From: Eledone cirrhosa
Taxonomy: Eukaryota
DNA length: 64,000 bases
Assembly (NCBI GenBank): GCA_964016885.1
Contig: OZ024740.1
Span: 275,218,001 to 275,282,000, forward strand
Reading direction: 5' to 3'
Of the stretch, positions 1 through 64,000 are shown piece after piece. Position numbers and translations under genes: made by a program. The notes beneath the pieces were generated by a model that saw only the letters and a program-made list of their open reading frames with translations, had not been told where the DNA came from and did no database searches. Numbering within the stretch: the stretch's first letter is position 1; every line of letters begins with the position of its first letter.

Positions 1-327
1 CATAGATTCAGCTATGAGTGCGAGGTCATCAGCATACAGGAGTTCCCATGGGCATCCGGTCTTAAACTCCTCCATTATTGCCTGCAGGACTATGATGAAC
101 AGGAGGGGGCTAAGAACAGAGCCCTGTTGGACCCCAACCTGTACGCTAAATTCCTCGCTATACTCATTGCTAATCCTAACTTTGCTGACTGCTCCCCTAT
201 ACATGGCTTGTACCGCTTTCACAAGTCATTCATCTACTCCTAGTTTTCTAAGAGCCCACCAGATTACAGCACGTGGAACTCTGTCAAAGGCTTTCTCAAG
301 ATCGACAAATGCCAGGTAGAGTGGCTT
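1..327 (-). pseudogene. RTE-clade LINE reverse transcriptase fragment (runs off the window start)
   Basis: Minus strand translates KPLYLAFVDLEKAFDRVPRAVIWWALRKLGVDE*LV...GVQQGSVLSPLLF...ELLYADDL. It has one TGG>TGA stop and its 5' end abuts (TA)n. Confidence 0.93.
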
Positions 328-350
328 ATATAAATATATATATATATATA

Positions 351-770
351 TTGGTAAACGGAATAGAAAATGCTGACAAATTGTTCACAGTTGAAAAATG
401 GTTTAATTAGGAATAAAAGAGTATTAGTAATTGTATGGGTTAGTATTCAGTTGTGGTTTTAAGTTTTTAAGTTTTTACCAGTTGTGCATTTCTAAATGCT
501 TTTCAAAAATAATTTTGAGATAGAGTGTCCGTGTTGTAGAGCAAACAAAACGGACACTCTATCTCAAAATTATTTTTGAAAAGCATTTAGAAATGCACAA
601 CTGGTAAAAACTTAAAAACTTAAAACCACAACTGAATACTAACCCATACAATTACTAATACTCTTTTATTCCTAATTAAACCATTTTTCAACTGTGAACA
701 ATTTGTTAGCATTTTCTATTCCGTTTACCAATATATAATAACTTGTGTGTTACACCTCTATTCTTTTAAC
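351..770. mobile_element. Fold-back palindromic element between (TA)n tracts, probably PLE-derived
   Basis: Arms 351-532 and 550-731 are reverse complements with one mismatch seen by eye and a ~17 nt spacer. The right arm has a short unique extension to 770. Confidence 0.8.
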
Positions 771-1224
771 TATATATATATATATATATATATAAATCAT
801 CACTTGAATATCTACTTTTCTTTGCTGACATGGGTTGGATGAAACTTATTTGAGGCAGTTTTTTCTATGTTAAGCCCATATTTTATTATCTTTTAGTATG
901 GAATATAACACTGATGTTTGTGTAACTATGTAAGTCATATACACTGTTAGCTTACATATGCACTAATTCATGATGTAAAATTTATACCTATCTATATGCT
1001 TGCAAATGAAAATCCACTCTATGCTCTCTCATTCATCTATTATGCCTTTCCAAATTTTTTATATATTTTCCTATAATATTTTGAAATGTTTATATCTTTG
1101 TCCAGACATTTTTGAATATCATAGCTTCCAAAGATTTCAGGAAAAGGTGAAATTATAAATTCTGTACTTAAACTTATAATCTGTTCAAATATAAATATAT
1201 ATATATATATATATTTGAATGTAC

Positions 1225-1430
1225 GTGGCTAAGTGGTTAAAGAATTCAATTTGCAATTGTGAGGTTGTGAGTTTGATTCCTGGAACAGGTGATGCATTAT
1301 ATCCTTGGGCAAGACACTTTATCTCACGTTGTTCCTTCTACTTGGATTTGTGACTGATAGATAGTATTAGCAATTGGAAAGACCAATGGAAACATTGTTT
1401 CCTCGGTCTGATTTGATGAAAGACGATCGA
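1225..1430 (+). mobile_element. tRNA-derived CORE-type SINE (degenerate)
   Basis: A box TGGCTAAGTGG, B box GTTTGATTCC and CORE-like CCTTGGGCAAGACACTTT. The tail is shared with 34025-34220. Confidence 0.75.
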
Positions 1431-2420
1431 CTATCAATAGTGGTCAGTTATGGCCACTTATCGGAATTGTTTCAGATTGCATGCTTTGTTTGACAGGGGT
1501 GTCTCCTCTCCTTATTTATCTACATACAAACTCTTAGGCCACTACTGCAGAAGCTGGAGATGTTGAAGTGCAACCTGTTCAAACTGGGACAGTTAAGAGC
1601 TGCATCAGTATATGCAGAGGAAGGCACCATGGTGGTCTTGAACACATCCATAATCATGGTGGTTGACATTATAGTGGTTGGCACCTTCCTAAAGGAAGAA
1701 ATCCTACGAGCAGAAATCCCAGAGAAATTGGTAGGTTTGCAGCTTGGCATCTGGAGGGACAATGGACAGATGGTCTGGTTAAGTATCTTGGGGTCTCATT
1801 TGGTCCCAGACATCCAGGTGGAAAGCAACTGGGTCAATATAATAAGTAGAGTCATCTGTCTCACCCAGAAATGGGCAAAGAGGAAGCTATCCCTGAAAGG
1901 TTGGGCAGAGGTGGTGAATATGTCTATCACCTCCATCCTATATTACTACCTGACTGCCATGCCTTGCCCCAGATCTTGTCTCACAAAACTGGAGCATTTG
2001 TTCTTTCAATTCTTTTTGGAAGAGACATGTTCTACTACTCAGACAATCTACCTGCTGTCTGCACCCTTTGTGCAGAGTGGATACCATTTATGGCTATTGA
2101 TGCACAGACATTTGTTGAGGCTACAGCATTTGCAAATATTCCTAGTCGATATATAAGTGTAGATGCCCTTTAAAAAGTGCATCTTTCCACAGCTTTTCCT
2201 TTTGACTGAGCTGCAGACTTGGTGCAACAAAGATCAAGATTGGATTCCCTCTGCTAGTCACGTAATGTGTTTGATGGAAATTACACATTAGCATTCTATA
2301 GAGGACTAGTAGTGAGCAAGAGTGACAATGTTCTTGGGGAAACTCTAGGCATCAACCAAAATGAACTGACTAATCTGTTCTGGAGGGCTCTCAGCCCATG
2401 GGTTATGGATAATCTTCAGA
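1430..2420 (+). pseudogene. Degenerate Tx1/L1-type LINE RT remnant
   Basis: Decayed RQGCPLSP (TGACAGGGGTGTCTCCTCTC) and YADD (SVYAEE) motifs, then W..RKLSLKG.AEVVN...SILYY, typical of L1/Tx1 ORF2 (ORF 1560-2156). Confidence 0.7.
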
Positions 2421-3249
2421 GTTCAAGTCCCAGCAAGGTTTATTTGTCTTTTATCCTTATAGGGTTGATAAAATAAAGTACCAATAATACACTAGGGTTG
2501 ATTTAATGACTTTCCTCTCCTTTTCAAATTGCTGGCTTTGTGTCAAATGTAGAAACAATAACTATTTATTTCTTTTTTTTATCACTTTTTAAAAATATTT
2601 ATATTTTAGTTTTGTTTTAAGAAGATCTTATTTCAATTGTTATTTCAACAGAAAAGAATTCTCTGTTCAGTTTTAGTATAAATAAGATTTCAGAAAGTAT
2701 TTTTAATGGAAATACAGAAATCACTTTGAAAATATCTTGGGATTTGGAAAGTTAAAATAAAGGAAAATAAGAAATCAAACAAAATACAAGAAAAAAAAAA
2801 TGTAAGTGCATAAAATGAAAATAACTAAAAAGTTAAAATGTTTAGACTGTTCCATATGTCTTTTAGGTTGTTTAGTGACTGAAGTAAAAAAAAAACGAAG
2901 CCATTGTTAAATGTTTTAATGTTATTGGTGTTATTTATCAGCTTGTTAGTTCTAAGGTATAGAGGCAGGCTATATATTCCCTTTTCAGGGCCTTCATGGA
3001 AAACAAGGAAATAGCAATAATTATGCCTGTTTAATGTAATTTAGTTGGTTTAGTTAGGAAATGTTTATTAGGAAGTTATATAATTTATGGACAAACACAT
3101 GGACAAGAAAAGAGTTTCAATGTATTACAATACCAAAGAAGAAAATGTGTAGGCATTGAGTAGAAGATTTGTTGTTTGATGTACAGAATGTCTTATTATT
3201 TACCTTCAGATCAACTCCAATTGAATAGGCCTTCAATCAAAGGAGTAGA

Positions 3250-3520
3250 GGTGCATGATCTAGTGATAGGGATGTTGGACTTAAGATCATAATATCATGG
3301 TTTTGATTCCTGGGCTGTGTTGTGTTTTGAGCAAAACACTTCATTTCACGTTGCTCCAGTATCCTCAGCTAAAAATGAGTACCAGCAATAGCTGTGGAGA
3401 TTAACCCTGCGATAGACGAGTATCCTGTTCAAGGGAGAGTTTTGTACTCTCAGTTGTTAAATGTCACCTAAACTGGAATCTGCACTGGCCTGATGAGCCT
3501 CTAGGCTTGAGGCAGACTTT
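3250..3520 (+). mobile_element. Degenerate CORE-type SINE
   Basis: B-box-like TTTTGATTCC followed by TTGAGCAAAACACTTCATTTCACGTTGCTCCAG, similar to 14031-14410. Confidence 0.65.
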
Positions 3521-4935
3521 AGACAATCAAAGGAATTCTAGCCTTTCTTCTATTTGTTTCTCTTTGTTTTGTAGAATTAATAAATCTGAAGCTATATAAT
3601 ATAACAATGTCTTTTTCATTTAAGTTGGTAGGGTATAATTTGATGGAGATTTTGCTGCTATATCTAGCTCTTCAACTGCCTGAGTAGAGCCTCCTTCATT
3701 TCTTTGAGCAGTGTGTGTGAGTGAAGAAGAAGAAACAGGTGCATTGAGTAGTTTTATGTTGCAGAGATAAACAGATAACAAGATCAGAAGTGAAAAGACA
3801 GTTGTTGTAACAGTAGATATTTTTTGGTAGGTGGCGTATTATAAAGTGTTGATAGATGGTAATTTGCCTGTAGATTATAGGAAAGATAATAAAAATTTTA
3901 TAATACTAGTTGATAGTAACACAGCTGCTATTGCAACAATGAGGATTGCTGGTAGCTCAACATACACAACATAGCAGTCAAATCACCCTTAAATCATATC
4001 CACCATTTAGAAAAGGGGCACAGTGGACAGTGTAATCCTAGATACAGCACAAGATGAGATGGTCATTCCTAAATATATTTATAATAGCCAATATTAAGTC
4101 TACCATCGAAGGACACAGACTTCACAGCATGATTAAGAAGTTCACTTTTCAACCGTATAGTTCTGCATTTAATCCTACTGTGCTGCACTTTAGACAGTGC
4201 CTTGTACCATAGCTTTGGGATGGCCAATACTTTGTGAAATTTGGTAAACAAATTCTGTGTTGAAGCTTTTCATATACACAAACACATACACACACACATG
4301 CACACTAAAGAAAAACTACAGCTGTCACTTGCAATCAAATATGATTGGTAGTATGTACAATGCTTTGACTAGGCATTTTAGGTGCACATGCAGTCATGGG
4401 CAGATACAAAACACCTTTTCTACCCCTGACCCAGTGGATGCACCATTACTACAGTGGTATTTTCTTTATCAACCCAAAATGATGAAAGGCAAAGTGAACC
4501 TCAGCAGGATTTCAACTCAAGAACACCGAGACCCCAAACAAATATCTGACACTGTAACAACCCTTCTAGATCAATCACATAAAGGGTATTTGTGGATTTT
4601 GTAAGATGACAGTTTCTGAAGAAGATCTCAACATAAGCACTCACACAAATATGTACATGTATACATGTGTGTATGTACATAAGTTTGAGTATATCTTTGG
4701 CTGATACATGTCAGTGAAGGATATAACAACATTAACATGAAACTAAAAGCAGCCAACCAGTCACTTACACAACTTGCCAACCTATTAAAACCACCAACCA
4801 ATAACCCAACTGACCAACCAAATAACAACCATCTAATTTTTAAAGTAACTATTCAACTAACCATCCGATGTAACCACTCTCTACCTACCCGCCTACTAAA
4901 ACAACCAACCAGCCAAACAACCAATATTATATATA

Positions 4936-5315
4936 TGGTGGATTGGCAGTATCAGTAGAGGGTCGGACGCCATGCTTTGCAGCACAGTTACGTCCCTTTA
5001 CGATCTGAGTTCAAATCCCGCCGAGGTTGACTTTGCCTTTCATCCTTACGGGGTCGATAAAATATAGTACCAGTAATGCACTGGGTAATTGCTGGCCTTG
5101 TGCCTAAAGTAGAAACAATTATATATATGGTGGATTGGTACTATTGGTTGAGCATCAGATACTATGCCTTGAAGCATAGAGTTATGGCCCTTTACGTTCT
5201 GAGTTCAAATCCCACCAAGGTTAACTTTGCCTTTCATCCTTACGGGGTCGATAAAATAAAGTACCAGTAATGCACTGGTGTAATTGGTGGCCTTGTGCCT
5301 AAAGTAGAAACAATT
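4936..5315 (+). mobile_element. Head-to-tail pair of the abundant ~185 bp SINE (called SINE-A here)
   Basis: Two copies (4936-5120 and 5128-5315) of GGTGGATTGGCAGTATC...GAGTTCAAATCCC (B box)...TTGCCTTTCATCCTTACGGGGTCGATAAAATAAAGTACCAG...GTAGAAACAATTAT, separated by short (TA)n. Confidence 0.88.
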
Positions 5316-6413
5316 ATATATATTACTATTACTAATCATCAATTTAACTACCAATCTGTTAATCATTAATCCATCCATTCATCTACTGGTTAAATATAAT
5401 GTTTGCTCTGTGTATTGTCTTAACCTGATAGAAATAATAAACCACACCCAACAGTATAAAAGAAAGAATTGACCCATAGGATGACATTATCCTAGATACA
5501 TTATGTCTGGATGAAAAAACCCCAGAAAGGACAGCATGTTCTCAGCTGAATAGCCTTTGATCATATGCCTGCTCACTTAGAGCTGACCAGGGGCTAAACA
5601 ACAAAGATAACAACAATCAACCAATCAACTAACCAAGCAGCCAGCAAGTCAAAGAAAACTTTATACTAGATAAATTACAATTTCAGTTTGATTAGAAACA
5701 TATTACATCCACAGTCGTTTTGACATCCACTTTTAGGCAAGTGCCCTGGGGATAGGGTGGGATGGAAGGTGTGGGGAGGGGAAGGAAATAGGAAATGAAA
5801 AATGTAAAACAAAAGACCATAAAACAACCAGCATAACATGAAAACAATAAAATCAAAGCAATTTACCCGCAAGCGATCTCAAATACTTGTATCTACATAT
5901 ATAGCATATATATATATATACATGATGTATATTTACATATACATACATATGAGTCTCTATAGCTTTGATGATGATTCATTTTTCATACAATGTATGTTAC
6001 AGTGATCAGAAATTGACATAACAAAAAATGAATATATTCAATAAATAGATAAATGTGATTTGATAGCAAGAATACAATAAAATTATAATGAATTAAGACA
6101 TAATGAAAAAAATATAGGCAGAGTTTGTAGAAGACGAAAACTGAATATGAAGGTTTTCTGGAAAAAAAATATAAAGAAACAAACAGCAAATTAGAATGGA
6201 AATGTTTTCAACAACAATATGAAGATTTCTAGACACAAACAAATAATGAGTGTGTGTATTTGTGTGCATGTGAGAAATACACACACACACTAACATACAT
6301 ATATATACACACACATACACACACACACAGCACACACACACATTATATATATATATATATATATTTCTATGTATATATATATATATATTTAGTAAGAAGT
6401 AAGAAGAAGAAGA

Positions 6414-6628
6414 ATGCTAGCAGCTGAATTGTTTGATAAAGTTATATCTGTATAAATACAAAGTAAGTAACCAAGACTGCACCAACACGTATGATTTACA
6501 GGGAAATTCATACTTTCTGGTATGTTAACATACTTACATATTATATATGAGTATATATTTATAAACGTTGGCTAAGTCTTGGTTATTTACACAGGTATAA
6601 CTTTATTATACACTTCGGCTGTTAGCAT
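6414..6628. repeat. Old imperfect inverted repeat
   Basis: ATGCTAGCAGCTGAA...ACCAAGACT (6414-6478) pairs imperfectly with AGTCTTGGT...TTCGGCTGTTAGCAT (6575-6628). Confidence 0.65.
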
Positions 6629-6739
6629 ACTTTTTACTACATATCTTAATTAATTACCAACACCACATTAAATACTGACACATCCTAGTTACCTTGCTCT
6701 AAGCAATGTTTTGTTGTAAGATCAAATACTGAGGTCTTC

Positions 6740-7335
6740 TTTCCATGGAGAGGAAATACAAATGAATACAGAAAGCTGAATTAAGTGCAAGAATTGTAGG
6801 AACTGCTACAGTAATATGTCAGCTTTAACATTCAGTAATCAGAAGAAGGGAGTTGGAAAATCCAAACTTGCTGCCTTCAATTTGGTATCGTGCCAACCCT
6901 TACTTATAGTCATGAATCTTGGGTAATAACTGAAAGAATACGATCGTGAATACAAGTGGCCAAAATCGGATTCATCCGAAGGGTCTTTGGAGTAATGTAA
7001 CTTGATAAAGTGCATAGCTCAGAGATCAGAGTGTCGCTCAAAGCAGAATCTCTACTCTTCAAAATTGAAAGATCACAGCTCCGATACTATGGACATGTGG
7101 TTAGAATGTCTCAGGAAATAATTGCTGGAGAGATTTTTCAGGCTATATCAACAGGCAGGAGACCGAAGGGTAGACCCTAAGCAAGATGATTGGATAACAT
7201 CCATGAACTTGGCTGGTCTTACTGAGGGATCCAGCAGGATCAGTTGGGAATGGTTGCTTCTGACAGGACCCACTGGATGGAGTGTTTGAGGACTCTGCCC
7301 CCATAAATCTCTCAGGAATAAGTGGGTGAAGAAGT
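6740..7335 (+). pseudogene. 3' part of a third RTE family (Expander-like), degenerate
   Basis: Translates ...PTLTYSHESWVITERIRS*IQVAKIGFIRRV...SQLRYYGHVVRM and ends in GAAGAAG. Homologous pieces lie at 55578-55985 and 50470-50540. Confidence 0.8.
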
Positions 7336-8571
7336 ACATTTATCTGGTGTTGATTAAAGGAATTATTTGAAAAACAAGCAGCAGAGTGAGCGTCTTCCTC
7401 ATCTATCCACCTGCTAGAAAGAGCAATCATATCATTATCAAATCATACATGCTATTCTCTTTAAAATCTGATGTAATGTATAATGTAAATTCTAGACAAC
7501 CTCTATAATTTTGGTGCCATGAAAGAATGCCCCAGTACACACTGTAAGGTGGGTGATGATGGGAAGGATATCCAGCCATAGAAACCATACTATATATGGA
7601 ACATATGAGCAAGACATGTTCACCTGATGGGTCTAGTTTCATAATGTGTCAACCCATCAAACTCACGCTAGCAGGGAAAGCAGATGTATAAATGATGATG
7701 ATGAAAATGTTGGAAGGAACATTGCTAGAATGCATTCTTATCATAGATCTGATCATTCTGTTGATCTGGCATTCTACAACAAGAATCATAATAATGATGA
7801 TGCTTATAATTTCAAATATAATAATCACAATTATTACAAATAGCCATTATTCTTTCAACCCAACTGTGCTTAACACCACTGCCACTATCATCATCAACAT
7901 TATAAACATTATCATTCTACAACATTCTAATCCAGCCTCTTAGATCACCTATATTAATTCCATATAAATATGAGGCTTGGAATAGGAAAAGAAAGAAACC
8001 GGTAGAGTGACAGAAAGATAAAAACAGACAGGCAGAGAGGCAGAAAGGCAAATATATATAGAGAGATGAAGTAAAGTAGGGAGAAAATTGGGAAAATATA
8101 ATGAACCCTGTCAAGAGAATAAGGAAATAAAAGCCAAATGAATCACTTAGTTCAAGTTTAGTCACCATAGAAAATAGACTTTCTCCAAAGAATAATGACT
8201 ATCAGCTGTTTTCAGACACAATTCTTTCTTGTCATTCTCTCTTTTTTTAATATTATTTTCTCTTCATATTTTTCCTTTTCTTAAATTCATTTTTTTATTA
8301 CTTTTTATTTATTTGTTTATATTCTGATCTCCTTCTCAGTAGTTCAGTAGCAATAACAACAACAAAAATGGAGGAAAACAAGTAAAGGAAAGACAGGAAT
8401 GTAAGAAAGAAATTTGAAAAAAATAGAAGAAATGTTGAAATGTGTACAAGATGTGAACCAAAGTTGTAACTGATGACATGCTTTTAAAACATAACACTTC
8501 AATTGGTCTTTCTTTTGAAAATTATTATTATTATTAATGCTGGCCTTGTGCCTAAACCAGAAACCATTATT

Positions 8572-9105
8572 TAGAGGGTCGAACACCATGCTTTGACGCA
8601 TAGAGTTACGGCCCTTGCCATTCTGAGTTCAAATCTCGCCAAGGTTAACTTTGCCTTTCATCCTTACGGGGTCGATAAAATAAAGTACCAATAATACACT
8701 GGGTAATTGCTGGCCTTGTGCCAAAAATAGAAACAATTATTAATGATTTCTAGTATAGGCACAAGGCCAGTAATTTGGGGGAGGGAAAAGTCAATTAAAT
8801 CAACCCCAGTACATTACTGGTGCTTTATTTTATCAACTCAGTGAGGATGAAAGGCAAAGTTAACCTCAGTGGGATTTGAACTCAAACCATAATGGGCCGT
8901 AACTCTATGCTGCAAAGCATGGTGTCCGACTCTCTACCGATACTGGCAATCCACTGCCCTATTATTAATATTATTATTAATATTATTAATAATAATTGTT
9001 TTTACTTTTGGTACAAGGCCAACAATTATCCCAGTGCATTACTGGTACTTTATTTTATCGACCCCGTAAGGATGAAACCAAAGTTAACCTTGGCGGGATT
9101 TGATC
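8572..9105. mobile_element. Cluster of SINE-A copies in both orientations
   Basis: 8572-8740 (+), 8755-8955 (-, long-tail variant) and 8993-9105 (-, partial). Confidence 0.85.
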
Positions 9106-9589
9106 TAGAAAGAAGAAAAACATTACAGAAAAAAGCAAGGCATACATTAACCAAAATAAAATATAAGTATTTGTTTATTCATGTAAGCACAAGGCCACAT
9201 AATTTGATAAAGGAAAGGGTTAATTGGATTAATTCAAGAACTTGACTAATATAAATAATTGTTACTCCCTTTCACATTGTAAGAAAAAAAGCAAAACTAA
9301 ATAAATATAGGAAGAAATTTTGTTTGACATTTGACCATCTGATGAGAATTGCCATGGTTTAAGCTGACTAGTTGGTATCTGGAAGATATGAGCTTTGATT
9401 CCTCATAGGAGCAGATGGCAGCATATTTTTCCACCTTTAAGGGACTTCACCAAATTTATAAGCTATTTCATAGCTTTTCCATGCATGAGTACATCATTCT
9501 TTTTATTAACTTTATCTCTTCCTAAACATTTGAGAGTTCGGCTATGCATATAATGAATTTTATATATATATATATATATAAAATGTAAA

Positions 9590-9980
9590 TACAAAGGTCA
9601 CCTGAAACATTCATAAGCTCACCAAGATACTCTCATGGAATGTGACCAAATGTGGTTTATTTTTTAGGATAGTCACCCTTGCAGTCCACATACTTCTATC
9701 AGTATTGCAGTGCTTAGATCCCATTGGTGAAAAAGCTTTCTTCCTGTTTGTCAAAAAATTCATCAACAGCAGATATGATGTCATCATCACTGCAATACTG
9801 GTTCCCAGCCAAGTGTTTGTGGGGCCAAATCAGAAGAAAAAGGAGGGTGATCAACCAGTTCAAAGCCTCGATTATTCACAGCAGCCATTGAAACCAAGGG
9901 CTTGTGTGCTGGAGAATTGTCCTGATAAAACAAGAAACTTTCGTCAGTTTTCCTTGGCATTCAGTCTTGCTAACCTTTCA
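9590..9980 (-). pseudogene. Mariner (Tc1/mariner) transposase C-terminal remnant with terminal repeat
   Basis: Minus strand gives FYQDNSPAHK...GFELVDHPPFSSDLAP and KHLAGNQYCSDDDIISAVDEFFDKQEESFFTNGI*, matching the mariner HDNA and HPPYSPDLAP motifs. The third catalytic Asp is deleted. A TA-CAAAGGTCACCTGAAA end lies at 9590. Confidence 0.88.
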
Positions 9981-9986
9981 TAACGG

Positions 9987-10397
9987 CTGTTGGAAGAAAC
10001 CCTTATTAGTTGACCTCTACCACTTTCTGTTTGGTTTTCATCATGTCAAGGGTGTAGCAGTACTCACCAGGTTTGGACAATTGTGGGATGGTGAGGCTAT
10101 TCATCTAATAGTCAGGGTGGATGGCTGTTGAATCTGAAAAGTTTATCTAACTGTTAACATCTCTTGTTTTGGGGGCTGCTGGGGTTACACTTAATCTCCA
10201 TTAAAAAACAAGAGATGTTAAAAGGTAGTTAAACTCTTCAGTTTATCTACCTTTTAACTGCCATCTGGTTTAACTATTAGTTGAATTGCTATCCATCACA
10301 CAATCGACCAAGCCTGGTGAGTACAGCTACACCCTTGACATGACGAAAACCAAACAGAAAATAGTAGAGGTCAACTAAGGAGGGGTTCTTCCAACAG
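9987..10397. mobile_element. Diverged fold-back (MITE-like) inverted repeat
   Basis: Arms 9987-10170 and 10205-10397 (CTGTTGGAAGAA...TTCTTCCAACAG) are clearly complementary but carry many mismatches and indels. No clear TSD. Confidence 0.75.
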
Positions 10398-11176
10398 AAG
10401 TGAGAAGGCCCTGGATTGAATTGATTACCTTCAAATGATTGTTTTGAGGATCAGCATAAGGTACATATTTTTGAAAATTTGAAGAACATTGAAAATTTAA
10501 AGACACTTAAACAATTTAACTCATTAGCAATCTACTATCATGACATTTCAACGTGCAATTGTCAACAGATTTATATTTTTGCACAAATATATAGGAATTT
10601 TTGGAAAATATGTGAATGAGCAATTTTTTCTGCTGCTGCTACTTTATGACTACACCTCTCTCTCTATACACAAGAGTTGATTCTCCATTCTCCATCAAGG
10701 AAGATGGAAAAAAACTTACCTCTTAATTTTAAATCTTTAATTTTTAGTTTTTAATTCTTATTAATTTTTTTTTATTGTAATACTCAACATTTGATAAGAA
10801 AAACAGACCCTAAAATATATTTTCCGTGCTATTTCCAACTTCACCTTTTCTATATATATATACATATATTCAAGTCTTATGATTTCATACACTTTATTCT
10901 TATCACTATTACTCCAAATGACACATCGTTCCTATATTTAAAGCAGGGTTATTTCACTATCCAGTATTTCTATGTCTTCCAATTACTAACCATTATTCTA
11001 TTCAAACCATTATTCTATTCAAACATGATTACTGTTTGCCTATTCCTTAACAAATTTCATATTCCATATTTTGTAATCATCTTGGGGTCAGCTGCAAAAA
11101 TTCAGAAATTTTGAAATTTCAGATTCACATAAATTATACCACATTACTCAGTATTGATTAGTTTCTTTTTGTCCCA

Positions 11177-11254
<78 letters not shown>

Positions 11255-11256
<2 letters not shown>

Positions 11257-11540
11257 TATTGGATGTGCAATGTCAATGTGCATCAATGACCAAGCATAGA
11301 CGCATTGAGAGAGACACTGTGTATAAGAGGGATAAGCTGTAGTGTGGAGGAGAGAAGACTGCATTGGTATGGACATGTGATGCACATGGAGGATGACTGC
11401 TGGGTAAAGAAGTGCCAAGAAATCCTGGTGAAAGGAAGCCGCAGTAGAGGAAGACCATGAAAATCATGAGCGGAGGTGGTGAGAGTTGACCTCAGATTGC
11501 TGAAGCAGACAGAAGAGAAGACGAAGGACCATGACGAATG
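11255..11540 (+). pseudogene. RTE 3' fragment (short-UTR family, called RTE-1 here)
   Basis: Decayed ERRLHWYGHVMHMEDD.WVKKC; starts directly after (TA)n 11183-11253. Confidence 0.85.
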
Positions 11541-11782
11541 GAGAGAAACTTGGATATTTTAAGATATCCATAGATGTGAGATCACGGCTTTTCAAGAGAC
11601 CTCTCAATCTAAGAAAAAATTCTTCCAAGTAACAGTTGCTAGTGATATTTTCAAAATATATGTATATGAAGTATCGAGGACACATAGAGATTTAGATTTT
11701 AGGGATTACCTTTACATGTTACAGGGCTTATTAGTTCTTCATCAGAAAACAAACATTTGGCTATATATGTATATATATATAT

Positions 11783-12035
11783 ATGGACATGTGATGCGCA
11801 TGGAGGATGACCGGTGGGTAAAGAAATGCTTAGAAATCCCAGTAGAAGGAAGATACAGTAGAGGAAGACCACGAAAAACGGAGGTGCTGAGAGTGGACCG
11901 CAGATCACTGAAGCTCACGGAGGAGATGACGAAGGACTGTGACAAGTGGAGAGATGCTATGCTGAATAGGACCCATCCCACCCTTGCAAGCAGGGAAAAG
12001 CAGACGTAAAATGATGCTGCTGCTGATGATGATGA
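11783..12035 (+). pseudogene. RTE-1 3' end with TGA/TGC repeat tail
   Basis: [16 protein letters not shown]...GRPRKT, then CCCACCCTTGCAAGCAGGGAAAAG and the repeat tail. (TA)n lies on both sides. Confidence 0.88.
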
Positions 12036-12046
12036 TATATATATAT

Positions 12047-12936
12047 ACTAGCAGGGATAAGGTATTTTGGAACGCAGGCTGCCAACAGACCTAATCGTAG
12101 AAAAATTGCATGCCTGGACAATATGTAAAGAAAATAAACCGAATACTCTGATGGCTGGATAATCTTTAAGATTTTCCACGATGAAACAGGAAAAGTGCAC
12201 GTTTTCACCTACTGCGGGCCCGGGGGAATCAAGAAAATGAATTTTTTTTATGTGCATAATATGCCTCGAAATCTAAGGAAAATCAGCTAGACGTAACGCC
12301 TCGAAAAAGCCCTAGAAAGCTGAAAAAATGAAGTTTTTCACCTAATGCGGGCCCCAGGCCATAAAAAAGTTGGATCTTCTTTGCTCACGGTATGAAGCAG
12401 AGACTGACTAATACATAGTTACAATTTCAAGGAAATCGGCCTGAGGTAACGCCTCAATAAACCCCTAAAAACCTGAAAAAAAACAACAGTTTTTCACCTA
12501 ATAGGGGATCAAAAAGTTGAATTTTTATCTGCATAACACTCCCTGAAACATAGGTAATACACATGTAAAGTTTGAAAAAAGTCGGTTGGGTACTTCTCGA
12601 GTGTTAGGGATTCAAACTCACACACACTCACACACACACACAGACAAACTTTCTCAGGGAAGTGACGTAATGCAGACAGCCAGACATATAGACAGATATT
12701 ATGAGGGCGCGACGCTATATGTATGTATCTATCTAAAAGAAGAAAGACTACGAATTATAGAGAGAAATCTTTAAATCCACTAATGCGGTCCCTAGGGCAT
12801 TGAAAATTCGAAATTTTCTTTGGTCAGAACACTCCCTGAAACATACGTATTACATGTGTAAGTTTGAAAACAGTCGGTTGGGTGGTTCTCGAGATTTAGG
12901 GATTCAAACTCACACACACACAGACAGACATCCTCA

Positions 12937-12940
<4 letters not shown>
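12047..12940 (+). mobile_element. Non-autonomous Helitron/Helentron-like (HINE-type) element with internal repeats
   Basis: Starts ACTAGCAG at (TA)n. Has diverged internal units beginning TTTTCACCTAATGCGGGCCC and a duplicated AAGTTTGAAAA..GTCGGTTGGGT block. Ends CACAGACAGACATCCTCAGTTTT-(TA)n. The class is inferred from architecture only. Confidence 0.5.
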
Positions 12941-13011
<71 letters not shown>

Positions 13012-13038
13012 TATAATATATATATATATGTATATATG

Positions 13039-13069
<31 letters not shown>

Positions 13070-13094
13070 GTATGTATATTTGCATATATATATA

Positions 13095-13315
13095 TGTAAA
13101 AGGTAAACAGAAATAACAACACAATCGGTACAGTATATGGAAGGGATATATTAGGTTAACACTTGATATAGCAGGAAGAGGGTCTTAACGTTTTGGACGC
13201 TAGTCCTTCATCAGAAGAAAGAATGAGAAATAAGATAGATTGAGGGGACGGGCGGGTTGGAATTGGAAAAAATGTCTTCAGATAAAAATAACAGGTCTAT
13301 TCATGTTGCTATCTC
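13095..13315 (-). mobile_element. PLE-derived element (family C) with minimal HHR motif at 13183-13218
   Basis: Minus strand reads TCTT CTGATGA A GGAC-TAGC-GTCC AAAA CG T T AAGA (G12>A). Homologous to 31490-31690 (+) and related to 51300-51510 (-). Confidence 0.75.
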
Positions 13316-13479
13316 TTGTGTGTATATATAAAAATAGAATTATAATTTTATTTCTCCCCCTAACAAAGCAGATTCATAAATATAAGTATATACACGTACA
13401 CATATATATACAAATATATATGTATACACAGATATACATATATATACACACACACACACATATATACACACACATTTGT

Positions 13480-13705
13480 ACGTATGAACAAATGGCCCGA
13501 TTTGAAGCTGTGCCGGTGAGGAACACTGGCTTTGAGGAACAATCAACATGTTTCTAGGTCATTACCCTTCATCAGGACTGTATAGCTCTGCCAGTCAGTT
13601 GAATGGTTGAAAATATATAGTATTTCCAGCGTTGGACAATCAGGTGATGATTGTTAACCGGCATGGCACAGCTTATTATTAATGTTCGATACAACCCATA
13701 TGCAC
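13480..13705 (-). mobile_element. PLE-derived element with HHR motif at 13541-13578
   Basis: Minus strand reads AGTC CTGATGA AGGGT-AATG-ACCTA GAAA CATG T T GATT. A diverged relative in the opposite orientation lies at 14550-14720. Confidence 0.7.
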
Positions 13706-13802
13706 ATATGTGTGTGTATAAAGGTGTGTGTGTATATATATATATGTGTGTATACATATATATGTGTGTGTGTATGTGTGTGTGTATATATATATATATA
13801 TA

Positions 13803-13990
13803 TAGGACCCCGACGGCTGAGCTCAAGCCGTTTCGATGGCTAATTCTGGACTAGTCCAGAATTAGCCGTCGAAACGGCTTGAGCTCAGCCGTCGGGGTCC
13901 TACTCGTTCCTATTACCCACTCTACTACCCTAAGTATTGAGTACTTTGGTGCGTTATGGTCCACCTGGTTCCTTACCACATTTCCTTCGT

Positions 13991-13991
<1 letters not shown>
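13803..13991 (+). mobile_element. Family B short element with a 100 bp terminal palindrome
   Basis: 13803-13902 is palindromic about CTGGACTAGTCCAG (one mismatch), with a unique extension to (TA)n at 13991. Relatives lie at 16890-16928, 25463-26051, 27609-27810, 31050-31180, 38141-38203, 38587-38808 and 48700-48835. Confidence 0.85.
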
Positions 13992-14030
<39 letters not shown>

Positions 14031-14410
14031 ACACATGGCTTAGTGGTTAGAGCATTGGCCTTGCAATCGAAAGGTTGTGAGTTCAATTCTCAGACCGGGT
14101 GATGTGTTGTTTCCTTGAGCAAGACACTTTATTTCACATTGCTCCAGTTTACTCAGCTGTAGAAATGAGATGATAGGACTGAGGTCCCTATCATTCCACT
14201 GCAAAGTGGTTGTGGAGGTGCCATGGCAAAAAAGCACCCAGCCCACACTGTAAAGTGGACGTGGAGGTGCCATGGAAAAAAGCACCAAGCACTCACTGTA
14301 AATGAGGTTGGTGTTAGGAAGGGCATCCAGCTGTAGAAATCAAACCAGAATCAGTCCCTGTCCCACCCTTGCAAGCAGGGAAAAGCGGACATAAAATGAT
14401 GATGATGATG
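14031..14410 (+). mobile_element. Full-length CORE-type SINE with RTE-derived tail (called SINE-B here)
   Basis: A box TGGCTTAGTGG, B box GAGTTCAATTC, CORE-like CCTTGAGCAAGACACTTT, RTE-like 3' region and (TGA)n tail. Nearly identical to 49190-49570. Confidence 0.9.
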
Positions 14411-14889
14411 TGTACATGTGTATACTTATATTTATGCATAAGCTGTGCTAGGATGAGAAATAAAATTCTAATTTTATTTTTAATATTCAGCAAGACCAGC
14501 CGTAACTCGCCTGGTATGCAAATGAGAATACTCAGCCAATGTATACTTGAGGAAATACTATATATTTTCAAACATTCAACAGACTGGCAGAGGTATACAG
14601 TCCAAATGAAGGGTAATAACCCATAAACATATTGATTGTCAAAGCAGCTTCAAATCAGACCGTACATTTACGAATGAATCAAACATTATTATTAATGTTC
14701 GATATAACCCATACATACATATATGAGTGTATATATGTGTGTGTGTGTATATATATGTATATATGTGTGTGTATATTAAATTTGCTAAGGTAAGATTCTT
14801 TTGTTATCTTAGCGATTTAATTTTCTTTCTAATGCATTATTTGGTTTTGAAAATTATTTAAATATATATATATATATATATATATATAC

Positions 14890-16845
14890 AAGGTAGGAGG
14901 TTTGCCAATGTTCTGTGACGGGGAGATCAGAGGTGTGCGGTTGTCCACATTGCAAGGCAGTGTGTCAATGCAAATCATCATGTTGTTGAAGATAAATGTG
15001 TCCAGAATTATGCCGGTGTACTTAGTGTCACGAATGATCAGAAAAAGGAGGCCTGGAAATGTTATTATGAGAGACTGATGAATGTGGTGAACGAATGGGA
15101 GATAGAGAAATTACCCTCAGTAGATCCGACAGAGGGACCAGCTATTGAGATGACGAATATAGGGTCCAAGAGGCGATTAAGGAAATGAAAAATTGTAAGG
15201 CTGCTGGACCATCGGGGATAGTTGCTGAGATGCTGAAGGCATCAGGGGACATAGGCACTAAACTGGTTGCACGCATCATCAATCAGGCTATTTATGGTGG
15301 TGTCATACCCAAAGACTGGTGCAGCAGTATTCTCATAAATTGCTACAAAGGTAAAGGGGATGCTCTGGAGAGGAGCAATTATAGGGGTATAAAACTGATG
15401 GATCAGGTTATGAAAGTGGCAGAAAGGATATTAGCACAACTAATTACAGAAAGGGTCAAACTAGATGAGATGCAGTTTGGTTTTGTGCCTGGTAAGATTA
15501 CAACAGATGCCCTCTTCTTGGTGAGACAATTGCAAGAGAGGTTCTTAGAGAAAAATAAGCCACTATACTTAGCCTTTGTTGATATAGAGAAGGCCTTTGA
15601 TAAGGTGCCCCGATCTGTCATCTGGTGGTCCCTAAGGAAACTAGGTGTTGAGGAATGGTTTGTGAGGACAGTGCAAACTTTGTACAGAGTACTCTAGGTA
15701 AAGTCAGGTAGGAATGGAGTTTAGTGAGGAATTCCAGATACAAGTAGGAGTACAACAAGGTTCGGTCCTCAGCCCGCTCTTGTTCATTATAGTCCTCCAA
15801 GCCATAACAGAAGAGCTTAAGAGTGGCTGTCCATGGGAACCTCTCTATGCTGACGATCTGGTTTTTATAGCAGAATCAGTAGAGGAGCTAGAGAATAAAT
15901 TCTGGCTACGGAAACAGCAGTTGGAAGCAAGAGGACTGAGAGTGAACCTAGCTAAGACAAAAGTGTTGATGAGTAGAAAAGAGGACAAAACTCTGATTCC
16001 GTCAGGGAAATGGCCATGTTCGATATGCAGAAAAGGAACTGGCATAAATTCTATAAAATGCACACAATGCAGATCATGGGTACACAAGAGATGTAGTGAG
16101 ATAGCAGGCAAAACTAACAGGTAGGGAGAAATACGTATGCAGTAGTAGATGTACAGGGAAATTAGACAGTAGGTCGCATTGATAGACACATTTTTTCAAA
16201 TGCAGGCAGGTGCTATAGAAGTGGTGGATAGCTTCCGGTACCTAGGAGATCAGATTAGCATGGGAGGGGGGTGTTTCCAGGCCATAGTATCTAGAATAAG
16301 GACGGGTTGGAAGAAGTTTAGGGAGCTGTTTCCTCTGCTGATGAAGAAGGGTTTCTCCCTGCGTACGAAAGTCTGGTTATATGATGCCTGTGTGAGGAGC
16401 GCGATGCTGCATGGTAGTGAGACATGGGCAGCAACTGCAGAGGATATGTGACGACTGGAGAGAAATGATGCAAGCATGCTCCGTTGGATGTGCAGTCTCA
16501 ATGTGCGTGAACGATCCAGCATGAATGTGTTGAGAGAGAATCTGTGTCTGAGAGGGATAGAATGTAGTGTGCGAGAGAGGAGACTGAGGTGGTATGGACA
16601 TGTGATGCGCATGGAGGATGACCGATGGGTGAAGAAGTGCCAGGAAATGCCAGTTGAAGGAAGACGTGGTAGAGGTAGACCACGAAAAACATGGGCGGAG
16701 TTGGTGAGAACAGACCTCAGATAGCTGAAGCTCATGGTGGAGATGACGAAGGACCGTGACAAGTGGAGAGATGCTGTGCTGAATAAGACCCATCCCACCC
16801 TTGCAAGCAGGTAAGAGCAGGCATAAAATGATGATGATGATGATG

Positions 16846-16846
<1 letters not shown>
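14890..16846 (+). pseudogene. 5'-truncated RTE-1 LINE with the RT domain broken by frameshifts and stops
   Basis: ORF pieces 15185-15697, 15714-16124, 16179-16451 and 16476-16724 contain KAAGPSGI, NYRGIKL, QFGF, FVDIEKAFD, QGSVLSP, YADD, FRYLG and WYGHV. It has a (TGA)n tail and (TA)n on both sides. Confidence 0.95.
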
Positions 16847-17175
<329 letters not shown>

Positions 17176-17345
17176 TTCCAAAGAAGACAGGATTGATCAG
17201 TTATTTACATATTAGAATCAGGAAGTGATGTAACCACTACCTGCTTAGTTGATTTATTAATTTACCTCAATCAATTCACCCTCTGATAGGAACGTAAAAC
17301 AATGATAGACTAGACTCCAAATCTCTGACTTTTATTTTCTTTTCA

Positions 17346-17405
17346 TTATTCAATACACACTCGCATACATATATATATGTATGTATGCGAGTGTGTATTG
17401 AATAA
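17346..17405. repeat. Perfect 25 bp inverted repeat around a TA-rich spacer
   Basis: TTATTCAATACACACTCGCATACAT...ATGTATGCGAGTGTGTATTGAATAA. Confidence 0.9.
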
Positions 17406-17419
17406 CATATATATAAATA

Positions 17420-17590
17420 TATACGATATTAACAAATGGAAACTATATTTATAAAACCATATTTATTTCATTATACATATTTCAAGGACACCAAGTTAAA
17501 TTATGGTGTGCTTTCATCAGATAAAATATAATATAGATCAGTTTTATAAATAAATATTGACATACCCTTAAAGAATGCAACCATTATACT
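17420..17590 (-). mobile_element. Family A PLE-derived element with HHR-like motif
   Basis: Homologous to 40053-40220 and 58001-58140. Minus strand reads CTGATGA AAGCACACCA...TGGTGTCCTT GAAA TATG TA. Confidence 0.75.
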
Positions 17591-17899
17591 ATAAATTATG
17601 TCCTTAGAATCATTTGATAAGATATATACTCAATTTCCTCTCCCAATTAGGATAATCAACCACACAAAATACCAATTAAACCAGACTATAAGATTAAAAG
17701 GCACCTGTGAAGAAATAATAGATAAATAAACGATAGCCATTTATTTGCGATCAACTGCCATAGAATATTTACCCATGATTTCAATAGCACATGGAAATCG
17801 ATTAAATTTATCGTCAACCATATACAATTAGGTATAAAATTAAATATATATATCGTCAACCATACACAATTAGGTATAAAATTATATATATATATATTT

Positions 17900-18130
17900 A
17901 TTTATTTATTAAATTAAGAGATTAAAGTTTAAGCAAAGAATCGCTGCTTTCACCATTAACAGGAAGATCCCACTAAGGGTGAAAGCAACGATTCTTTGCT
18001 TAAACTTTAATCGATTATTTTCATAAAAATTTGTTCTACGGTTTTTATATATATATTATATATTTTTATATATATAATATCCTTATCGAGCCCTCTTCTG
18101 ATTTTAATCTTCACATTTATTATTATTACT
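17900..18130. mobile_element. Family D short fold-back element
   Basis: Arms 17921-17954 and 17978-18011. The same sequence blocks occur rearranged at 45171-45290. Confidence 0.75.
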
Positions 18131-18662
18131 ATATATATATATATATACATTTATATATATATATATATATGTGTGTGTGTTTGTATGCATAATGTACATG
18201 CATATATCTATATACATATGCACACACATACACACAAACATATGTATATATATATAGAGAGAGATTTAGATAGATATATGTGTATGTCAGTATCTATTCA
18301 CAGTGTGGTTGAAACAGTGTAAAAAGTTATATAAAGTTATTTTTTATTGATGTAAAAAGAAAGAGAAACCTGAAAGAATTTCGTAAAAGGAAAATATAAA
18401 GTTAGAAGAGGAACAATTCAAACAAATTGAATAAGAATCATACTCTCTATCTTGTTGCTGCAATTTAAATATCTTCTTGCCTGTATTTATGGCATGATAT
18501 TTTGCCTGGAGGCATTGACACCCACCTCTACACACAAACACATGCACACAAATATATATTATGTGTATACTGATAGCTACATAGACTCACTCACATGATG
18601 TACATATGTGTATAGATGTACATATGTGTGTGTGTGTGTTTTTGTGTGTATATATGTGTGTG

Positions 18663-18724
<62 letters not shown>

Positions 18725-19538
18725 TACACACTATTTTTTTTGTTATTCTCTATTTTTTCCGATTCTTTCTCACACTTTCTCTTCATCTCTCTAACTTCGT
18801 CTCTTCCACTCTCTTACTTCCTATCTTTCACACCCCACCCCTTTCAAAGGGTCACTTTTGATACAAGAAAACCTCAAGTGAATCACAGAAAATAAAGTAG
18901 AAACAAAAGGGGAGATAACAAAACAAACAAACCCAAAACAACAACAACAACAAAAAACGAAAACCAAATCAGAAGGAAGCAGTATAAGATAAAGAAAACC
19001 AAAAAAAAAAAAAGGAAAACTGGAAGAATAAGAAAGAGAATAATGGAAATAATTGATAAGCAAAGAAAAATATTCTGTAAATTTTCTGTAAAGATTGATC
19101 TTATAAGATTTACTATATATTTGGTGCCTCTTTTGTTTCAATAGACAACAGGGCATATAAATTGAATTAGACTTCCCATGATCCCACAGGGTTAAAGCCG
19201 ACATCCCATAATGATTAAATTATCTTCTGTTATTACATTTTCTAAGTTTCTCACTGTTTATATCAGTGTTGGTGTTGTAGATGTGAAGCATCTAAAAAGA
19301 GCTCCTCATGTACAAAATCCGTTAAGATCGTTTAAACAATTAAAGATAAAAGCTAGGAACTTATAGAAAAATAATTTCTAGAAAATATATATATGGTTTG
19401 ATGCCTATAGCAAGGATTATCTTTATATATATATATACATACATGCATATACACCTATATATATATATATACATGTGTATATATAAATGTTTATATGTAT
19501 ATATGTATGTATCAACATATATGTGTGTGCACGTGTAT

Positions 19539-19584
<46 letters not shown>

Positions 19585-19917
19585 TCATTCACTTGCATAT
19601 TGCAAGTAAATATGTGGATATAACAAACCATACATCTGTCTACATTTGTGAGTAGAGTGAACTGTGACATTTTCCTTCATTTTTACACAGATGAAGATTA
19701 ATTCCCCACTACTTTCATTCAGTATAAGTACCATCGTCTATTTCATTAAGTTGCTTGATTAATTAAAAATATAGATCCCAGTTTGTATATATCAATACCT
19801 CATTTTCAAAGGATAATGTGAGATAGGGAAAATGGATTCATAACTTGAGTAATGAGATTTTGGAATGGCTAACTTGATGAAACATTGGATTGTGAACTGA
19901 AGTTTCATCTTTTTAAA

Positions 19918-20078
19918 TAATTGTTTCTACTTTTGGCACAAGGCCAGCAAATACCCAGTACATTACTGGTACTTTATTTTATCGACCTCGTAAGGATGAA
20001 AGGCAAAGTTAACCTCGGCAGGATTTGAACTCAGATCATAAAGGGCCGTAACTCTGTGCTGCAAAGCATGGTGTCCGA
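19918..20078 (-). mobile_element. SINE-A copy
   Basis: Reverse complement of the 4936-5120 consensus. Confidence 0.88.
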
Positions 20079-20617
20079 ATATCACACAGCCTGAAAGCTA
20101 CTATGCTCTCTTGTTATACTTTATTTTATTGATTAATAGAACAACTAATTATTACTGCCTTATATATCTGAAGATTTTACATGTGTAGCTGTTCGCTATA
20201 GTTGATTGCATTGACATGATTATATGGTGGGTATCCATCTGTTTTTCCAAGTTTTTGTGGCTTAATTAAGAGAGGATCATAGAAAACATGGGCCTCTGTG
20301 ATTGTTGAAAAGATTATGCTCACACTTGAAATCTAGATCAAATCCTTGCAGCTCATCCCATTGAGAACCTTTGATGTAGTACGATCCAACAACGATGATG
20401 TTGTCATATTATCACACATAGTGTATCATACACAACATTATTCCAGCATTTCCTTTTTTTTCAAGAAGGCAGTATATGGAAATTTTGGCTTCTACTTCCA
20501 TTAGGCCTTGTTGTTGGCTTCTTTTGTTAGTGTTGATGGTGTAAACAAAGATGATATTAATTACAGTTTTGGTGATGGATGCTGGAGATTGGATTGTTGC
20601 TAGTTCTTTGTATAGTA

Positions 20618-20805
20618 ATAATTGTTTCTACTTTTGGCATAAGACCAGCAATTACCCAGTACATTACTTGTACTTTATTTTATTGACCCCGTAAGGATAA
20701 AAGGCAAAGTTGACCTCGGCGGGATTTGAACACAGAATGGAAAGGGCCGTAATTCTATGTGTCAAAGCATGACGTCCGGCCCTTTACCGATACTGCCAAT
20801 CCACC
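20618..20805 (-). mobile_element. SINE-A copy
   Basis: Reverse complement of the 4936-5120 consensus, close to full length. Confidence 0.88.
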
Positions 20806-21149
20806 AATGATAATTAAGTTGGTGGTATTGTGACAGTAATAATCTGGTAACAGTTGAGAATGTTTGTGAGAGAGGAAACTTACATAGTTTGAGTTATCTA
20901 CAATGCAAGTTTTATGGATGTATATAAAACATTGCTACCCATTTCCTCAAAAACATCTATCACAACGAGCACCAGTCTATAAATACCAGCTGCATTGACC
21001 AGGGAGTTGGGACATTGCAGCATTAGAATACAAGAAATCTATGTCAGTTACATGCAAATTGATGTGGTTGGTTCTATACTGTAAGGATACAAGTTTATAA
21101 AAGGAGCTTGCAGTACCTGAGACTTATATATATATTATAGGTGATAATG

Positions 21150-22250
21150 ATGCTCATTATAATAGTACGCTCATTTACATGGGTCATTCTTCTCAACTTT
21201 TACCTATACTTCATAAAATTAACTGGGGGGACAACACTTCATTGTGGATCACTGGACTGATATCTGGTTAATATGTTTGAGGTTTGATTAAGCCATACCT
21301 GCAGGCAGATAGGATCTCGGATTTTGTTACAAGTAGCATGTCAGTCTCACATAGAAATGAGCTGAGAGAAAGCTGTTCCTAAAATGTCTGGCAAAAGAAG
21401 CAAGTGCATACATCACTTCATTGATTTATTACCACTTGACTGCTGTACCTTGATCCAAATTTCATCTGATTTGAATAGGGTGGGGCACTGGATTTTTATT
21501 TCTTGAGGAATGGATCCATTCCGTTGGTCAGAAGGTCCATCTACTGTCATAACCCTCTTAGCATGTCCTAGCTGATGATGTAGAGGTATGTTATAATGTT
21601 GTAGCATATGTGGAGATTGCTGGACTGTGAGAGGATGTGGTTGCTGTTTGTCAGGCATATCTTCACACAGCATGTTTCTTTGAAGGTACTGCAATCCTAG
21701 ATCAAGCAGTGATTAAGTTGTGCCACCTGGATTCCAGAAGATAGCCAGATATTCACATTTCTCTATGAGTAGTGTAGTTCAGCTGGAAGTACATTAAGAC
21801 TTGCATTCTATAGTGGATTAGTTGTGAGCAAGAATAACAATATTCTTGGGCAGATTATATGCATTGCCTGAGATCAATGAAATGGCTTCTTTTAAAGGAC
21901 TTTTGGCCCAGAGTCTATAAAAAACATCAATAAATCACTGACATGAAAGTGTCATTAAAGGAAAGAGAACATTGCTCATTAAGAAGAAACTTCAGATGTA
22001 CAGAAGAGCCATAAGCCAAGAATATCTGAGATGTGTACAGAGCAACCAAACAATTTTGCATACACTCATTCAGTATCCAAGTAAAGCTCACTTATATAGT
22101 TATGTCAAGGTGTAAATGTCATGGCTAACACAAATTCAATTATCAGCCAAGTTCACCATGAAAACCATTCAACTGGCTTCTTCTGTTTGGTGGCTTAAGT
22201 GAAAGGTAGTGTAGTTTGGGTAACATTACAAAGATACTAAAGACATATTT
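21150..22250 (+). pseudogene. Second, highly decayed copy of the Tx1/L1-type LINE
   Basis: 21800-21910 (GCATTCTATAGTGGATTAGTTGTGAGCAAGAATAACAATATTCTTGGG) matches 2290-2400. Boundaries are uncertain. Confidence 0.5.
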
Positions 22251-23029
22251 ACCACTTAGAGAGGAGATTTGGGGTGGAAGATGATGTGCTAGTTTTATAA
22301 AAATGGTAATAATCGCCCATTTAAATGAGCCTACTCTTATGATAAGGACCATCATCATTTTCACGATATGCTTTGGATGAGATTTTTTAATCTCACAATA
22401 TATTCTCATATATGCTATAATGTATTATGGCATGTCTATAGATTTTAGCCAAAACTTTATATAATAGATTAATGCAAACACTTGATCTCTATATACAATT
22501 TATTTAGTGGTGTCAGCTGCACTAATTTCATTTCTGTATTAGGATTATATTAGTGGCTAATATATTTATTTGCATATATCTTTCTACCAATGGATACCTT
22601 CTACCTAAGTTACACTAATGTTTCACTTAAGATATTAATTTACAGTATTTATCCTTATCAGTACAGCTCATATCTCCAGCATGAATCAGCTAAATATCTT
22701 AGCTTCCTCAGCTCACTGTTAAGCAAGTTAGCATTGAAAACCTTGGAAGCATGTTCTACATATTCCACTCCAGTATCTGCAGATATTTTCATTACCCATA
22801 GAGTACATAATTTTTACATGTACTTTCATGTAAATAGAAAGACTGTTTTTTTTAAATTGGCATCACACAATATTATGAATAAGAATACATTATTAGTATT
22901 TAGTAGAGAAAGGGATGAAAAGCTAACTCAAATCAAGTAGGGTTTGAACTTATTAAGTAACAGCATTGTTTCTGTCTCTACGTTTAATGCCAATTGCTGC
23001 CCTATATGTGTATGGCATCCTCATTATAT

Positions 23030-23900
23030 TCATGTAAGTTATTTTCCATGCCTACATAGATTAGTGCATTACACATACAGAGGACTGACTGGTCAAGTAA
23101 ATAGATACTGTGTATATATTTTGTTTTTTCTTTGTTTATATGGTTAGATGCTCTTCCTAAAGCCAACTACTTTATAGCAATACTGGCAATATGTTTTCTA
23201 AGGCTGGATGCCCTTCATAACACAAACAACTTTACAGCATGTACTGGGAGCATGATTTTTTAATGCCGACCACTTTACAGTGTGTACTGGGAGGATTTTA
23301 TCATGATGCAGGCACCACCATATTGACATGGTGAACAGGGTTCTTTTAATCATGAAAAACATGACATGGTGAACAGGGTTCTTTTCATCTTTTCTGGGTC
23401 ATCTTCTTTGTGAAATTCAGCTGCATGAGATTGGCCTTCACCAAATCATCCCATATATTCCTATCCATTCTCCTTTCAAGGGTTTCTTTGACTTTAACTG
23501 CTCAGCATCTCTTTATGCAGCTGTCATCCTTCATATGAAACACATATCGATACCATCACAGTCTCCTCTCCTGTATGCGGAAACCAATGCCTCGTATGCC
23601 CAGTTTTTCTCTGAACCCATTCATACTACATCGCTTATGTATACCATGATAATTCATCCATAAGAGGATGCTTGCCTCATTTCTTTCACTACTATGTAGT
23701 CTCACTACTATGTAGTCTCACAACTATGTAGTCTCACTACTATGTAGTCTCACTACTATGTAGTCTCACAACTATGTAGTCTCACTACTATGTAGTCTCA
23801 CTACTATGTAGTCTCACAACTATGTAGTCTCACTACCATGTAGTCTCACTACTATGTAGCATTACCATTCACATGCAACTATTGTACAACCTGCCTTGTG
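23030..23900 (-). pseudogene. Old RTE 3' end, degenerate
   Basis: Decayed EKLGIRGI...ERRL.WYR and RTE 3'UTR motifs (GGCTGGATGCCCTTC). Confidence 0.7.
23685..23860. repeat. 16 bp minisatellite x11 with a 48 bp higher-order period
   Basis: Unit CTCACTACTATGTAGT; units 3, 6 and 9 are CTCACAACTATGTAGT. Confidence 0.95.
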
Positions 23901-24130
23901 TTTATGTATATACATGTGATTTTATGTACATTTATGTTTATGGATGCTTTCATGGATGTCTGTATATATATATATATATATTTGAATTTCGTATTTCTAA
24001 AGAAATACCTTATGTTTATAAATAAATATTTAGAAAGCCATAGCTATGAAAGACACTGGCAGCTAACGCCACCAAGCGGTACTTGGCAGAACCAAGGGGG
24101 AGAATCATTTATGCATTATGTATATATATA

Positions 24131-24300
24131 TGTAGAGGGTCGGACGCCATGCTTTGACGTATAGAGTTACGGCCCTTGCCATTCTGAGTTCAAATCCCGC
24201 CGAGGTTAACTGTGCCTTTCATCCTTACGGGGTCAATAAAATAAAGTACCAGTAATCTAATGGGTAATTGCTGGCCTTGTTCCAAAAGTAGAAACAATTA
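24131..24300 (+). mobile_element. SINE-A copy, slightly 5'-truncated
   Basis: Matches the SINE-A consensus; TA-rich on both sides. Confidence 0.88.
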
Positions 24301-24420
24301 TGTATATATATATATATGTATATGTGTGAGTATATATATATATATGTATATGTGTGAGTATATATATATATGTATATGTGTGTGTATATATATGTATAGT
24401 TAGTTACAATAGTGACATAT

Positions 24421-24470
24421 ACAGGTACTTAAGTTTCGTTGGGTTATAGACCCCAAATCATTCAGCCTGT
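24421..24470 (-). ncRNA. Type I hammerhead ribozyme motif (variant core)
   Basis: Minus strand reads ACAGG CTGAATGA TTTGGG-GTCTATAA-CCCAAC GAAA CTTAAG T A CCTGT: 5 bp helix I, palindromic ACUUAAGU helix III, GUA site and one extra core nucleotide. Confidence 0.7.
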
Positions 24471-25462
24471 TATATGTATATATATAAATATACATATAAT
24501 GCGAAAATATTTGGGATCATTAAAATTGCTAAAGTAACTTCCTATAGTCTTCCCCCTTTTATTTCAGATCTTTTTCCCTATCCATTTTCTCGAATACTTA
24601 TTACCTTGGCACTTTTACCTCATATGCTTTGTCAGGCTTCCAAATAACCAAACTTATTTCCTGATTGTATTTGTAATCTCATATTCCACAATGTATCAAA
24701 TAAACTACAACACTTTATTATTCTATTTTAAATTCAAATCTTAAACTGAAATCTCCTTATTACGTGAAAGATAATATTATATTCCGAATAGTTAACATTT
24801 ATATTTTTTATTCTGTTGAAAATTAGAAATTTTACTAAACTTCTATATACTTCTATATTTTGTAATTTAATACAAAATATTGTAGTTAGGAATATAGTCA
24901 AACACATTTTACTGAAAATCGAAATTGGTTCCAACTAACAATGATGCGAACTTGAAGACTCATATTGGCTAAAATTTTGTAAAATATTTTGTCTAAGGCT
25001 ATATTGTTTCTTTCAAATCATCAACCTTCTTGTATTACAAATATGAACAACAATGCTTGCCAGAAAAGACAATGATGAAAACAATGCAAACTAGCTGAAG
25101 CAGCAAAACAATCAAAATACCTTACAAACTAAGTAGGAAAACAGAAAATAAAATACAACAAAAAATATGTAGCAGAAAATTGTAAGAGACAGTTGAAGTG
25201 CTCCAGAAAGGACACAACCACAACTGTTTGCAACAACTGTAGAAGACATACACCCACTGAGAAAAATATATTCGCACACACACACACATACGCAGTAAAC
25301 CATCAATAAACATACTTAAATATATCTATATATGCAAACAGACACAAAAGTTTTATATACCAGGTTGAATATTTCAAACGTAAGTGTTGCTTCACCTCTC
25401 TTTCTCTCTCCCTTTCAATATATGTGTATATATATATATATATCTGCGTGTGTATATATATA

Positions 25463-26051
25463 TATAAACAAAGAAGGAATGGTAAGATACCAGGTTGACC
25501 AAAACACTCTAGAGTACTCAATACTTAAGATAGTAGAGTGGGTAATATGAAAAGAGTCAGGACCCCAATGGCTGAGCTCTGGCTGTTTCAACAGCTAGAT
25601 CCGAACTAAGCCAGCAGTATTAGAACGGCGGGAATCTAGCTGAACTTATCAAGGGGTTCAGTCCATATAAGGGCATGCAGTCAAAATAAAAAAAGCAGAA
25701 ACACCAAAGCAAAAAAAATTCTGAAAAATTTGTTGTTTTTCTTGTCTGTCACGGGGAGTGGTCAATGATCTGGGGGTGACATGTACATAGTTAAATTCCT
25801 TCTTAGTGGAATATTCTGCTTTTTTTGTTTTGACTGCATGCCCTTATATGGACTGTACCCTTTGATAAGTTCAGCTAGATTCCCGCCGTTCTAATACTGG
25901 TGGTTTAGTTTGGATCTAGCTGTCGAAATGGCTGGAGCTCAGCCGTTGGGGTCCTGACTCTTTTCATATTACCCACTCTACTATCTTAAGTATTGAGCAC
26001 TCTAGAGTATTTTGGTCAACCTGGTATCTTACCATTCCTTCTTTGTTTATA
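25463..26051. mobile_element. Long family B fold-back element
   Basis: Arms 25463-25700 and 25814-26051 with scattered mismatches. Degenerate HHR-like TTGATAA..CAGCTAGAT...ATCTAGCTG TC GAAA at about 25860-25937. Confidence 0.85.
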
Positions 26052-26400
26052 TCATCATCATCATCATCATCGTTTAACGTCCATCTTCCACACTAGCATG
26101 GGTTTGGACGGGAGTTTTCCCACTTGAGGCAAGAGTGGTTGTCTTGCTCGCATAGGACTGTCTGGCGGGTTTTCTACGGCTGGATGCCCTTCCTAACACC
26201 AACCACATTTACAGTGTGGACTGGGAGGTTTTTACCGTGTTACCTACACGGCCACATTACAGCGTGGACTGTGTGTTTTTTTGTCGTGACACCTACACAC
26301 CTTCACAACCTCATTTGTTTCGAACTGGATGTTGTGGTACCAACATAACTTTACATTTTACATTGAAAGGGGTGGTGTGGATGGGGTGGGGGTAGTGGGA
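26052..26400 (-). mobile_element. RTE long 3'UTR (called RTE-2 here) with (TGA)n tail
   Basis: Homologous to 43740-44100 and 52923-53400. Confidence 0.85.
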
Positions 26401-26954
26401 CAATTTATATATATATATATATATATACACACACAGAGATATATATATATACACATATATTGAAAGGGAGAGAGAAAGAGAGAATGAGAGATGTGAACCA
26501 ACACTTACGTTTGAAATATTCAACCTGGTATATAAACAAAAATGTACCATCTAGCTGTAAAAGTGAAGTCAATTCACCTACAAGTATTTACTGACCTTTG
26601 CCTTTCATCCTTACGGAGGTCGATAAAATAAAGTACCAGTAAGCTACTGAGGTTGATTTAATCAACTTTCCCTTCCCCTTCAAATTGCTGTCCATGTGCC
26701 ATATGTAGAAACAATTATTATTATTAATATATATCATCATTATCGTTTAACATCCATTGACCACGCTAGCATGGGTTAGACGGGTTGTCCTGTTGTGGGC
26801 AGTGTCCGGTTGGCTGACCATGCCTTGCTCATACGGAACTGATTCTGGCTTGATTTCTACAACTGGATGCCCTTCCTAACACCAATCTCATTTACATATA
26901 TATATATGTATATATGTATATATATATATATATAAATAGATATACATATATACA

Positions 26955-27597
26955 TGTTCCGATGGATGCGTAATAGTAATATACGCGAACGACAAAGCAT
27001 AAATGAATTGAGAGAGAGACTGAGCAAAAGAGGAATCAAATGCTGTGTGCAAGGAGAGGAGGTTGCGTTGGTATGGGCATGTGATGCGTATGAGGCATGA
27101 CAGCTGCATAAAAAGGTGCAGAGCACTAGAAGTCAATGGAAACCGCGGAGTGGGGAAACCCAAGAAGACCTGGGATGAGGTGATAAAAGCTGACCTTACC
27201 CAATTACACCTCTCAAAGATGATGACACATGACCATGACCTCTGGCGTCACGCAGTAATACAGAGTACCCGACCTCCCATGGGTACAAGTTGAAGCATAT
27301 AGACAATATGCCCCCACACCCTCCCACTGCAAGGTGGTCGTGGAGGTGCCACGGCAAAAAAGCACCCAGCCCACACTGTAAAGTGGACGTGTAGGCGCCA
27401 CGAAAAAGCACCCAGCACTCACTGTAAATGAGGTTGGTGTTAGGAAGGGCATCCAGCTGTAGAAATCAAGCCAAAATCAGTTCCTGTATGAGCAAGGCAT
27501 GGTCAACCGACCAGACACTGCCACAACAGGTCAACCCGTCTAACCCATGCTAGCATGGAAGAACGGACGTAAAACGGTGATGATGATGATGATGATA
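26955..27597 (+). pseudogene. 5'-truncated RTE-2-type copy (RT C-terminus plus long 3'UTR)
   Basis: [13 protein letters not shown]...GKPKKTWDEVIKADL, then 3'UTR and (TGA)n tail; flanked by (TA)n. An inverted tail fragment lies at 26735-26895. Confidence 0.9.
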
Positions 27598-27608
27598 TAT
27601 ATATATAT

Positions 27609-27810
27609 AACAAAGGAAATGTGGTAAGGAACCAGATGGACCATAACGCACCAGAGTACTCAATACTTAGGGTTGTAGAGTTGGAAATAGGAAAAAGTAT
27701 GACCCCGACGGCAGAGCTCAAGCCGTTTCGACGGCTATTTCTGGACTAAATTTAGTCCAGATATAGCCGTCGAAACGGCTTGAGCTCTGCCGTCGGGGTC
27801 ATACTTTTTC
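27609..27810 (-). mobile_element. Family B element with a 120 bp palindrome
   Basis: 27691-27750 and 27751-27810 are complementary about CTGGACTAAATTTAGTCCAG. Confidence 0.85.
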
Positions 27811-27844
<34 letters not shown>

Positions 27845-28534
27845 GTATGTATATATATATAAATTATGTATGCAGATATATGTGAGGGTTTAGATAAATA
27901 AACTGTTTTTATAGCATGAAAAAAGAAAAGATCTCCCAAACAATCACTCACAAAGGCAAAAGAATGAAACTTAATAAAGTATACAAAAAAAAAAATAATG
28001 AGGAAAACGCATATTTATGAATCTGTGTGTCTGTGAGCACATATACTATATACGGCAACGTAAAATATCGAGAAATTGTTAGGTTGTTTAAGCTTAGCAG
28101 AAAACAACCCAGATTTGAACCAACAGATGAACTTTCAAATTCAATAATGAGATGGAAAAGGTTTGTATATATGCACAACCTTGCCATATGACCCCTACAA
28201 GGTGAGAAAAGTGAAAGTAATGTTACTTTACCTTTCAGAATGTATTTTACTTGCAGCTGTGAGCATCAGATATACAAGCATCTGCAATAGTAATTTGTGT
28301 TACATATTGAAAGTACATCATAGCAGTTATAGTTATATATGAGTGTATGTATACACACACACACACACACACACACAGATTCACACATATACATCGATAT
28401 GTGTGCCTGAGTGTATATATACTACATATATATGTGTGTGTGTATGCATGTATGTATATATATATATATACATATATGCGTGTGTGTGGGGGGGGGGGGG
28501 TCTTTAGTAGTGTACAATAAATATTATTAAACTG

Positions 28535-28922
28535 TCTGGGTTCAAATCCCGTCGAGGTTAACTTTGCCTTTCATCCTTACGGGGTCGATAAAATAAAGTA
28601 CCAGTAATGTACTGGGTAATTGCTGGCCTTGTGCCAAAGGTAGAAACAATTATTAAGGAAATATAATTGTCAGGAAAAGTGATAAAATGCTGTTTATCAC
28701 TCAGATTATAAAATATAATCTTGTTCTTCTATATTTCACAAAACCTATAAAGATTTAAGTTTAGTTGTTATTAATACTGGGTTCAAATCTTGCTGAGCTT
28801 AGCTTTGCCTTTCATTCTTTTGGGGTTGATAAAATAAAGTACCAGTAACGCACTGGAGTCAAATTAAACAACTTTCCCTTTCCCTTTAAAATGTTGGCCA
28901 TGGGCCAAAAGTAGAAGCAATT
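28535..28922 (+). mobile_element. Two 5'-truncated SINE-A copies
   Basis: 28535-28652 and 28777-28922 (long-tail variant). Confidence 0.8.
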
Positions 28923-29038
28923 AATAGGTTAGTTATAGCAGAAGTTCTCTGTGTATTTTTACATCTCTTTAAGTAGAACTGTATAAAGATCTATGTTGTG
29001 GTTAAGTCTTATTTAGTAAAACCTAAGTCAAATTTTAA

Positions 29039-29256
29039 CCCTTTAGCATTTGTGTTACTCTATATTTACTATTGTATTTTCACAATAAAGTTTTTACTTC
29101 ACATAATTATCTCACATGATATCGAATCTATGAGATTTTGATATTTATTTTGAGAACAATATCTTAACATAGGTATGTGTGGCTGGTTATGGCCGGTTTG
29201 AGTAGAATGAGGTGAGGAAATTTTGGCTGAATACAGCCATTTTAAATGCTAAAGGG
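29039..29256. mobile_element. piggyBac-type MITE
   Basis: TTAA-CCCTTTAGCATTT ... AAATGCTAAAGGG-TTAA: 13 bp TIR with TTAA target duplication. A second copy lies at 36496-36703. Confidence 0.88.
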
Positions 29257-31022
29257 TTAAGACAAAATAAAAAATAGAACCATAAATGTATTTAGTTTCT
29301 GTTATTTTGTATAAAATTTAAAAAGTCAAAATATTCATGGGACACTTAAGCTTAATTAATAATTTATTACCTATTCCTACTTTATTTTAAACCACTTTTT
29401 TATATCTCATAATCTTTTGTTATCTAGCTTTTATTCCAATGTATTCACTTTCACACCCTTTCCTTTATGCTTTATAATTCTACTGTCCCAACATTTATCA
29501 AATTGTTCTCATTAAAACAGTGTAGTTGATACTCATACATGTTTTCAATCTCCCACAATCTTGTAGAAGCTAATGTTAGTTTATGATAAGCACATTTTAC
29601 TTTCATCTCCTTTTCCATACTACCTAGTATATTGCTTTTTACATGAGAATTATGAGACCCTGCTATGGTACAGACTAAACCAAACTGACAGAGGCAGGAG
29701 GGCATTTGTTGCTTTCTGGACATCCCTGCCCCCTAAAAACACAAACATATACACATGCACATCATCACCCATATCTGATTATGTCTATCACTTGTACCCA
29801 TGGTCAATATCACTACACTTCCTACCTTTCCTAGCTGACATCTACCCACTCTTTCTTCCCTGTGATACACAACACTCACTCGCATATCATGTCATTTTTA
29901 CTGGTATTTTGTCCTGCTGTTTCCCAGCCCTCCTCTATTTAACCTCTCTATTGACTCCCTACCTGTGACTTTCACTCTCCTCCCTTCTAAACCATCACTA
30001 TGTTTCCCCTTTCACATTCTAATCATATGCTCTCCTTTATCAACTCTTGGTCATCAATGTTTAGTCACATTTGTCTTGAAAGTACAGAGAATGCATGATG
30101 TGGCAAGGTCCCCTTAGTCTTAGAGTAGACTAGACAACTTCTCTAATACTGGTGCTATGATAAAATGCACTCAGTTTTCTTAGTATCTACTTGAAAAATG
30201 GAAGACACCTTGAGTAAAATAGTCACAAATACACTGTCTAGACGAATTAAAAAAATAAAATGATCACATTTGGAATTCCTATAATCATAGATTTACTTGG
30301 TCAAGATAGACCTATGGTTAAACAACAATGACTGCATGAATTTGCATCCAAACTATATACCAGGGATGCTACATATTCTATTCAGTAACTACTGTCAGAT
30401 TTTTCTCAGCTGTAAATGACAAATTTGCAGAAATCTATAATTATAGGAGCCAAATCCTAACCAAGAAACAAACCTAGCTATGTTGAATGTATTGTTATCC
30501 AAGTACTGTATCTCGAGTTTCCAAACATGCTTTCATAATCCACTTATTTAAAAGCAAGGCTCTGAGAAAACCACAATTACATATCACATTTGTGAATAGC
30601 AGACAAAACAATTATAAAACATCATCAACAGGATTATCCTCTACATCATTTTATCTCTTGCTAATCATGAGTTGAATTGTAGATGAGGCACAATACACAT
30701 AAAATCATGTCAAACCTATGTATCCCTTCTAGTTGTTAAATACTCTGTCTGCAAAACTTGCTTTGTAAACATTAACTTTTCTGGTTATTTAAAAAAAGTT
30801 CAATCAGCAAGTTAGCATTTATCAGGAAAAACAATCTGTAGGAAGATATCCTTTTTTAAAGGACACCTTAAAGAATTCCGTCCAGCTATGAAATATACAC
30901 ATCACTACATTGGAGTACAGTAATGAAAAATAAATTTTGGCAATCAGTAAACCAAAAATAGTATGATTTTAATTCTAGGTTAAGCAAAATATCCAGAAAC
31001 TTTACTTTTCACACACACACAC

Positions 31023-31060
<38 letters not shown>

Positions 31061-31189
31061 CAACATGGATTCAGTAAGAAACTAGTTAAACGATTACTCA
31101 CCAGAGTACTCGATACTTGTTGTAGTAGAGTATGGCTATATGAATGAGTCAGGACACCAACGGCTGAGTTCTTGCCACTTCATATATAT

Positions 31190-31689
31190 CAGTGCTTACA
31201 TGGACCTCTCAAAATTCGTTGGATTTTCTAATTGGATTTTCACCCTGAAACGGGGTACACCTGAACTTCCACCAGGAAATCTTTTGTATCATTGACATTT
31301 TTTTGCTTCTAGCATTTAAATATTCCACGACTCTCTACCACTTGTCCTCTACTACAATCTTCTTACATCACCTTCTTCTCACCCGTCTATTTTTTACTCC
31401 CACCCTAGTACCTTCAGCATGTCCAATTTCAAATCTTTTCTCCGCCAGCTCCATTCTACTCTCAAGCGCTTCCTCCAACCTCTCCCCCCTCTATGATTGT
31501 TATCTAAAGACAGTTTTTCCAATTCCAACCCGCCTGTCCACTCAATCTATCTTATTTCTCATTCTTTCTTCTGATGAAGGACAAGCGTCCAAAACGTTAA
31601 GACCCTATTCCTGCTATATCAAGCGTTAACCTAATATATCCCTTCCATATACTCTACCGACTGTCGTTATTTCTGTTTACCGTTTACAT

Positions 31690-31690
<1 letters not shown>
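31190..31690 (+). mobile_element. Family C PLE-derived element with minimal HHR motif at 31567-31602
   Basis: TCTT CTGATGA A GGAC-AAGC-GTCC AAAA CG T T AAGA; the 3' end abuts (TA)n. Confidence 0.75.
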
Positions 31691-31741
<51 letters not shown>

Positions 31742-33620
31742 GGAAATAACTCAAAGAGGACAATGTCAGGAATTTTGATAATTCGGATAAAAGGTGATAT
31801 ACTGAATGTTGTATACAATAAATTCATAATTTATTGAAATTTCCTTCCAAGAAAGAAACCAAATATTTAGTGGTTATTGTTAGCGATTCTTTAACACTTG
31901 GGAGATAATTTCATGAAATTAATAGTAAGGTTCTCATGTTTATTTATATATTTAGTGAAATGACTGTCTGACATTAGTTTGCATGCCAACTATAGACATA
32001 ATGTTTTTGTTTATTTGACCTTGTCAGCATAGCACATAATATCATTGAGGAAGAGTTACATATATGTGTGTCTAAGAATTTTTTACATACTTAAAAATAA
32101 AAAGAGCTTAAAGAAAAAACACAATGGCCATCAATGATATTAATTTGGATAATCAATTTAAAGTGTTATGTACTGAAAGCTATATACAATAAGTTCTTAC
32201 TTTGTTGAAATATCTCTCTAAGTTTCAGAAAGACAAAACTTTAGTGCATGGATTATTATTTTAATATATCCATTGGGCAGAAAGCTGAATAGCTATGTAT
32301 TATATTAAACCATGCCCTAAACAAATCAGAAGTTTTCTTTTGTTAAAAATGAATGAAATATTTGTTATTTTTGTTGTCATGTAGTGGGTGCATGTACAAA
32401 ACTATAAAATACTTCAATTATATCAAAGGGTTATATATTGTTAATATGCATATTCATCAGCTTGTTATATTTTCTCTCATTGCCTATCACGTTAATTTCA
32501 TTCTTTTCTTTGATTGTTTGATAAATGGTAAAACATGAAACTGAGATTCACAATGTACATAATTTCAGCTAAAATGTGTAGCTAAGTCAACATCACCTTA
32601 TCAAGATGTTAAAACTTTTGGATTCTTTACATTGGTACATATCTCCTTTCTATATACACACAGACACAAACACATTCATACATGCTTATGTATAGATGCA
32701 CTCACTAGTAAGCACATGCATATATATATCAGACATGTAGTTTTGCATGCTGTCATGAATTAAACAAGTCTTGTAGTATCTTGCCCATTGCTGGAGCCCT
32801 TCATCTCACCTCCCACCTCAGATATTCATTACATGACCAACCATAGTCTTCATTATATGTTACTACTTAAAGCATGGACAGTGTAGATTTTATCATGTTA
32901 AACACTAACAGAAAAGTTACCTGTTACGTGGACTTAACATTCTTCTCTATTTCAGAGTGTCAGTTGAATAGCATACAAGCATAAGGCTATCAATGGCAGG
33001 TCAATGCAGTTCTATGTTATGTAAGATATTTAGACACCAGTCTAAACGTATTCAAGCTAATACATTTATGTTAACTAGGTCTATATTGTCAGAAATAATG
33101 TTGAGGAGGGTGAGTTTTCTGTCTTATATTAACTTACTGGCATGCATTTATTGCCATCTCTTGTTTGAGTAAAGGTGATATGATCAGAAAAAGAAAAAAG
33201 GAGTGAAAGAATATATATATAAATATACATATTTTCTCTATCTGAGATCCTTATATTGTCTATGCCTTCTGATCACAGCCCTTTCAATATTGATCTATTA
33301 GCTGCTACTCTGAAGATACATAGTATTTTACTTTTTAAAACAGGTGAGCTTTGGTGTCATTCTGCCTCACAGTTTCATTGGACTCATACCAGTATGAAAC
33401 AATCAATGTAAAATTGATGGTCATGCTACCACAAGCCAATCTGTAGACATTTGTGTACATGTCATAAAATAGCTTATAAATAAGTTATACACCTACATGG
33501 TTGTTCATGGTTCTGCATGATAAATTTAACATGTTAGAGATACACAGTACCTATCACAGACACTCACACACTCATACAAATACTATGACAGAGTGTTTGA
33601 AAGCATCTGGAACAATTGTA

Positions 33621-33710
33621 CATCATCATCATCATCATCATTTTACGTCCGCTTTTCCCTGATTGCAAGGGTGAGACGGGTCCTATTCAGCACAGCATCT
33701 CTCCACTTGT
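33621..33710 (-). mobile_element. RTE-1 extreme 3' end
   Basis: Reverse complement of the sequence at 16760-16846. Confidence 0.8.
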
Positions 33711-34024
33711 ACAATAAAAGCACCCAGTAGGCTCTGTAAGCTGGTTGTTGATACCTTCCTTGGTTTAGTTTGATGACAAAATGCACTCAGTAAAGTACAG
33801 GAATATGCTTGAGTTCAGAAGACCATCCAACCTTTGCTAGCAAGGAAAACAAAGGTTCATTGATGATGTACCTAAAAACTTGAAGAAAAGTTATTGTTGC
33901 TTTCTCTTGAGAAAGACTTGAAATAACACTGTAAACTACTAGAACAGTTATTACATATTTAATGCTATTATTCATTGGAATGGATAGTTTTGCCTACCCA
34001 TAGTACCTAAGTAGTAAAGGTACC

Positions 34025-34220
34025 TGGCTAAGGGGTTAGGGAATTGGATTGAAAATCGTGGGGTTGTGATTTCAATTTCAGGACCAAGTGATGTGTTATG
34101 TCTTTGAGCAAGACAATTTATTTCACATTGCACCTTCTGCCTAGAGTTGCAGCCAGTAGATATTATCAGCAATTGGAAACGCCAATAGAAACATTGTTTC
34201 CTTGGTCTGATCTGATGAGT
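34025..34220 (+). mobile_element. Degenerate CORE-type SINE
   Basis: TGGCTAAGGGGTTAG head, CTTTGAGCAAGACAATTTATTTCACATTG core, and a tail shared with 1225-1430. Confidence 0.65.
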
Positions 34221-35048
34221 TCCACCCAACTAAGTAAGTAAATTAGGTTTGGGAATTTTTCAATCTTTTCCTTTAGAACTTTGTTCAAGTGTGTCACATA
34301 CGTTACACATGGTCACTATACAGTAGTTCTGGCTTGATATGAGATATCACACCATCCCTGATGAGTCTCATCACCATTACTTGACTACGTTTTAATTATC
34401 TTTTTATTAATACATATATGTGAGAGTGTGTATACTTGCATACTTGTATTATATATATATATATACATGCATACATATATACGCATACACACACAAAAGA
34501 TGATGTTTATAGTGTTATAAAATTCTAAATTGATTATAAATTAATTTCGCATATCTTAATATACAAACAAACATATATTAGCGTATATATTCCACACACA
34601 CACACACACGTATGCAAGCCTGGTTAAGTTTATGGTAAATACGCCATAACAGGAGTGTATGTGTGTGTGTGTGTGTGCATGGAGGGGGTGTATATATATT
34701 CGCATAAATTATGTTTGTGTAAGTGTGGCTATATATTTGCCTGCTCATATATAATATACCTGTGGCTGTTAAAGACATTACTAACTACATAATGAATTTC
34801 ATAACTGTGTAACAGCTGAAGCCTGACATGTCTCTCACTCTTTTCTCTTTCCTCTTTGCCTCTTTCATCATTCCTCCCCCTCCCCTCCCCCCCCCCTCTC
34901 TCTCTCTTGATTTCTCTGCCTCTTAAACACATTCACCCACAAATATTTGTATATACATACCTACATACATGTGTGTGTGTGCCTATACATACCTACATAC
35001 ATGTGTGTGTGCCTATACATACCTACATACATGTGTGTGTGCCTATAC

Positions 35049-35082
<34 letters not shown>

Positions 35083-35689
35083 ATACAAATGCATATATAT
35101 ATGTGTGTGTGTATATATATGTATATATATATGTGTGTGTGTATATATATGTATATATATATATATATATACACACAAACACACACACATATGCATACAT
35201 ACACACCCACACATGCACAAACACTCATGTGCATACACATCTTTATCAGTATTTTACTTTCGATGTATACATACATGTATACTTACACATATATATGTAA
35301 TTGCACAGAAACACACACACATGTAGTAACACACATAAACACACACATATACATGCACATATATACAAACACATACTAACATAATAAAGCCATGCCATGA
35401 TGAGCACAGGAAAAGCCAGAAACCTACCGGAAGCTTGTTTGGCAAATCATCAAACCCAATGAAACAGACCTGCTTAGAAATAAGCTCAACTGGCGCTTTA
35501 CTGTCATAATGACAAGTCTTTGATGGATATTACAGGTCTCTTATGTTCTAACTCATATCATCTGTCATTCAAAAGATTTTTGCTCTGCTAGGAGGTGAGG
35601 GTGTGGTTTGAAATCAATGCTCTGTGGCAGGATGGTTGGTTAGTTGTTGGATGGATGGTTGGTTGCTTGGTTGATGTCTTTTTGGTATG

Positions 35690-36030
35690 TAGGCAGAGAG
35701 ATACATGGTTAGATATACATAGAATTTGATAGTTAGGTAGATAAATATATTGAATATAACTATAGAACACTATAATGCTAGATAAATGAATAGATATGTA
35801 TTTAGGCAGAGAGATACATGGTTAGATATACATAGAATTTGATAGTTAGGTAGATAAATATATTGGATATAACTATAGAACACTATAATGCTAGATAAAT
35901 GAATAGATATGTATTTAGGCAGAGAGATACATGGTTAGATATACATAGAATTTGATAGTTAGGTAGATAAATATATTGGATATAACTATAGAACACTATA
36001 ATGCTAGATAAATGAATAGATATGTATTTA
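35690..36030. repeat. 113 bp tandem repeat x3, nearly identical units
   Basis: AGGCAGAGAGATACATGG begins at 35691, 35804 and 35917. Confidence 0.93.
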
Positions 36031-36495
36031 AATTGGTAGATTGATACGTAGTTGGATAAAGAGTGTGAGGTGGACTACTAAGTGAATGAAAAATATAGAT
36101 AATTATGAAGCAGTATAGGTAAATATATAGATACAGACCAATAATTTGACTGTTCTTGTATCTGTATATATATGTGTGTGTGTGTTTGTGTATATGTGTG
36201 TCTGTGTTGGCATGTATGTGTGTGGTTGATTTAAAAACAAGAGAAAAAGGTACTCAAATCATGTACCAGATTTTATTTACTTATTTGGGCAATTCTAACT
36301 ATTTAGCCATCCATCCAGCTATCTATATACATATATTCATACATTCATTAATACATGCACACATGACTATATACATATGCACACTAGCAAAGTGTTGGGC
36401 TTTTTGATAGATCATCAGTTGTCACATGTTTTGGTTATTTTCCAATGATTCCCACTTCTACACATTTATATCAAACTTTTTAAAATTTCATTTAA

Positions 36496-36703
36496 CACTT
36501 TAGCATTGACTTTACTCTATATTTACTATTATATTTTCATGGGAAAGGTTTTATCTCACATAATATCGAATCTATGAGATTTTGATGAAATTTATTTTGA
36601 GAACAATACCTTAATATCAGTATGAGTGACCGGTTACAGCCAGTTAAATCAGAAATAGGCTTGAGAATTCTGGCTGGAAATAGCCAGTTTAAATGCTAAA
36701 GGG
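36496..36703. mobile_element. piggyBac-type MITE, second copy
   Basis: TTAA-CACTTTAGCATT ... AAATGCTAAAGGG-TTAA, with internal similarity to 29039-29256. Confidence 0.85.
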
Positions 36704-36822
36704 TTAAGTACACACTTAATCAACCTTCACTGTCATCCATATATGCACTTAACTTAATTCAGTTGGTAGTAAAACTGACCTTTGGGTAACTGGCCATTCA
36801 CACATCCAATATTACATTTGAT

Positions 36823-37140
36823 TTTCTGAGTTCAAATCCCGCCGAGGTTTACTTTGCCTTTCATCCTTACGGGGTCGATAAAATAAAGTACCAGTAATGC
36901 ACTGGGTAATTGCTGGCCTTGTGCCAAAAGTAGAAACAATTATTAAATTAATGTGGATTGGCAGTATCGGTAGAGGGTTGGACACCATGCTTTGCAGCAT
37001 AGAGTTACGGCCCTTTATGATCTGGGTTCAAATCCCGCCGAGGTTAACTTTGCCTTTCATCCTTACGGGGGTCGATAAAATAAAGTACCAGTAATGTACT
37101 GTGTAATTGCTGGCCTTGTGCCTAAAGTAGAAACAATTAT
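36823..37140 (+). mobile_element. Tandem SINE-A copies
   Basis: 36823-36943 (truncated) and 36953-37140. Confidence 0.88.
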
Positions 37141-37184
37141 CATTAATGTTCGATATAACTCATATGGGCATATGTATATATGTG

Positions 37185-37266
<82 letters not shown>

Positions 37267-37301
37267 TATATTTATATATATATATATATATATATACAGT
37301 A

Positions 37302-37336
<35 letters not shown>

Positions 37337-37343
<7 letters not shown>

Positions 37344-38107
37344 CAAATAACGAAACGAAATTAAATTTCGTTTCGTTTGTAACTCACTTTTGTATGACTG
37401 ACGCTTAAACAATTAAGTTAAAAATGTACATCCACATATGTATACTGAAATACTAGTATGCATATGAATACACACACGTATACATATGTAGATGTACCGA
37501 GTTTTTCACTGGTCACTTTACTGTGAGTGTCCAGCTATTCTGTATGTAAACACACAGACAAACCGGTTTTTAGAGTCATACTGGTTTTTGAGAAAACACC
37601 TTTCCTCTATTCTACAGAAAGCCAGACAAGGAATATTGAACTAGTTTCGTTGTTGTTACAACTCATCAGCAATATTTACCTATCTTCCGGCCTTTCTAGA
37701 GAATCGTAAAAGCACATATCGTTATATGCTTTTTCTATGAAAATTAGTAGTGGGCAGACTAATTTGCATAGAGCGTGAGTACGTACCGGTTCAACGGAGA
37801 CGATAAAAACAAATAACGAAACGAAATTAAATTTCGTTTCGTTTGTAACTCACTTTTGTATAACTGACGCTTAAACAATTAAGTTAAAAATGTACATCCA
37901 CATATGTATACTGAAATACTAGTATGCATATGAATACACACACGTATACAAAAACCGGTTTGTCTGTGTGTTTACATACAGAATAGCTGGACACTCACAG
38001 TAAAGTGACCAGTGAAAAACTCGGTACATCTACATATGTATACGTGTGTGTATTCATATGCATACTAGTATTTCAGTATACATATGTGGATGTACATTTT
38101 TAACTTA

Positions 38108-38112
<5 letters not shown>
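37337..38112 (-). mobile_element. Retrozyme-like or non-autonomous PLE element: 466 nt monomer x1.3 plus an inverted segment
   Basis: Direct repeat 37337-37484 = 37803-37950. Segment 37950-38112 is the reverse complement of 37409-37571. There is (TA)n on both sides, an internal HHR and no meaningful ORF. Confidence 0.82.
37632..37676 (-). ncRNA. Canonical minimal type I hammerhead ribozyme
   Basis: Minus strand reads AATATTG CTGATGA GTTGT-AACA-ACAAC GAAA CTAG T T CAATATT: 7 bp helix I, perfect core, 5 bp helix II, palindromic ACUAGU helix III and a GUU site. Confidence 0.88.
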
Positions 38113-38143
<31 letters not shown>

Positions 38144-38536
38144 GAAGGAGGTGTAGTAAGGAACCAGGTGGACCATAACCCACCAGAGTACTCAATACTT
38201 AGGGTATATATATATATGTGTGTGTACATGTGCATACTTACATTTATATATCAGCTGTGCTAAGGTGAGAAATAAAATTCTAATTATATATATATATATA
38301 TATATACACTTTTTTTTAGTTATGTAATAAACAACATAAGATAATTATTTCATTTACCAGTGGTTTCTTGAAAGCAAACATATTTGCTTTCAGTCATCAA
38401 AATGAAAAAATCCTGGTGTTTTTATTGAATGTGGATTGGAAAAACAAAAATGTAAGGAATATGAAAGTGAGGCTGGAAGAAGAAGAAAAGGAGAAAAGAA
38501 AAATAAATATATAAGTATAAAAACACACACGCACAC

Positions 38537-38586
<50 letters not shown>

Positions 38587-38588
<2 letters not shown>

Positions 38589-38808
38589 CGAAGGAAAAGT
38601 GGTAAGGAACCAGGTGGACCATAACACACCAAAGTACTCAATACTTAGGGTAGTAGAGTGGGTAATAGGAACAAGTAAGACCCGGACGGCTGAGCTCAAG
38701 CCGTTTCGACGGCTAATTCTGGACTCAGTCCAGAATTAGCCTGGACTCAGTCCAGAATTACCCGTCGAAACGGCTTCAGCTCAGCCGTCGGGATCTTACT
38801 GGTTCCTA
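38587..38808 (-). mobile_element. Family B palindrome with a small duplication at the centre
   Basis: Arms flank CTGGACTCAGTCCAGAATTAGC-CTGGACTCAGTCCAGAATTA. Confidence 0.85.
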
Positions 38809-39970
<1,162 letters not shown>

Positions 39971-39971
<1 letters not shown>

Positions 39972-40795
39972 AAAGTTCTGTTTAAATTGTTGGGATACAA
40001 CAAGCAAATATTTATAACTGATATAAAGCACTCAACAAGTATTTGGAGTAAACATACGATATTAACAAATGGAAACTATATTTATAAAACCATATTTATT
40101 TTATTATACACATTTCAAGGACACCACGTTAAATTATGGTGTGCTTTCATCAGACAAAATACAATATAGATCAGTTTTATAAATAAATATTGACATACCC
40201 TTAAAAAATGCAACCATTACTGTTGGAAGCTCCCGGGTAGTGGAGTTGTTTACTTATATTATTATTAGTATTGGATAATTTTATTTTTAAAATAAGTCGT
40301 TGGGTTACAGAGAAAGAAAAACATTTCTAATTTTATTTATTTTATTTATTCATTTCATCTCAATTGTTAAGTTAACTCAACAAGATATGACTTAGTGTTT
40401 TCGTTCTCTCCCCTTCTCTCAGTCTCCTCCCTATCTCTATATTTTTCTCTTTCTGTTGTTTTGGTATCTCTCTCTCTTTTCTCTCTCTTTTTTCTTTTCT
40501 TTCTTTCTCTCTTTTTCTCTCTCTCCTTTTTCTTTCTCTGTAACCCAACGACTTATTTTAAAAATAAAAATATCCAATACTAATAATAATATAAGTAAAC
40601 AACTCCACTATCCGGGAGCTTCCAACAGTAATGGTTGCATTTTTTAAGGGTATGTCAATATTTATTTATAAAACTGATCTATATTGTATTTTGTCCGATG
40701 AAAGCACGCCATAATTTAACGTGGTGTCCTTAGAATATGTATAATAAAATAGATATAGTTTTATAAATATAGTTTCCATTTGTTAATATCGTATA
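39971..40795. mobile_element. Family A fold-back element
   Basis: Arms about 40053-40316 and 40535-40795, with a pyrimidine-rich spacer and an HHR-like motif in each arm. Confidence 0.85.
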
Positions 40796-41684
40796 TATAT
40801 ATAGCAAAATTCTTTATCTCAAAACGTGTGTTGAAACCGATATTGTTATGCTTTGGGAGGGTCATGTTGCCAATAAGAAACACACGCACCAGTTGTTTCA
40901 CTTCAATTTATTAAAAATTAAATTTATAAATTTAGGAATTTATAAATTTCCGGTTGGTTGGTTGGTTCCACAACCAGACGACTGTTCATATATTGTCAAA
41001 GTTCTTTCGTCACACATTCTGTGACCTCTTCAGTGACTGGGGATTCTTTTCTTTGTTTTTGTGCCTCTCCTTTGTTCTGTCCTACGCCATCTTGTTTTTG
41101 TGTGTGTTGTGTGTTTAGTTTGCTCATGTGTTACATCCGGGTGTCTGTGTGTGTTTATATTTGTTTATTTACATGTTACTGTTTGGTTGTTTGTTCTATG
41201 TGTGTGTGTGTTTTCATTTTGTCCTTAATTGTAAGTTGTGATGTTGCTATTCCATTCATATTTTCTATTTTTTCTATTTAATTTTGGTTGGAGTTCATTT
41301 ATGTTTATTGTGAGTTGTCTAAACATTGCGTCTTTTCTGTGTGTAGATTCTATTTTTATTTCTATGTTCTCTAATTTACCCTTATATTCTATTTTAGCAT
41401 GTTGGTGGAGTACAGATGATTCTTTACTATCTTGAAGCTCTCGCCAGTGTTCATTTATCCGTTCTCCTATACTACGAGCTGTCTCACCTATGTACACTAT
41501 ATTCTTATCTCTACATTGTTCTTCAGTACATCTCATGCTATATGCTACATTTCTAGTTTTACAGTTAATAAGGGGGCTTACAGATTATACATTTCTATAA
41601 AATTTGCTCCTATACAAGGGGTAGGTCCCATTTGTATCATTATTTACCATTTTTTCCCATACTGATTGCGGATTTGGTACGGGT

Positions 41685-42488
41685 GTGTCTCGCATGTGCA
41701 ACCCCAAAGAACTAGAGAGACACATACAACACTTCATCCACCGTATACAGTTCTCTGGTTACAATCAGAGAGATAAAATCAGAGTATATAAAGGAGCCAG
41801 AACCAAATGGGAAAAAATGGTAAATAATGATACAAATGGGACCTGCCCCTTGTATAGGAGCAAATTTTGGAATAGAATAGAAAGAACTAGGAATAAGGTT
41901 AATAGAATAAACTCATGGTGTGATAGCAATAAAGACCAGAGTGTAATGTTCATCAATACAACCACTAGAGGTGAATTAGCTTACAAATTTAGAAGGGCCC
42001 TAGACAAACATAAACTCAATATTAAGATAGTAGAAAGACCAGGTACCTCCATAAAAACACGTATTAGTAATACATACCCTTTTCAAAGACCTCCCTGTAT
42101 AGATAAGAAATGTATAATCTGTAAACTAAGCCCCCATATTAACTGTAAAACTAGAAATGTAATATATAGCATAAGATGTACTGAAGGACAATGTAGAGAT
42201 AAGAATATAGTGTACATAGGTGAGACAGCTCGTAGTATAGGAGAACGGATAAATGAACACTGGCGAGAGCTTCAAGATAGTAAAGAATCATCTGTACTCC
42301 ACCAACATGCTAAAATAGAATATAAGGGTAAATTAGAGAACATAGAAATAAAAATAGAATCTACATACAGAAAAGACGCAATGTTTAGACAAATCACAGA
42401 GGCAATAAACATAAATGAACTCCAACCAAAATTAAATAGAAAAAATAGAAAACATGAATCGAATAGCAACATCACAACTTACGATTAA
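41685..42488 (+). pseudogene. PLE ORF C-terminus: RT thumb, Cys-rich linker and GIY-YIG endonuclease
   Basis: ...FSGY...CIDKKCIIC...CKTRNVIYSIRC...VYIGETARSIGERINEH...RQITEAININELQPKLN. The frame is open but lacks the RT core. Confidence 0.92.
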
Positions 42489-42680
42489 GGACAAAATGAA
42501 AACACACATAGAACAAACAACCAACCAGTAACATGTAACTAAACAAATAAATAAACAAATATAAACACACACAGACACCCGGATGTAACAGATGCGCAAA
42601 CTAAGCACACAACACACACAAAAAGAAGATGGCGTAGGACAGAACAAAGGAGAGGCACAAAAACAAAGAAAAGAATCCCA

Positions 42681-42723
42681 GTCACTGAAGAGGTCACAGA
42701 ATGTGTGACGAAAGAACTTTGAC
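42681..42723 (+). ncRNA. Minimal type I HHR in the PLE 3' region (mirror copy at 40995-41037, minus strand)
   Basis: GTCA CTGAAGA G GTCACA-GAATG-TGTGAC GAAA GAAC T T TGAC. Confidence 0.8.
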
Positions 42724-43200
42724 AATATATGAACAATCGTCTGGTTGTGGAACCAACCAACCAACCGGAAATTTATAAATTTAATTTATAATAAATTGAA
42801 GTGAAAGCAACTGTTGCATGTGTTTCTTATTGGCAACATGACCCTCCCAAAGCATAACAATATATATATATACATATATATATATAAATATACACATATA
42901 TACACACATACATACATACAATATATATATATACATATATATATAAATATACACATATATACACACATACATACATATATATATATACATACATATACAT
43001 ATATATATATATTTATATATATATAAACACATAAATGTATATATTTATAAAATTAAAAAAGTGGAAGGGGTATTCAAATAGTTGGAAATACGACAAATAA
43101 TAAATAAAGACATAAATGTTTATAGCTAATTTAGAGCACTCAACAAAATTCCTGGAGCAAATATTCAATGATAATAAACATATAACTTTGTTTATAATGA

Positions 43201-43237
<37 letters not shown>

Positions 43238-43259
43238 GTACACACACACAGATATATAC

Positions 43260-43303
<44 letters not shown>

Positions 43304-43309
43304 TATATT

Positions 43310-43731
43310 ATATTTAGAGTTATAAACTCAAACAGTCCTTTACAATTAATTAGCTCAAAGTAAGAAGCATTTCTGAGCCGTGAAATACAAGTTAATATAA
43401 ATTAATATCTGATAAATATTAATTGTTTCTACTTTAGGCACAAGGCCAGCAATTACCCAGTGCATTACTGGTACTTTATTTTATCGACCCCGTAAGGATG
43501 AAAGGCAAAGTCAACCTCGGCGGGATTTGAACTCAGATTGTAAAGGGACGTAACTATGCTGTAAAGCATGGCGTCCAACCGTCTACCGATACTGCCAATC
43601 CACCGCCTGATAAATATTAATATAGACATATAAGTGTTTGTATTGTAAATGACCAAGTTGGTCATTTACAATACAAACACTTATATGTCTATATTAGTGT
43701 TTATCATATATTAATTTATATTAACTTGTAT
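43310..43731. mobile_element. Family E fold-back element interrupted by a SINE
   Basis: Palindrome centred on 43657 (GACCAA-G-TTGGTC); related to 54961-55120. Confidence 0.8.
43424..43606 (-). mobile_element. Full-length SINE-A with a 15 bp TSD
   Basis: CTGATAAATATTAAT at 43409-43423 and 43607-43621. Confidence 0.92.
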
Positions 43732-43739
43732 ATATATAT

Positions 43740-44968
43740 CACCATCATCATCATCATCATCATCATCGTTTAAAGTCCATCTTCCACGCTAGCATAGGTC
43801 TGGACGGAAATTGTCCCACTTGAGGCAAGATTGGTTGTCTTGCACAGGACTGTCTGGCGGGTTTTCTACGGCTGGATGCCCTTCTAACACCAACCACGTT
43901 TACAGTGTGGACTGGGAGGTTTTTACCGTGTTACCTACACGGCCACATTACAGCGTGGACTGTGTGTGTTTTTGTCGCGACACCTACACGACCTCATTTA
44001 TTTAGGACTGGATGTTGTGGTATCAACATAGTTTTACAATCGAAAGGGGTGGTGTAGATTACGGTGTGGTAGGGGTAGTGGGACGGGGGTGTATTATGGT
44101 TTAGAGGTGCCTACTGACTGTAGGTTTCGCTTTGTACTGAGGCATGATGGGTCTTCTGTATTACTACGTAGCGCCAAAGATCTCGGCCCAGGGACATTGT
44201 CTTGGAGAGGTGTAAGTGTGTAAGGTCGGATTTTATCAAGTCGTCCCAGGTTCTTTGGGGTCTGCCTACTCCGTAGCTACCGTCTATTTTGATCGCCCTG
44301 CACTTTTTTATACATCTGTCATCTTTCATGCGCATCACGTGACCAGACCAACGTAGTCTTCTCTCGAGTAAACAGCATCTGATTCCTCTTATTCCTAATT
44401 TCTCACTTAGTTCATTTATGCTTTGCCGTTCGCGTATATTACTATTACACACCCAACGGAGCATGCAAGCTTCGTTCCTCTCCAGTCTGCGTAGATCATC
44501 TGCACACAATGCCCAGGTCTCACTGCCATGTAACATCACTGTTCGTATGCAGGCATCATACAGCCTGCCTTTTATTTTTAGAGAGAAACCTTTAGCGACC
44601 AATAGTGGTATAAGCTCTCTGAACTTTTTCCATCCCGTTCGGACTCTAGCTACAGTACTTTCGGAGCACCCTCCACCACTGCTGATTTTGTCACCCAGGT
44701 AACGGAAGGTGTCCACTATTTCTATAGAACCATCTGGGCAATGGAATGAGCTAGTATTCTGTGGGCATTTGCTGCTACTTATTGCACCAGAGCACGGCCA
44801 TTTCCCAGATGGGACCAGTGCCGTATTCACCTTCGTACATATTAGGACTTTAGACTTAGACAAGTTAACTTTAAGGTCTTTTGTTTCTAGGCCATGCTTC
44901 CATATTTGGAATTTCTTCTCTAGTTCAGCCATTGATTCGGCTATGAGTGTTAGATCATCTGCGTATAG
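43740..44968 (-). pseudogene. 5'-truncated RTE-2 (open frame from YADD to the stop) with the Cys/His finger deleted
   Basis: ORF 44111-45013: LYADDL...GKWPCSGAISS...FRYLG...GRPQRTW, followed by the long 3'UTR and (TGA)n tail. The ORF N-terminus is microsatellite read-through. Confidence 0.95.
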
Positions 44969-44971
44969 AAG

Positions 44972-45002
<31 letters not shown>

Positions 45003-45082
45003 TACACACACACACATACATAAAGTTACATCACCGCATAAACGAAAATACACACACACACAAAATCACACAAACACACACA

Positions 45083-45175
<93 letters not shown>

Positions 45176-45290
45176 ATAATAATAAATTTGAAGACTAAAA
45201 TCCAAAGAGGGTTCGATAAGAAGATCCTGTTAAGGGTGAAAGCAACGAATCTTTGCTTAAACTTTAATCTGTTATTTTAATAAATAAATA

Positions 45291-45335
<45 letters not shown>

Positions 45336-45714
45336 TATACATACACATATATATACACATATATACATAAACAGACATACATACATATACAAACACACAC
45401 ATATATATATATATATACATATACACATATATATAAAATTATATATGTGTATATATATACACGTACATAAAAACATATATATATATATATAAACAAATAT
45501 ACATACATACACAAGCTCATATACATAAACGTGCATATTCACGCACAAAAAATAACATACTCACAAAAGCACACACACACATAAATATATATATATATAT
45601 ACACACATATATATACATATATATATACATCTACATACACATATATATATATATATACATATATATACACACACACATACATATACATACACACAGAAAT
45701 ACATATCTGTAACT

Positions 45715-46790
45715 AAAAAAGAGGTGGGTGTGGAAAGGGTAAGGTAGAAAATAAGGGGAATAAGAAAAATAAATAACAGGAAAAAAGTTTAAATATAAGA
45801 GGAGATAAGGGAGAAATGGTATAAGGGTACAGAAAGTGGGTTCGGAGAGTAATAAAAATCGTAGTGGATGTGCGGCTTAATGAGCAAAGAAGAAGTTCAA
45901 GGTGGTTGAGTCATCGTAGGAATGTCAATCCAGTTACAGAGCAGATGTGATTTCAGGTGAGGATAACATCTGAAGATCTCGGTCTTGGAGTTAAGGCAAG
46001 TGGAAGTGGCTTTCAAATTTTGTAGAATTCTGAACTTTTCAGTGGTGCACAAAGAACAATTCTTTGAGCCCCTTTGGTATTCCCTCGAATGGTCTAAATA
46101 GACCAATCGATAGAGTACGGGATGTTTTTGTCTTTCAATTCCCACACCTTATTTGCGAGAGCCGTTGCTGTTCTTTTATCAGAGTGTTTAAAAGAAGCGA
46201 CATGTGCATAAAACCTGGTTTTGAACCTGTCCTGAGTCATGCCAACATATCGTTCACACCTGGCTGGCTGGTTGTTAATCAACGGTGTCAATTTGGCCTC
46301 ATACACAACGGATTTGGTATTAGATTTGCCCTGTAATGGGCATTCTTCCGGTTTGCTGAAACTGCATCCTGGATTTACTCTCGTACGATTAGAGTTGGTA
46401 ATTTTAGACTCCATTGATGGACCGCAAGAGTAACTGATTTTAACTACATTTCTATTAAATATCTTATAATATGGGATTAGGGGGAAAATGTTTGTCTAGG
46501 AGGTCAAGGAATTTCCTTCCTACATTAGTTTTGACAGTTAGAGAGAAGGGGGATGTGTAACCAAATAATTTTCCTTTTCCTATTATTGTGATTAGTGTTA
46601 GGGGGAGGAGTAAATATTTAATATGTTCTGTAAAGCCGCTTTTATTGAGGGCCTTATTATAATAAGGGGCGGATTTGTTAAAGATGTCTAGAGACGAAGA
46701 TAATCCTACGGCTAATATTGGGAATAAGATTTTTAAAAACTATAGGGGGATGGCAAGACTCTTTGTGTATATATCTTAGATTCTCATTCT
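45715..46790 (-). pseudogene. Second Penelope-like element of a different clade (resembles Hydra-type): RT C-terminus plus GIY-YIG, frameshifted
   Basis: YIHKESCHPP, TNVGRKFLDLLDKHFPP, CPLQG...SVVYEA...RYVGMT..RFKTRFYAH..SF, and C-terminal CSLCTTEK..I...LNSKTEIF. The clade name is from recalled motif pattern only. Confidence 0.85.
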
Positions 46791-46795
46791 AGATT

Positions 46796-46893
46796 CTACC
46801 TTTTATAGTGTCAAAGTTAATTGTTGCAGTTTGGTAGTATATATATATATACTACCAAACTGCAATAATTAACTTTGACACTATAAAAGGTAG
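46796..46893. repeat. ~100 bp palindrome centred on (TA)n at the PLE 5' junction
   Basis: CTACCTTTTATAGTGTCAAAG...GGTAG-(TA)n-CTACC...CTTTGACACTATAAAAGGTAG with one mismatch. Confidence 0.9.
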
Positions 46894-47035
46894 GTCTTGA
46901 GAAATCACAGAGATTCTAGAGAGGAGGCATTTAAATATGTGTTGTGTGCAAGAGGTAAGATGGACAGGAACTGCAGCCAGACCTTTCATGGGCAAAAAAG
47001 TATACATACAAGTTCTTTTGGGTATATACATAGCT
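46851..47035 (+). pseudogene. RTE AP-endonuclease N-terminal fragment
   Basis: NFDTIKGRS*EITEILERRHLNMCCVQEVRWTG...YKFFW. Confidence 0.75.
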
Positions 47036-47039
47036 TTGA

Positions 47040-48635
47040 TAGGTTTCAGCCAGTATTGGCCCAGGCCATGTCTAACTTAATAGCACAACCTGGCAAAGTC
47101 TTTCAAATCAGAATTTGGAAACTAGGGCCCACTCAAGTAGAGTTATTGTGTGTAGGAGAGACATATCCGTGTGTAGGAGGATTATCCAAGATTTCTTGAA
47201 GGAATTTGTCCAAAGACTTCTTGAACTTTATGGGGTCTGTTTCTGTTTTAATGTGTTTTGGTGTAATGTTAAAGAGACAGGGGTCAATTGAGGTGAAATA
47301 ATTGTGCCGTATTGTTGTTATGAGATGCGAGTCTTGGGTGTATCTTAAAGGTGATGCCAACATCATTTGAGCAATGCTGATGGAATATTATCGACATCAT
47401 GCAGATGATGAAACGCTCACGGTGATATTGGAGAGAATAAAGTTTGAGCTTTTCTAGTTGATCCCAATAGTCAAGGCCTATCATGCCATCTATCTTTTTT
47501 GTAATTGACCTTTGGGGTACTTCAATCTTCACTATTTTGTTTTGTGTGGGGAGACCAATGTTCTTTGGTTATTGATGATGGTCTTCATGCATTGTTGTAA
47601 GTTATATTTTTTTTATTCGAGCAGTACAATAGCCATCGAATGTGTGTGTTGCTGTTGGCAGAATTTTAGTTTGTTAATATTTTTGTTTGTTCTTTTTATT
47701 TTTCTGATAATCTGTTTTGGGGATTCTACACTTAGTTTTGTTTGGGGTGTATTTTCCACATATGACAGTATCTACAAATATCTGCCAAGATGTTTTGATT
47801 TTGGTGGAGATGTGTGCGTGTGTGAAAGACCAATCAACATGTGATAGCCCATTCATGATTGCCTCCCAGTTGGCATTATAGAGATCCATATTATCAAATA
47901 TGAGGGCTGGATTGAGGTCACTAGGATTAGCTTTTGCTGGTTTAATCTCAGGTTACAGAGAACTATGTCATGGTCAGAAAGAAGGGTTTTTTCCAATGTA
48001 ATATTATGTATAGTGTTAGTGTGGTTACTAAACACTAGGTCCAAAATGTTCTTCTGATATCTTGTTGGTGCAAGAACAAGTTGGGACAAGAAAAACTCAT
48101 TCATAAAGTCGAGAAGTGACTCAACTGCTTCTCTGGCAGCAATGGAGGTGGGAATGCCTGGTTTCAAACTGTTTGTAGACCAATCAACACAGGGTAGATT
48201 AAAGTCTCCCATCATAAGTATGTTTCTAGAATGGCACTGTTGAATAAATCACTCAATGCCGTTGAGTCATTCTTTAAAGCGCAGTATGGGTGTGTGGGGT
48301 GGCCTGTAGAGCCCAACTATTATCAGGTCATTTGTTTTGCTGTGCATGGTGACTGATTCACAGTAGCTATTGGGGAATGTGATATTTTCATCTGCCATAA
48401 AGGAATCATGCAGGAAAATGACAGTTCCACCCTTCCTTCTGTCGACACGATCTGCGGTGATGGTTGAGAAATTCCTCACTTTCACTTCGGCTTCCAAGTG
48501 GGAATTGTCAAGGTGGGTCTCAGTATGAATGAAGAAAGGGGTGTGGTGTGGATGGTTACTAACCCAATCCTCAATGAACTGGACCTTCCATTTTTGTGCA
48601 TTGATGGAAGGGCTGACAGCTTGTGCATTGAGTAT
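47040..48635 (-). pseudogene. CR1/L2-group LINE ORF2: AP endonuclease plus C-terminus, with the RT core deleted
   Basis: ILNAQ, HTETHL, DRVDRRKGG, MGDFNLP, PTR, ILDLVF and SDH (47853-48635), then KIE..QRSITKKI...LKLYSLQ..RER and FKKSLDKFL (47133-47532). Confidence 0.88.
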
Positions 48636-48879
48636 ATATCTATGTATATAGATATGCATATATATGTGTATACATGTATACAAACCTATTTATATATCAG
48701 GATTAAACCAGTAGTAAACTATCATTCAGACCATTATTCAACAGAGTACTCAATACTTGGGATAGTAGAGTGTGACTATATTAGAAAGAGTCAGAGCTCG
48801 ATGGCTGAGCCCTTGTCATTCTGACAGCTAGTTCCACACATAATTACACACATATATATATATACACACACATATATGT

Positions 48880-49180
48880 GGGTGACTAAACCGGCAAGCC
48901 CACCAAGTTTACTTGGTGAGGAGGGTGATTTTGGACACCATGCAGGACAAAAAACAAAACCTGACAAAGGGCAGAAGAACTCATAAGTGTCAACGGCCAT
49001 CCAAATATGTGTAAATATGTATATACACATGTACATATGTATGTATATGCGCAGGGACATAGAAATAGTTGGGCTGGACACCAAATCGCACGGTTAAACC
49101 AGTGGGAGTGAAGGACTTCTAGCCTTTGTTAAGGCATTCTTCTAGGAGAAGGCAACTCAGGAAACTGGGATAACTCCGAA
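48880..49180 (+). mobile_element. Probable RTE 5'UTR fragments
   Basis: GGTGACTAAACCGGCAAG...GAGGGTGATTTTGGACA...GGCCATCCAA and TTAAGGCATTCTTCTAGGAGAAGG. An inverted homolog lies at 51070-51260. Confidence 0.5.
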
Positions 49181-49189
49181 ATAAAAGGA

Positions 49190-49570
49190 GGCACATGGCT
49201 TAGTGGTTAGAGCATTGGCCTTGCAATCGAAAGGTTGTGAGTTCAATTCTCAGACCGGGTGATGTGTTGTTTCCTTGAGCAAGACACTTTATTTCACATT
49301 GCTCCAGTTTACTCAGCTGTAGAAATGAGATGATAGGGACTGGGGTCCCTATCATTCCACTGCAAAGTGATCGTGGAGGTGCCATGGCAAAAAGGCACCC
49401 AGCCCACACTGTAAAGTGGACGTGTAGGCACACAGAAAAAAAAAAGCACCCAACACTCACTGTAAATGAGGTTGGTGTTAGGAAGGGCATCCAGCTGTAG
49501 AAATCAAGCCAGAATCAGTTCCCGTCCCACCGTTGCAAGCAAGGAAAAGCGGACGTAAAATGATGATGAT
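49190..49570 (+). mobile_element. Full-length SINE-B
   Basis: Nearly identical to 14031-14410. Confidence 0.9.
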
Positions 49571-50387
49571 AAAACCTGCGGCTCAGTGGTTACCGATGAT
49601 GTTGATCTTTTCTTCTTTTCGGGTTATAGTTACTGTCCCTCAGAGAGTGGGTTTGGCTCAGTGCACATTCTTTCCTCACTTTAATAAATATCTTCACGCA
49701 CAGGCATTGCATGATAGAATTAATTAATAATTATTAATAATGATATATCGTGCAATGGCCATACTCGATAATGAGGGGGCAGCCATCATCATATATATAT
49801 AATCTGTAGAAATATATACCATATATAAAATGTATATCTTTTATACAAATATAGAATTTCAAAGAGAAAACATGGTGTATAACTTAACAGGTAAAAGCCA
49901 TTCATTAGGAATTCAAAGAATGTATGTTTGTTACCTTCAGGTTCTTCAGATAATATTCACTTCTATTGGTTCTTTATACTTTTGCATATTTGTGTGTATG
50001 CGGTGTTTGTGGATGTGTGTGAAGTAAGTCCCAGTATTCTCTCAGCTAGAAGGCTGAAACCTGTACAAGATATATATTTACTTATATAGATGTAGATAAG
50101 CTTGCACAAACTCTAAATACACATAACATATAAAACTATATGCATGTATGTGTATCATCATATAATTATATATGTATCTTTTTTTTTTATTCGAGATGTG
50201 TGTGTATGTATACGTAAGCCTGTGTGTTGCATTTACTTATGTTGAATGAAAATATGCATGTGGCTCCTTAGAGAACATAAAACATTATGTGATCTTCCAT
50301 ATGTGCATGAACCCATATATTATTAGCCTTGTGAGTAGGGAGAATGGATATCAAAACAATAATACTATGTACACCGACACAAACATG

Positions 50388-50420
<33 letters not shown>

Positions 50421-50582
50421 TCACACATATATGTCATTATTACCATCATCATCAGAGCATTCTACCAATGAAGTGTTTGAGGACTCTGCCCCAATGACCT
50501 TCTCAGAAATAAGTGGGCGGAGAAGAAGAAGCAGAAGAAAAAGAAGAAGAAGGAGAATCATCATCATCATCAATAATAATAA

Positions 50583-50770
50583 TAATTGTTTCTTCTTTAG
50601 GCACAAGGCCAACAAATTAGCCAGTACATTACTGGTACTTTATTTTATCGACCCCATAAGGATGAAAGGTAAAGTTAACCTCGGCAGGATTTGAACTCAG
50701 ACTGTAAAGGGGCGTAACTATGCTAGAAAGCATGGCGTCCAACCCTCTACCAATACTGCCAATTCATCGC
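50583..50770 (-). mobile_element. SINE-A copy flanked by (AAT)n
   Basis: Reverse complement of the SINE-A consensus. Confidence 0.85.
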
Positions 50771-50773
50771 CCT

Positions 50774-50823
<50 letters not shown>

Positions 50824-51509
50824 TAATCCACTGTTGATGCTTGCAGGGATTGGCCAGGACGAAGTCAGTACTGAAGTGGTGCTGCTGATCTCCCAAGCAG
50901 GCTATGTTTCACATTCCATTTACAAAGGTTCCCACATTCTAATGAGTACATTTTATCATGGCACCTGCAAGAGAGGGGTTGTCATGGCTTTGAATACCTC
51001 TAATCGATTTTTGCAACTTATTGGGGTGTAATCAGAGGATGTCTAAATTACAGGTTTTATATCAGAGTGGTCTTCTCCTAGAGAGATTTCTTAATGACGA
51101 CTTGGAGTCTCTCGCTCCACAAAAAAAAAAGTATTGGATGGCCACTAACTCTTCTTAGTTCCTCCACCCTTTGAGAGGTTTTGTTTTTTCATCTGCAGGT
51201 TGTCCAAAATCACCCTCCACATCAAGCAAGCTAGGCAGAGTTGCCAGTTTACTCGCCGACGACCTGAGCCTGCACACACACATATATATAGATACATAGA
51301 TGTGCAAAAGGCAAACAGAAATAACAGAGCAAATGACACAGTACAATGAAGAAATATATTATGAATTTTAAATTTGATATAGTAGGAAAAGAGTCATGAC
51401 GTTTCCGACGTTAGTCCTTAATCAGAAAATGGGATGAGAAATTAAAGAAAAAGGGGGGGGGGGCAGAAATGAAAATTAATTTCTTATAGAAAAAACAGGT
51501 TTATTCAAG

Positions 51510-51780
51510 TTGCCATACTCCAATGAACTTGTAATAGTAATATACATGAATGGCAGGGCAAAAACAAACTGAGAGAGAAACTAAGCATAAGAGGAATGAA
51601 ATGCTGGGTGCAAGAGAGTAGATTACATTGGTATGGACATGACTTGCATATGAAGGATGACAGCTGTATAAAAAGGTGCAGAGTACTCAAAGTCGATGAA
51701 AACTTTGGAGTGGAATACTTGCGATGAGATGATAAAAGCTGACCTTGCCCAATTGCACCTCTCAAAGGTGATGACACACC
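51510..51780 (+). pseudogene. Decayed RTE-2 3' coding fragment
   Basis: EKLSIRGMKCWVQESRLHWYGH; homologous to 26955-27230. Confidence 0.75.
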
Positions 51781-51864
51781 TTTGTTTTATTTGCCATCCC
51801 TTGACATAATACATTTATACCATATTTTACTGGATTTCTGAAGTCCTCACCAGTCAATTATATA

Positions 51865-51945
<81 letters not shown>

Positions 51946-51955
<10 letters not shown>

Positions 51956-52758
51956 AGAATCAAAGCTATGTTCAAAGCATTTATTCACTTACAATTGTTT
52001 CATCAAAACCTAGGCTTGGAGTCTTCGGAGCATTTTTCAATGTTTGCACATATAATTGACCTCCTTTCCGACGCAAGAGACATACAGATACATATATATA
52101 TATTGATGTACAGTGGAGTGACATATATTACACTATACTATTTTTGTACAGCAATTCAAATTCAAGATCAAAATCAAAATCAAAATTAAAATTAAAATTA
52201 AAATTAAAATACATTCGGCAGATAACACAGATAATGCAGGAGGATAGTTTTATTTTTTATTTTTATTTTTCTGCACACATACTTTTTTGATCTATACTAA
52301 AAATACCCTACCACTACAACCACCATAATACTCTTGCTTACCCACTTAAAGTGCTTGCATTACATGTAACACCTTGCCACACAATAATCGTATAAAAATG
52401 AGACACACTTGCATGCTCCATGTGTAACTAACGCATACACTACCTACTAGATCTGACTATCAAACTATCCTTCTGCATTATCTGTGTTATCTGCCGAATG
52501 TATTTTTATTTTTATTTTTATTTTATTTTGATTTTGATTTTGATTTTGATTTTGAATTTGAATTGCTGTACAAAAGTAGTATAGTGTAATATATGTCACT
52601 CCACTGTACATCAATATATATATATGTATCTGTATGTCTCTTGCGTCGGAAATGAGGTCAATTATATGTGCAAACATTGAAAAATGGTCCGAAGACTCCA
52701 AGCCTAGGTTTGGATGAAACAATTGTAAGTGAATAAATGCTTTGATTCTTGTGAATTC
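51946..52758. mobile_element. Fold-back element with an HHR motif in each arm
   Basis: Arms 51946-52240 and 52462-52758. Motif TG(C/G)T CCGAAGA ...hairpin... GAAA CAATTG T A AGTG at 51986-52032 (-) and 52685-52731 (+). Confidence 0.85.
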
Positions 52759-52922
52759 TATATAACTGCTCTGTAGAACAACTGATGTTCTTACATTGAG
52801 CTATTTATCTTACTGGTAATAAGGTAGTAATAAATTACTGAACTTCACTGTTTAAGGTTTAAAATATACATAACTATAAAAAGTTTAATATATACATAAC
52901 TATAAATAGTATTCTTAATATT

Positions 52923-54903
52923 CATCATCATCATCATCATCATCGTTTAACGTCCCTGTTCCACACTTGCATGGGTTTGGACGGGGGTTTTCCCACTTGA
53001 GGCAAGAGTGGTTGTCTTGCTCGCATAGGACTGTCTGGCGGGTTTTCTACAGTTGGATGCCCTTCCTAACACCAACCACATTTACAGTGTGGGGCTGGGA
53101 GGTTTTTACCGTGTTGCCTACACAGCCACATTACAGCGTGGACTATCTGGCGTGTTTTCTACAGCTGGATGCCCTTCCTAACACCAACCACATTTACAGT
53201 GTGGGACTGGGAGGTGTTTACCGTGTTGCCTACACCGTCACATTACAGCGTGGACTGTGTGTTTTTTTGTCATGACACCTACATGATCTCATTTGTTTCG
53301 GCCTGGATGTTGTGGCACCAACATAACTTTGCATTGAAGGGGGTGGTGTGGATGGGGTGGGACGGGGGTGTATTTTGTTAGAGATGCCTACTGACTAGTA
53401 GGTTTTACTTTGTATTTAGGTGAGGCGGGTCTTCTCTGTTACTGAGTACCGCTAAAGGTCTCGGTCCAGTGACATTGTCTTGGAGAGGTGTAAGTGTGTG
53501 AGGTCGGAATTTATCAGCTCGTCCCAGGTTTTCCTGGGTCTGCCTACTCCGTGGCTACCATCTATCTTTATTGCCCTGCACTTTGTTATACAGCTGTCGT
53601 CTTTCATGTGCATCACGTGACCATACCAACGTAGCCTTCTCTCGAGTAAACAACATCTGATCCCTCTTATTTCTAATGTTTTCCTTAGTTCGTTTATGCT
53701 TTGCCGTTCACGTATATTACTATTACACATCCAGCGGAGCATGCAAGCTTCGTTCCTCTCTAGTCTGCGTATATCCTCTGCACACAATGCCCAGGTCTCA
53801 CTGCCATGCAACATTGCTGTTCGTATGCAGGCATCATACAACCTGCCTTTCATTTTTAGGGAGAACCCTTTAGCGGCTAATAGTGGTATAAGCTCTCTGA
53901 ACTTTTTCCATCCAGTTCTGACTCTAGCTACTGTACTTTCAGAGCACCCTCCCCCACTGCTGATTTTGTCACCCAGGTAACGGAAGCTGTCCACTATTTC
54001 TATAGAACCCTCTGCGCAATTGAAAGAGTTAGTGTTTTGTGGGCACTTGCTGCTACTTATTGCACCAGAGCACCAGCCACATGTAAAATCTGTGTTCTTA
54101 GTTAGCTTACCTGTGATCCCACTACATCTTTTATGCACCCATACTTTGCATTTGGGACATAAAATGGAGTTTCTACCTACGCCTTTCCTACACACTGAGC
54201 ATGGCCATTTCCCGGAGGGGACCGGCGCCTTATTTTCTTTCCTACAAACTAGAACTTTAGTCTTAGCCAGGTTAATTTTAAGGCCTTTTGATTCTAGGCC
54301 GTGCTTCCATGTTTGGAATTTCTTCTCTAGCTCGGCCATTGATTCAGCTATGAGCATTAGATCATCTGCGTATAGGAGTTCCCATGGGCAGCCGGTCTTG
54401 AACTCCTCTGTTATAGCCTGAAGGGCAATAATAAATAGTAGGGGGCTAAGAACAGAGCCCTGATGGACACCAACTTTTACACTAAACTCTTCACTATATT
54501 CGTTGTTAATTCTAACCTTGCTGACTGTTTCTTTATACATGGCTTGTATGGCTCTCACAAGCCATTCGTCAACACCTAGTTTTCTAAGAGCCCACCAGAT
54601 AATGGAACAGGGGACTCTGTCGAAGGCTTTCTCCAAGTCGACAAAAGCTAAGTATAGGGGTTTACTTTTAGCTAGGTACTTCTCCTGTAGTTGTCGTACA
54701 ATGAAAAGAGCGTCTGTGGTACATTTGCCTGACACAAACCCGAACTGCATTTCATCTAGATCAATTCTCTCTCTGATTAGGTGCACTATTACTTTTTCCG
54801 TGACCTTTATGACCTGGTCGATTAATTTAATGCCTCTATAGTTACTCCTATCTAGGGCGTCTCCTTTACCCTTGTAACAGTTAACGATGATGCTGCTACG
54901 CCA
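52923..54903 (-). pseudogene. 5'-truncated RTE-2 LINE with an almost intact RT and embedded C4HC3 finger
   Basis: Open frame 54903-53452 with NYRGIKL, QFGF, FVDLEKAFD, QGSVLSP, YADD, FRYLG and WYGHV, ending at a TAG where the sister copy has Trp. The 3'UTR has a ~112 bp tandem duplication and a (TGA)n tail. Confidence 0.96.
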
Positions 54904-54960
54904 GTATATATATGTAATTGGATAATATTTAATATTATCCACATTATATATATATATATA

Positions 54961-55576
54961 TATCAAATATTGAGTTATAAACTCGAAATAGTCTTTTACA
55001 ATTAAATAGCTCAAAGAAGGGAATATTTCCGAGCCGTGTAATACAAATGAATATGAGGGATGAACACCTATACAAGTATACATGTGTTCGAATTGCAAAT
55101 GACCAAGTTAGCTAAGTTGAAAAATACTAATTTAACATAAAATGGTTTGCCTGTCTCGATTTAAAATAATAAATCAATAAAAATAACTAACCTATATTGG
55201 CAATGGCCGTGATACCCGGAAAAATTCTAAATTTTTTCGCAACAATTAAGTGAAAGTTACTATTCCTGTGCTCTTCTGCGGGTATCCAGGAAAATTTGTA
55301 TCAATCACTTCAGAATACTTAAGAAGACTGAGAAATACGTGTTGTTGAACGCACATGTGTCCCAGCGCCTAACTCGTCCCATACTCGTGCTGTTAAAAAT
55401 AACAGTCGGTTTTATGGGACTAAATTTAGCTCAACGTATGGAGCCGTGAATATCAAATATTGAGTTATAAACTCGAAATAGTCTTTTACAATTAAATAGC
55501 TCAAAGAAAGGAATATTTCCAAGCCATGTAATACAAATGAATATATTTAACATAATATGGTTTGCCTGTCTCGATT
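54961..55576. mobile_element. Family E element: 490 nt monomer with terminal direct repeat
   Basis: 54961-55054 is repeated at 55451-55544; the second copy then skips to the 55130-55161 sequence. Starts at (TA)n. Confidence 0.78.
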
Positions 55577-55577
55577 C

Positions 55578-55985
55578 TCATGAATCTTGGGTAATGACCA
55601 AAAGAATATAATTGTGAATACAACTGGCTGCAACGGAATTCCTCCGATGGGTCCTTCGAGTAACATTACTTAATAGATTACAAAGATTGGAGATCAGAGG
55701 GTCACTCCAGTTAGAACCACTACTTCACCGAATTAAGAGATCACGGCTCCGATATTATGGGCATATGGTTACAATGTCTCAGGAAAAAAAATCAGTGGAC
55801 AGATTTTATGGGAAAAACCCAGGAGTATGCCCCATGAAAGATGGTTGGTTAACATCCATGCACTTGGCTTGAGGATCCAGCTGGATCAATTAAAGATGCT
55901 GGCTTCTGACAGGATCTGCTGGAAGGAATGTTTGAGGACATCGCCCCCACAACCACCTCTGGAATAAGTGGGAGAAGAAGAATTG
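55578..55985 (+). pseudogene. Expander-like RTE 3' fragment
   Basis: HESWVMTKRI...LEPLLHRIKRSRLRYYGHMV; homologous to 6910-7335. Confidence 0.8.
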
Positions 55986-56204
55986 AAGATCATCATCATC
56001 ATCACTGTTTAATGAACATTTTTCCACACTGGCATGGTTTAGATGAATTATCCTGTTGTGAGTAATGCCACATCAGGTGACTATGTCTTGCTCAGGCAGA
56101 ACTGATTTTGGCTTGGTTTCTACAGTTAGATGCCCTTCCTAGTGATAACCTCATTTACAGTGTGCTTTTGTCGAAGATGTATATATATATATATATATAT
56201 ATAT

Positions 56205-56521
56205 CAGGAGCGAAGGGTCCGTGCATGCGTTATAGAATCTTGAGTTGATCAATTGCGTTGGTTGAAGCAAGCAGAATTTTGGCTTCTTACTAAAAACATA
56301 TAGACATAAAAAAAGATAACGCACACACACATACAGACAAACATATGAGAGCTTTGGGGCAAGCAGAGTTTTGACTGCTTACTAAACCGAAGACACATAA
56401 AAAGATAACACACACACTAGATAACACTACATGCGGCTTTGACCGGGAGGGTCATTTAGAGGGATTGGGGGGGGGGGGATTGGACTGCATGCCCTGCTTT
56501 CCAGGTTACCCTTCACCACTG
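56205..56521. mobile_element. MITE with 14 bp imperfect TIRs inserted in (TA)n
   Basis: CAGGAGCGAAGGGT ... ACCCTTCACCACTG (11/14 match), with an internal ~85 bp diverged direct repeat. Confidence 0.6.
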
Positions 56522-56577
56522 ATATATATATATATATATATATCTATATATATATATCTATATATATATATATATAA

Positions 56578-56800
56578 TTCCACTGCAAAGTGGTGGTGGA
56601 GGTGCCAATGCAAAAAGCACCCAGCGCACACTGTAAAGAGGTCGTGTAGGCGCCACGGAGAAAAAGCACCCAGCACTCACTGTAAATGAGGTTGGTGTTA
56701 GGAAGGGCATCCAGCTGTAGAAATCAAGCCAGAATCAGTTCCCATCCCACCATGCAAGCAGGGAAAGAGCGGATGTAAAATGAAATGATGATAATGATGA
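56578..56800 (+). mobile_element. 5'-truncated SINE-B/RTE tail
   Basis: Matches 14194-14410. Confidence 0.85.
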
Positions 56801-57417
56801 TATGCAGTTGATTTATAATCAATTGATTCTTATAACAGATGCCAAACACTCAACGGTATAAATATATCCAGAGTATTATTATAAAAAGATAAATACTTTA
56901 TATCATCTCTATTTATTTTATTATATATTTCGAAGATGTAAAGTTTTATGTATAACATAAAGCAAAACATGTCCTCCTCAGATAAAATACATAGGCGATG
57001 TATGACTTTTTTCATGATATGCTGGTAGACAAACAAGCTGGACAGATTGGTGACCACCAAGCATTTGACTAGAAAAAACTTAACACATAGGGGGGGGGGG
57101 GTCACGTGACTGAGAGAAAACATTACAGTTGGTTTAAAAACATTTCATAAATTGTTAAACAGTTTGACAATCGCCACAGACAGATGAATGCGAGAAAGTT
57201 CTCCAACCCAAGTTAACCAGGAATTTCTAAAATTCTTCCCACCGAAGTTAACAAAGAACTTACTGGATCTACCAACTCATAATATTATAATATTATATTA
57301 TAACATTAAATCATACATTTTTTAACACTACATGTGAAGTCATTCTTTTCCTTTTTTTTCAAATATACCTAACTGTACCAAGGATCTCACACATTTTCCT
57401 ATATATATATATATATA

Positions 57418-57859
57418 TAAAGAATGAATAACAACAGGTAGACATCATAAAAAGGTAATTTATTCCAAGTGCTTACAAATGTTTCAACAGAGCAGAATGG
57501 TTAAAATTTAAATACCCTTGTATTTACATTTTAACCATTCTGCTCTGAGGAAACGGTAAAAGCAGCATTTGAAAATTGAGTTTCTGCAAATAATTACCAA
57601 TTTGCACATAGCATGACTAGGCTGTATAACTACTGTTGAAACATTTGTGAGCACTCGGAATAAATTACCTTTTTATGATGTCTACCTGTTATTATTCATT
57701 CTTTATCTACACTCCGGAATACAGAAGGATCAGAAACTGAGTTTCTTCAACTATTCTTCCATAACTCGTTGAGTAACCACTCACCGTACGTCAACTCTAT
57801 CTAGTGTAGTAATTAACCATTACTGCATTCAGGATAATCCTAAACATTTCTTGCATAAC

Positions 57860-57862
<3 letters not shown>
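57418..57862 (+). mobile_element. Fold-back element with an extended-helix-II HHR at 57541-57653
   Basis: TGCT CTGAGGA AACGGTA...TACTGTT GAAA CATTTG T G AGCA. The mirror arm 57418-57515 has GUA at the cleavage site but lacks helix II. Confidence 0.8.
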
Positions 57863-57911
<49 letters not shown>

Positions 57912-57916
57912 TATAT

Positions 57917-58324
57917 AAGTTCTATTTAAATTGTTGGGATACAACAAGCAAATATTTTTATAACTGATATAAAGCACTCAACAAATATTTGGAGTAAAAA
58001 TACGATATTAACAAATGGAAACTATATTTATAAAACGATATTTATTTCATTATACATATTTCAAGGACACCAAGTTAAATTATGGTGTGCTTTCATCAGA
58101 TAAAATATAATATAGATCAGTTTTATAAATAAATATTGACTATCCGGGAGCTTCCAACAGTAATGGTTGCATTTTTTAAGGGTATGTCAATATTTATTTA
58201 TAAAACTGATCTATATTATATTTTATCTGATGAAAGCACACCATAATTTAACTTGGTGTCCTTGAAATATGTATAATGAAATAAATATGGTTTTATAAAT
58301 ATAGTTTCCTTTGTTAATATCGTA
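57917..58324. mobile_element. Family A fold-back element
   Basis: Arms 58001-58140 and 58186-58324; junction at 58140/58141; (TA)n on both sides. Confidence 0.85.
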
Positions 58325-58334
58325 TATATATATA

Positions 58335-58650
58335 TATATATAAATATATATAATTGATGTTGGATGCTTAAAGCATCCGTATGCAGTAGGCCATTTGAGC
58401 TCTCGATGCTCTCATAGAGCAGAGTATGATATCACAGAAAAAAATAGAATCAGTGTTACGACGAATGGAATTTATTGGACATATTGCAATCGTTTCTCTG
58501 GCGACCAGCTCGTAGAATCAAGACGTATCTGAGGACCTTTCACTTTTCAGAGTCAGGTTTGATCATCACACCGATCGTGCCAGAGAAACGATTGTAATAT
58601 GTCCAATAAATTCCATTTGTCACAACACTGATTCTCTTTTTTTCTGTGGT
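58335..58650. mobile_element. Short fold-back element
   Basis: Arms 58431-58502 and 58579-58650; the right arm begins GCCAGA GAAACG. Confidence 0.75.
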
Positions 58651-58840
58651 ATATATATAGATTTATATATGGCACTGGTAAGAACACAAAAAGAAGTGAT
58701 GCTTCCTTTGCTAGTGGTGTTCGTAGTTATGATTATTGTTGTTTGGGAGCATAGTGGTTGTGATGACAGTAATGCTAGTTGTGGTATTGGTGACTGTGAT
58801 ATTGTTTATGAGTGTGGTTATTGTGTTTGTTGTTGCATGT

Positions 58841-59025
58841 AATAATTGTTTCTGCTTTCGGCACAAGGCCAGCAATTATCCCAGTGTATTACTGGTACTT
58901 TATTTTATCGACCCCGTAAGGATGAAAGGCAAAGTTAACCTCGGCGGGATTTGAACTCAGACCATAAAGGGCTGTAACTCTTTGCTGCAAAGCATGGCGT
59001 CCAACCCTCTACCGATACTGCCAAC
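58841..59025 (-). mobile_element. SINE-A copy
   Basis: Reverse complement of the SINE-A consensus. Confidence 0.88.
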
Positions 59026-59189
59026 CCCATCTCCTTCTCCACCACAAATATCATTACTAATACTACAACAAAAATCACCATTGCCACCATCAACCATTAA
59101 TATTATCACAAAACTGTATATTTACTACTATCACATATATCAGAAATAGTTACAATTATTTTTTTTATCTTAAACATTAACGTGGTTAT

Positions 59190-59870
59190 GTAGGTGATGA
59201 TGTTATTTGTGGTGGTGTTGGAGATGATGATGATGATATTTGTGGTGTGGGTTGTGGTGATGATGATGATGATTGTGGTTGAGTAAATGGTGGTGATGAT
59301 GATGATGATTGTGGTGGTGCAGATGGTGGTGGTAATATTTGTGATTGGTGATGATGATGATTGTGGTGGAGGAGATGGTGGTGTTAATATTTGTGGTGGA
59401 GATGGTGATGATTGTGGTGGAAGAGATGGTGGTGGTAATATTTGTGGTGGTAATATTTGTGGTGGTGGTAATATTTGTGGTGGTGGAGATGGTGGTGGTA
59501 ATATTTGTGGGGGTGGAGATGGTGGTGGTAATATTTGTGGTGGTGGAGATGGTAGTGGTTATATTTGTGGTGGTGGAGATGGTGGTGCTAATATTTGTGG
59601 TGGGGGAGATGGTGGGGGTGATATTTGTGGTGGTAATATTTGTGGTGGTAATATTTGTGGTGGTGGTAATATTTGTGGTGGTGGAGATGGTGGTGGTAAT
59701 ATTTGGGGTGGGGGAGATGGTGTTGGTAATATTTGAGGTGGGGGAGATGGTGGTGGTAATATTTGTGGTGGTGGAGATGGTGTTGGTAATATTTGGGGTG
59801 GGGGAGATGGTGGTATTTATATTTGTGGTGGGGGAGTTAGTGAAAATATTTGTGATGAAGTTGAGGTGAT
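59190..59870. repeat. GGT-based ~30 bp minisatellite
   Basis: Units such as GGTGGTGGTAATATTTGTGGTGGTGGAGAT. Confidence 0.9.
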
Positions 59871-60092
59871 GAAGAATAGTGCTTAGTAATAATGGTAGAT
59901 TTCATATTTTAAATGGTGGTGGTATTGGTGGGGACTTGGAGGCAGGAAGGGAGTTCCTGAGAACAACATAAAAAAATGGGATATGAAAATCCAAATAAAA
60001 TATATAATTACATTTGGAAATAAATAAAATGAATAAAAATTAGGCAGAATAATCATATAAAGGAAATATATTAACAAATATGATGACAATGA

Positions 60093-60096
<4 letters not shown>

Positions 60097-60138
<42 letters not shown>

Positions 60139-60373
60139 ATTGATGATGGCATATAGGTGATAATTATGATAATATAGAGGATGATGATAAGAATTACTGC
60201 TACTACTACTACTACTACTGCTACTACTACTACCACTGCTGCTACTACTGCTACTACTGCTGCTGCTACTGTTACTACTGCAGCTGCTGCTACTACTGCT
60301 GCTACTGCTGCTGCTACTGCTACTACTACTGCTGCTGCTACTGCTACTACTACTACTGCTACTACTACTGCTT

Positions 60374-60407
<34 letters not shown>

Positions 60408-60445
60408 CAGTGCCACTACCACCACCACCACAACTACTACTACTA
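60097..60445. repeat. (GAT)n and mixed (CTA/CTG)n trinucleotide tracts
   Basis: Direct reading of the sequence. Confidence 0.95.
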
Positions 60446-61073
60446 TTAAGAAGAAAAAGAAGGCTAACACTGGAAAACAAATCTTTAATAGATTCTCTGA
60501 GGAAACTTTGTAACCAAAATATTTTTCAAGAGGAGAGAGTGCTTTAATGAGCAGAGAGGATTGAGTAAGTATCAAACAGTGTTATTGGTGCTATTGTGAA
60601 TTGGTGAGATGGCGCGTGAAGATGGTGATGTAAAACCTGAAGTGGGGAGGTGTCTGTAGTTGTGTGTTGGATGTGAGAGCGTGTTGCAAGAGTGTGAAAG
60701 AGAATAAGGAATGTTTCAAGCTCAGAGAACAGTTTGCCTTTGGCACTGCACTATCTCGCTACACTTGTGAATTAAGTATTTGCATTCACTCTTAGGTATA
60801 AAGAAGAAAAGGAAAAAAATGGACAAATATACAAACAAAAACAAACAACAGCAAGTCAACAACAACAACAAGAAAAACAAGCTGTTGTATTTGGGACTGT
60901 TTTTCTTTATTTTACTTGTTTTTATCACTTTAGATTATTTTCTTGTTGTTGTTGTTGTTGTAATGACTTATTTTAGACTTTTTTCTTTTTTTTTTATTGT
61001 TTTCTGTCTGTGGTAAACATTTAGGTAAAAGTGAACTTTTCAAAAAATCCTCTACTCATTCTTTACAGGGGTG

Positions 61074-61106
<33 letters not shown>

Positions 61107-61108
61107 CT

Positions 61109-61142
<34 letters not shown>

Positions 61143-61644
61143 GGGGTTAACAGAACAGGGATATGCAGATATATATATATATATATGTGTGTGTATATAT
61201 ATATATATATATATGCATATATATAGTGGCACTATATGTGTGTGTGTGTATATATATATATATATTATTGACAAGTATATATACATATAAGTTTTTGTTG
61301 TGTTTTTTAATCTTAAATCTTTGCCATTCTCTATCACTATTTAAAACTTCATCTCTTTTGTTTGGGGATTTGAAATATATATTTTTTCTTTTTTTTTCTT
61401 TTTTTATCTTTTTATACATATATTTTTTCTTTTGCTTATTACTTGAGCCTAAAATGGAAAACAAAACAAAAAAGAAAACATCCAAAAATGTTCATACATA
61501 AAACATAATATAAAAAATATAATTTCCCTAAAAAGAAATTACACACAAAAAACAACAAAAAAGAAACATCATTTATGAAATAATATTTTTTTCTTCTTTT
61601 GTTAAATTATGCATAGATACAAAGTAGAATCAAGCATTATTTGT

Positions 61645-61800
61645 AGGCTCAGACATGGCCAAATTGTTAAGAGGTTTGCTTCATAATCATGTTGATCCTA
61701 CTCTACTGTATTGCTTCGACACTTGGGCAAGTGTTTCTATACTACTATAACCTCAAATCAACACAAGCATAGGGAGTGAAAGTGAGTTGAGAGAAACTGT
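61645..61800 (+). mobile_element. Very degenerate CORE-type SINE of another subfamily
   Basis: CATGGCC..TGTTAAGAGGTTTGCTTC head, ACTTGGGCAAGTGTTT core and GAAACTG end. Confidence 0.5.
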
Positions 61801-62284
61801 GTACTTTCAGATCCAAAATAACAGTGATTGTTTGGCATAATTGGGGGTGGGGTTTGATTTATTTTTTCAAAACCAGAATTAGTCGTTTAGTTTACACATT
61901 GAGAACACAACACATCCTATTTATTTTATAATGTATGGGATTTTGTGTAATGTTCTTTTTTTGTCATGTATGTTTTTAATGTCTACAGGAATGCTACCAC
62001 TTAAAATAAAATTTTGTTGGATATAGATTAGCAAAATTTAATAAGTGGTGGTGGGGGGAGGTTGGAATAAGAGTGGGGTTTGGAAAATAAATCTGAAAAA
62101 TTAATAAGCGGGGGGGGGGGGGGGGGGCGATTATTTGAGACCCATGTGTAGAACTGTATCTGATGAGTTACGGTTTCTCTGCCCTACCCTATTCCTTGGG
62201 GTTTTTTCCACTGACTAAATTATAAAAGAAAAGAAAAAAAGAGACTTCATTCAATCAAAGCTTGCTGTAGTTAGAGGTCAAGTG

Positions 62285-62456
62285 ATAATGTTATATGCTG
62301 ATGAAGATACTCTCATGGTATGACCAAATGATATTTATTTTCAACGTAATCCCTGGAAAGAAACAATGCAGTTGAAATTAATGCATGCAAGATTTCACAG
62401 CTCTAGCATTACTCCTTCGTAGTCATCCTTTGAACTTTTCAGCCGACCCTCCTATA
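62285..62456. mobile_element. Internally deleted mariner derivative
   Basis: AAGATACTCTCATGG..TGACCAAATG matches 9624-9652. The right end GAACTTTTCAGCCGACCCTCC-TA resembles the inverse of the 9590 terminus. Confidence 0.6.
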
Positions 62457-62479
62457 TGAAGAATATGAGATCTTGAGCT

Positions 62480-63620
62480 TGTAACTCATAACCACATACA
62501 TTACTAAGATGACCTATATTTCTATTTGATCATAACAACCTGAAATTCTTTCTGAGAATTTTCATGGCTTTGTAACCATATGCTAGGTGTATAAAGCACA
62601 GTGAGAGGGTGAATGCAGCAGTTGTAATATTAAGGTATTGTATTACCCAACACATGAATGTTGGTGCAAACCTCACAGTGTCTAATCCACTTTGTCACAG
62701 AACAAAGCACTGGACTCCCAATCCACCAGAATACTCTCTTCTGTCACCATCAATCTATAAATCACTATTGTTCTATTCATACTGTAGCTTCCTGCTGCCT
62801 TTAACATATCTCCTTCTCAATCTACCTTCCTCTCCATTCTTCACATTTCTCAATATTTCCTGAACTTCATTCTCAGCTATCTACTCTGCTGATCTGGGAT
62901 TATATTTGTACCATGAAAGCTATTCCTATCTCAGCCTTGTATAATCATGTAGATAAAATTATTGATGACAGCCTACCTGATGTGTACATAATGAGTTCGT
63001 TTACTTCTTTCTGGAATTAGACATTACATATTGACATCACAGCTTCATCAGCAAACTCTGAAATCTTTCCATCTTCTTCATTTTATGCCTATAGCTCTGC
63101 TTGACTTCTTCAAATCTCCTCCCCATATGTCCATTTAAATCCTATCATATGTTCAAACATTTTTTTTTCTATTGCACAACAAAACTTGTTTCTCTCTTCA
63201 ACATTCTGATCTGCCTATGGGGCATATCCTGAGATGATGTTCACCAAGTACTTTGTAATCGACAATTTCACCCTCATCAACTGTTCATTTACTCTAGTCA
63301 CAATCACCACACTGTCTACAAACTCTACAGAAATCAAGACACAAACAACATGTACACCTTCTAGATACCATTGCTACATAAATGTGTATTTCTGTCTTTG
63401 TTTTTTTCTCACTATTTTTCACTCCACTTCCCTTGCATCTTGTCATCTGCACACAATATATATCCATACTTCTTTTATTCATTGCCTCCACCAGTTCTCC
63501 CAATCTCCCTGTTATCGTTCTTACATTCCATGTCCCAAACCTCATACACCATTCTCCACAGGAAACATCAGGTACTTGGTCAACATTAATGGACTGAACT
63601 CCTCCAGTGTTTTAACTGGA
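62480..63620 (-). pseudogene. Decayed RTE 5' half (AP endonuclease)
   Basis: MRFGTWNVRTITGRLGELVEAMNKRSMDIYCVQMTR.KG (63545-63420). The extent beyond this is uncertain. Confidence 0.7.
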
Positions 63621-64000
63621 TTCCCTGTCTTGAGCTTTTGATAAGAGGGGCTGGGAACCTCCATAAGTTATTTCAGGCTGTACCCTACCCATATGTTTTT
63701 ATACACAACACATGGCCCTATTTGAAGCATTGTTTATGACTAGATGCCCATGGTGCCAACCCTTTTATTCATCTGTCATGGTATGCAGAGACATGGTGTA
63801 TCTATTCTAAACCAGAGACACATGGTTTACCAGTTCATGAGATTTGAGTTCAAATACACTGCTGTTCACTTAGCTGCTTGCAACTGATACTCAATTAATC
63901 TTATAAGGTTATTCACAGTAAATTGATGTTCTACCTAAGTTGAGTGCCATGTCATTGTTTTTATGATATGTAAACAATTAAAGACATACTCTAAATGAAA

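Follow-up and report, generated by a model that had tools for sequence, protein, structure and literature searches.

A young copy of a non-coding hammerhead family in Eledone cirrhosa, probably written from circular RNA by a Neptune-type reverse transcriptase/GIY-YIG enzyme

The window analysed here is a 64,000-nt stretch of Eledone cirrhosa DNA (assembly GCA_964016885.1, contig OZ024740.1, forward-strand positions 275,218,001 to 275,282,000). At 37340–38115 it holds one copy of a repeat built from a 466-nt monomer, which we number 1–466 along the minus strand (37805 to 37340). The copy and its flanks comprise the following features.

37170–37339, no strand assigned: left (TA)n target tract (repeat analysis)
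37340–37950, minus strand: long arm, 611 nt, consisting of monomer 322–466 (37950–37806) followed by a full monomer 1–466 (37805–37340)
37340–37405, minus strand: "tail", monomer 401–466, lying between two fixed start sites and present at this end only (terms after PMC8557442 and PMC11167929)
37349–37377, minus strand: 29-nt hairpin within the tail, monomer 429–457 (fold), with 7,062 exact matches in the 3.0-Gb genome
37632–37676, minus strand: type I hammerhead, predicted to cut after GUU, between 37639 and 37638
37775–37853, minus strand: predicted helix GUGAGU (37853–37848)/ACUCAC (37780–37775) in the family consensus fold, closing around the "long" start site, which lies at the monomer junction 37806/37805
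37950–38115, plus strand: short inverted arm, monomer 235–400, ending at the "short" start site, its last 3 nt merging with TA
38112–38141, no strand assigned: right target tract, (TA)15 (repeat analysis)

Repeat analysis reproduced the layout given in the first-pass annotation: a direct repeat with a period of 466 nt (37337–37484/37803–37950; 148 nt, 99% identity), an inverted segment (37406–37571/37950–38115; 166 nt, 99% identity) and TA tracts on either side. The inverted segment is present as described, and its nature is corrected here to that of a second arm, stopping ~66–69 nt short of the end of the first. Where the long arm terminates, at the long start site, it shares a TAT microhomology with the TA tract. 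The monomer has a GC content of 35%, its longest ATG-initiated ORFs are 19 aa (sense) and 50 aa (antisense), and its predicted fold has a z-score of –9.7 against 100 shuffles; the GUGAGU/ACUCAC helix is absent when the window fragment is folded alone. One base differs between the repeats of the copy and two separate it from the monomer of a near relative (L090), so the copy is young, as had been proposed. Carrying a single hammerhead, it is probably unable to release a unit-length RNA, and it is probably a dead end. Nor does it contain the ORF with reverse transcriptase (RT) and GIY-YIG domains that marks an autonomous Penelope-like element (PLE).

Several other repeats lie in the window. Two tandem copies (period ~197) of a very abundant SINE-like repeat (36818–37140) adjoin the left TA tract. 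A TA-flanked element of ~220 nt with an internal inverted repeat occurs at 38142–38206 and 38588–38810; its 20-nt motif is found in 21 of 269 loci examined, often next to ends of family A (the 466-nt family) or of the related families B and C described below, and it may be MITE-like or another PLE passenger. Remnants of PLE-like GIY-YIG frames are present at 41225–42785, with an inverted arm, and at 46094–46495. Fragments of another hammerhead-bearing, pLTR-like repeat lie at 40088–40250 and 58139–58292, and decayed family B-like pieces at 13535–13619 and 14515–14609.

The hammerhead had been called flawless. Every core nucleotide is indeed present, yet the word is generous for a ribozyme with a GUU triplet whose U17 can pair with A14 in the predicted dimer. 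Rfam model HH9 matches 37616–37687 with 37.7 bits (E = 5.8e-7), under the family's gathering score of 52, and at the gathering score no match was returned across six loci. None of 20,000 shuffles of the element contained a comparable type I hammerhead. In helix I, 7 bp are supplemented by a 2-nt bulge and an extension; helix II has 5 bp, and helix III is the palindrome ACUAGU with 1–2 bp; cleavage is predicted after monomer position 167. The further label "minimal" does not hold. PMC4209133 defines minimal hammerheads by a helix I of 4–5 bp, a helix II of 7–8 bp, no real helix III and an unpaired base at the 5′ end of helix II, and by these definitions the 7 + 2 bp bulged helix I, 5-bp helix II and 1–2-bp palindromic helix III make a canonical type I motif.

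Folding energies make the suggested cleavage as a dimer plausible. The predicted monomer fold hides the core CUG (active form +0.3 versus –7.5 kcal/mol), and two copies are predicted to fold as a double hammerhead. For the GUU dimer, a fold with U17–A14 pairing is predicted at –18.4 versus –16.2 for the active dimer. Common variants have U, C or A at position 17, with 294 U, 152 C and 2 G in 448 family A units. Across 13 chosen sequences of families A–D, 6 of 16 pairs show two-sided changes and helix III is invariant; within family A the 145/156 pair flips from U–A to A–U. This covariation was matched by none of 500 shuffles, a control inflated by the relatedness of the sequences.

Genome-wide, the hammerhead pattern shared by the superfamily has 38,959 matches. 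Tandem arrays of family A contain as many as 31 units; its sister families (B, C and D) have periods of ~420–500 nt and a core common to all. Each unit of the short tandem repeat carries a type I hammerhead, copies in the genome are many, and the unit is non-coding, low in GC (the limit being 45–50%) and 466 nt long, just over the range of ~150–450 nt. These are the sequence features of metazoan non-LTR retrozymes, of which the 466-nt repeat would on these grounds be a new family. The literature on hammerheads, retrozymes, Penelope-like elements and cephalopods gave no description of it, in line with the earlier impression that it is not a described cephalopod family; Dfam and Repbase lay outside that search, and it may be catalogued there as an unnamed repeat. 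The text and one supplement of an Octopus repeat-annotation paper do not contain the word "ribozyme". Other loci (L066, 5600–6100; L068, 6200–7200; L207; L063, 6000–6950) contain three or more additional hammerhead repeats that are non-coding and have inverted arms, as well as a 459-nt tandem whose core has decayed, which indicates that the genome holds many retrozyme-like families.

The ends of family A insertions were surveyed at 70 loci on C1, picked by their long end; two of these are one duplicated segment and 13 ran off the stretch. Among the 57 resolved loci, an inverted arm ending at 395–400 was found in 36, a short stub in 8, no inverted arm in 10 and another junction in 3, so that arms stand head to head in 44 of 57. 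Arms begin at two fixed sites ~66–71 nt apart, monomer 466 and 395–400, both in (TA)n. The long end followed by TA has 1,891 exact matches genome-wide; the short-end pattern has 515 in the forward direction, its reverse count being inflated by repeated matches. Over ~155 stretches, many chosen by these very ends, 236 of 245 3′-direction ends lie at one or other site in TA. Arms longer than one unit, expected from the first-pass annotation, do occur, 49 of 65 long arms reading through the cut site. Inner truncations are scattered and have no sharp peak at the ribozyme cut, and we reject ends made at the cut as the main route. Within (TA)n a target-site duplication is unreadable. At one locus outside TA (L270; G000:C1:85.31 Mb), which holds a copy of the triple-G haplotype described below, both flanks carry TAATTCTTTCAGGTA, a possible 15-nt target duplication. 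Three loci (L154, L020, L118) have 29–65 nt of GC-rich foreign sequence between the arms or at the 5′ end, with no source among the loci examined.

Partial tandems, an inverted 5′-truncated arm and a tail at one end are the architecture of PLEs (PMC8557442), and these features, together with a microsatellite target, are what the 44 loci display. In work with a purified PLE, both strands were nicked and extended, and reverse transcription started at two internal sites that bound the tail (PMC11167929). We conclude that the family is almost certainly mobilised by a PLE, as the earlier reading had it. Tandem arrays, inverted termini and the DNA-level growth of older arrays are also what a conventional satellite or MITE spreading at the DNA level, its hammerhead-like motif there by chance, would produce. 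The unequal fixed arm ends with random inner truncations largely refute such an origin, and the covarying ribozyme, strand-asymmetric substitutions and chimeras with other RNAs leave it scarcely credible.

The circular permutation that had been expected of copies made from circles was not seen, all ends being fixed at monomer 466 and 395–400. Since the two internal start sites of a PLE reverse transcriptase do not depend on what the ends of the RNA are, fixed ends are to be expected on a circular and on a linear template alike, and shared fixed ends, proposed earlier as grounds for refuting a retrozyme, are not a valid test. They mark the class of enzyme and are no argument against a circle.

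The genome contains PLEs that could supply this enzyme. Twelve long frames contain an RT, ten of them with a GIY-YIG Pfam match as well, and most have a CxxxxCxxC linker. [quoted passage not shown] Neptune P4 is young and intact: ten of 11 loci fetched are 99.3–100% identical to the eleventh (L268) over 1,482 nt, open frames of 784 aa occur in many copies, and 13,799 P4 ends were counted. No canonical hammerhead was found in the P4 3′ and leader regions scanned. An apparent upstream frame precedes the RT-EN frame in P4 (L267–L268) and in its sister P1 (L062); a frameshift or an intron may connect the two frames. The PLE family P2 (L064, L065, L070) has a hammerhead of its own, with a palindromic AGUACU and U at position 17; its long end bears a 14-mer that is reverse-complementary to the stretch immediately preceding the family A hammerhead, probably by chance.

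P4 is physically joined to the repeat. Twenty-five family A ends lie outside TA, several of them being internal breaks or assembly gaps. Two of the 25 lead straight into sense-strand P4, and at both junctions (L242, L241) the P4 piece extends to P4's own 3′ end and TA. L242 is a clean chimera: a family A arm is directly joined to the P4 3′ end, a piece that over 243 nt matches young P4 at 99.6% identity. Both ends of this locus are long ones, instead of forming a long–short pair. The P4 piece in L241 is 96–97% identical to any P4 compared and its frame is broken; this junction, the weaker evidence of the two, may be a nested insertion. One further junction is P3-like (L222). In L003 one arm consists of family B, from which it follows that template switching between passenger RNAs occurs.

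The start sites have counterparts in the PLEs. TATC follows the long start in P4 and in families A–C, and a predicted helix encloses the long start in P4, B and C (GAGUGAG/CUCACUC versus GAGUGGG/CCCACUC, a compensatory change), as one does in the family A consensus fold. P4's own two ends lie 39 nt apart; its tandem-junction pattern had no matches, and the junction was read in L267. P1 has a tail of ~66 nt, which matches family A better than P4's 39 nt does, and similar helix strands, but its predicted fold lacks that helix. Neptune P4 or its sister P1 is likely to be the helper, for which the evidence is unusually direct.

Homology between retrozymes and pLTRs has been found in Xenopus (10.64898/2026.07.22.740005), and the monomer could likewise be the pLTR of a coding PLE family that escaped sampling, given that 150 of 10,596 genome-wide GIY-YIG candidates were scored and about six PLE families inspected. 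The monomer, however, closes on itself head to tail in ORF-free arrays of up to 31 units, none of ~155 family A stretches shows it running into an ORF of its own, and its resemblance to the 3′ regions of P1–P5 is limited to microsatellites. Homology to the pLTRs of P1–P5 was set aside, and we regard it as very improbable that the monomer is simply the pLTR of another coding PLE.

Whether the enzyme copied a circle or a linear multimer was approached through variation among units. Divergence is 1.1% between units within an arm and 1.1% between the two arms of a locus, against a mean of 7.6% between loci (1.2% for the nearest loci), and two-armed arrays of 20 and 26 units differ at 0–1 positions across both arms. 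Variants fixed array-wide showed an excess of A>G over T>C in a first count (25 versus 7, none of the 25 with a 5′ G). With 60 more loci (144 of 151 loci assessed) the figures became 26 versus 11 overall and 6 versus 4 in the new loci. On a tree of 104 loci the excess is 44 versus 18 for branches with up to 8 loci (p = 0.0006), 49 versus 30 for all branches, and 9 versus 5 for terminal branches of new loci; in the held-out loci (6:4; 9:5) it is non-significant. Single-unit variants are symmetric (37 versus 34), in contrast to the array-wide ones (Fisher p = 0.02).

This pattern fits ADAR editing of one monomer that was then copied many times; it also fits selection for G–U wobble pairs. The A>G excess lies in paired positions (34:16, versus 15:14 in unpaired ones), and at paired sites C>T versus G>A is 17:14, which does not mirror wobble-pair selection. 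A depletion of 5′ G, as ADAR should cause, is borderline at best (p = 0.05 to 0.44), and the strong neighbour preference of the first count weakened with more loci. Among non-fixed family A variants, in RNA sense, G>A exceeds C>T (104 versus 67, partly from duplicated units), which could reflect RT errors or cDNA deamination.

A rival reading is that the family is a non-autonomous PLE passenger copied from linear, uncut multimeric read-through transcripts, with long arrays growing by DNA duplication and the ribozyme only trimming transcripts. Insertion of PAc in vitro is independent of hammerhead cleavage (PMC11167929), and homogeneous long arrays that could serve as sources are present. In L115 two variants are shared by the terminal units of both arms and by no other unit, which points to a heterogeneous multimer as template. 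Higher-order duplications with periods of 8, 4 and 2 units in L178, L021 and L073 show arrays that probably grew at the DNA level. Three clustered A>G changes define a subfamily of 69 units at 7 sites; this triple-G haplotype is thus not exclusive to one insertion, as was first considered, and a homogeneous 17-unit array could have been its linear template. Linear copying nevertheless has difficulty in explaining a new three-change haplotype in 18 identical units per arm with zero new mutations, and it predicts RNA editing private to single units, whereas the A>G excess is array-wide only. We consider it unlikely as the general mechanism.

A different way of building tandems from linear RNA would be for the RT to jump serially between ribozyme-cut monomers, from the 5′ end of one at 168 to the 3′ end of the next at 167. 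Both clean haplotype switches within arms (L276, L079) have intervals that begin directly after nucleotide 167, a hint that ribozyme-cut ends are involved, and 5′ truncations are in mild surplus at 160–180 (9 of 111 versus 5 expected, p = 0.06). Just 4 mosaic arms were found in ~160 loci, however, and two of them have other breakpoints and do not fit; frequent mosaics would be expected from the several haplotypes present in the RNA-type run X6 described below. Truncations have no sharp peak at 165–170 (2 versus 1.4 expected), and no ancestral recombinant haplotype with a 167/168 breakpoint was found. Serial jumping is therefore improbable. The genomic test of circular copying is suggestive, not conclusive, and we judge that a circular template probably served as the main route, a choice over the linear multimer that we infer from these patterns.

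Sequencing runs provide a view of expression. Run X6, which is not on record as RNA, contains an 812-nt contig that skips the 3,655-nt GT–AG intron of a ribosomal protein gene at a depth of ~3,070; run X1 reads through that intron. The spliced contig identifies X6 as RNA-type. Its family contigs (depth ~167) bridge both the cut site and the monomer junction and could be passive read-through; strand, level and circularity are unreadable from contigs. They represent several haplotypes, their variants differ from the window copy, and these make up 4–45% of the depth in DNA run X1 (minority haplotype). In runs X4 and X5 the monomer also closes into a cycle of 466 nt, but these runs have no exon cover of the test gene and are uninformative on RNA.

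On balance, we favour the view that the window holds a young copy of a non-coding hammerhead family written from circular RNA by a Neptune-type RT/GIY-YIG enzyme. In the proposed cycle, an array with at least two hammerheads would be transcribed, and the ribozymes would cleave as a dimer through ACUAGU. The released unit would be ligated into a circle, in which a single hammerhead is predicted to lack activity. Both (TA)n strands would then be nicked by a Neptune dimer, which would begin reverse transcription at the start sites on either side of the tail and run round the template for a varying number of turns; the resulting pair of cDNA ends would finally be joined.

More speculatively, the family could be a viroid-sized circular RNA parasite, unrelated in sequence ancestry to its helper, that mimics the start-site helix of a hammerhead-less Neptune, is copied in repeated turns by both protomers of the enzyme and has ADAR edits written into every unit; in this full form we think the proposal possible yet doubtful. 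If true, ADAR edits would be carried from circle to DNA, and RNA editing would drive the heritable evolution of a family with ~39,000 hammerheads. The contrast between array-wide and unit-private A>G is in itself a genomic read-out that could separate rolling-circle from linear copying in any animal. The mobilising enzyme of animal retrozymes and the circle as template are still open in the cited literature, as far as the available texts go (PMC7229834; 10.64898/2026.07.22.740005). Here a candidate pair can be named within one genome: an RNA of 466 nt whose start sites are mapped, and a Neptune protein that is young and intact. Since an in vitro PLE system exists (PMC11167929), the question of the helper is directly testable.

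Compared with the metazoan non-LTR retrozymes described in PMC7229834 (axolotl HHR_Amex1/newt satellite 2), family A is alike in its low-GC non-coding tandem units with a type I hammerhead, its weak palindromic helix III, its range from dimers to long multimers and its thousands of copies; the unit is slightly longer, 466 nt as against 150–450 nt. Two fixed starts, inverted arms and TA targeting, all present here, are not described in the available text of that paper, in which the words "inverted", "cephalopod" and "octopus" do not occur. Cervera & de la Pena (2020, PMC7229834) call PLEs only a "strong candidate" for the mobilisation of retrozymes. Li, Clavereau & Pollet (2026, 10.64898/2026.07.22.740005) treat animal retrozymes as non-autonomous PLE derivatives that co-occur with Neptune/Poseidon and likely use their enzymes; in 35 genomes (31 from vertebrates, 3 from insects and 1 from a coral), their evidence is that the two occur together and that there is homology to pLTRs. 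By their usage of "active", the window copy, with its one hammerhead, does not qualify, and many other family loci do. Our overall conclusion, that retrozymes are PLE passengers, is the same. The present case differs in that pLTR homology is missing for the families examined and the link consists instead of the footprint, the chimera and a predicted common helix, and in a candidate helper without a canonical hammerhead; it suggests that retrozymes need not descend from the pLTR of their helper.

With EN+ PLEs (the Neptune clade and PAc Poseidon; PMC8557442, PMC11167929) and non-autonomous Chlamys elements such as MRC1, family A shares partial tandems, an inverted 5′-truncated arm, a tail at one end, microsatellite targets and two internal RT starts. 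It differs from EN+ PLEs in having no ORF and a tail of 66–71 nt rather than 30–40 nt, and in that the whole element is one self-closing, ribozyme-bearing unit. What is added to these systems here is the full PLE footprint on a retrozyme, together with a physical link to a young, hammerhead-less Neptune.
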